Source of the DNA: Octopus vulgaris
Lineage: Eukaryota
Assembly (NCBI GenBank): GCA_951406725.2
Contig: OX597823.1
Coordinates: 75,082,001-75,146,000 of the forward strand
DNA length: 64,000 bases
Direction: 5' to 3'
Shown here: one piece after another, positions 1 through 64,000 of the stretch
Layout of the letters: every line of letters starts with the position of its first letter
Position numbering within the stretch: position 1 is the first letter of the stretch
Made by a program: the position numbers and the translations under genes
The notes under the pieces: generated by a model
What the model saw: only the letters and a program-made list of their open reading frames with translations
Database searches by the model: none
What the model was told of the DNA's origin: nothing

Positions 1-835
1 GGCTGTATGTAATATCTGTTTTCTCGAACAGCCGCCTCTACGGAGTACAGCTGTTGGTTTATTTATTATATATAAAGGACTATAGCTTGAACTGCGTACT
101 GTTTTTTGATTTACCGAAAGGTATGTTGTTATTATTATTGCTGTTTAACTATTGTTATCACGTTTGTTGGTTCCTCGTAAGACAAACGTTATTGTGTTGC
201 ATTTGTTAAATAATTGTAAACCGCAACCGTCCCCCTTTGGGAGGAGCTTTTATTATTGTTTAAAAATTGAATTGTGTCCCTGTTCGGGGAAATTGACAAT
301 ATTTGCACCGTTTATATGGAAGCATTTTTGTTAAAATGCCTTCGATAGGAGAACATTCAAAAATGAATTTCGCTGCAGCCGTCGGCGGGAGCGAACTCAT
401 TAAAGTTAAAATGGAAGAAATACAAACCTATTTCGGATTGATCACCGACAAGGACGGTGAATCTAGGATAACACCACCAAACGAAATAGAAAATAAAATT
501 AAAGAAAAGACTATTGTCTATAAAGTATACAATGTAGAAAAAAATGATTTGAACACCTGGAGAAAAGCACCATCGAAAAGTGTCTTGGTGCGACTATGAA
601 AGATATCTAACCAAAGGCGGTAAATTCGCCACAACAGAAGCAAAGTTCGAGTCAACGGAGCGTGCAAGGGAGTACTCGACTCAAACCTTGCAAAGTGGGA
701 ATATTTTACTTTTACCTTTATATAAAAATTAAAAATATCCCCCCAGAAGTAGAGGTAGGCTGGATTGTAGCCACACTTCTATACAAGAGGGATGACAAGA
801 TACACTTGATTGAAATTGCAAGAGACGGGCCTACA
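1..835 (+). mobile_element. 5' region and disrupted ORF1 of a Tx1/L1-like non-LTR retrotransposon
   Basis: ORF 303-599 has an N-terminal 'NFAAAVGG' motif and ORF 662-859 has the RRM-like 'IKIKNIPPEV'; both are typical of L1/Tx1 ORF1. Broken by stops/frameshifts and truncated near 835. Confidence 0.5.
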
Positions 836-966
836 ATTCCAGTCTGTTATATATTTTGAGTATTGGTGTCACTAGCGATATCAAGATATAACTTTGTATT
901 TTGTATTTTATGTGTAGATGTATATATATATAGGTGTACATGTAAAATGTACACATATATACATGC

Positions 967-1007
967 ACTAGCACTATGACCCAGCAACGACGGGTCATAA
1001 TGCTAGT
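967..1007. other. 41-bp hairpin with ACTAG...CTAGT ends, Helitron 3'-terminus-like
   Basis: ACTAGCACTATGACCC-agcaacgac-GGGTCATAATGCTAGT is a near-perfect inverted repeat ending in CTAG|T inside TA-rich DNA. Confidence 0.4.
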
Positions 1008-1721
1008 ATATACATATATATATATATATATACATAAATATATACATGTTATTGCATATGTGTATATATATATACCTATATATACATACATATACGTATA
1101 CCATTTACGCATTTATATATATATATATATATATATGCGCGTGTGTGTGTGTATGTGTATAAATGGTGTGTGTAAATATATGTACTATATGCCAATACAG
1201 ACATTAAGTAGATGTTCAGTATAGTTACACGTAATTTAGTGAAACCCACATTTTCACGACCACATTTCTCTTCACTCCTACCCACCTTCTCATTTCCCTC
1301 CCACTTCATCCTCAACCTTCGCTCGTAAGCCCACCCCACCCCTACACTTTCCACCCCCAACTCCCCTATCCTTCCCCATTCCTTACACCCAGCAGGCACA
1401 CTTTCAACATCGCCTAAACATATACAATATATATATTTTCACTGATGTAAAAAAATGCATTTCATCCGATCTATTGATATCAGTACTTTATTTCTATCCA
1501 ATTACCTTTACTGAAGTATATCATTTTGCTGCGAAGATAGTGACAAATTGTACAACTCGTGTAAGAGTTCACTGATGTCTTACAATTCAGAACGGTAACT
1601 GTGAAAGCATTAATAGCAAAACAGTCTGAAAAAGCAGTTTAGCCATGCATTAGCAACAGTTTTTAAAGAAATGCTACCACCAATAATATTTCTGCTTCCG
1701 ATTACCTCGTTGCTATTATTA

Positions 1722-2060
1722 GCATCATCATCATCATCATAAACACCAACAACCTGTCTTTCACCATCATGGACATATTCACTATCCTATTCCTCATCAT
1801 TATCAACAACACCGTTCAGTTTGAACGTTTCTCTCATTATTGTCGCCGTTGTTTTCATCACCATCGTCGTTATCATAATCGTTCTCGTCGTCGGCGGCGG
1901 CCTGATCATCATCACCATCATCATCATTTTCGTCATCATCAACATCGTCATCTTCATTTCTGCCGTCACTTTCTCACCGTCGTGGTGATCATCATTATCG
2001 TCATCAAAGTATCCATGCCGAACATTAGCAACAAATTTTGTATTGACATTATCATCAAGT
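1722..2060. repeat. Degenerate (CAT)n/(CGT)n trinucleotide tract
   Basis: Read directly; explains the His/Ile/Met-rich spurious ORFs. Confidence 0.9.
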
Positions 2061-3099
2061 GAAGCACTACAAAAACTTTTGTCTGAAAATTATTTGCATT
2101 ATTATAACAGTACAAGTTGTAATGATTGATTCCATTAAGAATATTGGTAGTTTTTTAAATATCAATACAAATTTTAGCACTTTTACAAGAAAAATAATAA
2201 AAAAGAGTAAGAATATGCGAATGCGCGTGAAGCTGAAGGAATTTAAGAAATAAAAGAATCTATAGACAGAACATGCTTTCAAATATTCATCACTCGTTGA
2301 TAGAAAATAAATCTTGTATTTAATAAATTGAAAACCAGAAAGTTTTTTGAACGTCTCTTCCAGAGAACACTTAACAAAAATTAGTCTGCACCTGCCAGAG
2401 TCAAACCCATTTAGATGGCGAGTTATGCGTTGGTAATATGTCGTATGCAGCTGATAGTTGTATCTAAAGATTTTATAGTAAATTTATTATTTTCTCTAGC
2501 ATCAAATGTATAGGACGCTTTAACAATTAAAGAAGGAAATATTACTGAAAGTGCCTGACTGCACTCTATAAAAATTAAAACAACACACACACATATACAC
2601 ATACACATGCATGCAAGCGCATACACATACGCACTCACATAAACACACGAATACACACACACATATTTATGTACATGGATACATACACACATAGGCATTC
2701 GCACGCATGCAAACAGACTATATAAAGTGTTAAACAATATATTTTTGTCTCGATTTTATAGCAGTCTGTCCCAAATCCATAATTTAAATCTGAATATAAT
2801 TGCCGGTACTTTCTTCGTCTTCGTATTTCTACTTCAGCCGATTAGGATTCCTTTGATATGAAAGAGATTAGCTGGAAATCTTCAGACAAAAAAAATCAAC
2901 AGGGATATTATTGTCTTTTCTTCTAACCATGATCATACGATTTTTATGCATCGCTGTGTAATAGATTTAACAGTATCCAATTTCAATTCAAAATATTTTA
3001 AGGTAAATTATTTTCGCTGATTTCAGCAATCTCCTGTGAATCAAAGCACACTGGTAAATTCTCCAGATCTGGAGACATTCTCCAGATTGGTCTGGCAAG

Positions 3100-3990
3100 T
3101 GCCATATTATTGGCCAAGAAGTAGGATGCACAACGGTGTTTAATTCCTTTGGTTTAACTGCGCTCTAAGGTCTCAGTGATGTTGGAGTTGAATGCAATTA
3201 GATTAACGCTTGGCAGATCGGAGTAGATAATGATAGAGAAATGAGATGCAATGTGTCATGATCTCAATGTCCCGTTATAGTTTCTTAGTGATTACAAGTC
3301 TGACGAATTTACTAAAAGTCATAGTACACAATTAATGATTGTAAAATAAAGGAACAGTGTCAAGGAACACGACTTTGGAGATATTACTGCTTATATTGCA
3401 TTATATGTGTGAGGGTAAATATATAATGTGATGGTAAAATTTATAGAAATTTGGAGAGAAAGGGGCCATGTTTGAGAACAAGGAAGGATTTGGTTTGTGA
3501 GCGTCGGGACTGGTGCGAGATGGGAATGAAACTTTGAATGTTTATATTATCATCGATGACTGGAATTCCTTGAGGGAAATAGTGAGTAATTTTTTTATAT
3601 TGTGGAAGATTTGCTTGTGGTTTGGCAGGGAGGCTTTCACTGTACGGAACATGCTGCAGTATTTCCTCAATAAGGGTAAGTAAAATTGAGCCACGGGCTT
3701 AGCAGTCATTATTGGTTAAATACAAATGATTAAATTTTGAGTCAGTGCACTGCTAAAAGACTTGAAGACAGAGAAACTGGGTTTTATATAATAGATGAGG
3801 CATCTATATCTCAGTGAGGCAATGTAAGTATGGTTTACATGTAGTTAGAGGGTCGTGGTGATGTGGGTATTATAGCTTTTAGGTGATAACACGATTATTT
3901 AATACGTCGGTGAAATTATGATGGGCTTTGTATTTTGCTCGGATATGGTAGCGTGGGCAGGGATAGTAATTGGCCAATTCAAGTGAACCC
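3100..3990 (-). mobile_element. Heavily decayed Penelope-like RT remnant
   Basis: Minus strand gives, in the expected order, KPII (RPIIS-like), DASS(L)Y with a frameshift near 3790 (DVxSLY), VIDD (~3555), NFTIT and VVFLDT (KFT...FLD). Confidence 0.5.
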
Positions 3991-4559
3991 TACACAGAAA
4001 GCCACGACTGAATATTTTAAACAAGGCTAACTCCACTAAAGACAACAGGACCAAGAACATAGTTTACAGTATATTAAAGAATTTGATACCTTTATCCAAC
4101 GATCCAACGCGAGCATGCATTGAAATAAAGGAGATTGGCATTATTACAAATTAGTCTCGAAATTTCCATTCACAAATTACCATGTGGGAAATAGATACAT
4201 TAAAAGAAAATGTAATTCAGATAATCGAATGTGTATCGATTTTGTTTCACGTTGCCCATTCTCTGCTGATGACAGTAGTGATGGACGAAGAATCATCGAT
4301 ATTGCGTGTCGTTAATTCATTGGTAAGTATAGGTTATAACTTGATTGAGTAGAAAGAAAATACGTCTACAGAGGGATTTGTAATGAATGGCATAATGCAA
4401 TTTAGTGTTGAGATTTGGTGTTTCGGGAAATCTCTACAAGACTAGCGTAAGTAAGTGAGAAAGGTGTTACATGCAACACTTGATTTGCAGATTATTGACC
4501 TATATTTCAAGTGTCTGTTCATTATCAGATGACTCTGATTACATGCATACACACTTAAT

Positions 4560-4594
4560 CAAACACACAAACGCATACACACACACACACATAC

Positions 4595-4639
<45 letters not shown>

Positions 4640-4703
4640 ATATCTGTGTATATATATGTGTGTGTATACATATACGTATACATATATAACATATATATAC
4701 ATA

Positions 4704-4756
<53 letters not shown>

Positions 4757-4757
4757 C
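4560..4757. repeat. Compound (CA)n-(TA)n-(TG)n microsatellite
   Basis: Read directly. Confidence 0.95.
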
Positions 4758-5509
4758 ATGAAAGAAAGAAAGAGTGTAAGAGTTAGAGAAAGGGAGATGA
4801 TTCATAGTTATAATAACTTCAGATACATTGTAACGTAACTAGATGGAGATTCATGCAGAGCAAACGCCGTTGTCACAAATAGATTTCTTGAATGCAGACA
4901 GTTTTAATATATACACATTACAATATCATTCTGCTGCTGTCAATATTGATGTGCATTCATATAGATTAACTAATATGTGTAATGTGTAACATTTACTTAA
5001 TAATCTCAGCGGATATGTAAAAATATTTCTGTGCTTTATCATCAAACACAAAATTGTGTTAAGCGAAAACTAAATAATACAGAGTGATGATCATAGTGCT
5101 AGATAACATGATTATTCATTAGAAAATGCGAGAGCAGTAACGACAAATTGATAGGATACGATTTCATCTGATAGGATGCAGATTACATCTCGGGATATTT
5201 GTAACTACACTGAAACATTTTATAAGTAATATATATTGCATACCTAGCGTAAAAATTGAAATACATAATTTGTATTAATTTAAAGTTAGAAGCACAATTT
5301 TAAAGGTAAATAGACACGTGTAATACATAATTATTGTGCATGTTTTGATCGCTAAAGAAATAGATTATGCGGGGTTGAACTTCTGAAGGTGTAAGAATCT
5401 GTATATACGCATGTGTGCGTGCGTATATTTCAGGTCTTGAAGGGATTATAATTATAATAATAATAATAATTATTATTATTTTTATTTACATGAAATGTAT
5501 GCATGCATG

Positions 5510-5915
5510 CATGTATATATAACTCTGAGCACCTTTTCAAACTCTACCCATGTATATATAACTCTGAGCACCTTTTCAAACTCCACCCATCTAACACCCG
5601 TGGACATATTTACAAAGTCAGAAAACAGCACAGCTCCCATGACTTCAGGAAACATTTTTTCACCAATGGAACAAACTACCGGCATCAGTTGTTAGTTGTC
5701 GGAGCACTGCATCCTTCAAAACGTCCATGCTTTCTGAGATTCGCCAACACTACACCTGATTTTCTCCCCTCGATGCACACACAAGCATGTATCTGACTCA
5801 TACATTGTTCGCTTTCCAGACATCTTTACATTACTGCATGTACTTTATATGCACTTTCTGATACGTTGTGGTGCACCTGAACACTGTATACAATAATTTC
5901 ATTATTATTTTTATT
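5510..5915 (+). mobile_element. 5'-truncated CR1-like LINE 3' end
   Basis: NTRGHIYKVRKQHSSHDFRKHFF followed (other frame) by WNKLPASVVSCRSTASFK matches the CR1 ORF2 C-terminus (TRGH...RK.FF...WN.LP); ends in an (ATT)-rich tail. Confidence 0.8.
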
Positions 5916-6559
5916 ATATGTATGCATACATTAAAATTGCATATAAATATCTACAGGCATCTGAGGAAATTCTTCCCAATATTAAGGATTATGATTTCAA
6001 ATCATTATACACACACACATCGACACATACGCACACACACAGACATATATGTATATAAAATATCTCAGAATATATATATATATATATAAACGGTAAAGAT
6101 ATTATAACGATAAATTAATATATTATGATATAATAAAGACATTATGATAGAGATAGTTATAGCAATATGAAACAAAAAGGTAAAATACATCTATAACCGG
6201 GCAAATGGCACCTACAATTGCTAGAAGTAGGAGCTATAAAATATAACGTGAATATCCACACAAAATCACCAACCTCATGAGATGTTCAACGTCTGCGAGG
6301 GGCAAGTCACTACATATTTCATCAGCGAGCTAAAACTCACAGAATGAAGTAATTTCATAAGATCTTATTACATGATTTCGAAATTTAATCATTGTGATTT
6401 CGTCTCTCCATACTTTACACTGGGTTAAAGGGAGAGCTTGATTCCCATCTGTTTATTACAGAAAAAAACAAATCCGCTGAAAACCGAGAATTAAAATTGA
6501 GAAAAAGCTTTCAGTGTGTATATACATACATATACATATATACAGTTGTATGTGTGTGT

Positions 6560-8300
6560 AAGGTAGAGAGTATAGTGTGTTATTAGACGTGGTTGAATAT
6601 ATATGGAAATAAATACGATGAAAATTCAGAGATTTTTTAAAAAACACTAAAGAAAGTATTAGAATCTTAATAGTAAAAGTATTATACAATATTGTACAAT
6701 ATAACACTTTTTCTTCCAACAAAACCGGTTTCGATACCGCTTTTTAGATTGTGAGTTTGGCATGATTTTCTGAATTAGACATTTTGCTTGCTAGGAGGAA
6801 TAATTGGTAACCAAGGTAATTTACAGTAAAAGGGAGGTAAATCTGTGTTTTCTTTTTTTTTTTTTATCTTGGTCTATATTTTATTCTTACAATAGTCGTG
6901 ATAAATCTTTAATTTTCAATATGAGTTCTTCGTTGTGCTCCATTATAAATTGTATATTGGTGTTAATGCTATTCAGGAGTCTTTTGAATTCCAGGAATTT
7001 ATCTATTTTGTCATTCCAGAGGATGAATCAGACGTCCAAATATCTCTAATTTTTTTTAATGCATTGAGAGTCTGGGTTCAAAAATTTGGAAAATGACTCC
7101 TAACATATTGTTATTTCTAAATGGCAGATTGTTAGGTTGGCAAGGTTCGAAGCCGCCCTCGTTCCCATGGCAATTCCGGATTTTTGGCGATAAACATTGA
7201 TGTCGAACATGAGGTGGTTGTTTTGAAGAGTGGATCTTAATGATTCGATTATGAAATCTGTGTTGATCCGTTATTGTATCTCTTCTGGATATTTGTCCAG
7301 CCAGAATCGGATTGCTTCTATCCCATAATTATGGGGTATATTACTGTATAGGTTTATCCCATCAGATGTAACCATAACTTTCCTCCTTGACCTTTTCTGG
7401 TAGGTGATTTAACATATCTAAATCATCTCTAATATAACTTTTGATGTATTGTCGAAAAAGGTTTTAGGAGGATGTTCATGAGGCAACTTAATGGAGGCTT
7501 TTAGGGCTGCTGGTTCTGGGGTCTGTATGCATGATTTTTTTATGATGTTTTTGATGATTTTTTTATGGCTTAGTTTATAGTTTCGCTTTGGTGAATTTTC
7601 GGTAGACCTTAGAATAGGGTGGGCTTCATTTAAAGTTTGTTAATTGATTTATTTCTTTTTTGTTAGGTCTTCTGCGTTATGTTTTGATTAGTGAAAAGAG
7701 GCTTTTCATTATTTTTTGGTGGGTGTAATCATTGATTCGTAGTGTTCGTCATTATTTAGTATGGATATTACAAGATTTTTGTGGTAAAATGTGTTCATTA
7801 CCACAACCGAACTCCCATTATCTGCTTCTTTGATTGTTATTATTTTTTTCATTCTTTCGTAATTCAGCTAGTTCTTTCCGTCGGACAGTGATGGAATTTG
7901 AAATGAATTTTTGATTGTGCAAAACTTACTTTTCTGCAGAATTCTGAAACACTGTCCTTGATTTCATTTTGTTAACTCTGCATGGTGCTGGGAGTCAATT
8001 TTAGTCCGTTAGATAGGATGATGATTTTTGTGGTTGATAGGGATTTATATGACAGGTTGATTACCTTCGGTGTTTCTTGTGCATCAACATCCAATCTGTT
8101 CCCGTTTTCTGTGGTCTGTGGCTAAAATGTTGGTATACACTGTCCGTGAAAATGTAGAGATTTGGGTTGAATATATGCTGATGTTGTTGTCGTAGATGGG
8201 CGCCTCGGGGTTTATCTGTTGGCATTGCGAGTGTTCCAACCTGTGCTCCGTTTCTTCTGGTCTGGGGCTAGTAAAACTTTGTTGTTGTATTGGTATGAAT
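6560..8300 (-). mobile_element. Decayed Penelope-like retroelement: RT plus putative 3' pLTR
   Basis: Minus-strand motifs in order: KEADNGSSVVVM (~7810), DGINLYSNIPHNYGIEAIRFWL (~7340), YRQKSGIAMGTRAA.NLANL (~7165), RYLDV*FILW (7045-7016), LNSINTNIQFIME. A GAAACCGGTT hammerhead half lies near 6722-6733. Confidence 0.9.
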
Positions 8301-8750
8301 TGTCTGGATATATGTATATATGTACATATATATATATATAATTAATTAAAGAGGAATGGAAAAACACATCACGAAGGTCATATCCATGGCCAAACATGTA
8401 ATAAAATATTACAAAACAAATGGCGTTTATTATTATGGATAAATCAAAATTATAACGGATGAGAAGAATGGAACTTGGAACTGTTATATTGTTTATATCC
8501 ATTATTTATACGATGCGGTATATAATATGGTATAATATGTTTGTAACTTCGAAAATGCGATAGAGAATAAACCTTTTCTTTTTACATTGAGGATTTCGTA
8601 TGTCATATCGCCCGCAGGCAGATTAATTTTGACGAGATAATATATACATGATAATAGCGGCTTTATAGTGTTTTTTTAAGGATATTCCTATACAAACACA
8701 CAGACGCATGCACGCACTCATGCATACACACACATGCACACGCATATATG

Positions 8751-8811
<61 letters not shown>

Positions 8812-9169
8812 AAACATGCATATGCAAGCTCATATGCGTGTGTATATTTCTAACGAATAAAATTATATCTTTATATATTTTTCTTTCTTGATAAAAATAT
8901 AGAGTGCCTTTAAATAATACTGTGTTATAAATGTGATACACATATAAAACTGGATTGGAATTTTAAAAACGTGACAAAATATCGAGGCTTATCTTAACCA
9001 TGCTATTAGTAGTAATGAAAGAAAAAGAAATTATGTAATTATTTTAGCGACTATTTCCTGATAAAATTCTGCAACTTTCATAACATAGTCTAAGGTTTAT
9101 TCAGCCTCAGACTGTTATAGCTGTCAACTGTACATATTCACCATCCACTGATATCCAACAGGAGAGGGA

Positions 9170-10377
9170 CATAATTGCCGTTTGGTGTCAGGAAATCCTG
9201 CCATCCTGTGAGTAGATCAATTATCCATTATGAAATCATTCCTGTCGTTACGGGCAAAAGACCCTACCAGTTGAAGTCTTACAGCATGTAGAGCGTTGAA
9301 GGTCTTCCTATTCAATAAATGTTTTAGATACGTATTTAAAATGGAAACCTGCAAGCCGATGTTTTGGCGAGTATGGTGGGTGTGGCAAAACTTTCCAGCC
9401 AAGCCTCAGTAACTTTTGCAGCATTTACCAAAAATTGTGCGGTCTAGCAATGAAATGAAATGCCCTTTCGATTACCCGGCTGAGCTCCAGTAACTTCTGT
9501 TGCATATGCAAATGAATTTCCCATCTAGCATTGTTGTGATGAAATAAATATCCTTTTGATTTGCAAGTAGGATACTCTTTTAATGGATTGCTTCGTTTAA
9601 TATTGACACTTCCGAATTGGTGTTCCGATCCATGACAGAAAGCTTGTAAAAAGCAAAAATTCTTTCCATCCCACGAAATTGAAAGCTAAACTTCTTCGTG
9701 TAAAGTTCTATTTTATAGGTTGTTTATGGTGATTTGCTGCACTTCTTTCATGATTGTTCTCACATCAAATCATTATAGAGGATCTATTTTACGTCCATTG
9801 TCACCAATCTCTTTAAAAAAGAATTGTTTCTTCATATTTCTGCAACAAATCGTAGATGGAAATCTGTTGGGTCATATTAGCCTCATCCAGCTGATGACTC
9901 AAACGTCTAACCTGCTAACAGAACAGATTCCATGCAGTTGCTTTTCAATCATCATTGTGAAATAAAAGAATAAAGAATAAAAAATCTGTCATCTTCGTTC
10001 TTGTTGGTGTCACTGTTAATTTCGTTTATTCGAACAGAGTGAGGGCATCTTCGACGGAAACCACTTCTGGTAAACTTGTTCCATAAAAGCGTCCTCTCCG
10101 TTCACAAAGCATATTTTCTTAAAGGGTTCCCCTGTCTTATTTGCGTTGACTTAAAAAATAATTTAAAGTATTAAATTCCGATAATGCTATATTTAGCGCT
10201 AAATCTTCAGAGTGACACCAAGCATGCAGAACATGATGTTTTGCCACAAGTACGCGACGAATACTGTTGAAATGTTAAGCATCTAACGAGTCATATGCAA
10301 GTGACAGCAGTTGGTTATATTTTAGAGCTTGAATTTTAGTGTCGACAAAAACCGAACGGGCTTTTGGTCAACATAAT
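9170..10377 (-). mobile_element. Decayed mariner (Tc1/mariner) transposon
   Basis: Minus strand gives LVTMDVK*ILYN (IVTGDEKWILYDN-like), ISWDGK, LFHHNNAR (HDNARPH) and LGWKVLPHPPYSP. TIR-like ATTATGTTGACCAAAAGCCCGTTCGGTTTTTG at 10377-10346; the other TIR was not found. Confidence 0.8.
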
Positions 10378-11229
10378 GCGCAGTTCTACGAAAATCAGTC
10401 CCGATATGCGTGATAGTATGTCACTTCCTAGTGAAGTAAATTCAAATCACGTTCGAAGAAAATATTGGTTTGTAAACTGGAAGCACAATATAATATTCAA
10501 ACTAAAAGAAAAAAAGGAAATAGAATAAACATGCGCTTCCAAACGCCTTATATCGTTGTTTTTAATTTCAGTTGTATTATAATTAAGACATATCTTAGGA
10601 AAAAAAGTCTTATTTTGTGTTTATATAAAATAAATCATTTGCAATTTTCAAATATACACAGATAACACTTCAGCCATGAAAAGTGTGATAGCCCTGTGCG
10701 CATAAGCCTTTGTACAGAATTGTTGCTGACATATACACATACATAATACAAACACAAAAGCACACACCCGCACACCCGCACACCCGCAGCAACAATCATA
10801 TAATGAAACACACACATACACACACAAACACACACACACATTATACCCATACATATAAGGGTGTGCGCGCGTGTGCCTTTGTAAGACACACTAATATTTT
10901 TAGAAGTCAGTGCTACGTAAATTTTAACGAAACAAATGACGTTTGGAAGACTTAAGCAGAATATTACTGTGAATTATATTCAAGGTTTATTATTTCGATG
11001 AATACCCATCTATATTTTTGCTGTATACGTCATATTTTCTAAACACATTAACCTTTTGTGTGAACCTTTGGAAGTGAAAGAACTTTTGGTTAAATTTTAG
11101 CTATATATGCAGTATATCCGATGTTGTATGTAAAAATAAAAACGGTAAAATACAATTGGAGGAACATTCACGATCAAAAACATGCAATATGCGAATGCAA
11201 GAACCCACTAATACAGACAGCATGCTAAC

Positions 11230-11900
11230 AACTAATACATCCACATAACTGATGATAACTTATGTCCAACGAATTTAATCACCGAAGTAAAATGTAACTG
11301 CATTCACAGTAAGACTTAAAGAAATTGGACTCTAAGTTATCCTGTGAAACTTGAAAGATATAGAAGTTACGAAAATATAAAATTGAAAATAAATGAAGGG
11401 AAATGCCTAGAATTAATGAAGCATTCCATATCGATATTCCATAGTTACATCAAATGAACAATCATACACGCATGTAAAACGAAGAGGGTTCCGACTTTAA
11501 AACATATGTGAAGTAGAGAAATGCGCTGTGATAAAGTAAATTGGTAAGCTGCAAGGATGAATAGGTTCAAACGTAACCGAGTAATACATTTACATATATC
11601 ACATGCACAAATTCGTTTCATGAATCTGTTTTAACAAGCAACTAACTTCCAAGAAGAACATGGCTATAGAACTTGCGGCAAGAAAGATAAATTCAATCAT
11701 TAACGTCAGGATGTGTTTGAAGTCCCTACAAAGAAGAAAAACATTCATAAAAAGCTCCCAATTATTCAAATGTCAGAGACACTGTGACATTTGATTCTGG
11801 GTGAAGAAGATGATATAAAGAATATAACGAGGATTTTCATATCAAGATTCTCAAGCGAATACAGAGTCAACTGTATGTCTCAAAAGGAAGTTAACAACCC
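11230..11900 (+). mobile_element. Possible very old LINE RT remnant
   Basis: Weak ordered motifs HITDD, KEIGL*L, KCLE (KYLG-like) and YHMHK; many stops. Confidence 0.3.
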
Positions 11901-12257
11901 TAACCCTCGCTTTTCTAGAATTGGAAGTCAGATATCACACATCTAGCAGAAAGATGAGCATTTTATTGTCGAGAAGACAAGCAAAAATAGCAGAAATACG
12001 CCATCCTTCAAATAAGCACGGGCCACATAATTTTGATGAGAATGCGAATACGTTACAAGAAGTGTGATATAGAAATTGTAAGTCGTTTGCTCTACCAAAC
12101 TTTCCAAAAATCATTCTCCGAAAGTTTAGAGCAGAAGTAGGACAAAGAGAATAACTTAATTAATGAGTACATTATGTATTGCCTAAAGTGCTGATGCACG
12201 GAATTAAGTTCACTCATTTCCTCATTTCCCCTCTCCCTCTCTATCTGCATATGCGTG

Positions 12258-12289
<32 letters not shown>

Positions 12290-12360
12290 TGTGTGTGTAT
12301 ACATATATGTGTGTGTATACATATATACAAATGTATATATATACATATATGTGGGTGTGT

Positions 12361-12702
12361 ATCATGCCTAAGGTATTTTTCGAATCTTCGGGAAAGAAGG
12401 CTGCGCTCTAAACTACTGCGCCATATGCCCATGTGCAATTAATACCGCTCCCATTATGCTACTCATATCTGCACTCGGTCTTGCTAGGAGGTTATTATGT
12501 GCTAGCATATGTGCTGCTTCTTTTAGTTTTCATATTTTCTCCGTCTATTATCTAAATTTTATCCTACAGGGAGAGGTGGCGTCCATTTTCCCATACATGA
12601 TCAGCTATACCCGTTTATATCAATATCTCCTCGTGTCAGAGCTAAGAACAAATATCCTTCAATTATTGTGCATAATTCCTCATCGCTCAAATATAGAACT
12701 GT
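12361..12702 (-). mobile_element. PLE 3' end (GIY-YIG C-terminus plus deleted tRNA-like module) joined to an inverted short copy of the family tail
   Basis: 12440-12650 is homologous to 27095-27300. 12361-12440 matches the CCTAAGGTATTTTTC segment and the tRNA-like head. 12657-12702 is the plus-strand tail ...CATAATTCCTCATCGCTCAAATATAGAACTGT. Confidence 0.75.
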
Positions 12703-13023
12703 ATTATCTCTACTTCGGTAATAGGTATAGTCAGATCCCCACGTTGGTTATGGGTAGTGAGTGGAGTGCTTTGGATTAGAGTTGGCGTGGAGGGGATCCG
12801 TATTGAGAAAAAGGTTTGAGGGTGCATCAGATCCATGGACGGGAGCTGGGGTTTAGAATGTATCATACTTACGTGATTAGAGTTACGTATCTTCTAGTTA
12901 CTTAGCTTCTAATTGTTAAGTCATTGAATTCTACTTCTACTGCCCGCAATGTTCATTGTATTGTAGTAGGATTATTTAATGTATTGAGGGTTCAAGATTT
13001 TACTATGGGTAATAGGACTTGAG

Positions 13024-13025
<2 letters not shown>

Positions 13026-13102
<77 letters not shown>

Positions 13103-13203
13103 CACATAGATAGATACATATATATATATATATATATATACATACATAGATACACACACACATATATATGTGTGTGCGTGTGTGTGTGCGTGTGTGTGTG
13201 TAT
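13026..13203. repeat. (TA)n/(CA)n/(TG)n microsatellite
   Basis: Read directly. Confidence 0.95.
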
Positions 13204-13729
13204 ACAGTTGCAGAAGAAAGAAATGTTTATGAATAGCATATAAAGAAAGGGAGGTAAAGGGATAAATGTTTTGACAAAGTACAAGTTCTTTTACGGAGAG
13301 AAAAATTTGAGACTCAATAAAAAAGAACTGAAAATATTTGAACCGCTGCAATCCACAAAAACAATTGTGTTTCTATCGTCCAACATTAATGATAGCCCAA
13401 TATGACAGGATTGTGCAGTGTTCAGTTCTCCCCCACGCTATATAGAATTCTGAAAATTAGTATCAGTATTTAATCGAAAGTCTTATTGCTTTTCTTGAAA
13501 CATTTATATCAGGTCTATGGAAGGTGAATATGAACAGGATGGGGAGGATTTTGTTATTTATGATTGTATGTAATCAATGACATTATATTTACTAATGCAT
13601 TACAAAGCGTTTGTCAAAGTGTTTCGCTTAAAATTTTTATCACCATGAAATAGAAAAGAAGAAACGTAAATGCTCTTCAGGAAGGAGAATAACAATAGCA
13701 GTTCATGGGGATACGAAAACAATAATAAT

Positions 13730-14135
13730 AAGGAGTGCCTGTGTGGTAAGTAGCTTGCTTACCAACCACATGGTTCCGGGTTCAGTCCCACTTCGTGACA
13801 TCTTGAGCAAGTGTCTTATACTATAGCCTCGGGCCGACCAAAGCCTTGTGAGTGGATTTGGTATACGGAAACTGAAAGAAACCTGTCGTGTATATGTGTA
13901 TGCATCTGCGTGTGTGTTTATATGGCTGTGTTTGCCCCCCCCAACATCACTTGACAACCGATGCTGGTATGTTTACATCCCCGTTACCTAGCGGTTCGGC
14001 AAAAGAGACTGATAAAATAAGTGCTAGGCTTCCAACGAATAAGTCCTGGGGTTGATTTGCTCGACTAAAGGCGGTGCTCCAACATGCCCACAGTCAAACG
14101 ACTGAAACAAGTGAAAGAGTAAAAGAATAAAGAGA
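13730..14135 (+). mobile_element. tRNA-derived CORE-type SINE, near full length
   Basis: tRNA-like head with B-box GGTTCAGTCCC, CORE-like TCTTGAGCAAGTGTCTT, central (TG)n and an AAAGAGT/AAAGAAT tail; homologous to 57423-57798 and 23955-24662. Confidence 0.85.
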
Positions 14136-14272
14136 GTAATAATGATAACGAATATTGCAATGATGGTAATTCTGATGACAACTGGTATGTTTATGAGGAT
14201 GATGAAAATATATTTCTTAATCGATATTTAATTCAACTAATGAACAAATCCTCTCATTATATGAAACTAACA

Positions 14273-14321
<49 letters not shown>

Positions 14322-14958
14322 ATGCGCGCACACCTATAATGTCCTTACAGCATGGTATTCTGATACTTGCATACGTACATTGTGGCATAAATATGCAAGC
14401 AAATGTACTAAAAATCACAAAGGAGACTAACAATGAAACATATGTTTTATCTTTACTGTTGATAACTTGTTTAACTTTATCACATATTGAACATATAAAA
14501 GTTTTATTGAAATATACCTATTTTAACGAAATATTAGCAGGAAGAACTAGTAATTTAGATTTTCTTTCAGTTATGTACATTTACAATATGAAACAAATCT
14601 TCAAACATCAACACCAAAAATCTGTAAGTAATATTTTACGCGTGACTTTGGGTTCTAGGTGAAAGTGTAAGAAATGGATCTAAAACATTGCTATTTCGAA
14701 AAGATACTTCTCTCTGATTTAAATAGAAAACTAGGGAGACACATACTTTTTTTGCTGGCGGCAAAGTCAGTAGTATGTAATTGACGAGTGCTTTATTAAT
14801 TTCGTGTTTTGAAATGAAATCTTCCATAACTAAAATAAAATATGAAACAAACATTAAAACCAAAATGGAATTGCTTTGCGACAAGTACATTAACGATATG
14901 GCCTAGAGCACTAATAGCAATAAACGAACAACATAAGCAATGTCTACGCTCCTTAATA

Positions 14959-14959
<1 letters not shown>

Positions 14960-14991
<32 letters not shown>

Positions 14992-15050
14992 AACTACTAC
15001 TACTACTACTACCACCACTACTACTAAAACTACTACTACTACTACTACTA
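14960..15050. repeat. (CTA)n microsatellite
   Basis: Read directly. Confidence 0.95.
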
Positions 15051-15855
15051 CTTCTTCTGCTGCTGAGGTTCATGATGTTTCCATCACTACAACAAATACT
15101 TCAACAATAGCAAGAATTTCTCTAATGCGTAAACTTTAGAAATGGATAATATCAAAAGATCATGCAGTTGACAAAAATGCATAAACAGTAAAAAAAGCTT
15201 AAAATATTCTAAGAGAATAGTCTCTTAGAAAAATGAAGTCCGTTTGCAATAACATCGTCAAAGATATGGCCAGGAGTAGTAATAGCAATTAGACCACTAT
15301 ATTACCAAAATCATATAATACTTCAGTTGATACTATTACTACTACTTCTACCATACCACTGTCACCGACATCACCACCATCGGCACCATCACCACCACTA
15401 TCGCTACCACCACCACCAACAACAACAGCCGTTCAAGAATTTGGAGCCTGAGATCTCCATTTCCAGCGACTTCGAGGGCCAACTCCCAGTGGTGTCGGGC
15501 GTCGACGAAGAGCCCTCGATTACAACAAGACGACCAAAGTTTTTTTTCAAAGGTCTGGGGTCTCCCGCCCCTATGTCCTAGACCATCACCTAATCACACT
15601 TATCCGTCTTGTTGCTTAACAACAACAACAACCACCACAAACAACAACACCCCCACTACTACTACTACTACTACTACCAACCAGCTTCTTAGCAGGAAGC
15701 TGAATAACCACTCTACAACATGGCCATCGATCTCAAATCACCTCAAAATCATATTTAGACAATGCAATATCATCCTTACAATTACACAATTTGTATTTCG
15801 AATCGCCGTGTTTGCTACCAATTTTAGATATGTGCCACCTTATAAAAAATCGTAT

Positions 15856-15887
<32 letters not shown>

Positions 15888-16799
15888 TGCATATAAAAGA
15901 TACGAGGAGTTCTCGTCAGGGCGACTCAAAATAATAGGTGTGCGTTGAGTGCTCAAAATTACTATGCATTATTATTATATAGCAAATTTTTTATTATTAT
16001 ATAGCCTTGCCAAAATGTTTGTTTTTTGCTTTCTGTTGTGATATATGCAAGAACCTGGAAGATTAAAGTATCCTATTCTTCACTTAGTTTTATATGTTTA
16101 AACTTTTATCGCCTTCAAATTCGGCTGCTTGCATGCCTTGATCGTACCCGTTCAATCATTATCTATCATTCACACCTATAGTGCGTGCTAGACGCAAAAG
16201 CCGAACTGACAAAAGCTCATTTGGCTTTTTTCATCAACTTCTCCTCTAGTAAAGAACGAATGCTGGACCTTGCGCATTATTGTGGCAGCAACTACAATTC
16301 TAGCAACCGTTTCAGCCTCCTCTGTTCAATCACTCGTAAATACGAGCCTGAGATACAGTGATGTTCCACTAACATGCAGTGTGCACCGGGTAGACGTTCT
16401 TGAGAAGAACAATATTTCAGTATTATCTGCATTAACCCTCATCCCTGCCTATGTGTGTGTACCTGTGCGCGTACACATGTATGTGAATCTATATGTGTAA
16501 GCGCATTTGTGTGTTTCTGTTTGTAAATATAATTAAAGCAAACATGGGATGTGTAGTTAGATGTATTATTTCGGTGCGGTTCTCGTCGTTCCAAATCAGA
16601 TATTTTACAAAAAAAGAAAAAAAAAACGTATATTTGTTAATGTCATTTAAAGAATAACATAAATTTTTTAATCGTCATTCAGCGTAAAACATGTTCATCA
16701 TTTGGATATCATGAAATATTTATGTATAAACGAATTTAAACATAATGGAGATCATAATAATTAATATTATTAAACACAAACGAAAACATCATCTGTTGC

Positions 16800-16896
16800 T
16801 CGACAAAGTCGGCATAGGCGGAATTTGAACACAGCACGTATAGACGGACGAAATGCCGCTAAGCATTAAGCCAGGTATGCTAAAGATTTTTCCACC
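16800..16896 (-). mobile_element. Fragment of the Meta-domain-type SINE
   Basis: AAAGTCGGCATAGGCGGAATTTGAAC...GACGAAATGCCGCTAAGCATT aligns by eye to 29808-29900. Confidence 0.6.
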
Positions 16897-18519
16897 TATT
16901 TATCACACCCATTAATATGGTATCATCATCTCATAATCCCATGGCCACTTTTAAAATTGAAGCTTCATATTTCACACATATATTTCAGGTATCTTAACTT
17001 CTTTCAATTTCCGTTTAGAAACGTGAACGACTCAAAAGCATGTGATTCATTTCACTAATTTTCCTGCTTCAGTCTTACACTCTTAACAAATGCAATTAAA
17101 AAAGACAGATGACACTTCATTCTTGTGAATATCAATCACGTTGTTTAAATATTACGCAAGCAGAGAAACATCCGCAGTGAAATATTTCGTTTCGCACGCA
17201 GATGAATGTAGTTTTAGAACGCCTTTGAAAATGATACACACGCACATGCACACAAATATCTACAGACATACACGCTTAGAATCATGCATGCAAATATACA
17301 GACATATACACGCACACACACACATGCACACTCAAAAACAGGCATACATATATATAGACGCCTATATATTTATATATTGATAGTGAAATAAACTGCAGCG
17401 TGTGATTCAAGTTACCCATCATAGTCTTGATTGTGAGAAGATATGATCATAACAGAATGATCACTAATTTACGCTCATTTCCCAAGATAATGCTTATATC
17501 TTAAACATTCATAATAGAAGGACTAATGTAGTAATAAACTATATAATAGAAGTTTAGTGAAGACTGAAGAATAATACGTAGTATGTCACATGAAAATATT
17601 TTGTTATAAACATTTTATAACACAATGTATATTGAAATTCAAAATATATATAATGTATTTTAAAACGCACTGACACATATCTTGTTTGCTAATTGTTTTA
17701 TCAAAATATAGGGATTATCCTTAAGGAATTTGACAGCTTCCGTTTCTACGAAATCCAGTCATTGCGGAATATAAGTGACTGAGTAGTAATTATAGTAAAT
17801 CACTGATTAGTATTTGCCTGAGCTAAATAGAGAAGCTTGCAGTAATAGAAAATTTGAAGATAAAAATATTACGATTTCTAACTATGGGTTTTAGAATGTA
17901 TTGAATATTTTCGAGCGTATAACATGCAATACGTTAACTGACACTTGTCTCTTGCATTTCTGAATGAACAATAAATAGCGATACTGTTTTTGGTTATCGC
18001 ACGTTTTCTGTAGGTCTGTCAGAGACACACACAAAAAGCAGAACCTATTCCTGTACATCGAATCTTGTTGTCTGTTAGGGCCTTATTAGAAGGTTTGTTT
18101 GCAGTGTATGCGCACCACTAAAGATATAACTGATGGAATCTTCCATTTTCTATTTACTTTCGTGTTCCGCATTCTTTCACATTAGCTCGCGCAATACCTA
18201 TTCTGTACAAGAATGATGAACCAACTACAATATTTTATGAGACACAAATATGTAAACTCGGATATCATTAACATTTTGTTTCAACCACACGGCTATCTAC
18301 AATCTTCAACTAGTTTATATTTCTTTCACGAAGTGTTCGCCGCTTCGACTGGATAAAAAATTGGACAACAATTAATCCAGTGGAATGGTAAAGCATTATG
18401 TGATTCAAGCACGAGTCTAAAACATGTTCGTGTATTTAATGTGGTTAAAAACATGTTGCTGCTATATATCATTTTATGTAAATTTTCTCTTATTTAAATG
18501 CAGCAATTTATAATTGATA

Positions 18520-18640
18520 TTCTATAATATAATGCAATGGCAACCGTTTGGAACACTAGTGTTAAAAGAGGTTTCTCGTCCCTCCACAGTATTGCGACAA
18601 ATATTGTAATCAATAACTTTTGAATGAAGTTGTTTACACA
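18520..18640 (+). mobile_element. Possible hAT transposase C-terminal dimerisation remnant
   Basis: Translation NTSVKRGFSSLHSIATN resembles the hAT motif (S/T)..ER.FS.L..I. Confidence 0.35.
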
Positions 18641-18960
18641 TTGTAATCAATATTACTTTGTTGCTCTTATTTTTGGTGTTAATACTACTAACAGATCCCC
18701 ATTAACAGCAGAAAATTATATTTAGTTTTCTGCTAAAATTCGTCGCCAATAACAAAGAGGAAGTTCGACAAAATACTAGTTCGTGCTTTCTGAAAAACAT
18801 AACAGAGGAATGTCAAAGAGATATAGAATTCACAAAAGCTTAAATCTAAAAAATATTCTCGAGTCTAAAAGCATCATATTTTACATTGCAGTAATGAAAT
18901 CACATTATTATATACTTATATGCAAGCGTACAAAGTACATACACGCAAACAGGCGTATGT

Positions 18961-19018
<58 letters not shown>

Positions 19019-19041
19019 TTGTATGTGTGTCAGTGTGTGTA

Positions 19042-19077
<36 letters not shown>

Positions 19078-19850
19078 AAAATTGTATATATACATACATA
19101 TATAACTATGTATATTAGTGTATGCATGATAAATATTTGTTATTCTGACATAAAATAGATTAGCTGTTCGTTTTAAGTTAATTATCAAGGAAATTTGTAG
19201 GAATTGATTGATTTGAAAATGAGCAGGTCTGACGATTAAAATATAGAGCTGAAAGAATCCAATTAGAAAGGAGGTTAAATCTAAAATTAATAAAAAAGAA
19301 AAACATGTATATGAAAACAAGGATTGTAATTTTTTTTCAGTTTGTTTACAATATTTGACTTCTCGACTTCAGAACACTGTATTAATATCATTACAGAGCC
19401 CCATATATATTCCACTCAACAAAGAAACTCAGGGTTCATATGACCAAAAATAACCAATAAAAACCATCACAGTGTTAAACAATGTTAAGCTAGACATTAT
19501 GGCTACATGTTAAAATGTTTACATTGTGAAGGTATAATGAAGAGAAGAGAAGAACATTTCAAATATAAAACTTCTGTGATCCTGGACATTCGATTTTATG
19601 TTGCTCTACTTTTTTTGTGGGCGTTGTAGTTAAAAAGTTCAACAGAAAATCAAAGTCTATTTCAAAGCACAAAATACAATACACTAGAACTGTATGAATG
19701 CGCGTGTAATCTCGGCATTAAATCAAAGATCTCACAGAAAAGGCTATTAAACAATAAAGAAAAAAATATTTCACTCCACATACGCATTACAGAAATGTAT
19801 ACACATATATAGTAGTAAGTATGTGTATATACATATACATATACATACAA

Positions 19851-20000
<150 letters not shown>

Positions 20001-20583
20001 GTATAGATGTCTCTGTGTGTGTATGTGTGGGTACCTATATATACCCATATGTATAAATGTAAGAATTGTATATATACATACACATACATATAGACACATA
20101 TATAAATATATGTGTGTGTGCGTGTGTAATGTTCATGTATACATACGTGTATGAATACATTCAAAGACGCTCACATACTTACACACACTCACGCATAAGC
20201 ACACACACATATAAGTAAAGCAACATGGACAGACAATCATATATATCATAATATGTCATTTATGTGAAGTATATTATTGTTAACGTTTGTTAGTAGTAAT
20301 TCTGCAAGAAAAATGTCTCAATGCACATGTTAACAACTGAAGAATATTTCTGGAGTTATAATATGCACTTTATTTATAATTTACCAGTTATTTCGGCGTC
20401 TCTCTCTAATGATGTATACGTTTCCCAATAGAAAAGAAAATTCAATCAACGTTTGATGGTATGATAGTGTGCACTTGAATATTACTTCGAGTTGTATCTC
20501 TAACGCTAGACAACATTTCAATATATTATAGAAGAGAAATTTTAGAGGGAAAATGATAGATAATTTGATAGGAATATGCATTC

Positions 20584-20614
<31 letters not shown>

Positions 20615-20719
20615 TGTATGTATGTATGTATGTATGTATGCATGCATGTATGTATGTACGTACGTATGTATGTATGTATACATATATTGTATATACTTTC
20701 GAGTGCTACTGGTAACATG

Positions 20720-21218
20720 TAACACAATATAACTTGTTTCATGGTCGGGTCGTCGGCGACTAAACCGGCAACACCACCAAGCTTGCTTGGTGAGGAGGAT
20801 GCTTATTGGACACCCTGCGGGATGAAATCCGAAACCCGTCAAAGGGTCAACGGCTATTCAATAAATGTCTTAAGGCTGTATCATCGCGGGGACGGAGAAA
20901 TAATCAGACTGAATACCCGATGGCGCGGTTAAACTCATTGGGAATGAAGGACTCCTAGCCTTTGTTAGGGCATCCTTCTAGTAGAAGGTAACTCAGGTAA
21001 CTGGGATAACTCCGAGATAAAACCTGCGGCTCAGTGGTTACCGATGCTGTTGACTTGTACTTCTTTTCGGATTATGGCTGGTGTTGCTTAGTGAGTGAGA
21101 TTCACTCAGTGCACAGCCTTTCGTCACTTAAAAAAAATCTTTTTGCACAGGCATTGCACGATAACAACTTTGATTAAGCTTCGAGCAATGGCCATACTCG
21201 ATAACGAGGGAGCAGCCA

Positions 21219-21220
<2 letters not shown>
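20720..21220 (+). mobile_element. GC-richer repeat resembling an RTE-clade LINE 5'-UTR or non-autonomous derivative
   Basis: Contains AGGGCATCCTTCTAGTAGAAGGTAACTC...TAAAACC, similar to the conserved RTE 5'-UTR motif; sharp GC step against the flanking (TATG)n and (TA)n. Confidence 0.45.
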
Positions 21221-21275
<55 letters not shown>

Positions 21276-21519
21276 TGTGTTGTGTGTATATATATATGTA
21301 TATGTATATATGTGCGTGAGTATATATGCATATACATTTATATAGATACACACACAACAAACACATGGACACACACTCACACGCGCACACACATACATAC
21401 ACACATACAAACACATGTAAAAAAAGGATAAAACTTCCTTCCCGAACTTTAGGCTCATAGCGATGGCTTACCCGATTCTGTAGTGTTTTTATGCAACCCA
21501 TCTTGGACATAACGCTGTG

Positions 21520-21625
21520 TTAGGGTTACACCTTTTTGCGATCTGACTGGACTGGGGCAACGTGAAATAAAGTGTCTTGCTCAGACACCCAGTCGAGGAA
21601 TCGAAATCACAAATTTACGATCATC
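21520..21625 (-). mobile_element. Decayed tRNA-SINE fragment
   Basis: Minus strand has a B-box-like TTTCGATTCC followed by TGAGCAAGACACTTTATTTCACGTTGCCCC. Confidence 0.5.
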
Positions 21626-24198
21626 TTTGCATCAGTCCAACCTCTGAATATACATATCTTGGGTGTGACTAAAATTTACATCCGAAAGTGAGTCCTGCTT
21701 CTGGATTTCCAGGAATCGGAATTGTGAGGAATCACCGTGCACCCACTAATGTTCCAATATCTACTTCGACCCAGTGTAGTGTCAAAGGTCAGGGTCATGA
21801 CTGAAAGTAGATTAACATGTCAAGAAAGCATCCCCGCATGGTTATTCAGATAGCTTAAATAACTCCAATTAACACAAGATTTGTGGCTGATCTCCTAAGA
21901 AGTAGCATATGTTACAAATCATGAACTCTGATGGCTACTGGGTTTGTAATACTGCTTTCTACAGAGTTTGAAGAATAGAAGAGTAGAACTGTGCTGCACA
22001 AACCATGCCCAGGATAATCCTTTCCACCTTTCTTCTATAGGCACAGGGCCTGACTGTTTTGGATCCGTAGGCTATAGAAACGCGATATGCGTGCTTAGTC
22101 TTCCCCGTGTATATGGAAGAGTACTTTGCCGTAATTTCCAATTTTAAAGAATTATTTACAATTCTGAAACATACATAATGCATAAATTATTAACAATGAA
22201 TCGTGCGACGCATATTTCCTATTATTACTTTACTACAATATTAATTCAGAAAAACTTAACACCGAGCAGGTGAAGTGACCCGCTGGCAATCAGAATGTGT
22301 TTCAAAGTATTTTAAGAAAAAGACAAACTAATATTGAAAAGCAATTTAATGTTTATTATTATGAAAAATAAATAGTCGACTCTCCAAAAGAATTTTTGAA
22401 CACATTGATATTTTCAGGAATGCATATGAATGTAAATACAAGCGAAAAGACTTACGGTTTGCCACGAATCCTTATTTCGCCTAAGCTATGCTACTCAACT
22501 ATATTCATAATAGATGTATTAATGTCGCATTTTGTTAAAGACCAGATTCCTGCTGGATGCCCTAAGTATAAGAATTGTTATGTTTTTTGTAAAAATGTTA
22601 CCGTTACAAATATGTCTGAGATATATTGGTTAACTTATGAATGACATTCACTGCATTTTTTCATGGAGATAAAAGATCTCAAAGAGAAAAAAGAGCAAAC
22701 GCACCAACACAGTTTTCCCCGTTTTCTTCTATAGCAACAATTTTTCTCCATGACAAAGTACAGTGAACGGGCTTCCTACTAGTTCCAATAGGTCTCAAAT
22801 ATATTTGAACTGGTAAATCACTGCTTAGAGACTCTAAACACGTCTTTTACTGTTTTAGTATGAAGCCTCAAAAATTCTGTGATGTGAGTGGACGTCAATA
22901 CAAATTTGATACGAATCGGTCAAGGAGTTAAGAGAACATCATTAATAACATATAAAAGTCCTCATGTATTGTAATACATGTGATAAAACATACGGATGTG
23001 AGGCTGTGTGTGAGCATGTATACGGAAACGGTGTTTAAGTCTAAATTCACAGGGCGCTCTCTTTCTTAAAAGCTGGCATATTTTTCCATTCCTGCATTAT
23101 ATCATTTTCTTTTTGCCAAACTTTATTTACGGACATTTCACTTGTAAATTAAAATTTTGGTGATGTGAACTTTTCCACTATTTTTCAGTTTTTGTGAAAA
23201 TAATATATCATGTAAACATTATGTTCGAAATGATCGAATAAAACACTCAGCTAGTCTAAAACCCTTAACTCGATTTCTAATGCTTAAACTAAAATGTTTA
23301 CTTGCATAATTGTATGTGTGTGTGCACGCACATGTGTGCATTTGCTCTGGTTGTCTGCGTAGGTAAGTAATAAAAAAACGTTATTGAAAGGGATGCCTCC
23401 TGCGTATCATTGATTGATACCGTTACTAATGAAAAATATATTCCGCATGACGATAATTTCATTTTGAAATATATGGATTCATAAAGTATACTATTTACGA
23501 GACAAATCCAAATGGAAATGGGAAGTAGATCAGAGTTTCTGATAGGAGGAAATTTATGCATGGTGAGTGGCGCCTGTCTCTCACATAATTTTTTCGTTTA
23601 ATCGAAAAATTCAAAAGGCTAATCTATACATTCTCCTGCAAAGCACCAACGATCTGCATGTTAAAATTCTCCTTGCGCTAATTCTTTCGTATTTCGATGA
23701 TCAATAGAATTAGAGATTACTATGAGAGCAAGTCTCTGGTCTATAGTATTTTTCTTATTTCTTGAATACCTTCCGCCTTGTTGTTATTCATTTAAAAAGG
23801 AAAACACATACTCCAAACTGAACTAAATTCAACTAGCTTTATAGTGTTAACGAATTTTCTTCAGTAGTGAAATACACTTGTTTTCTTTAGGTCAACCACA
23901 TCTGCACACGCGCACACACATATATATGTATATGAATACATATATATCATTACACCGCGGCCATGTTGGAGCACCGACTTAAAGCATTTTTAGTCCAATG
24001 TATCGAACACAGTACTTATTCTATCAATCAATTTTAGTGAACTGATAAGTTACGTGGATAAGCACACCTGTACCGATTATCAAACGGTACGGAAGAACAA
24101 ACTCAGACACTAGTTACATTATATACATTGGACGGATATTTGTCCTCATCTTGTTTGTTGTTAATACAACGTTTCGGCTGATATGCACTTCAGCCCAC

Positions 24199-24271
24199 GG
24201 GCATAATGCGTAGTGGTTAAGAGCACGGGCTACTAACGCTAAGATTCCGAGTTCGACTCCAGGTAGCCACC
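24199..24271 (+). promoter_or_regulatory. tRNA-Arg(ACG)-like module with Pol III A and B boxes; not a functional tRNA
   Basis: A-box ATGCGTAGTGG at 24206-24216 (TGGCGTAGTGG in the 34.5-kb copy) and B-box GAGTTCGACTCC at 24249-24260. GGGC...TGG.TAA...CTAC...AGATTCC..GTTCGACTCC.GG follows eukaryotic tRNA-Arg(ACG); stems are imperfect. Confidence 0.75.
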
Positions 24272-24345
24272 TGAGTAATAATACTAATAATAACAACATT
24301 GAACATTACCTTAGGAATTAGTACCCAGTTTCGAAATTTCCCCAA

Positions 24346-24391
24346 GACACCTGAAGAAAGCTGGCGGGTATATCAGCCGAAACGTTGTGTT
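24346..24391 (+). ncRNA. Minimal type-I hammerhead ribozyme
   Basis: Stem I GACAC/GTGTT; core CTGAAGA at 24351-24357 plus an extra A; stem II GCTGG/TCAGC; GAAA at 24379-24382; palindromic stem III AACGTT; GUU cleavage triplet. Activity untested. Confidence 0.75.
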
Positions 24392-24661
24392 AACAACAAA
24401 CGGGATGAGGACAAATATCCATCGAATGTAAATAATGTACATAATCCCTCATCTATTAAATATAGAACAGTAACCGCAGGTACAATGGCACATATTCATA
24501 GATATATACAGATATACGACAAGCTTCTTTCCGTTTCCTTCTGTCAAATAAACTCACAAGTCGTTGTTTGGCTCGATGCTTCAGTAATAGACATTTGCCG
24601 AAGTTGCCACACAATAGGACTGACTCCGAACTATGTGGTTGGGAGGCAATCGCCTTACCAC

Positions 24662-24690
<29 letters not shown>

Positions 24691-24692
<2 letters not shown>

Positions 24693-24910
24693 GTGTGAAC
24701 AAGAGAGTCAGAGCAAGGCAGAAACAAGGAAAATGCCACTTATATTTGAACACTATACAAATATTCCGTTAAAAAAACATTTCTGTTAATTTTTCTAAAT
24801 TTACTTATTTAATCGTTACAGTTGAAAAGGTCTCAAAATGACTGAAACCGGTACTGAAATTTTCTTTATAAAATTATTTTAGCATTTTCTGTTTCGACTT
24901 ATTTTATCAT
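24691..24910 (+). mobile_element. Short (TA)n-flanked repeat with a degenerate minimal hammerhead
   Basis: 24819-24856 reads cag-TTGAAAA-ggtc(tcaaaat)gact-GAAA-CCGG-TA-ctg; two core transitions from CTGANGA. Confidence 0.55.
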
Positions 24911-24920
24911 ATATATATAT

Positions 24921-25160
24921 AAAGTTAATCCAAACAAGAAAGCACAAAAAAGCACAAAAAACACAACAACACGAGGACGTGGAACAAATGTAGTATTATT
25001 GGACGCTCAGGAAAGAAGGAAAGAAGGAGGGCTTAACGTTTCGAGCGGAGCTCTTCGTCGGAAACATTGGAGAAGGAAACATCCAGAGAAGGGAAGACAG
25101 AGGAAAAAAATCGCCAACGGTACACACGCGGTCACATTTTGAATGACCGGAAGGAAATAT
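24921..25160 (-). mobile_element. Short TA-flanked repeat with a minimal hammerhead (U4C core variant)
   Basis: Minus strand 25065-25031 reads gttt-CCGACGA-a-gagc(tcc)gctc-GAAA-CG-TT-aagc. Confidence 0.65.
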
Positions 25161-26253
25161 ATACAGATAAATGTATGTATGTGTGTGTGCGTGTGTCTGT
25201 GTGTATTTATACATTTATAATTATACAAACATATACATATATAAAAAAAAGATCCATGTACAGCACGTACAAGAAAAGTGCAGAAGCCAGAATTCAGTCG
25301 ACTGCTGAAGAACGTCCTCCTACATTTTGCTTATAGTACAAATGAAAGTATATATATACAAATCGAAGGTAATATCATTCAAATCAGATACATATATAAT
25401 TAGATTGCCGTTGTCAAAGAAGCCAATGCAGCTCTATTATTCTCTTAAATCTTAGTCTTTTCACGATATCTTTTGTTAAAAAAGTCAGGAGAAATCTACA
25501 AGTTTAAACAAAAAAAATTCTTATTTCAATACGAGTCAACAAGTTCTTGCAGAAAATTTTTATGTGAATACGATCCTTCAGATGAAGATGAGAAACTGAC
25601 GAATGGGGAAATTTATATTCTCTTCGTATATAATGCTTGTCTGGATATATATAAAATTTTTCCCGAAAAGGGTTCTTGTCGATTGATTCATATTTACTTA
25701 TAGAGGTCAAAGAACAGCATTCTCATGGTTTCACCAGCTATAAGGAATAATACTAAGTTAAAATATAAAAAAATGTAATACCGAACAAGCAAAATGCGCA
25801 TCAAATTTATTGATATTCGAACCGAACCACTGAATTGTAATTACAGAATTCTGAAATAGCTTTGAAAAGCCACACGAAGTGATTGTTTAAAATTCTATTT
25901 TGTATCACACCGAGATGCTAAATAACAAATTATAAAAATCGGCATATATACATTCAGCCTATATTTTCTCATCATGTTGAGCCCCAGGCAAAAAACAAAA
26001 TTATTTTGCGAAACTAATGGTATGATACGAGTTCACGAAAAATACAGTAACTTGAAAATGTTCTTATGAACAAAACAAAGGTCATTATGAAACTGTGAGA
26101 AAGAAAATATAACACCTTATTATGCCGTATACAGTTCAGATGAAAACTTACTTAGATATCTCAGTTTACGTTTCACCCTACAACACTGCATCTCTCTGTC
26201 TTTCTCTGTTCTCACCCTCTCTCTCTCTCTCTCTGTGTTCTATATCTCACTTG

Positions 26254-26317
<64 letters not shown>

Positions 26318-26425
26318 GCAGAGAGAAAGACAGATATATAGATAAACAGGTAGAGAGAGACAGGGAGTTTGAAGTGTTATACATATATTGTATATTTAGA
26401 ATAAAAAGGTAGTCAGAACGCTGGA

Positions 26426-26464
<39 letters not shown>

Positions 26465-26467
26465 AAT

Positions 26468-26794
26468 TTATTTACATTTTTACCGCTTTTTTCCGTTATC
26501 GGATTTATCAGTAAGTGGTTTTAATGTTAGATTTCTTAGCCTTTTTATATCTTAAGAAGTTTGTGGTATTTTTCAAGCAAGGGAGAAGAAACAAGAGAAA
26601 AATTGGAGAAGGAGGGGAGGTAAAAGTCACGCCTCTTTACCTCCCCTCTGTCGCAAAAATGTTTTCCTTTTTTCTTCTTCCTTGCTTGGCAAACCCCACA
26701 AAATTTTAATATATAAAAAGGCCAAAAAATCTACCTTTAAACAACTGCTTGATAAATCCCATAACGGACGAAAGCGCTAAAAAATGGTAAATAA
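26468..26794. mobile_element. ~330-bp fold-back (MITE-like) element
   Basis: 26468-26625 is an imperfect reverse complement of 26634-26794 (e.g. GAGGGGAGGTAAA/TTTACCTCCCCTC; GGATTTATCA/TGATAAATCC). Confidence 0.75.
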
Positions 26795-26856
26795 GATGTA
26801 AATATAAATATATAAAGTCTTCCAAAATTTTGCTTAACTTTATTATTCTATATAAT

Positions 26857-27305
26857 CGGATATTTATCACAACGCTTCAGCTGACATACGCTCTAGACTT
26901 CATCAGGTGTATTATGGAAATTCCGAAGGTATTTTTCGATGTTGTTGTTGTTCTTCTTATTATTATTAAGGTCAGTGTCTGGAATCGAACTCGGAATCTT
27001 GGGGAAAGTAGTTCTTAACCACAACTCCATCAGCCCGTGGGCAATTATGGAGTGAATTTTAGGGCTTATAAATCTAATATTTTCCTATCCTTCCTTAATA
27101 CCGGTCCCCATATGCTATTCATATCTGCACTCGGTCTGCTTAGGAGGTTGTTGTGTCCTAGCATATGTACACTTCTTTTAGTTTTCGTGTTTTTAGTAGT
27201 GTTCTCTGTCTATTATTTTAACTTCATCCCACAAAGGGGTGTCCATTTCTCCATACATGATCAGCTTTACTCGATTTATCAATATCTTCCCGTGTTACAG
27301 CTTTG
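26857..27305 (-). mobile_element. PLE 3' end: GIY-YIG C-terminus, stop, tRNA-like module, (AAT/AAC)n, hammerhead
   Basis: Minus strand gives DIDKSSKADHVWRNGH.LWDEVKIIDREHY...KLKE...MLGHNNLLSRPSADMNSIWGPVLRKDRKILDL*, then B-box GAGTTCGATTCC (~26993-26982) and CTGATGA...GAAGCGTT (26911-26866). Confidence 0.85.
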
Positions 27306-27499
27306 CGATTTTCTTCTACCCTTATTGGGGGTGGCATGTTTCGCCACAGATTCAACGAGTAACAAGAGCAAGAACAAAAGAGCAACAAAAGAGCAACAGA
27401 TGTTTCGCCACAGATGCAACAAGTAACAAGAGCAACAAAAAAATTACTAGTACAGCAAAAAAAAAAAATTATACAATAATTAATGAAGTGTAAGTCGAC

Positions 27500-27735
27500 C
27501 TTTGAACACCTGTCTTAGTTTAAATTTAAGCGGACTCCCTTTGGTGTATAAGTGGTTCCTTCCATATTTTAGTAACTGATGGATACAATGCTGTGTGACT
27601 GTGGATTTGCTATCATCTATTTAGACGATATTCTAATAAAAAGTGAATCACATAAACAACATGTAGAACACATTAAAAGGGCATTCGCGAAGAGTAGAGA
27701 GAATACGGTATCAAGATAACGAAAGAAAAATGCTT
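27500..27735 (+). mobile_element. Ty3/gypsy LTR-retrotransposon RT fragment
   Basis: FKFKRTPFGV*VVPSIF...LMDTMLCDCGFAIIYLDDILIKSESHKQHVEHIK...YGIKITKEKC. Confidence 0.8.
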
Positions 27736-28044
27736 CCCTAACGTTCTAAACCCCATCGCGATAGGTGAAAATCCTCGAGATAGGACCAGTACTGTACTGA
27801 TTATTATTTTAAATATAAGTTGTGTATATTAATTTTATTATAAATGCAAAACAACACCAGATATTAATCGACGAAAGCTTATATGATAAACCGGGATATA
27901 AGTTATAAGATATAACCCCGAAATAAGAATCGTGCTATGGCGAGAGATTACTGAATAAATATAGTTTAGAGAAGAGAGAGTGATATTCTCCATACAGAAA
28001 ACACTTCGTAGCAGCCAAGACATTTAAACTTGAGCAGGTAGATG

Positions 28045-28368
28045 AGTAAATATAAGGATTGGCAAGTTACGCATCTCGCTATACAAAAAAAAAATTAAAT
28101 GAATTTAATAAAAAAAAGTACATATGTTTACGTATAAAAACTGCAAATATACACAGAATAGAAATGTTATCAGGAATTAAAGTGGTTGAATAAGAATTAT
28201 ACGAGCCCAAATTTTAAAACTCTTATTCAGCCCCTCAATTCCTGATATCATTTTTGTACTGTGTAAGTTGGACCTTTTTATATATCAATATATGTACGTT
28301 ATTTCTAAGAAATGTATTTAATATTCTCTGTATATCGTGTTACCTAATTTGCTTATCCTTACATTTAC
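28045..28368. mobile_element. ~320-bp decayed fold-back (MITE-like) element
   Basis: Inner arms ACACAGAATAGAAATGTTATCAGGAATT..TGAATAAGA / TCTTATTCA..AATTCCTGATATCATTTTTGTACTGTGT; outer arms GTAAATATAAGGAT / ATCCTTACATTTAC. Confidence 0.65.
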
Positions 28369-28429
28369 ATACATAAATGTATGTATGAGTGTATGTGTGG
28401 GTCTGTGTAATGCATCTGTATATATAGTG

Positions 28430-28470
<41 letters not shown>

Positions 28471-28479
<9 letters not shown>

Positions 28480-28872
28480 TGTGACAATTATTCGGTTGCC
28501 ATAATAAAACTCCGAGTTTCGGATGTCGGGTCGGAAACCTGCATCAGCAACTCTTCAGTTATCAGCCGGTGCAGGTTTCTGCCCCGACATCCGAAACTCA
28601 GAGTTTTATTATAGCAACCAAATGACTGTCACATATTATATTGCAGATAAATTCCGCTATTTACATAATATCGAGGGCTCTTTTATTCTTTTGTGAGCTT
28701 ATTCCTTCACTTCATTCTCTATTCCATATCTTATCTAGAATGACTATTGCTTAACCATTTTCTCACACCGTCTCCGTTGAAGGGGTATATAAAATATAAC
28801 GGAAACAGCTGTAAGACCTCTTTATAAATGACCTCAAATCTTTCACAGCCTTGAGTTTTTATCTCATTCTGT

Positions 28873-28880
<8 letters not shown>
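28471..28880 (+). mobile_element. Microsatellite-flanked element with an ~80-bp-arm hairpin and a degenerate hammerhead
   Basis: 28471-28548 is inverted against 28566-28642. 28770-28817 reads gtct-CCGTTGA-(decayed stem II)-GAAA-CAGCTG-TA-agac. Confidence 0.6.
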
Positions 28881-28956
<76 letters not shown>

Positions 28957-29679
28957 GTATGTATATGTATATATATATAAACTAACAGAATGAGATAAAA
29001 ATGTATATACATGTGTGTGTATGCATATATTTATTGTTCGAAAATATATTAATATTTGGAGTTACATTTGAAGTAGTATTTTATGTCCACGCCGGTGGTT
29101 TTAAAGGACTTATTGCGCAAGATATAATGTACTACGGTACGCTCTGACGTTATATAATGCCACATACTATAATAATAACTTTGGTATAACTATATACTTT
29201 TTTTCTTCATACGCAATGTTTTAATCAATCACAGCCAGAGAAGAGCGTAATATCTTAACTTGGCTGGGTTCACGCCTTAAATATAATCAATATTTTCAAT
29301 CAGAGAAATTGCGAATAGAGTCAAGAATACTCACTGCATTAATTTTTATCGTGCATTATATATTTTGGTTTTGTTTGTATATGATCTATTATTTTGAATG
29401 CAAACTTTTTTGTGACGTCAAAATGTTGCTATAATAGGAATTAAAGAGCAAAAGAAAAGTGAAATTTTTTTCAGCTGTTAAAATTTAATGTCTATTAGTT
29501 TCACATGGTACCGCCGTTTGATGGAGTAAACGAAGATTTTACCTTTTTTTATGCTTTCTGTTGGCTTACAATTCGCGACGGGAAGTAAATAAACGAACGA
29601 GGCAAACAGGACCTAATGGTTAAAAATTTAAGATTTATTTATCGTAGACCTATAAAAGTACCACAGCTCGTACTAATTA

Positions 29680-29911
29680 TTTCTTTACAGCCCTCAAGAG
29701 TATACACACAGAGGGGACAAACATTGACAGAAAAAGGGATTAAGTCGATTACATCGACTGTAGTGAGTAACTGGTACTTAATTTATCGACCCCGAAATGA
29801 TGAAAGGCAAAGTCGACCTCGGCGGAATTTAAACTCAGAACGTAACGGCAGACGAAATACCACTAAGCATTCCGTCCGGCGTGCCAATGCTTTTTGCCAG
29901 CTCACCGCCTT
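29680..29911 (-). mobile_element. tRNA-derived SINE with a Meta-type central domain
   Basis: Minus strand: head AAGGCGGTGAGCTGGCA...GAGTTTAAATTCC, then GAGGTCGACTTTGCCTTTCATCATTTCGGGGTCGATAAATTAAGTACCAG, similar to the MetaSINE core. Confidence 0.8.
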
Positions 29912-29915
29912 CTTG

Positions 29916-29916
<1 letters not shown>

Positions 29917-30012
<96 letters not shown>

Positions 30013-30203
30013 ACTACTACTACTACTACTACTACTACTGCTGCTGCTGCTGGTGTTGCTACTACTACTACTACTATTACTGCTACTAAGGCTGATAATA
30101 CCACTAATGCTCTTACTAGTGCTAATAGCAATACCACTAATAATAGTAGTAGAGATATTGGTGTAGATAGTACTATAATTATTATTGTCATTATTATTAT
30201 TAT
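29917..30203. repeat. (CTA)n/(CTG)n/(ATT)n trinucleotide tract
   Basis: Read directly; source of the poly-Y/T/L/V/S ORFs. Confidence 0.95.
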
Positions 30204-30204
30204 C

Positions 30205-30780
30205 AATCCACTCGTTGGACCCGAGTGGCGGAGGCAAAACGTGGCAACAAAGCCACCATTTGTTTTTTGATGGCCCAGAACGGGCGCAAGATGTTTGAAC
30301 CGAAGCAGTTGTGTGCGGCTTTCAGCAGCACTTTGCTCCTCTTGTCGAGACGAGTAATAGGGCGAATAGCAGGGCAGACCTCGGTTTCTGTCTAGACATC
30401 CTGGTGTGAAAGGCCGACAACAGGCGTCAAAATATAGGAGTTGCGGAAGGGCTGAGCCAGAGGCAGAGAGAAAGGTTTGGATGGTCTGCATTAAGAGCTT
30501 TATATTTCTATGACAGACTTGTGAGCTTTTTAGCGGACGTCTACTGCAACAAAACGGGAGAATTGCCACCTGTGTTTGTGTATGTGTAGTGGTACTGTTG
30601 AGAAAGGACCCACACAACGGGGACATGATAGAGAATTTCAGGCACCTCACCCTGCTCAATGCAGAGCTGAATATTTTGGCCAATCTGTTGACGCTTGCTG
30701 TGGACAAGCTCATAGGCGATGCGCAAGCATGCACCATCCAAAGAAGGACTCTTCGCAACAACCTTCACCCCATGTGCTAT
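30205..30780 (+). mobile_element. Tx1/L1-like ORF2 fragment (RT domains 0-2)
   Basis: GLDGLH*ELY (PG.DG motif) and LLRKDPHNGDMIENFRHLTLLNAELNILANLL...LIGDAQ...RTLRNNL (NFRPITLLN.D.KI motif). Confidence 0.8.
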
Positions 30781-30904
30781 AACATGCTGTTTTTGTTGTT
30801 GCTGTTGTTATCATCACCATTATCATTATTGTCATTATTATTACATTCGCAGCAGCAGCTGTTGCAGTAGACTCAGTAGTAGTAGTAGTAGTAGTTGTTG
30901 TTGT

Positions 30905-31580
30905 TCATCCTGAGTTCATCCTTTGTACGGCCACACCTTGAATACTGCTGCCCACTGTGGTCTCCTCACACAAGACAAAACATCTCCAGAATTGAGTCAC
31001 CCCAGAGGGCTCTCACTAAACAAATTGAAAGCATGGCTGCTCTCGACTATTGGGATCGCCTTAAAGCCTTGAAACTTTACTCCCTCCAGCGTCGCCGTGA
31101 GCGGTACATCATTTGTACGATGTGGAAAATATACCGCCAACTTTGCCCAAACGACCTAAACATTAGCTTCAAGGTTCATCCGAGACTTGGACTACGGGCT
31201 ATACGTCCCCTGCCAAATTCAAGATCACAACATACATGTACACTGCAACATAATTTCTTTTCCTCAACAGGCCCTGCCCTATTTAACATTGTTCCGAGGG
31301 AGATCAAAGAGGAAAAGGATCCCATCAACTTCAAACAGAGTCTGGATAGATTCCTTCAAAGAATACCAGACAAGCCACCCATAATTGGATACAACTCACC
31401 CAACAAGAACTCACTACTTGAACAAAACTGGATACAACTCACCCAACAAGAACTCACTACTTGAACAAAACTTGACTTAAACAGGATTCGAATAATCCTA
31501 TCAGGTGGTGCTATTAAGTTAGACATGGCCTGGACCAATCTCTGGTCGAAACATATCTAAGTTTTTATCTAAGTTTTTAT
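30905..31580 (+). mobile_element. 5'-truncated CR1-clade LINE: open ORF2 C-terminus, 3'-UTR stem-loop and repeat tail
   Basis: ORF 30895-31464 has FVRPHLEYCCPLWSP...QRALTK...YWDRLKALKLYSLQRRRER...LFN.VP...FKQSLD; GACCA-atctc-TGGTC hairpin; (ATCTAAGTTTTT)2 tail. Confidence 0.9.
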
Positions 31581-32090
31581 ACCCAAGGCTCGGTTCACTA
31601 TCGCTTTAGTATCAACTAAAAGGGTGCATGATACTACATTAAATAATTTACATCTTGATGAATTTATAATTTCATGGTTTAGAAAGACCATACATGTTAA
31701 ATATAACTCGATCAATATGAAATGTGTTATATTATCACTTAATGTATTTAATGATAAATGAATGTGAAGATCAGTTTGTGTACATCATAATCTAATTTTT
31801 TGATAAAGCCGTTTTATGACGTACTTTTCACAAAATCACATAGGTGATTGCATTGTTTAATGGAGCACCTGATACATATACGCAGAGAAAGAGAGAGAGA
31901 TATAGGGATAGAGAGAGAGGGAGGTAAGTGTTATATCTTTAAAATTGTATCCCTTCATTCATTCACAGCGACTAATCAGATAAAATCAAGTTAAACAAAC
32001 TGGGAAAATAAATCTCGCTTAGTCACAGGCAAATGCACTAATTGTCCTTAAGATAAACACGTTGTAGTGCTGCTTATATTTATAGTCACA

Positions 32091-32153
<63 letters not shown>

Positions 32154-33229
32154 TGTATGTATGTATGTATGTATGTATTGGTGTCATCGATTAATCAAGC
32201 AAGTGATATAATCGATTCCAGCGCTAATATTAGGGTTGATATACAGAATGAATATGAGAAATTTATAGAGAGAAAAATATGGAAAGAGAATGAAAGAAGG
32301 ATGGAACGATGAATACAGAGAGTAAGATAGTAATATAATGAATTTTATATTTTTGTGTTGCTCTGATTTATGACAAATTTAAATATTATTTATGGCGATT
32401 TATTTACTATAGAGAGGCAAATGGAAAATGATAATTATAATGTTTTACTCGCCAAACTAATTTCTTACAAATATTTGTGTTTTAGTTGGTTGTAATTTTT
32501 AGTTACAGAGTTACGTAGTAATTGTAATATATTACGTATATTATATTCAGAGAATTACAAAGCATTATTAATTCAACAAATCGTGGCATGAAGTCTACTT
32601 ACTTCCAGTAAACAACAAATATCTATGGGATATACAATAGAAAAAAAAATCATTTATGCAACTGTTTATCAGAAAGTGTGAGTATAAAAAAATAAATTTA
32701 AAGATAAACAATTGCGATACATTTTGAAGTCTATAGACTGCAGAGAGTTTGAGATCACAACAAACACAGCAAGCGCTTAAGTATATAAGAAATTCCTACG
32801 TTTGAGTATCACCTAAGAAATTATTTTATATTTGAAAATAAATATATAACCAATGCGATATATTGTCTACGCAAAATGGATTCTTTAATTGAAATGATTA
32901 TATATGTTCTCGAGGGTTTTAATGTATAACATATATAGGTTTGACTACATTAGTGTAAAATATTGAATAGGGATTGACGAATATGATTATTGAGCCAAAA
33001 TCCAAAATCCATAAAAACATTTTATGTAGGACAGAATGACGTCTTTATTCTCTCTTTCTTTCTTTCTCTCACTGTGTACATGTATAAATGACATGAACGA
33101 GATAGATGATATAATAGAAGTTCTGTGATTGTTATTAAAAGAAACAAGGAGAAATGTAAAGTGATAAAGAAAAGAAGAAACGCTTGTTCCTCTCTTGTAT
33201 ACTTTGGTTCTCTGATGCTTAATTTCATC

Positions 33230-33900
33230 CTAAAAGTTTAGGATGTTATCTGTTGGTCGTAAAATGTTTAAGTTTTCAGCAATAAAAAGTTTATCTGTAT
33301 TCTTTAGTTATAGGAAAAAATTTCCATTCTATCTAGAAAGTTGCTTATTCCACATGTTTTCATTGTCCGTATCATATATGACAAGGATATTGCATGTTTT
33401 ATTCTATTATTATTGTCTCTGAATAACGCCAGGTGTTGTGTATACATTTCCCTTAACGAGTTGCCTCACATTCCTTCCGATATACGTCTTTCCTATTTCT
33501 CTGGTATCTGTGGTCTTGATCTGGTATACGAAATATTTCTCGAGACAATTGTTGTTTAGAGGGAAGCGGTTTGGAGATCTACAGTTCCATTTTCTTTCGA
33601 GGGTGATTCTGGTGTGTTTAATTTATTGCGATTGAGAATTGTTGACTATACATTGGGAAGGCAAATATATCTGACATTAACTGTACTTCTCTGAATTTGT
33701 CTATTAATTCTAAGAATTTCTTTGCTATGTTAGTAGAAACATTCATGCAATAAGGTGGGTTAAAAGGAAAAAAAATCCGTCTCTCAGCGTCCTCTTGGTC
33801 TATTTATTTTTGGCTTAATGAAGTATATGCTATTCTCAAAATTGAACCTTTCTAATGCAACACTATAAAATGTGGCTGCTTTTTCTGAAGTGTCGTTGTC
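33230..33900 (-). mobile_element. Decayed PLE linker plus GIY-YIG endonuclease (Nematis/Neptune-like motifs)
   Basis: Minus strand gives FNPPYCMNVSTNIAKKFLELIDK, NCRSPNRFPLNNNCLEKYFVYQ and KTYIG. Confidence 0.8.
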
Positions 33901-34104
33901 GGCGTATGCTTGTAAATATTCTTATATGTATGCATAAATACATATATGCATATGCGTATGTACATATACGAATGGTGATGAAATAATCCTCGGTTTGGGC
34001 AAAAGAAGATACATGATGATTAGTTTATTATGTGAGAAAAACAGTAAATATCACTTTTATTGTAGTTTGCGTCTTTTCGTAAAAAGGAAACTAAATATAT
34101 GCAT

Positions 34105-34371
34105 TTCTATATTTCAGAGATGAGGAATTACGTGCATTATTTACATTATTTATATTATTTACATTCGACGGATATTTGTGGTCATCGTGTTTATTGTTAA
34201 CACAACGTTTTGCCTGATATATACTCAAGCATTCTTCAAGTGTCTTGGGGAAATTTCAAACCTGGGTTCTCCATCCTAAGGTATCTTTTGATGTTGTTGT
34301 TGTTATTATTATTATTATCATTATTATTATTATTATTATTATTATTACATTTGTTGTTGTAGTTGTTATTA

Positions 34372-34426
<55 letters not shown>

Positions 34427-34440
34427 CTTTGTTGTTGTTG

Positions 34441-34484
<44 letters not shown>

Positions 34485-34559
34485 TTTCAGATCACTGCTT
34501 GAAATCGAACTCGAAATCTTGGGATCAGTAGCCCCCGCGCTTAACCACTACGCCAAATG
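34105..34559 (-). mobile_element. tRNA-head/hammerhead short element, head to tail, with expanded (AAT)n
   Basis: Minus strand: TGGCGTAGTGGTTAAG, GAGTTCGATTTC, ~190-bp (AAT/AAC)n, degenerate hammerhead at 34244-34199, tail TAATTCCTCATCTCTGAAATATAGAA. Confidence 0.85.
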
Positions 34560-35662
34560 TAATTATATGCATTCCGAAAATAATTTTAAATTGACGAACA
34601 TAGTTTTCTCTATTAGGATGTTCTAATACCAGTTGTTGTAGCGTTTATATGGCAAGGAATTTAACAACCTGGCTTAAATAATAGTCTTTAGAAATATTTA
34701 ATAGCGTGGACATGTCAACCGTAAGCCACAACCTATATTTTAGTTTGTGTCTGTACTCGTTCTATGTAGTAATTTACTATTTATGCTGTAATAATACAGA
34801 TATTGTAAACTGTATACAATAGGTCTTACTGAGGGTGCTTAATACACCTAAACATTTACCTCTTGCTCCTCCACTTATTCTGCAAAGACATAGTCTATGT
34901 TTAAAAGCTTTGATTACCCAAAACTTTTAGAGGTCTGTCACATATTTCTCATAAATTTTGTGGAAACCATAACGAGAATTTATTTTTTAATACCCCGCAT
35001 AAAATACTTGAATTTGGTATGGTATGAAAGCCTGAAAGATACGATATATTTGTCACCTGTACACTTCATAGTCAAAAGCAAACGCATACTGAAATATATA
35101 TATTTTTGTTTATGTATCATTCATACATTTTGGTAAACTCTTCGTTATTCATCATCTTTCATGGCTGATACAGTGCTGTTTCTATTACTACAAATGTTCC
35201 TCTGTCACCAAGTGACTGTAAAGATAAACTTTTAAAGCATAAAATTAGTAGTTCAGTCTGCATCACACTCTATAATTTGGTAACAGAGTTCTTTCAAAAT
35301 TCATTAACCGTAAAACTGTGTATGTCCATAATGTGTGTTCGTTACTGAGTATATACCAAACTATGCACCTTCGATAATATATTCATCGTTTGACGCACAA
35401 TTCGAATAGTGAAGCAGGCATACATTTCGGAAGATACAGTACTCGTATTAGAAGGGAAAAACAGCCCAGAGAATTTATGCACCCAGTAGCAACATCATCA
35501 TGGAGAACATTGAACACTTTGAATATAATTTGAATATAACGAAGATAATGAATGAAATTTTAATATTTCTATTTTTGAAAACCAGTAGATGTATTCCACT
35601 GAAATTAGGTAAATAATCCTTCGAACAGACGGTTGGCAGCGAAGCCTTCTGAGTCTGGCTAC

Positions 35663-35705
35663 TCTGCATTGATAAAGGGCAAATACCCTGAAACATGTCT
35701 GTAGA
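35663..35705 (+). ncRNA. Degenerate minimal hammerhead ribozyme of a separate family
   Basis: tctgca-TTGATAA-aggg(caaata)ccct-GAAA-CATG-TC-tgtaga: 6-bp stem I, 4-bp stem II, palindrome ACATGT, GUC triplet, two core transitions. Confidence 0.55.
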
Positions 35706-36479
35706 TGTCTTACCAGCAAGGGGAAACGGCTGACCGCCCCTGTTCGAAGGTTATAATGGACACAGGTTCGTGTGTCACATAGGTAGCTAGAGGCGATAGC
35801 TTCTTGGAGCTAATCACCAGCAACTTTAGTCTTATATTTATGGACTGCCATATTAGCTTGGTGATAACTGTTAATTTCCAGTACCGCTGCTGTAGTCTCC
35901 CTTAGAGAGATTTCGTAATTTTAACATTTCGAATTTTCAATATGATTTGAATAGAATGAAATTAAAACTAAGCGCATTTTCTGTTATATCTATTAAGTGA
36001 TAGTATGCAACTAGGAGTTCTTTTCGACGGGACCAGTTTGTCATCACTTCTGTCAATGAAAGCGACAAAATCGTTATAAGAGTGCTTAATATAGCAATTT
36101 AAATATAGTTTTCTTAAAGGCCTACAAATGACCAATACCGGCATTACGCATCAAGTCAGTCTTTAAATATTGTTTAATAAAATATCGAACGGTTACGAAA
36201 TTCGTAATCTTTGCGCATGATAATTGCTTCACCTTCGCAGAGGATAGCAGCCTCCCATTCCGGCTCATTGTTCTGCTTTACTTCCATGCTTACACTTGCA
36301 CGGTTATGACTTTCACATCACGCTTCCATGACCATAAATGTTTATAAAATACAAAACAGTTTAGAAATTAAATGACAGTAAAACATCTGTACGCCAATGT
36401 ACATCACTTTTGCCATTCTCTTGTTATCGTAGTAGATTGCAGTCACAAGGATTGCATGAAGACTTAAAGATTTGTGTCA

Positions 36480-38214
36480 GAGTTTATTTATCCTAGGAGA
36501 GCTGCCTTCCCAACAGCTAAAACTGATGGGAATTTCATGACAAAATCGGTGAACTGTTAACGGAAATCTACATAGTATATATAACAGATATACACAAACT
36601 TATAGTCTGCGCAGCCCTTGTAGATGTGCACACCATTGAGATTGAAGTGACTAAAAACGCAGGACATACTGTCGTGGTGGAAAGAAAGAGATGAGAATCA
36701 AACTGAATGGCTCAAAATAGATCCTGGACGCATGAATGCAATCATAAAAAAGAAGTGGACGACGGAAACACACAGGAATGAATTGCAAAGGAAACACAGC
36801 ATAAAACAAAACGGACTGTAAACTGTTAACGCATGAATACAGCGAAAAATAAAAGCACAAACGGGTAAAAACAAGACAGATACAGGAAGAGAACAAATCA
36901 GTAGCAGCAGAAGTAACACTTCAACAACGAAAGAAAATATTATGAACATCTTAATAAAGAAGATCAGGGAAATGACATACCAGAGCCTGAATGAGCACGA
37001 AAATCCTAAGTAGAAATTTGGAGCTAAGATGTTCAACATAATATAAAGTTGACTAGTTACAGGAATTACAAAGAGGTATAGAAGATGGATATACATAAGA
37101 AAATATAACTATTGCGGATAAGACAGTTCAACAAGTGAAGCAGAAAAACAAATTGGGATGCTCCCGACCAAGATGGTGTCCAGGGATTGTGGCGCAAAAT
37201 CCTCCTAAGTATACACAGGTGGTATATACGACTGTTTTTTTACTGACTGCATAGAAAATACACCACTAACATTGATGAGAAGTGTAAGGATTGTGTTGTA
37301 ACAGGAGGAGAAAGAAAAATGAGGTCCAGTAAGCAATTATAAACCTACAACATGCATAACGTCATTCTGAAAACTATTAACTGTCGTCACAACCAATGAC
37401 GTATATAATTTACTGGAAAATGAGGATCCACTGCCGGGGAGGCAAAGATTGATGTAGGAAGAAATGAAGGGAAAATACTACATAGAGAGACCAGAATCGC
37501 TAGGTAACGTGAAAATACGCAGGGGCATTGTTCAAGGACATTTCCTCTCACCGTTCCTCCCGCCAACAAATTTACCGAGAAAATCCAAGCCTGCCTATGA
37601 GTTTATCAAAACCAGTATTAGAGTAAACCTGTATATACAAAAAATTAGACCGACCTAGAATCTTTAATCCAACCAGTGAGAGTATTCATTATAGACATTG
37701 GAATGCAGTTTGGAGTAGATAAGTGCGCAGTACCTTGAAGAGAGGGTGTAAGATAACGCCTGATGGTATGATATTATCAGAAAGCATCATCATTAGATTT
37801 ATGTGGAATATTGAGGGATACAGATGTCTAGGAGTATTGCAATAAGAGAAGATAAGGGAAATTGGAATGAGAGAAAAATTAACTTAAGAATAGAAAAGGA
37901 AAATTCTGAAGAGGTTCGCAACCAAATAGAATGAAGAGAATATCTTGACTAGAGCACTTCGGTTATTTATTGATGAGCGATTAGAAGATGAAGTTTACTT
38001 AAGCGACATACTGCTTATAATAATGCAGGGAAAATAAATTGTATAAAATTAAAAGAGCAGAGAAGGTCTCAGTGAAACCCCAGAGGGATACATATATCTA
38101 GGAGTATTGCAATAAGAGAAGATAAGGGAAACTGGAATGAGAGAAAAATTCACTTAAGAATAGAAAAGGAAAATTCGGAAGGGGTTCGCAACCAAATAGA
38201 ATGAAGAGTATATC
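36480..38214 (+). mobile_element. Decayed R4/Dong-like (RLE) LINE, RT region
   Basis: WWKER, RYRKRTNQ, NWDAPDQDGVQGLW, SNYKPTTC..F*KLLT, VKIRRGIVQGHFLSP, IDIGMQFGVDKCAV and GYRCLGVL occur in the correct order. Confidence 0.8.
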
Positions 38215-39765
38215 AGTATACCGTTTCAAACTAACGGAACAGATTTATGAAGACGAAACAGAGGCTGTGATTACAAATAAGAATTACAAGAACTTGTGGG
38301 GCTTCGCCATAAGGGCTAACTCTATAATATAGGCATTCGGTACTAATAATAAGAATCATGCATTATATTCAAGTAGCCTAATATATCTTAATATTATTAA
38401 TACATAAATCCGATCATATATTATATACTTTTCGATGCTCTTAGTTCTCACAACACAAAATGATGACTGTAATTTTATATAATTCATAAATTTTGTAATT
38501 TATATTCCAATAATTTTATTCAGTCAGATTCTGGCCTTAGGTGATATCTTTATATCTGCTTCATCATCCATAGTTATGGCTTTTATAATTCTTTAATCAA
38601 TTCGTTATAATACTATACATTCTTTTAACATTTACTGCCATTTATGACCTGAAATATTTGTTATGATTCTTCTCAATTCTGTTAATATTTTCTTAATAGT
38701 TCCCATAATTTTTAAATATCTAGACTATTTATGGAACCTATTTGCTTTGTTCTCAATTACAATGTATCAATATTGGATAATAGAGACTGTGAGATTCAAG
38801 GGGTTTCAATTTTTTGGCAGGGGTGTCGGAGGAGTGGTAGAATATCGTTTCTGCTTTTCTTTCTTTATCAATTCTGGTCTTGCAGCTCGTTACTTCATTA
38901 TATCAATAAAACAGATTTCTCTAAATTTCCGTATTTATCCAACATAAATTTATATCTCTATTTATTACGTAAAATATTTACACATGTGTTTGTTGTCTAT
39001 GTCAATGCCATTTTCCTGTGAATTCTGTTAATCACTTCCACTAATAGAATTATCTCATTATGTTTCTATTTAATTATTCATTTACCATCGCTGTTGGTAC
39101 TGTGATTATCTCTATCTTTATATATTCATCATTGTTATTTTCCTTCAACTCTTTCTATTCCCACGCTCTCCTCTGGAGTTTCACTGAGACCTTCTCTGTT
39201 CTCTTAATTTTTTACAAGTTATTTTCCCTGCATTATTATAAGCAGTATGTCGCTTAAGTAAACTTCATCTTCTAATCGCTCATCAATAAATAACCGAAGT
39301 GCTCTAATCAACATGAATTATGTAAGTGAAAAAGCAATGCTGTAATATCTTAAGCCTGTCATTACACTACAAGGTATAAAACAGTAAGTGTTTTTTTTCA
39401 GAAATTTTACAGCTACTGTCTTCAAATGTGTTTTAACATATTCAAATACCATGCTTGCCATTTGTCTGTTGTTTAATAAAACATTTCAGTGCTCTTCTAG
39501 GTGGTGTATTTGGTACGCTTGGTAAATCGTGAGTTGGCAAACATGTTGCACTATCGTATGCATGCGTGCATATAGTTTAACTGAGTGTACTGTGTGTGCG
39601 TCATAATAAAGACACTGGCTGAAATAATATTACAATATCCCCCATTTGAAATTTCTTGTTATATACACACATTCACACACACACATATATCTGTGTATTT
39701 ATGTATATCTATGCATACCTATCTATCTATCTATATATCTATCAATCTATCTATCTATCTATCTA

Positions 39766-39806
<41 letters not shown>

Positions 39807-40211
39807 TAGTTAACGTTCATCAAACTATGCTCCACGTCACAGCTAGGTGTACCATAACCGAGTATATCTTCTATTGTACTGTATGTCGTAACACGACGTA
39901 TGGTGACAACCGACCTGACCGAATCATTAGCACGTCGGATATAATTCTTTGGAGCATTCATATGTCTTACAAAGATTAATTCAAATGATGCCGTGGTCAA
40001 CGTTGATATTCCTCCTTTCGTGTTCAACAAAAGAACTATCATTTTAGTATTGGGATGAATGTAAACTACAAACAGTGTCCCGTACACTTCAGGCATTTTG
40101 CTAATTTAGTAGAGAAAATATATAGCATTATAAAACGAATTAAAAACAAACAATATTAAACACACATGCACACACGTATGTGCGCGCGCGTGTATATATA
40201 TATATATACAT

Positions 40212-41510
40212 AGGGATTTCGTTTGCAAGATTCCTTCTTTAAGACCGTGTGTTGAAGCATATTCATTTGTGTCTGGGGAAAGACATTCTCTTTTAGTGCC
40301 TTATAATTTAACACACTCACCGATAAAATTTCCACTCATTTCCTTCTTTATTTTTCTAAAATTTTCCTTTCCCCTTGCAAACTTTTCGGTAATTTTGACT
40401 CTGTCCCTTATTCACACTGCGTTCTTTTTTGCTTGTGCGCATGTGTGTGTGGGTTAGTGTGTGTGCATATATCTTTACATATATAGATATACTCCACATA
40501 CACATACATACATCTATCTTCATCAAAGCCCACTAACCAGTCTACTCTACCTGTATAGATTGTAGGTATGGAGGTATGATATCTACTACGTATATTTCCT
40601 ATTTAGTATTGGGGAACTTTCATTTATGAGGTGATACCCCTGTATTTACCTGGGTGTTGGGTCCTTTGGGTTCTTGGATAATATTCCGATGTCAAGTTGA
40701 CCTAGGTTGCCTCCATATTGGTTCATGGCATGTTAGTAGAGTATGGAGGATATTTTTGTTGTTATATTGTTTCAAATATTCATTTAGTCGTTCCGCAATT
40801 ATCCGAGTTCTATCCCTTATAGGACCAACATAGGGGCAACCAGGGTCAACTTGACATCGGCATCTTATCCAAGAATCCAAAGAACCCGACACTCAGACAA
40901 ATACAGGACTACGTCCTCATAAATGAAACATCCCCAATACTAAATAGGAAATATACGCAGTAGATATCTTACCCCACAAAACGGTCTATACATGTAGAGT
41001 ATATTAGATAGTGGGCTGTTAGAGTAGAATAGTTAGTGCGCTGTCATGTAGACAGATGTATGTACATGTGTGTGTGGGGTGTATGTGTATATGTATATCT
41101 ATATGTACATGTATGTAAGCATATGTATATGAAAGTAAATAGATAAACACAGACGGCACATAGGTTATATGCACAGATGAGCAATCATACACAAATGTAG
41201 ACTGAAACACATGAATATGCAGAATACATACATACAAATATACACACATACATCCATATATACATATGCACACCCCCATTCATGCATGAACATACATGCA
41301 TGCATGCGGGCATACATACATATATGTGTATGCACACACACATACACACACACTGATCTACACACATGCGCACAAATAAACCTAAAGAACGGCAAGAATG
41401 AAAGCTGTTGGAATGGTTGCATAAAAGAAGGAAATGAGTGGAAATTTTACCGGTGAGTGTGTCAATTTATAAGGCACTAAAAGAGAATGAATCTCCCCAG
41501 AGACAACAAT
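40212..41510 (-). mobile_element. PLE 3' end (GIY-YIG C-half plus pLTR) with a long 5' inverted copy
   Basis: 40266-40726 is inverted against 40819-41510. Minus strand 40818-40580 reads IAERLNEYLKQY..SILY*HAMNQ..LDIGILSKNPKDPT..LNRKY; the inverted copy reads LRQIQDYVLINETSPILNRKYTQ*. An unpaired extension (40212-40265) is on one side only. Confidence 0.8.
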
Positions 41511-42066
41511 ATATATATGTATATACATATATATTTTAATAATATGTGTGTGTGTGTGTGTATATATATGTATGTATATATATATATTTATATATATACA
41601 TACATACGTACATATATATATATATATTCAGATATTTATTACTAGATATATCTAACAACCAATCGTTAAATGTTTGTTTTGTTTGTACCAGTGAGTATGC
41701 AGGTATGAGTCTTTGTGCGTACGTGTGTGTGTGAGATTGTGTGTGTTTGTGTACATCTATATATATAGAGAGAGTAATGAAAGTAGTAAGAAAGCTAGGA
41801 ATAGATAACCAAAACGTTATAGGTTGCTACACTAAAATACATAAGTATATATGTGCTGAGTACCTATATGTGATATTGACATATAACACAAAATCACATT
41901 GCGAAGCAACGTAAATTATTTTCCCATTTTAATAATTATTTCTTATATCTCAGTTTTAATTCCATTTAAATTTAGTAAATATTTTACCTTTTCGTCGTGT
42001 TCCTTATAATACATTCCTATAATTCGATATGGTTGTGTGTACATACATATATGCACTTACACATAC

Positions 42067-42116
<50 letters not shown>

Positions 42117-42149
42117 AAGTGCATATATGTATGTACACACACCCATATC

Positions 42150-42208
<59 letters not shown>

Positions 42209-42216
42209 GACGCACG

Positions 42217-42250
<34 letters not shown>

Positions 42251-42628
42251 CAGTGTGACAATTGGAAAAAGAGAAAGAGAGAAAGAGTTACACAGACAGA
42301 TAGATAGGTAAATATATAGATAGATACATCAATAAATACACAGGTGAATTCTCAAACTATTAGACGAGTTAGATAGAGAGGAACGGGAAAGAGCTTTATT
42401 CAGTGAAAATCGGCATGTGAGTTGTTTGCTGTGAACAACATGTCCGTGCATCTGTACAACTCGCTGCAAAATTTTTGTATAGATATAATCAATTGATTTG
42501 CCTCACTATTACAACCAAATCCTATTTAATATGCAACTGTCGAAATAAATGCAGAAAAATCTCTGTCTCTGCCGCTCTCTCTCTCACACACACACATACT
42601 TATACACGCACAAACACACACAAATATA

Positions 42629-42691
42629 CAGGGTATCCCACAATTATCTCTAGATAGTTTATTCATAGAGAGTTAATTTGGGAGCACCCTG
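42629..42691. mobile_element. 63-bp Tc1/mariner-type MITE with TA target duplication
   Basis: TA|CAGGGTATCCCACAATTATCTCT...AGAGAGTTAATTTGGGAGCACCCTG|TA. Confidence 0.65.
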
Positions 42692-45159
42692 TATATATGT
42701 ATACTTTTATATGTGTGTATTGTATAATTCATTGTTTGCACATTTGTATATAAGTCCCACTAATTGTATGTATACTTGTAACGTGACTCACTACGATACC
42801 TAATAATTTTACAATGCCTAAAAATGTCAGAAAGAATACCAAACCTATGAAAGAAAAACAAATGCTTCTGCGAGAAATTTCTGCGGCTTCAACCTTTTAG
42901 TTTGAAATTCATTTTACTAAATATGTTGATTCTTCAATTTTTATATCGTTCAATATACATGAATGGTTATTGTATAAGTGGTAATGGATTTATATGACTC
43001 CTAATATTTAAATTATACTATAATGTAATAATACAATTTCTAATATTTGATGCTGTCTTATGAAGGTTAGAGAGAAAAGTACTTAATATATCATATATCA
43101 TAAAATTTTACATACTTATGATGTATTTATTTCTATGTTACTAATATCATATGTACTACTGCCATTGGTAACTTATGAATTAAAGTCAGTAAAAGAATGT
43201 ACGTTTAAGTATATTTCTTCATATATGACACTCGCATTTATTCTATACATGGCTGCTTCAGAGTTATATCGACTATCTCTTGGTGGATGAAACCTACGCT
43301 GAAGCAAGATATATATTAAAACATCATTCTAGTTTATTTCCATGAAATTTGTATTAAATTCTTAAAGCAGGATGTGATGCATATTGTTGTGACGAGAGTC
43401 ACCACCCCCACTTCCGAGAAATAGACTGGAACGAGCGATTATATATAGTAGAGGTCGGAGTAAAGTTTGTGGATTAGTCATTTCAACACCCAGCATTATC
43501 TGAAAATCATACCCAATGCAGTATGCGGCAGGAAAGTGGCGCGCATATTCAAAGTATACAGTTTGTTTGCTATTCACCAGTTTTCCGCCGCATAGTGCTT
43601 AGGCAAGTCTTTCTCCCAGTTGTGGATTAATATTTTATCAAACCTAAAAATGAAATGTTCACTTCCAATATCCAGCCAGTGTGAAAATTGGGTTCTCATG
43701 ACATTTTGGTTGACATACCGTTAAATGTCACAATGTCAATCAATTAAAGCCCATACTTTCCTTCTAATTATATAAATATTAATTGTTATCGCCATATTAA
43801 TATGTCATTCTTATAGAGACTTAGTAATTTTAATATTTCTATTATATAAATATTATTTGAAACCAGATGCAGAAAAGCTTTATCTTCGAGTTGCTGACAT
43901 TTAGTTCCTTATTTTTCTTAAAACTGCATCTCTTAATCGAGATACACGACACCCCCCCAAATGTGCGAGCACATACACACACACACATATACACACATAC
44001 ACACACACACATACACACACACACACATACACACACACATTAATATATGCATTAATATATTCGCTGGAGATAAAATGTTGATGGAAGATTTGACTCCTAA
44101 CTTCCAGCCTCCCACGTAGATTTTTATATTCTTAGTGTGATGCAAGGATAAATTTAAGGAATTATTGAAATGTGCTGTATGCTTTTGATGAATTTATTAT
44201 TTGATTATTTCTTTCTCGAATTCATTATGCGTTGTTACCTACACTTGTATATTATTATATAAATAAATTGTAATAATAGTTTAGAACATATTACAATATA
44301 TATCTGGAATATATGGCTTCACAAAATAGAAATAAAATGCTAAGTAATATTTAAGCTAAGAACTGCACAAGGTTTCATCGTTTATATTGTTTTCATTTTT
44401 ACAATGTATCTCTTATAGAACATGATATTTGGTAATGATATTTAACAATTATATTAAAAACTCTATTATCACTGTACATAACGAAAATGTTTCAAAAATC
44501 CCAATGGTGAAATTCTACATAAGAAACGGAAATATCTGTTTTCCATAAGAACAAATACAGCCATAGCATTAGAGAAATAGAGAAATGAATTGCAAAAAAA
44601 AAGAAGAATTAAACAATAACATCGAGCGTCACCATCCGGTTACTGAAAATTATACGAAAGCCAGCTGCAAGGAAGGCAAACGTTAATGTTAGATGTAATG
44701 TAAAATTACACAATGATATGTCAATAAAAAGCGGTATTAAATATTATATGAATACTTTTTGGTTTTGGGGGGAATAAGATGACTGAAAATAAAATATATG
44801 TGTAATACAACAAAGAAAAACAAATTCAAAATACATTTCCACTCGAAGGAATCAGGAAAAATGATTTGTGTTGCCACTCTTGACAAAAGTAAGCAGAATA
44901 TCAGCAGGAATGCTCGCTTTCGTACACGCACACACAAATATCATGGAATAATGTGAATTACACAAAACATTATATTCTAAAGTATTATGTTGAAAATATA
45001 TGTTACATATTGCATAAGCGTATAGATCTTCTTGGGATTGCATGTATTTCAAATATGACTCAAATTTAGTTAAAATACTGCATCTTACTCAAAATTAGAT
45101 TTCGAAGTAAACTGCCCATGAAGCCTAATGTACGTACTGATTTAACCTGTAAGCACCTT

Positions 45160-45630
45160 GATTTACACCTCACACTCCTGGCGACTTCCATTCCCTCAAA
45201 CGTTAACGACCATAACCACTCAAATCGTGACACTAATTGCTTCTCGTTTTTTTTCCTGCAAGCATCCGATTCACATTTCCCTTGGCATTAAAATGATAAA
45301 AGCTTCTTCAGGGCAAAAGACGTTTTCTTGTGCCGATCTTCAGCCTAGTACTTTTGATCTACCCAGGTTCTCTCTTTAGCTTGCTTTTCGTTCGATAGAT
45401 AATTTTGTCTTCAGGTCTCGGGAATGTTTACAGGAACAACAATGGGCCAAATCTATATGAAACGGTTCGTCTGCTATTTTTAGTCTCAGATATTTCCACA
45501 GTTCACATTATCACTCTTGAGCGATACATTGACGATTATATGGACACGATTTCCTGTCCTGCAAAATCTCAACTCTTTACTGTCTTTCAATCCTTCCGAC
45601 CAGCTATTGAATCCTCCTGCTCTGTCTTCT
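45160..45630 (+). mobile_element. Penelope-like RT fragment
   Basis: LQVSGMFTGTTMG (Q..G.AMGT.MG) followed by ERYIDDY...FQSFRPAIE (RYIDD...FHPAL). Confidence 0.65.
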
Positions 45631-46299
45631 AGACATTTCTTGATATTTCCGATGCACATACACACACACACAGACACACACATACTACTTCCGGCTTCTC
45701 ACACACACAATAGCCCCTACATGTCCATCCTACACATCCAGTCACCTAAAATTTTCGTCACCTCTGTTCTTCCTAACACCTCTACCAAACCCAACACATT
45801 TATAATACGCATATAACACACATCCACTTCATATAGACGTGTACATGCATGTGCACGACCATATTACGGATATTAGCGTACAAACACGGAATAAGCGTGC
45901 ACTCTTTAGACTCATACACACGCAAATATTTTGATAACCTCGTTTACACAACCCAACTTGAAATATGGCCACACATCTACACCCATGCATGGGCACACAA
46001 TATACACATACAGAGGATCGTTATTTGCACACACACGTCTACACACAATTCCTGATAGCCTTGTACACACGCACATTAAGACAATACAAGATCACACACA
46101 TATATACGCACGATAAACATCCGCACTCCAATCGCACACCATAGCTTCACCGACACCTACGCACCTGGTGATACACAAATACTTTTTAAAAACTCAATTA
46201 GATATACAATCACAACTCCTTAAGTCTCGTACACACACATAGGATCACACAAACGCTTACATATACATAAAGATATACATCATACACTTAATACACTTA

Positions 46300-46420
46300 T
46301 ATATCTACTACGTATGTGGGTAATTTTGCCTGTGGGTCTGTTTGTTTGCTAAGTTGTTAGCTGACTCCTCCTACATCGTTTCATCGATTTTGATGAGATT
46401 TAACACGTGAGTAGAACCTT
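46300..46420 (+). mobile_element. Possible non-autonomous Helitron/HINE 5' fragment
   Basis: ATCTACTA...GTCTGTTTGTTTG...ACTCCTCCTACATCGTTTCATCGATTTTGATGAGATT resembles the GTYT repeat plus CCGATTTTGATGAAATT core. Confidence 0.35.
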
Positions 46421-47354
46421 ATACCATCAGCATGCATTTGAAAAGAGCACAGACGTATTTCGTTTTATGGAAAATGATGCATTAAATTGTCCCCTAAATT
46501 TTGAGAAAATTCCCTCCTTGTTTACTGATAACGACGAAACATATATAGTGTGAGGTATCCATATGTAACTTGAAATGTAACGCTATATATTGACTATCTC
46601 TGTCATTTACTTGTGGGAAATAACGCACCGTATTTTACTTTATCTAAGCCCTTATAATCGATTGGGATGTTTGCTTCTAAAGGCATTATAGAAACCCCAT
46701 CCTGGTAATTGATGCAAAGCCAAAAGAGAATAGGATGTAGTTTGATTCTTGGGACAACCGACTTTCTATGCAGACCAAACGATTCAGGAAGTATATATTT
46801 TCCAATAGTAGAACAATTGGGATATGATTTTGTTTTATATAATAATGAAATAACTGAAATTATCATTATCAAAAAGCCTTACGTCTAGAAACAAGATGAT
46901 TACTATGAACACGTCTTTCATCCCCAGTTTCACAGCAGTTGTCTTACATGAAATACATTTTCCATAAATGTGTCTAAAATCCGATACAGACGAATGTAAC
47001 TACAATTCTAATGCATAGTTTATAACAAATACTAAGGAATTTTAACAATTAATATAACGTTCAGAAGAGATCTGAAAATTATTCAAATATCTTTATTCGT
47101 AACTCTCTGTTAAACATTGTGTAAGGGAAATAAATTCGATGTAAGAGATTGGTTTCAAAATGCCTAATGCCGACTGATTTTACTAGCAACACACCTTTAT
47201 ACAGTACGGTATTTTGATTTCACTTATACCCTACGTTCAGTAAGAAATTACATGCGAAAGATTTAATATGAGCACATATGACAGTCACAGATTAAGGCTG
47301 AATGTCATCTGTTTATACGAAAAAGTTAATTCGAAATAAAAATCGTGTGTATTT

Positions 47355-47480
47355 TATCGGTACTTAATTTATCGACTCGGATAGAACGAAATTCTAGAAA
47401 GTAAAAATACAGGATTTTAATTCAGAGCAGAATGATTCCGAAGAAATTTTCGAAACTAAATATCTGTCGCTCTATCTATT
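47355..47480 (-). mobile_element. Very decayed Meta-type SINE fragment
   Basis: GGTACTTAATTTATCGAC is shared with 29773-29790. Confidence 0.4.
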
Positions 47481-50400
47481 CTTTCAAACATGAAAGGAAA
47501 TTATCGATGGAGTTAAAAATGCAAGGTGATTTATTAATAGGAATCTAAAACCATTATGTATGCGTGATAAAATGTTCGATGTTGCGATATGACATTCATA
47601 ACACTGGAGAGGTTACATCACGTTTCTATACTTGTTCCAACTGCTGGTGAATTATATTTACTATATTTTATTACTATCAATAGGTTTACGTAGCTTTCTA
47701 TCTTTAATGCATGCGTATATTTATAAAAGCATAAGTATTCCACGTTATACAATTAAGGTATGTTTATTGTATATTCTCTGTATACATTACTTTAGTGTGT
47801 CTAAGTAGGCGAAATATAGTATATATGTAGCAATAAATGAATTGCAATTGAAGAATACAAAATGTTATGCTACATAAAAGGAATATATTTAAATCATGAG
47901 CTGTAAAATTGTAATTACGTAAATTAAGAAACTAGAGGAAACAAATAAAGAGAAGACGAAACAAGAAAAATACGCAAGGTAGAATATGATGCAAATATGT
48001 ATGAAAATGAAATGACTTAATGAAAGTAAACAATCCAGTGTACAAAATAATATAAACATAATTAAAGTTTGATAAGTAGATGGTTTATTAATATATTAAT
48101 GATTAATATTATATTTTATAGAGACTTCAAAATATGCATGGAATTTGATGTAATATAAAATAAAAAAATAGAATCTGTATATTCATCAATTTCCCCATGT
48201 TTTATAAAAAGATATAATATTAAAAGACAAAAGTTAACGTGTGATAAGTATTTTGGTTTACTTTAGTTTAAGATGAATTAACAAAGTGATTTACGACTTA
48301 ATTACCTAAGTTCAAAATGCAAACGTTTCATAATGGTTGAGACAATGGAAACTACATAACCAAATATAAAGAAGCACGAAAGGTTATATATTTAGCTATA
48401 TTAAATCACGAAATTGTAATTTTAATACTCTTAAAACGTCGTATGAGCATATGCATCAAAGTATAGCAATAATGTTATGCAAGTTTTAGTATGATTGTTG
48501 TCGAGAGTAATTAAGAAAATGCAGAAAAGTATTAACAGCGCAGATAATCATGCAAAAATAATTAATGGGCATTTTTTTCAACATAGCAGCAACATATTAA
48601 GCTTTCAGATTATAATTTCTGTGAGAACTGGGTGAATTTGTGTTCTTTTTATGTGGCATATTGTATTCATTTTGCTGTTGATGATCACATACCATCTTCA
48701 GTGGAAGAAATCTATATTTAAATGTATTACTTTGTCCTGTGAAATAAATTATTATTTCTATGGTAGATCATGTATATCATATTATATAATCTGGCACATT
48801 GGAATTAGTAGTTAGGCATTACTTCAATTACGTACGTAAATGAATTGGCTGTTCATATTTTTAAATGATAGGAAATAACACAGCCAACTATAAAACGTGT
48901 TTTTTTATATATTTTTATTGCCTAATTTCAAGACGTATTACAACATAATGAAATATATGCCATAGATTGAATGAGTAGTATGATATGAAAGGGTGTATGA
49001 TATGAAAGTAAACTAAACATTAGAAATGTACGCATCTACAACTCCTTCAATGAAATAATACGCACTAATTATTCACTGAGAAATCCCACTGTAAATTCTT
49101 TCCTAAATCAGTAATATCGAGATATATTTGTTTCCTATCTTTCATCGATTTCAAACAATTCCAGCTTAATGGGATTAACAATCATCACAGATGATATTTC
49201 GATATTTCCTAATGGGATAAAAACGGAAAACCGGCCAATGACATTTTCTCATTGATTACTTATTAAAACTTATAATCCAGATTCTCTCGATTTTAACTGA
49301 TATCTATTTCAGGGAATATATTCCCTCCTTATTTTCAATAACTACAAGGAAATCACCAAATATCTGTCAAGTACTTATGTATTTATATTTGTAGATACTT
49401 AAACAAATTTGTCGTGCTTGATGACCAAAGTGACTAAGGAGAATATTTGATGTTATGCATAGAGCAATCCTAATGAAATGTATTACGATCACATATAATG
49501 CAACCGACGTAAAGATATGATCATTAATGCTGTGATGAAAATTTCTTAGCAGATCCACAGTCAGTTTAATGATGTCTATAATCATTACAACGAGGCTGAC
49601 ATGTGTAGTAGATTTTAAGATAAACTCTTAGCATAAACGATACAGACGGGAAGACAGATAAATACGAAATTCCCAAATATACAGGACCGATAAGATTTAA
49701 ATTACACAAGAAAAATTCAATTCCCAAAATTTGTATTACGTTTCCACAAGATACAAGAGAGTCATGAAATGTCTACAGATATTCCGATTGCACAAATACC
49801 GGCGTTACAAAAAGCAAATGAGATCTAGATTTTAAAACCAAATACTGTAAAAGGATAGCGATGTAACTCTCTACCATGTAACATATATCAGGTTTACATA
49901 GATTTTTGTAAATTAGTTATCACTAGTTTGCTCGCTATATTCGCATTAATATAAGAGCCTAGATATTTCTTAAGTAAGAGCCTACATTTTTCTCAATTAA
50001 ATTGCATTCATACTACACATGGTATTAGCATTAATGAACCACCGAATATTTCTCTCCAAATAGTTTAAATGTTGGGTAAAATACTATGGAGAATGGGTGT
50101 AATTTCTAAGGTGAATCCCGTGTTTCTGGTATATATATTACATTAGAATGACAGAAAATACCAAAATCAGGAGAGACCGAGTTACCCATACTGTACTTAT
50201 CGTAGACAATAATTTCACAACGTATGCATCTCACATCGATATAGTTAAAACGATATCAGATTAGATTAACGAAGTTGTCTTGCCTTGAGCCTTTAGTATT
50301 CGTTTCTTGCGTATTTAAGTCGCCTTAGTGCGTTTTGACCAGTGATTTTTTCTGAGCTATATACTTGCCATCTATTTCCTTGAAAAGCAAAGCTAGTTTG

Positions 50401-50624
50401 TTTGAAGATGCTATCCAGATTCTGGTCGAATTCTGGGTTAAGCACACAGAAGATGCAAATAATTTTATATATTCGTATTTTGTGATAAAGATTGCGTATT
50501 TCTGTTCTTCCGCTAGATATAAATAGCCATAACATTAGTATGATAACGTTGGTAACTGCGAGCGCTTGCACATTTAGCAAAACGTACACACAATTTGCGA
50601 AATGATATCCTAAGCGATAGTACC

Positions 50625-50768
50625 TGGAGCACCGCCTTTAGTGGACTAAATCGACGTCAGAACTTATTCTTCGTAAGTCTGTTATTCATTCTATCGATTA
50701 TTTTTGCTGTACCAGTATATTACGGGAACGTAATCACACCAACATCGTTGTTGGGCGCACAAACACGG

Positions 50769-50780
<12 letters not shown>
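50625..50780 (-). mobile_element. CORE-type SINE 3' half
   Basis: TGGAGCACCGCCTTTAGT...AATCGAC...ACTTATTCTT...CACACCAACATCG is the reverse complement of 13950-14085. Confidence 0.65.
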
Positions 50781-50842
<62 letters not shown>

Positions 50843-50917
50843 GTGTATATATGTATATGTGTGTGTGCAGATATATATATATATACATGTATATATATAT
50901 ATGTAGACATATATAAA

Positions 50918-50949
<32 letters not shown>

Positions 50950-50952
<3 letters not shown>

Positions 50953-51140
50953 GAGCCGCCCTGATTGATCGCTAACCCCTAAAGCTTTTTTATTCTCTCT
51001 CTGTTTGCTTCATCGTGTTCCTTTCTGTTGAAGAGTGAAACGTAAGAGAATTTCTCACCTTCCCTAGCGTTAAACTTATATACCTGTGTGTTGTTTATAC
51101 ACCTGTCTTCGTCGTGTGTTTCTCTGTAAATTCCAACTAT
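50950..51140 (+). mobile_element. Short (TA)n-flanked repeat with a hammerhead remnant lacking stem II
   Basis: 51021-51048 reads cttt-CTGTTGA-agagt-GAAA-CG-TA-agag. Confidence 0.45.
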
Positions 51141-51596
51141 ATACATATGCATGTGTTTATGCATACACACATACGTTCATATACATATATAACGTGAAAT
51201 GCTCAAACTTTTGTACTTGTACTAATCTTCATTTTGAAACCATGCTCCGCATTTCAATGAGATACGGTCACCAATTTGTTTGATTAATCACATAGAACCT
51301 CTCACAATTATCAATATTTGTCCTATGTTCTAGCAATACCAGTGATAGACAACGCATACGAGATATGAGCTCCTACGGCATTAGAAACCTAATTACTATC
51401 TCCGACTGATAGAAGGCTGGTGATATACGTGGTGGGATTGTCATTGTGGGCACATTTGAGAAACAATACCATTTAACAATAAAATGGTTTAACATCTGAG
51501 AGGGAAGCACGGAAGCACAAGGAATGCGTCTGAACTGTAACTGTCAATATATGTAGACCGTTGAGAATATAGCCAAATGAGAGATAGATGTAAGTC

Positions 51597-51598
51597 TG

Positions 51599-51657
<59 letters not shown>

Positions 51658-51690
51658 GTCTGTCTGTCAGTCTATCTGTCTGTCTTTCTG
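51597..51690. repeat. (TCTA)n/(TCTG)n tetranucleotide microsatellite
   Basis: Read directly. Confidence 0.95.
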
Positions 51691-52277
51691 TGTTGTGTAT
51701 AAGCTATTATATGTATATGTATATATGTGCATACATATGTACACTCAAATTAAAATAAACTCGTAAAATGGAGAAAAGAAGTTAAATTAAAAACAGTCTA
51801 TATCTTTCTTAAATTTGTTTACAATCTATTGATATCATGAAGCGGAAATGTAGAAGGTTAAATAAAGTATCACAAAGCTATATTTTCTGATGTGTACATA
51901 ATTCACGCGTGACGAAAAACTCTGAAGAAATTTCAGTGAGTGAAAATTGTTATTTAATTATTATTAGTTATTATTATTATTATCTATTATTATTATTATT
52001 TCATGTGTCATTATTATCCATTAGCTTAAAATGCTTATGAATGCACTGAGTAGATGAACTTAATTTTTAAGTACCGTATACATTTGAATAATTTGTTGAA
52101 CACTTATATTATTTAAGTTGCTTGGCTCCAAGAAACTCCAGGCAGTTTCTTCATTATTGCACAAATTACAGACATTTTCATTTTGACTCACGGAACTTCC
52201 TGCGTCATTAAATGACTACATTCAAAGTCTACATTACGAAATATCTTTTCGACTAAGATATTTCAGCTAAGCAAATT

Positions 52278-52428
52278 TTATTTACATTTTTTACATTATT
52301 TACATTTGACGGATATTTGCCCTCATCTTGTCTATTGTTAACACAACTTTTCGTCTGATATACCCTCCAGCCTTCATCAGGTGACTTGGAGAAATTTCGA
52401 ACCTGGGTTCTCATTCCTAAGGTATTTT

Positions 52429-52495
<67 letters not shown>

Positions 52496-52537
52496 CATTA
52501 TTATTATTACTTAGGTCAATGACCTGAATAATTATGA

Positions 52538-52568
<31 letters not shown>

Positions 52569-52596
52569 ACTGGTGAGGATGTTGATGATGATTATG

Positions 52597-52665
<69 letters not shown>

Positions 52666-52868
52666 GTAATAATAATAACGAAAAATACCTTAAGAATGAG
52701 AACCCAGGTTCGAAATTTCCCCAAGACACCTGACGAAGACTGGAGTGTATATCAGCCGAAACCTTGTGTTAACAATAAGCAAGATGGGGACAAATATCCG
52801 TCAAATGTAAATAACGTAAACAATCTAAAAAAATTATACAATTCCCCATCTCTTAAATATAGAACTGT
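52278..52868. mobile_element. Divergent inverted pair of the hammerhead element, tail on the right copy only
   Basis: 52278-52518 is inverted against 52520-52830. Hammerheads at 52385-52340 (-) and 52725-52770 (+); tail ATTCCCCATCTCTTAAATATAGAACTG. Confidence 0.85.
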
Positions 52869-55800
52869 AAGCAAATGTTCACTAACAGATTAGAACCCAT
52901 TTATATTTATATGATATCCCTAAGATCCAACATAATTTGCATCAAAATAACATTTTGCTTTGTGTTTTAGTGACATATCGACAGTTGTTATTCAGCCTAA
53001 AAGTGGCTTGACTATCAAATACAAAAGTTCCTTTAAATATATTTTTTGATGTTGTGTAAGTTACACTATGTCCTTTAGAAAAATGTACGATCATTGTGGT
53101 AACGAATTTCATCTAGGTTTTCTAAACAACGGCGGGTAGTAGCTTGTTTAGTATAGTCTGCGTTGACAATTTCAACATAAATAAGGCATTACATTTATTT
53201 ACATACGTAATTGGTTAATAAATATTTCGTATTGCTTGTACGTTCACAAAAATATTTTTGTAGGTTAAGCAGTTACACATAGCACATATACACACTGTCA
53301 CACACACACACGCATACACTCATATGTACATACGCAGAGATAAATACACACGCATATACATGCATTTACGCATACTTTATACATTTGTATATATATATAT
53401 ATGAGTGTGTGTGTGTATGTGTATAGTTTGATACGTCGTATATTCATAACCCTTATTTGTTGCACTTTCTTTTTCTAGAACATAAGTACACGTAATGAAC
53501 TATAGTTTCCATTTTAGATTATAGTCTTACGTCTTGTACTAATGAGTAAGATTCTAGCGTTGTTGAATTGGAAATACGTTGTCTTATCATTTGAGCTTTA
53601 ATACTTTTGGCCAATAATCTGTTTGTTCAGAGGCGCATGTGATGAAAAGCCATAACTGTAGAATAAATGATAATGAATTGAAACCATCCAATTATTAGAC
53701 CAACGTCACACTTCTACTTCTATGATAACGTAAACAACATTTAAGCTTACATATGTTACAATTGTGCAATATTACAAATGTCAACAGATATCTTTTAGTA
53801 GGATATTATACAAGTATAATACGTGGACAAATATACTTTTCCATCTACACATATTCGTATCAACATTCACGTGGAAAAAAATAGTGTGAGCTGTAGAAAT
53901 GTGCAGGTATAAGATGCGAGTTGATAAATTTTATGAGATAATTGGATCAAATACAAACTGAAAATTGATGTGTGTAGTTCCTATACAATTAAGTATATTA
54001 TTGATTTCCTGCGTTTCTTAATTAGATGTTTAGATAACTATATTACTAAAGATATAAGCATACTCATGCACAGCCATTAGATTACTAAGATGTATAAATA
54101 TTTATGAATAAACATACAATAAATGTAGCAATTTCATACGAATATATCGGGAATGTATTTCATCCCAACATATTCAATGATAGATTGTAATAATATAAAT
54201 ATTCTAATATTACTGCAGACCTGTTAAACATATACATAATTAAAGGTACGTTTGGTAGAGTAAAATTTAGACATATGACAAGTATTACTTATGACTGAGA
54301 TTCGTTCCTAGAATCAACATAGATGCGTATTTATTATAAGGGCGGTTTTTAAAATGGTGGCTAATAATAGTAGAGATGATGAGTTATATTTACGTTCTCC
54401 ATATTTCTGCATTTCAGAAATGTAAGAAAGAAAAAGGGCAGGTTAGGGAAACACTTTAACAGTCATAATTATGCAGGTGTGTTTCTGAAGATGATTCTAT
54501 AGCCTTTGAATTTTTGTTCGACTTCGGTTAATATGTAACCTTATTAATTCATATTCTCAGTTGCGCTTCTTGAAACAACGCACTTATATATGGGAACTTA
54601 CTTGAATATTCAGGATATACTTGCATAAATATATTGATACTACTGTTCGATTTCACAAGTTCGTGTTAGGGTATTGCATCCATGCAAATCTTTGCAAATA
54701 ATTCTGATTCTTTTGGGGAAAACGAATATTGTTTGAGATCGAGTCTTTGCAAAGCGATGGATTATGGTGTTTATTAGCGTTATCTAGGTGTGAAAGTATA
54801 TGTAACTGTTCGCGCACACACTAACAAACGAACACACACACACTCTCTCTCCCACTTCTATCTCTCACGCATAAACACAAACCCATACACACACGCACAC
54901 AAACACACACACATATGAAACGCAAAGACAAGTATGCATTCGTCTCTGGCTTGTATATATATTTCTTAGAAAATATACATCTGCAAAAAAATATATAAAT
55001 CATATACACAGACACAAAAAGAATCAGACATATATATGGAAAAATTCCTACAAGATTTATAACATGGAAAACTTTATATAAATAAATAACCAAGGATGTA
55101 ATGATACTGTTTTTGTAGTTTTGTTTTCTTTTTGCGAATAGTAAAGTGTTTGTTTGATGTATAATTAAACCAAAAGCAATTCTTGTTGATTAAGAATGTC
55201 ATACTAGAAATAAAAGAAACAAGTCAAAACTACAGAAGAATCTAATTAGTGCTTTAATTTAATAAAGTGTTTGGTAAATTACAAACAAAATATGGAGCAA
55301 GATTCGGAAAAAAATCTTCTCATTAAAGGTAAGAATAGAAATGTAGCAAACTTGTTGTACTCTGCATCGAGATGTAAAACTGCAATTTGCGCGGCTTCCT
55401 TAAAGTTCGCCTCCTGTTTTAAAATGTTATATTTTATTATATTGTTTTGTTTTATTGTGAAAGAACAGGGTATTTTGTATTCTGTTGTTTGTCTTATTAC
55501 TTGTGGAATCTAGAGTTGTTACATTCTAGACAACAGCTTCTGTTTGGGCAATTTTGTTGCAAATGCAGCCTTTTGATGTTTGCTCTTAATTAGAATGATT
55601 AACCTGGCAAGTTAATCATAAAAAAAAATGAATGAAAATGTATAACTACATATATATATGTGCACACACTCATATGTATATATGTATATATTATATGTGC
55701 ATTTGCTTATAAATATATATATATACATATATATATATATATGTGTGAGTGTGTGTGTGTGTATGTGTGCGTATATTTATGCACACATATACACACACTT

Positions 55801-57422
55801 ACGCATGCATGTGTGTATGTATGCATGTATTTATATACTCAACCCACTCAGACACACGCACGCTCACAAACACACTTCATTCTTCTAATTCTGTCTTAAT
55901 TATTGCTTCTGTTTAACTTTACTTTCACAGCTGTTTCTCTCTCTCCTTGTGTCGTAAATCCGTTTTCAGTTATTCAGTTTGTACCGTACTTTCTCTCTCC
56001 TCTATCTCCCAAACATATTCTTTTTATTCTGCGTACACCGGTTACTTGTTCCTTTACCGTTCTCTCTCACATTCTCCATCACTATCTCTCCCCTTCCCTC
56101 TCTCTCAGTCTCTCTCCCTGCTTGACTTATTTTCAAAGTCAAGAAGTAGTGACACCAAGAAGTATAGTACAACGGCAATAGTGTTCATGTCCGGCGTCAT
56201 TAACTCAAAGCATATGCAGATATATCTGTTTAGACATCTCAACTACTCAACTTTTATTTCGATTATTTGGGTAGTTTAATTGTTGGTTACCAAGTAAAAC
56301 TATGGTAAACGGCTAATGAAAGTGTTTCTGTTATCAGCAAATCCTTACGAACTATCTACCTTCCAATTACTCTAACGGAAATGCGTGACTATATTTTATA
56401 ACGTTATCTTCTCTGAAATACACTCATGGTCACTTCTTAGCACGTATATAAAAAGAGTAACGTTATATGCATCATATTAAAGATGCTATTGTAACATCTC
56501 CTACAAATCGCCAGTCATGAAAAGTACCTAAGGATTGCATTGAACTCAAAATACGGGTTTTGACATACAATTGGTGAGACTTTTCTGCTATAATATTTCA
56601 CAGACATAATGCTGACAAAAGAGTTATCTCTATATAACTAGATACAGGTAAGAAATAAAGTTGGTTTTTCGAAATGATGCTGATCAAGATACCTCAACAA
56701 TAATCCATGAAAATTCCGGACCAGTCCCAAAGTTTAAGATGCAAATGAATGCTAAATTGTCTTTTGGTTACACAATCATTGAGTATACTTCAAAGTCTTT
56801 AGCATATGTGTATGTGTGCATATTCTCTGGTGGACTATGATGAACCTTCATACCGTGGTGCTGCCTAAGATTGCAACCTTTTCTTTGTAAGCAAGAAAGC
56901 ATATTATGCAATAAATATATCATTCAGAAGTGCAGTGCCAACAATATCAGATAGGAATGTAGTACACATATTGTCTGCTGCAATATCGTATTTCTGTCAA
57001 TAACTATTATCATAGAAGCCAGTTTGAAATATCAAGTAGTCTCTTCAACATCTGTGTTATGCCTATAAGTATTTGCATATAATTCGTGATTCAAAGCAAT
57101 ATGTTCTTACATCTGTGTTGAAGTGAAAGCTCTGCAGAGCATTCATCTGAGATATGTTGCTTTATGAACTATTTAAAAAAATTAATATCACAATACACTG
57201 GCTATTACAGAATATGCCCTTACATATACACCAGATACAATCACTCCTGATATGCTGGGTACAGGTGTTTGTCAGCTTTGTTTATATGTAGATTTAGTAG
57301 TAGAGACTGAAAAATGTATGAGAAAACACAGGATACAATAAGTATTCAGTGGGTAATTTCGCTCCACAATTATTGAGCAATCCTAATAGAATAAGACGAA
57401 ATTCGAGAACAAGCATTTACAT

Positions 57423-57798
57423 AGGCGCAAGAGTGTCTGAGTGGTGTGTAGCGTGATTACCAACCATACGGTCCAGGGATGAGACCAATGCATATCACCC
57501 TGGGCAAGTGTCTTCTACTATACCCTCGGACTGACCAAAGCTTTCTGAGTGGATTTGGTAGACGGAAACTGTAAGAAACCCGTCGCATATATGTGTGTGT
57601 GTTTCCAACACACCATCGCCTAATAACTGATGGTAGTATGTCCACGTCCCTGTAATTTTGCGCTTTGGCAAAAGACCCGAGAGAATAGGTACTGGGCTTA
57701 CAAAGAATAATTCCCGGGGTAGACTTGTTCGAATAACGGCAGTGCTCCAGCATGACTGTAGTCAAAATTACTGAAACGAACAAACTAATAAAAGAATA
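57423..57798 (+). mobile_element. CORE-type tRNA SINE, full length, diverged
   Basis: AGGCGCAAGAGTG...CCCTGGGCAAGTGTCTTCTACTATA...GGATTTGGTAGACGGAAACTG...GTGCTCCAGCATG; colinear with 13730-14135. Confidence 0.8.
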
Positions 57799-59354
57799 CG
57801 AAACAGACTTAGAGGAATGGAAAAAAGGCAACAGGTTTCACTTAAATAATGGATCTCAATAGCAAAGGATCAATGATTACATTAATTAAACTTGAAATAC
57901 AATGGCGGTGGATAGGATTTCTACATTCACAACCTGTGAATTGATTCGCAAATAATATCAAGAGCTCTCGCATTTTTAGCAATATAAAAACAGGAATAAA
58001 TGACGTAGAAAGAAGAAATTCCGTTTCTTCAATTTGGATAAAAGTCGTTCGTCTTTTTTTCAGTCTCATCTCACGTAGCACGACTGAATACTCTAAAGGA
58101 GCTTGAAGGTCATTTGAACTCTAAGTAATGGATGCTTTCACTCCCTGTTTGCACAGCATCAAATATATACTAATAGCTAACTGCCTTCCGTTAGCGACTA
58201 ACCGAAATATGTGATGTAAATATCAAATTTCATTTCTGCAATTTAATATCGCCTCACAGGTATATCTGCAAACATATGTCGAGAGGGCATTAGGCAGTAA
58301 TCCGTGTTATGTCGTAGCACGGCAGTAGTATTTTAGTTACCAAATTCCAGTAGTGACAGGAGAGCCCTGGCATTAGATTTCACTAGAGTACTTTCTATTT
58401 CTCCAACTCAGGGAAACACACCAGCATACAACAAGCTACATCCAGCCGGGCACAGAATTCTTAGTTTCTCTTCAAGCAAATGTTACATGCCAACGATGAG
58501 ACTTAATGCACCTAAAACGTACATTATGTTGTACGAGCTAAACGCCTGCGATCGATTTGCATGAAAGGTTACTCGATCCATACGTACATTCCCATTATAT
58601 GAAGAATAACAAACAACAGTTACGATGGATCATGATTTTCTATTTTTTTAATGTCAATCCGATATCAGTTATAACGGCGCTTTCAAACATAACGTGAACA
58701 GGGGAAAAGGTTCTTTTTCGTTCAGAGAATGTTTTAGATTCTTCACAGAGAGAAAGGAACAGCTAATAAGTACAGAACTGATCAGTCTTCACGACATTTT
58801 TACTTTGATACGTCAAAATCTTAAATTTTATTTTGAATTTTATTTTTCAGCCTGTTTAGCGCTATTTCCTTATAAACCTCAACATAAGGAAAAATAAAAT
58901 CTATAATCAGCCTGACACTTCTTTGTCTATTTCTTTTTCACTGTATTTTTTATTTTGATTTTAATCGTATTTTCTCAGGGTCTAAATTTGTCTGTAAACT
59001 GCTGAAAATTACACATTATTTTGGTTATGCATTTCGCACACTTAGTGAAAATAGTGTAGTATATAACGACTGATTATTTAAGCAATCACCCAAAGAGACA
59101 CATTTAACTCATTGGTGGTATAATAATTATAACACAATATGTCACCAAAGTTCTACAATTTAAAAATGTGTTTATTTTAAATGTGTGGTATGTAACGAGT
59201 CATTTTAAATAAATTATGGCACTCGTTCCATTTTCTAGTTCCATGGTATTCCAGACGTATATACAGCAGCAGGAGTATTTCCAATTTATGATGATATCAG
59301 GTAGTTAATGCTTGCGAATGAGATTTGCTTTACCCGAATCTAATTTAACTATAT

Positions 59355-59370
59355 AAATATATATATGATG

Positions 59371-59401
<31 letters not shown>

Positions 59402-59419
59402 ATATATACATATGTATAC

Positions 59420-59452
<33 letters not shown>

Positions 59453-59532
59453 AATATATACATAAATACACATATGTGTATTTATATACATATGCGTGTA
59501 TATATCTATCCATCTATCTATCTATCAATCTA

Positions 59533-59585
<53 letters not shown>
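59355..59585. repeat. (TA)n/(TC)n compound microsatellite
   Basis: Read directly. Confidence 0.95.
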
Positions 59586-59586
<1 letters not shown>

Positions 59587-60699
59587 CTTCTTTAATCATA
59601 TGTATTGGTAATGAATATGTGAAGTCTAAACAAAAATGTGCAGCACTTAATAGATTAGTAGAATTCGAAAATATTTGGAGTGCTGAATGTCCTACCGTTT
59701 CAGATTGTAAGGTAAATTCTTTGATTAAAAGGAATACCAGTTTTTAACAGTTAAAAACTTCCGATTATGTCGCGGAGCATGTTGCATGTTCACGCAATTC
59801 ATGTCAACACTTTAAACTGCCTTTTTCAAACTCTTACTGCTCCCTTTTCTTTAATGCTTTTGAATAAAGGAATCACATCATTTATTATTTTGTATAGTCG
59901 CCGTATCGTTTTAACTGCAATACAGTTACGATATTCCATTGAGTACGTGAATGACAAAATCCGATAGAATTTTACAATAATCTTGTTCACTCAGAGGAAG
60001 TATCCATTTCGGATTACACAGGTGAAATGTTTAATCCTTTGCACATTTATTCGAGGAATATCTGTTTAGTGTTTGATCTTAAGCCATCATCAGATCCTTT
60101 AGTTTCCCTCTGTTAACTTTCGCTACTCAGCCACTTTTGTTGTGAGTCGCGAATTTTCAAATACTTTCTTTTATCTGTTGAACTGCACATATATATGAAC
60201 TTTTTCTAATTTTACCCTTTTTCGAAAATGTATCTTTTCGTGTTTTTCCCCTCTCGCTAACCACCATTACTTACAACCTTTTACTTATACATGGATGGCA
60301 ATTCATTTTTGCTGAAACGCTCCGCATCTAATGCATCTCATCCGTATTTCGTACTAGTCAACACACGAACATTGCTACGAGCTATAAAACTTCCTAAATG
60401 TTAACTGCGTATATAGATCTTTAAAAAAATGATTATGTGTTTCAATGCATGATGTAATGGTCTCAAACTACGATTGTTTTTAAGAACTAACAGAATCCAT
60501 ATCACAAGGGTCTATTAAATCAGGTCACTTGTTACTTGGTCTGAGCTTCGCGTTTTATCTCTTATTTATTAAAGATAGGTAATTCTTAAGATGAGTTTAA
60601 GAACCAGCTCATCACCGGGATCTGTATAGTCGAATGAACATTCCTTCATGAAATTTGTAATTGTTGTCTTCTAATTTGATACGATTTTTATTTTCACCA

Positions 60700-63600
60700 T
60701 CATCTTCTTCCTATTCTGTTCCCATTTCTTGGCGAAGGTCTTCTTGACACCTAGGGCAGAGAAATGCACGGTATACTTTCGTAGGCCATTAAAATAAACA
60801 CACCAGGTTTTTCATATACAAAGTCATGTGTTAAAGAAAAAAGGCAAGAAAGACAGATGGAAAAAGAAAAAAATATAGAAATATAAAAAATTAAAGTGGG
60901 AAATGGAAAGAAAGTTTCAATGGAATTCAGCCCAACGCTCCCATCATTACTGGTATAACTTTTACATTACCCTCTCGCATTTCATACAGTCTTGCCATTT
61001 TCAGTTTCAATTCAGAGTACTTGGTGATTTTTTCAACCACTTTACTCACAAAGTTCATGTCATTTGGTATGGCTTGGTCAATGATCTTACAGTATTTGTC
61101 GCTCGTATTCAGTATCACATTATCCGGCCGACTGTCTTCGATTACACGATCCGTCTGAAAATCATAGTCAAAGAGTATCGTTACTCTTCCAACCTCCTGC
61201 ATAACTTTACTTGGTACATGCTCACACCAGTTCTCTGTTACTTCATATTGGTATATACGGCATAAGATCCAATAAAAATACACACACAATTTATCGTGGT
61301 GGTGTTTGTATTATTTTTGTTCAAGGCTTTCACATGCACTTACCAAGTAGGTCACATTTTCCACACTCTACATTTCTCGGTGTCAGAAGTTTTATAGATG
61401 TTATACTTCACTGAATTGGTAACAAGAGCCTGGTCTTGTGCAGCAATGATCAGGCTTTCGGTGGTATGCGTCAAATCACCTCGCTCCAGCCATGCCAAAG
61501 ACGTTGTATTATCCTTACGTCTTGTGTATTCCTTTCAAAATGTCCATACATTCTCATTTCAAGAAGGACTTCTTTTTTGTTTTCTCTTCAGCCCTTTGGT
61601 TAAAATCTTCCTTGCCTATCATTTCATCTGCATTTACACCCACATCTTTTGTGGCATATTGCAGCAGATCTCCATCACTGTTTATCGAACACTCGGCAAG
61701 CATTCTCCTTATACTCCTTATACACTGGTCTATACTAATTAATACTCTGCACCATTCTTTCTTTCCATATACAGCCTGTTTACCTTTGATTTAGGGGGTA
61801 GCGCCCCATGGAACTTCATCGACTTTCGCGTCCTTCTATCGAGTGTTGATATTTCCTCCTTAGTCCATTAGAGGATGGACGCTCTATCTGGCCGCCGCAA
61901 CTGCCCAGATATTCATTGCAGTAATTAAACGTTTGGTATTTAGGTTGGATTTCAACACAGACTTCGCTCATTTTTGATACACCTCGCCGGACTTCACTTC
62001 CATTTGTCTGTGTAGAATGACATCCAGCTCCCAAATCCCTAGATATCTATACCCACTACAGTTGGGTTCGCCCATTGTCTCTTCTGATGGTAACCGCAAT
62101 CCTCTGCAGGCTGCTTTCTTCCTTCTTTTCATATTAAGTACTAAGCATTCGGTAATCCCAAATTCCATACCGATATCCCTACCACACCTCTGGACTGTTT
62201 TGGTTAAAGAATCTATCTGTTTTCTAGATCTCGCAAACAATTTTAGATAATTCAAAAAAAAAACACGTTTCAATGATGGGCCTTTCTTCACACATCAGTA
62301 AATGTTTTTTTCGATAATCAGGTGGTCCTTGGTCCCTTGAGAACACATCCTACACCCTTTGTGTTTCCTTGGTAATATTTGTTCCTGTGTCAGGAAAGTG
62401 TATGTCTTTATCTCACATATTCCAGTGAGTATCTTCCAGATAATGTATAGGCATACTTTTGGACGGTAGTTTCTCACAATATTCCTCTTTCGTCTATCTT
62501 TCATTATAAGCGTTGTCCTCGCAGTCACCAAAAGACAATGTAGCATTCATTAGCTTCTTAAGCTTTTGGACTGGTCTGGAATTTTCACGGAATATTTTGC
62601 AGTATCGTGATCATAATTTTGATGACAATATTCCTTTGTTTCTTTCCTGCGTGAAATTCTGCCTCGATAGCACTTAATGATCCGCTCCAGAAATTCTTGG
62701 CTTCATTTCCATCAGGAGCAACATTTACCCATTGTCTCAGAATGATCGGGTTATTTTCGAACAATCTGTTCTATTCGAACCGCTAATTTCTTTTCACAAA
62801 TGTGACTATTTGCCATGATCCTCTGTTTTAACTGCTCTAGTACTGCATCAAACCAGTTCTTCTCTATTTTGTATTCCTTTTCTAATTTTTCTCTGTCGGT
62901 GTTGTTCCCATTTTCCAGTTTCCTCTTAACCATTGCTCAATTTTTACTAGATCTTGCCGGATCCGCGTTATGTCCCTTTTAATCTGTCGTCCCAATATCT
63001 TTTTACCTCACCATTTTCTGTTCTCTTAAGTTGTAATTTCTCCTCAACAAGTAGTACAATAATTTGGAGGAGATTCCTTGTTTGTGTTATGCCCTCCGTC
63101 TGAATTTATGGTATGACTATTTATCTTTTGTGTTAATTTATTTAACATACTTCTCATATTCATGGGGATTTTTTGTTCTGGAGCATTCATCAAGTCGGTG
63201 AGTCGTCTTTGAACTTCAAGCAATTCCTTATCTAATTATCTAGTAGGTTTATTTCCCTTGCATATCCATCCAGCACGTTATCAGGGTTCGCTGTATAACT
63301 TTCCTCTTCCTCATCCATAACAGCCCCATAACCATTCCCCTGTTCCTCCTGTCTACTGCTTTCAAATTCTTCCTCTCTGTTTTCAACTCCAACCATCCTT
63401 TGTAGCCCATCTGCAGGGTCACTCAAACTCTCACTAATCCGAGATATTTCTACTCTAGTTGAGTAAACCTTTCTCCTAATCACTCTCTTGTTTCATTAAT
63501 ATATTTTCTGACAATGGACACATGTCCATTTCCATTGAGAATTTCAAGCTACGTCGGCCTACTCCGCGATTTGTTTCCAGCTTTGCTTTTTCCTGACATT

Positions 63601-63700
63601 CAATAGGTGTATCATACTCTTCCTTCGCCCAAATATATGTCTGTTTTTGCGCACACAGCCTATGCCTTCTTTTATGGCATAACGACTGTCCGAGGAGAGA
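60700..63700 (-). mobile_element. Near full-length, decayed R4/Dong-like LINE (RT, CCHC knuckle, RLE endonuclease)
   Basis: ORF pieces: NYRPKVCLYIIWKILT...KGCR..SQGTKDHLII (62295-62546); LKLFARS...DIGMEFGITEC...YRYLGI (61968-62291); CR..VENVTYLVSAC...HHD (~61370-61290); RLE domain in 60927-61289. Confidence 0.9.
60927..61289 (-). pseudogene. Restriction-like (PD-(D/E)xK) endonuclease domain of the LINE
   Basis: WCEHVPSKV...ILFDYDFQTDRVIEDSRPDNV...IIDQAIP.D...EKITKY..L...VIPVMMGALG. Confidence 0.9.
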
Positions 63701-64000
63701 TCACTGCCTCTGATGCGTGCGGTTTCGGACGTGCCGTGTGGAAAATTTTACATGTTCGGCTATAGCTATTTACACGCCGTTAATTCTTTCATTGTTCTAT
63801 TGCATAATGATTTCATGAGTCGTTCGTCAGTTTCTCACGAGAGATGCTATTGAGATACTATCACTCACTCCCGCTCTTTATTTGTATATAAAAGTGAACG
63901 TGTATATACACATACATACCTACATACACACACACACACGCATATATATACATATGGATATGTATGTATGTTCCCTTCTCGGGATCTTTCCTTCTCCTTT

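What the first reader, a model, noticed from the sequence alone, without database searches (positions are those of the whole stretch)
26857..27305. The tRNA-like Pol III module sits inside the PLE itself, just after the GIY-YIG stop codon
Seen: on the minus strand a GIY-YIG C-terminus (KS..ADHVW..GH..WDEVKII.RE...KLKE...) ends at a TAA near 27067. About 30 nt later come the tRNA-like head, (AAT/AAC)n and the hammerhead. An independent copy at 12361-12650 shows the same GIY-YIG-to-tRNA linkage, so it is not a chance nested insertion. Inference: an autonomous PLE captured a tRNA gene or SINE head in its pLTR. This could act as an internal promoter for the downstream copy in partial-tandem arrays and as the source of the short elements.
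Basis: partly seen in the sequence, partly recalled or inferred. Interest (0 to 1): 0.75.

Follow-up and report, generated by a model that had tools for sequence, protein, structure and literature searches.

The report
Penelope retrotransposon with built-in tRNA promoter
This is a decayed piece of a protein-coding jumping gene whose end repeat starts with a tRNA-derived sequence, and most short copies of the family begin right at that sequence, so the element likely uses the cell's tRNA-making polymerase to start its own RNA, something I did not find described for a protein-coding retrotransposon.

Summary
Confirmed. The window holds the dead 3' end of a Penelope/Poseidon-type retrotransposon: GIY-YIG end, TAA at 27068-27066, tRNA(Arg)-like head 29 nt later, (AAY)n, mutated hammerhead. 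The head is a fixed part of the family. All 30 of 50 RT-anchored loci that reach the stop continue into it (28 with at least 30 nt). Whole-genome 20-mer counts fall five-fold across the head's 5' end (5148 to 1027) and stay flat further up (943). 49 of 66 copies reaching the head start end within 29 nt (4.6 expected). Short and long copies are equally diverged, with no diagnostic variants, so the short forms are products of the autonomous element, not a separate SINE. Best reading (0.6): the A/B boxes start the element's RNA by Pol III. Cautions: a head-less PLE of this genome also clusters 5' ends in its pLTR (9 of 24), other PLEs carry 5' palindromes, and there is no RNA evidence. The ORF's majority state has no T4 run (expected 2.3-4.3, P 0.006-0.09), a hint of Pol III read-through. 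Eight literature searches found no precedent. The scan noted this family before on other DNA of this genome (e1-8669850, e1-8663237).

The parts
27066..27345 (-). 5'-truncated, frame-shifted C-terminus of the PLE ORF (second half of the GIY-YIG domain), stop TAA at 27068-27066
   Evidence: family ORF with RT upstream in L029, L030, L044
27037..27065 (-). 29-nt spacer. Its last 14 nt form an imperfect hairpin with the first 10 nt of the head; a TATAA overlaps the stop codon
   Evidence: sequence directly; 90-100% conserved among 32 anchored copies
26970..27036 (-). tRNA(Arg)-like head: A box 27029-27019 (damaged here, intact in the family majority), B box 26992-26981
   Evidence: 47 bits to the family head profile
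26941..26968 (-). (AAT/AAG/AAC)n tract, variable in length between copies
26868..26909 (-). minimal type I hammerhead, core mutated in this copy; intact copies fold with stems I and II and a palindromic stem III
26857..26867 (-). remnant of the pLTR 3' end
12357..12643 (-). second ORF-end-to-head copy; deletion over the stop, head broken before the B box; an inverted tail arm lies next to it at 12644-12700 (+)
24107..24477 (+). short copy starting at the head (24199) with hammerhead and tail, preceded by an inverted arm
34102..34559 (-). short copy starting at head +4, long (AAY)n, hammerhead, tail
52278..52867 (.). head-to-head pair of pLTR arms joined in the (AAY)n tract, without heads

Best explanation
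[quoted passage not shown] Shown: the order ORF stop, 29 nt, head, (AAY)n, hammerhead, tail in all copies that reach the stop; partial tandems in which the tail runs into the ORF start; two preferred 3' ends about 34 nt apart; head-to-head inverted arms; a strong pile-up of 5' ends at the head start. Inferred, from the in vitro work on Poseidon_Ac: the protein binds RNA that reads from a pLTR into the ORF start, nicks both DNA strands and starts reverse transcription inside the RNA at the two tail sites. Copying back from the first pLTR-ORF junction runs off the RNA's 5' end after about 250-400 nt. This gives the many SINE-like short arms as by-products, and two such arms anneal by their ends to give inverted pairs. 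Copying from a downstream junction gives ORF-containing copies. A 5'-truncated upstream copy that keeps the head would keep its promoter, so a minimal partial tandem would be enough for expression.
For: 30 of 30 RT-anchored loci reaching the stop continue into the head; none has another 3' UTR. Exact 20-mer counts: hammerhead 8740, head 5148, just upstream of the head 1027, endonuclease 943; retention in 24 long copies 9, 9, 14 and 14 of 24, so the corrected step is about 8-fold. Breakpoints of 83 head hits: 37 of 66 at +5..-9, 12 more at -10..-24, then 0.14-0.39% per nt; 4.6 expected, P about 1e-42. 29 of 30 loci picked by a 46-nt head pattern also start near the head. The mode of ends is -7..+4, past the apex of the hairpin, where a short pre-tRNA leader would start (leader length recalled). 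Non-CpG divergence, long vs short: head 3.5% vs 3.9%, downstream pLTR 5.1% vs 4.9%, no fixed diagnostic site. All 11 strong head hits in the scanned sample sit in the PLE. A and B boxes match the consensus while the acceptor stem is broken. No T4 run in the majority state of 789 codons or of the pLTR; 0.44 T4 per kb against 10.8 A4 per kb in 78 kb of aligned copies. PMC11167929: internal RT starts flanking the tail, the first 172 nt of the ORF needed on the template, both strands extended.
Against: No RNA or ChIP evidence. A young Neptune-type PLE of the same genome without a head also clusters 5' ends in its pLTR (9 of 24 at -71..-83, 5 at one base), so a pile-up alone does not point to Pol III. 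Only its position at tRNA +1 and its size (74% vs 38%) do. Adineta pLTRs carry 18-38 bp palindromes at their 5' ends, read there as self-priming (PMC3846280), and this pLTR starts in a hairpin too. A TATAA lies about 28 nt upstream of the modal start and a TCACT at -20..-16, and about four copies start near -20, which would fit Pol II. In upstream pLTRs of partial tandems the ends are spread: of 4 that reach the head start, 2 stop there and 2 run into the ORF. The T4 signal is weak: single natural copies gave P 0.63, 0.18, 0.02 and 0.87, the Markov control gave P 0.09, and the sense strand is A-rich anyway. The 83 hits include three insertions counted by both arms and two look-alike pairs.
Confidence: 0.6

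Rival explanations
1. The head is a passenger. The RNA 5' end is set by an ordinary Pol II promoter at the pLTR boundary, or the pile-up comes from PLE self-priming at the boundary palindrome. The tRNA-like piece was captured there and never acted as a promoter.
For: A head-less PLE of the same genome also has a 5'-end cluster. 5' palindromes occur in Adineta pLTRs, and TATA/Inr-like motifs in Pen2a. TATAA and TCACT lie upstream of the head here. Many junctions are perfect palindromes centred on the hairpin. PLE starts mapped in the literature are Pol II type with introns.
Against: The wall coincides with tRNA +1 within about 10 nt of a roughly 190-nt UTR. Copies joined directly to flank, or to inverted arms ending in the tail or hammerhead, also start at the head, so fold-back is not required. 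A hairpin stall would leave ends at +10 or later, not at -3..-7 (inference). TATAA is lost from tandems that begin at the head (L101, L120).
Confidence: 0.28
2. The tRNA-like fold is a processing signal: RNase P or a related activity cuts a longer Pol II transcript at head +1 and so creates the discrete 5' end.
For: A share of ends lies at +1..+4. tRNA-like processing signals in long RNAs are known (recalled, MALAT1 type).
Against: The modal ends keep 3-7 nt upstream of +1. The acceptor stem is mismatched and ARAGORN/Rfam do not call the head even in good copies L062 and L087.
Confidence: 0.07
3. The short forms are an independent PLE-mobilised SINE with its own master copies, and the autonomous element picked up the head from it by recombination or template switch.
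For: Short arms outnumber ORF ends about 5-8 to 1. Many short copies carry a perfected palindrome that the long element lacks. One internally deleted form recurs (L094, L098).
Against: Equal divergence and no diagnostic variants between 40 long and 87 short segments. In Poseidon_Ac a template needs ORF sequence beyond the tail, which short copies lack.
Confidence: 0.05

Closest known systems
Penelope/Poseidon PLEs, e.g. Poseidon_Ac of Anolis (PMC11167929; passages and section 3 part 1 of 2 read) and Adineta Pen2a (PMC3846280; passages read)
   Same: RT plus C-terminal GIY-YIG with CCHH, no linker zinc finger, pLTR partial tandems, inverted 5' arms, optional 30-40 nt tail, hammerhead in the pLTR, ORF start overlapping the pLTR, palindrome at the pLTR 5' end
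   Different: The pLTR begins with a tRNA-derived A/B-box head. Described PLE promoters are Pol II type or putative TATA/Inr; 'tRNA' does not occur in PMC3846280, and its one occurrence in PMC8557442 concerns selenocysteine.
TRIMp3: Cassandra, Helenus, Ajax (Kojima 2024, PMC10886601; passages read)
   Same: Small-RNA-derived Pol III promoter inside a terminal repeat, regenerated with each copy
   Different: Those are non-autonomous LTR elements with PBS/PPT. The paper argues that their autonomous partners must use Pol II. Here the head sits in a protein-coding PLE.
Schistosoma SINE-like hammerhead repeats (via review PMC6765202; passages read; name Sm-alpha recalled)
   Same: Pol III promoter followed by a hammerhead; the upstream unit drives the downstream unit in tandems
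   Different: Non-coding, no ORF; no linked autonomous PLE is described in the passages read
Animal non-LTR retrozymes (bioRxiv 10.64898/2026.07.22.740005; part 1 of 5 and passages read) and min-HHRs of PLEs (PMC4209133; parts 1-2 of 4 read)
   Same: pLTR-related short sequences with a type I minimal hammerhead, mobilised by PLEs
   Different: Retrozymes are tandem monomer arrays; 'tRNA' and 'promoter' do not occur in that preprint. The short forms here are dispersed single or inverted arms of the same age as the coding element.
tRNA-Arg-derived mollusc SINEs (PMC4758252; passages read; cites octopus OR2, Ohshima and Okada 1994, which I did not see)
   Same: tRNA-Arg-like head with A and B boxes
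   Different: Bodies and tails are LINE-related. The free tRNA SINEs sampled from this genome score 14 bits or less against this head.

Membership tests
EN+ PLE, Penelope/Poseidon clade | RT domain in one long ORF | tested here: met
   RVT_1 E 3.3e-11 for L030; 569-aa open frame in L044; weak TERT matches of the profile
EN+ PLE, Penelope/Poseidon clade | [quoted passage not shown] | tested here: met
   Motif seen in copies; invariant Y, Y, E, H, H in 65 rows; model pLDDT 89.9, top match I-TevI prob 0.95, TM 0.76 on target but E 0.4; Pfam GIY-YIG hits homologue P0069 but not the family's own copies
EN+ PLE, Penelope/Poseidon clade | No extra zinc finger between RT and EN (present in Neptune and Nematis, PMC8557442 section 3) | tested here: met
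   Absent in L044 and L029; present in the control family L411
EN+ PLE, Penelope/Poseidon clade | pLTR partial tandems, inverted 5' arms, 30-40 nt tail, hammerhead in the pLTR | tested here: met
   Tail-to-ORF junctions (query selected for them); 43 of 83 head hits flagged with an inverted arm; 3' ends of 132 arms: 64 short, 54 with tail, 6 into the ORF, 8 neither
EN+ PLE, Penelope/Poseidon clade | Placement with named Poseidon references in an RT tree | tested here: inconclusive
   Tree of 25 unnamed rows: family groups with P0001, P0002, P0152, P0176 (100/100) and apart from the Neptune-type L411; no named references were in the tree
tRNA-derived SINE | tRNA-derived head with A and B boxes | tested here: met
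   49-51 of 73 nt to this genome's tRNA-Arg genes, above 200 shuffles; other isotypes 38-47 (10 tRNAs compared, Arg-ACG and Arg-CCG not among them)
tRNA-derived SINE | Transcribed by Pol III | not testable with these tools
   Only indirect: 5'-end pile-up and T4 absence
tRNA-derived SINE | Separate non-autonomous lineage that shares only a tail with its partner | tested here: not met
   Whole short unit is part of the coding element; equal divergence, no diagnostic variants
TRIMp3 (Cassandra, Helenus, Ajax) | Non-coding, two true LTRs, PBS and PPT | tested here: not met
   Coding PLE with pLTR tandems and inversions
Non-LTR retrozyme | Tandem array of non-coding hammerhead monomers | tested here: not met
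   Copies are single arms, inverted pairs or partial tandems with ORF sequence
Functional tRNA gene | Cloverleaf with intact acceptor stem and T-run terminator | tested here: not met
   ARAGORN 0 genes in the window; no Rfam tRNA match in the window, L062 or L087; no T4 in the pLTR

The most novel reading that the evidence does not exclude
An autonomous, protein-coding retrotransposon whose whole RNA is made by RNA polymerase III. The captured tRNA promoter replaced the Pol II promoter, the 2.4-kb ORF lost its T-run terminators, the uncapped RNA is translated from a start inside the pLTR with the hammerhead in the coding frame, and the same transcript yields both full copies and more than ten thousand SINE-like arms. 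It would be a LINE-SINE pair in one molecule and a route by which SINE-like elements arise inside their own autonomous partner.
Probability: 0.28. Interest if true: 0.85.

Novelty: new variant of a known kind. Interest (0 to 1): 0.62.

Why it matters
Pol III promoters in retroelements are known from non-coding parasites (SINEs, TRIMp3, schistosome hammerhead repeats); coding partners are assumed to need Pol II. A coding PLE with a fixed tRNA promoter would break that division. It also gives a direct test of where PLE transcripts start and of how solo pLTR fragments arise, both open questions. In practice, thousands of these arms look like a tRNA SINE to annotation tools but are ends of a PLE. 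The promoter function is still an inference.

Tried and rejected
ARAGORN and Rfam found neither tRNA nor hammerhead in the window (only microsatellite-driven miRNA matches). Pfam GIY-YIG did not hit family copies. The sequencing-run search was made with the wrong stretch of L058, mostly an unrelated repeat plus about 80 nt of an inverted pLTR arm: no RNA holder listed, which is no evidence either way. Laying four runs on that stretch showed deep cover of the pLTR tail part in contigs labelled organisms C, D and E, but the stop-to-head junction was not tested in other species. Viral contigs held no relative. Thirty metagenome relatives were at most 45% identical; 12 of them scanned with Rfam showed no tRNA, but that scan also misses this family's own head, so it says little. 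DNA of the closest relatives (P0001, P0152, P0176) was not available. An apparent cluster of ORF breakpoints about 232 nt into the ORF coincides with the end of my query and with microhomology to the hammerhead, so I rejected it as a feature. A 38-47 nt intron in the tail was considered: it would put the hammerhead ATG in frame, but it is very short, and relatives keep an open unspliced frame there; left open. The Neptune-type family is not a matched control for T-runs because its sense strand is T-rich (13-26 T4 per ORF). Chance nested insertion was rejected (30 of 30). Literature searches without a precedent for a tRNA head in a PLE pLTR. Repbase reports, subscription journals and supplements were not seen and may hold an annotation of this family.

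Full report
Observation. On the minus strand the window reads: frame-shifted endonuclease C-terminus (27345-27066), TAA at 27068-27066, 29 nt, a tRNA-like head (27036-26970), (AAY)n (26968-26941) and a hammerhead (26909-26868). This copy is dead: the A box is damaged, about 8 nt of the head are lost and the ribozyme core reads GAAG for GAAA. The second copy (12643-12357, 77% over 215 nt) joins endonuclease to head, but across a deletion that removes the stop, and it breaks off before the B box. Three further short insertions lie in the window. The window is G000:C10:75082001-75146000 in a 2.8-Gb animal genome. Earlier scan notes call the host octopus-like; I did not establish this.

The element. 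The best 30 genomic matches extend upstream into an RT (RVT_1 E 3.3e-11) and a GIY-YIG domain with the PLE CCHH pattern. The window peptide matches relatives' C-termini. A model of the domain (pLDDT 89.9) has I-TevI and T4 EndoII as top-ranked folds, with high probability for I-TevI but E 0.4. There is no linker zinc finger, which by PMC8557442 (section 3 read) points to Penelope/Poseidon. A tree of 25 unnamed rows groups the family with P0001, P0002, P0152 and P0176. All copies seen are decayed; the longest open frame among 150 RT matches was 569 aa.

Is the head part of the element? I picked loci by RT protein, not by the head: 50 distinct loci, 30 reach the stop. All 30 continue into the head: 28 with at least 30 nt, one with an internal deletion, one for 5 nt before an (AAT)n tract. 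The other 20 break off earlier. Conversely, all 11 strong head hits in the window, 60 evenly spaced 10-kb stretches and 43 other loci lie in the PLE. The best outside hit is a real tRNA-Arg(TCG) gene at 15 bits, and the genome's free tRNA SINEs score lower. Of 83 head hits, 12 lack a downstream pLTR word; most break at the (AAT)n tract into other sequence, with no shared tail beyond one near-identical pair and one other repeat seen twice. Among 10 tRNA genes compared, the head is closest to the two Arg genes (49 and 51 of 73 nt).

Structure of insertions. A query across the tail-to-ORF junction returned partial tandems. Copies end at two sites about 34 nt apart (64 short, 54 with tail, 6 running into the ORF, 8 neither, of 132 arms). 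About half have an inverted arm in front (43 of 83 by a word test). An intact hammerhead folds as a minimal type I motif with a palindromic stem III, as described in PMC4209133 (parts 1-2 of 4 read). All of this is ordinary PLE anatomy.

Where copies start. Exact 20-mer counts over the whole genome are 8740 (hammerhead), 5148 (head +30..+49), 1027 (-38..-19) and 943 (about -190). Retention of these words in 24 long copies is 9, 9, 14 and 14, so the step across the head's 5' end is about 8-fold, and roughly 14,000 arms carry the head against about 1,700 ORF ends (rough, biased to well-kept copies). I fetched 80 regions from the first 100 listed places and mapped 83 hits: 17 end inside the head, 37 at +5..-9, 12 at -10..-24 (mostly palindromic junctions), 17 run further up. 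That is 49 of 66 in 29 nt against 4.6 expected from the upstream rate. An independent set gave 29 of 30. By eye none of 30 hammerhead-anchored loci showed the stop region upstream. Short and long copies have the same divergence and no diagnostic sites.

Mechanism. Poseidon_Ac starts reverse transcription inside its RNA at two sites that flank the tail, needs the first 172 nt of the ORF on the template, and extends both DNA strands (PMC11167929). If that holds here (inference), short arms cannot be their own templates. They are copied from RNA that reads from a pLTR into an ORF start, and their 5' ends mark that RNA's 5' end. That end lies at tRNA +1 with a few nt of leader, where an A/B-box promoter would put it. 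The boxes are intact in the family majority while the acceptor stem is not. The majority state of 789 codons has no T4 run: expected 3.0 by synonymous shuffle (P 0.027), 4.25 with Phe at the rate of other NNY codons (P 0.006), 2.3 by a Markov model (P 0.09). Relatives at 40-45% identity have 5-14. This is a hint of Pol III read-through, no more.

Against. A young Neptune-type PLE of the same genome has no head, yet 9 of 24 copies at risk start within 13 nt in its pLTR, 5 at one base, with the rest spread over 1.5 kb. So a pile-up marks an RNA end in PLEs generally and does not name the polymerase. Adineta pLTRs have 5' palindromes and TATA/Inr-like motifs (PMC3846280); this pLTR starts in a hairpin and has TATAA about 28 nt upstream of the modal start. 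Upstream pLTRs of tandems show no clear wall in a small sample (2 of 4). Single natural copies do not show T4 depletion consistently. I have no RNA data and no DNA of close relatives.

Comparison with what is known. It is a member of the EN+ PLEs by every feature tested. The short arms work like a SINE but fail the test of a separate lineage. The nearest concepts are TRIMp3 (PMC10886601), where the author argues that autonomous partners must use Pol II, and the schistosome Pol III-hammerhead repeats (PMC6765202); both are non-coding. Searches found no tRNA head in a PLE pLTR; Repbase reports, subscription papers and supplements were out of reach. Two earlier notes of this scan describe the same family on other DNA of this genome and reach a similar reading. 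They are not independent support; one gave me the two PLE papers.

Verdict. The architecture is real and fixed in the family (about 0.97). Pol III start at the head 0.6; passenger with Pol II start or palindrome self-priming 0.28; processing 0.07; separate SINE 0.05. New variant of a known kind; interest 0.62.

Noticed in passing
L104, L111, L120 (about 1400-1600 oriented); P0003, P0135, P0029, P0119: An ATG just after the (AAY)n tract opens a frame through the hammerhead and tail into the main ORF. Relatives P0003 and P0135 keep the same frame with matching residues, while more distant relatives start at a Met just before the conserved RYG, where this family has Leu. The ribozyme would lie inside coding sequence; in Poseidon_Ac the ATG lies in the ribozyme itself.
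   Followed up: partly
window 27050-27027; family junction: The 14 nt before the head are an imperfect inverted copy of its first 10 nt, like the head-to-head junctions of short pairs. This may be a fixed trace of the capture event.
   Followed up: partly
L094 and L098, about 1470-2000 oriented: Two copies share one internal deletion that joins the first 232 nt of the ORF to the head start, plus private variants. This may be a replicated non-autonomous form that keeps the ORF start needed for protein binding.
   Followed up: no
L411-L416, L417-L446: A young Neptune-type PLE with open frames up to 1214 aa, a T/C-rich sense strand, (TA)n targets, 3084 exact hammerhead words and a sharp 5'-end cluster 77 nt before the hammerhead word, possibly its transcription start.
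   Followed up: partly
window 26449-26814: A 370-bp imperfect palindrome (78%) right after the focal copy; no other match in the sampled loci.
   Followed up: partly
window 13733-14129, 24504-24664, 57431-57798; many sampled loci: At least three abundant free tRNA-derived SINE families with heads unrelated to the PLE head.
   Followed up: no
L069, L077, L227, L264, L326, L349: Another repeat is repeatedly inserted into the (AAT)n tract of this pLTR.
   Followed up: no
window 37813-38214 and 39170-39314: Near-identical direct and inverted duplications of 130-145 bp (about 95%).
   Followed up: no
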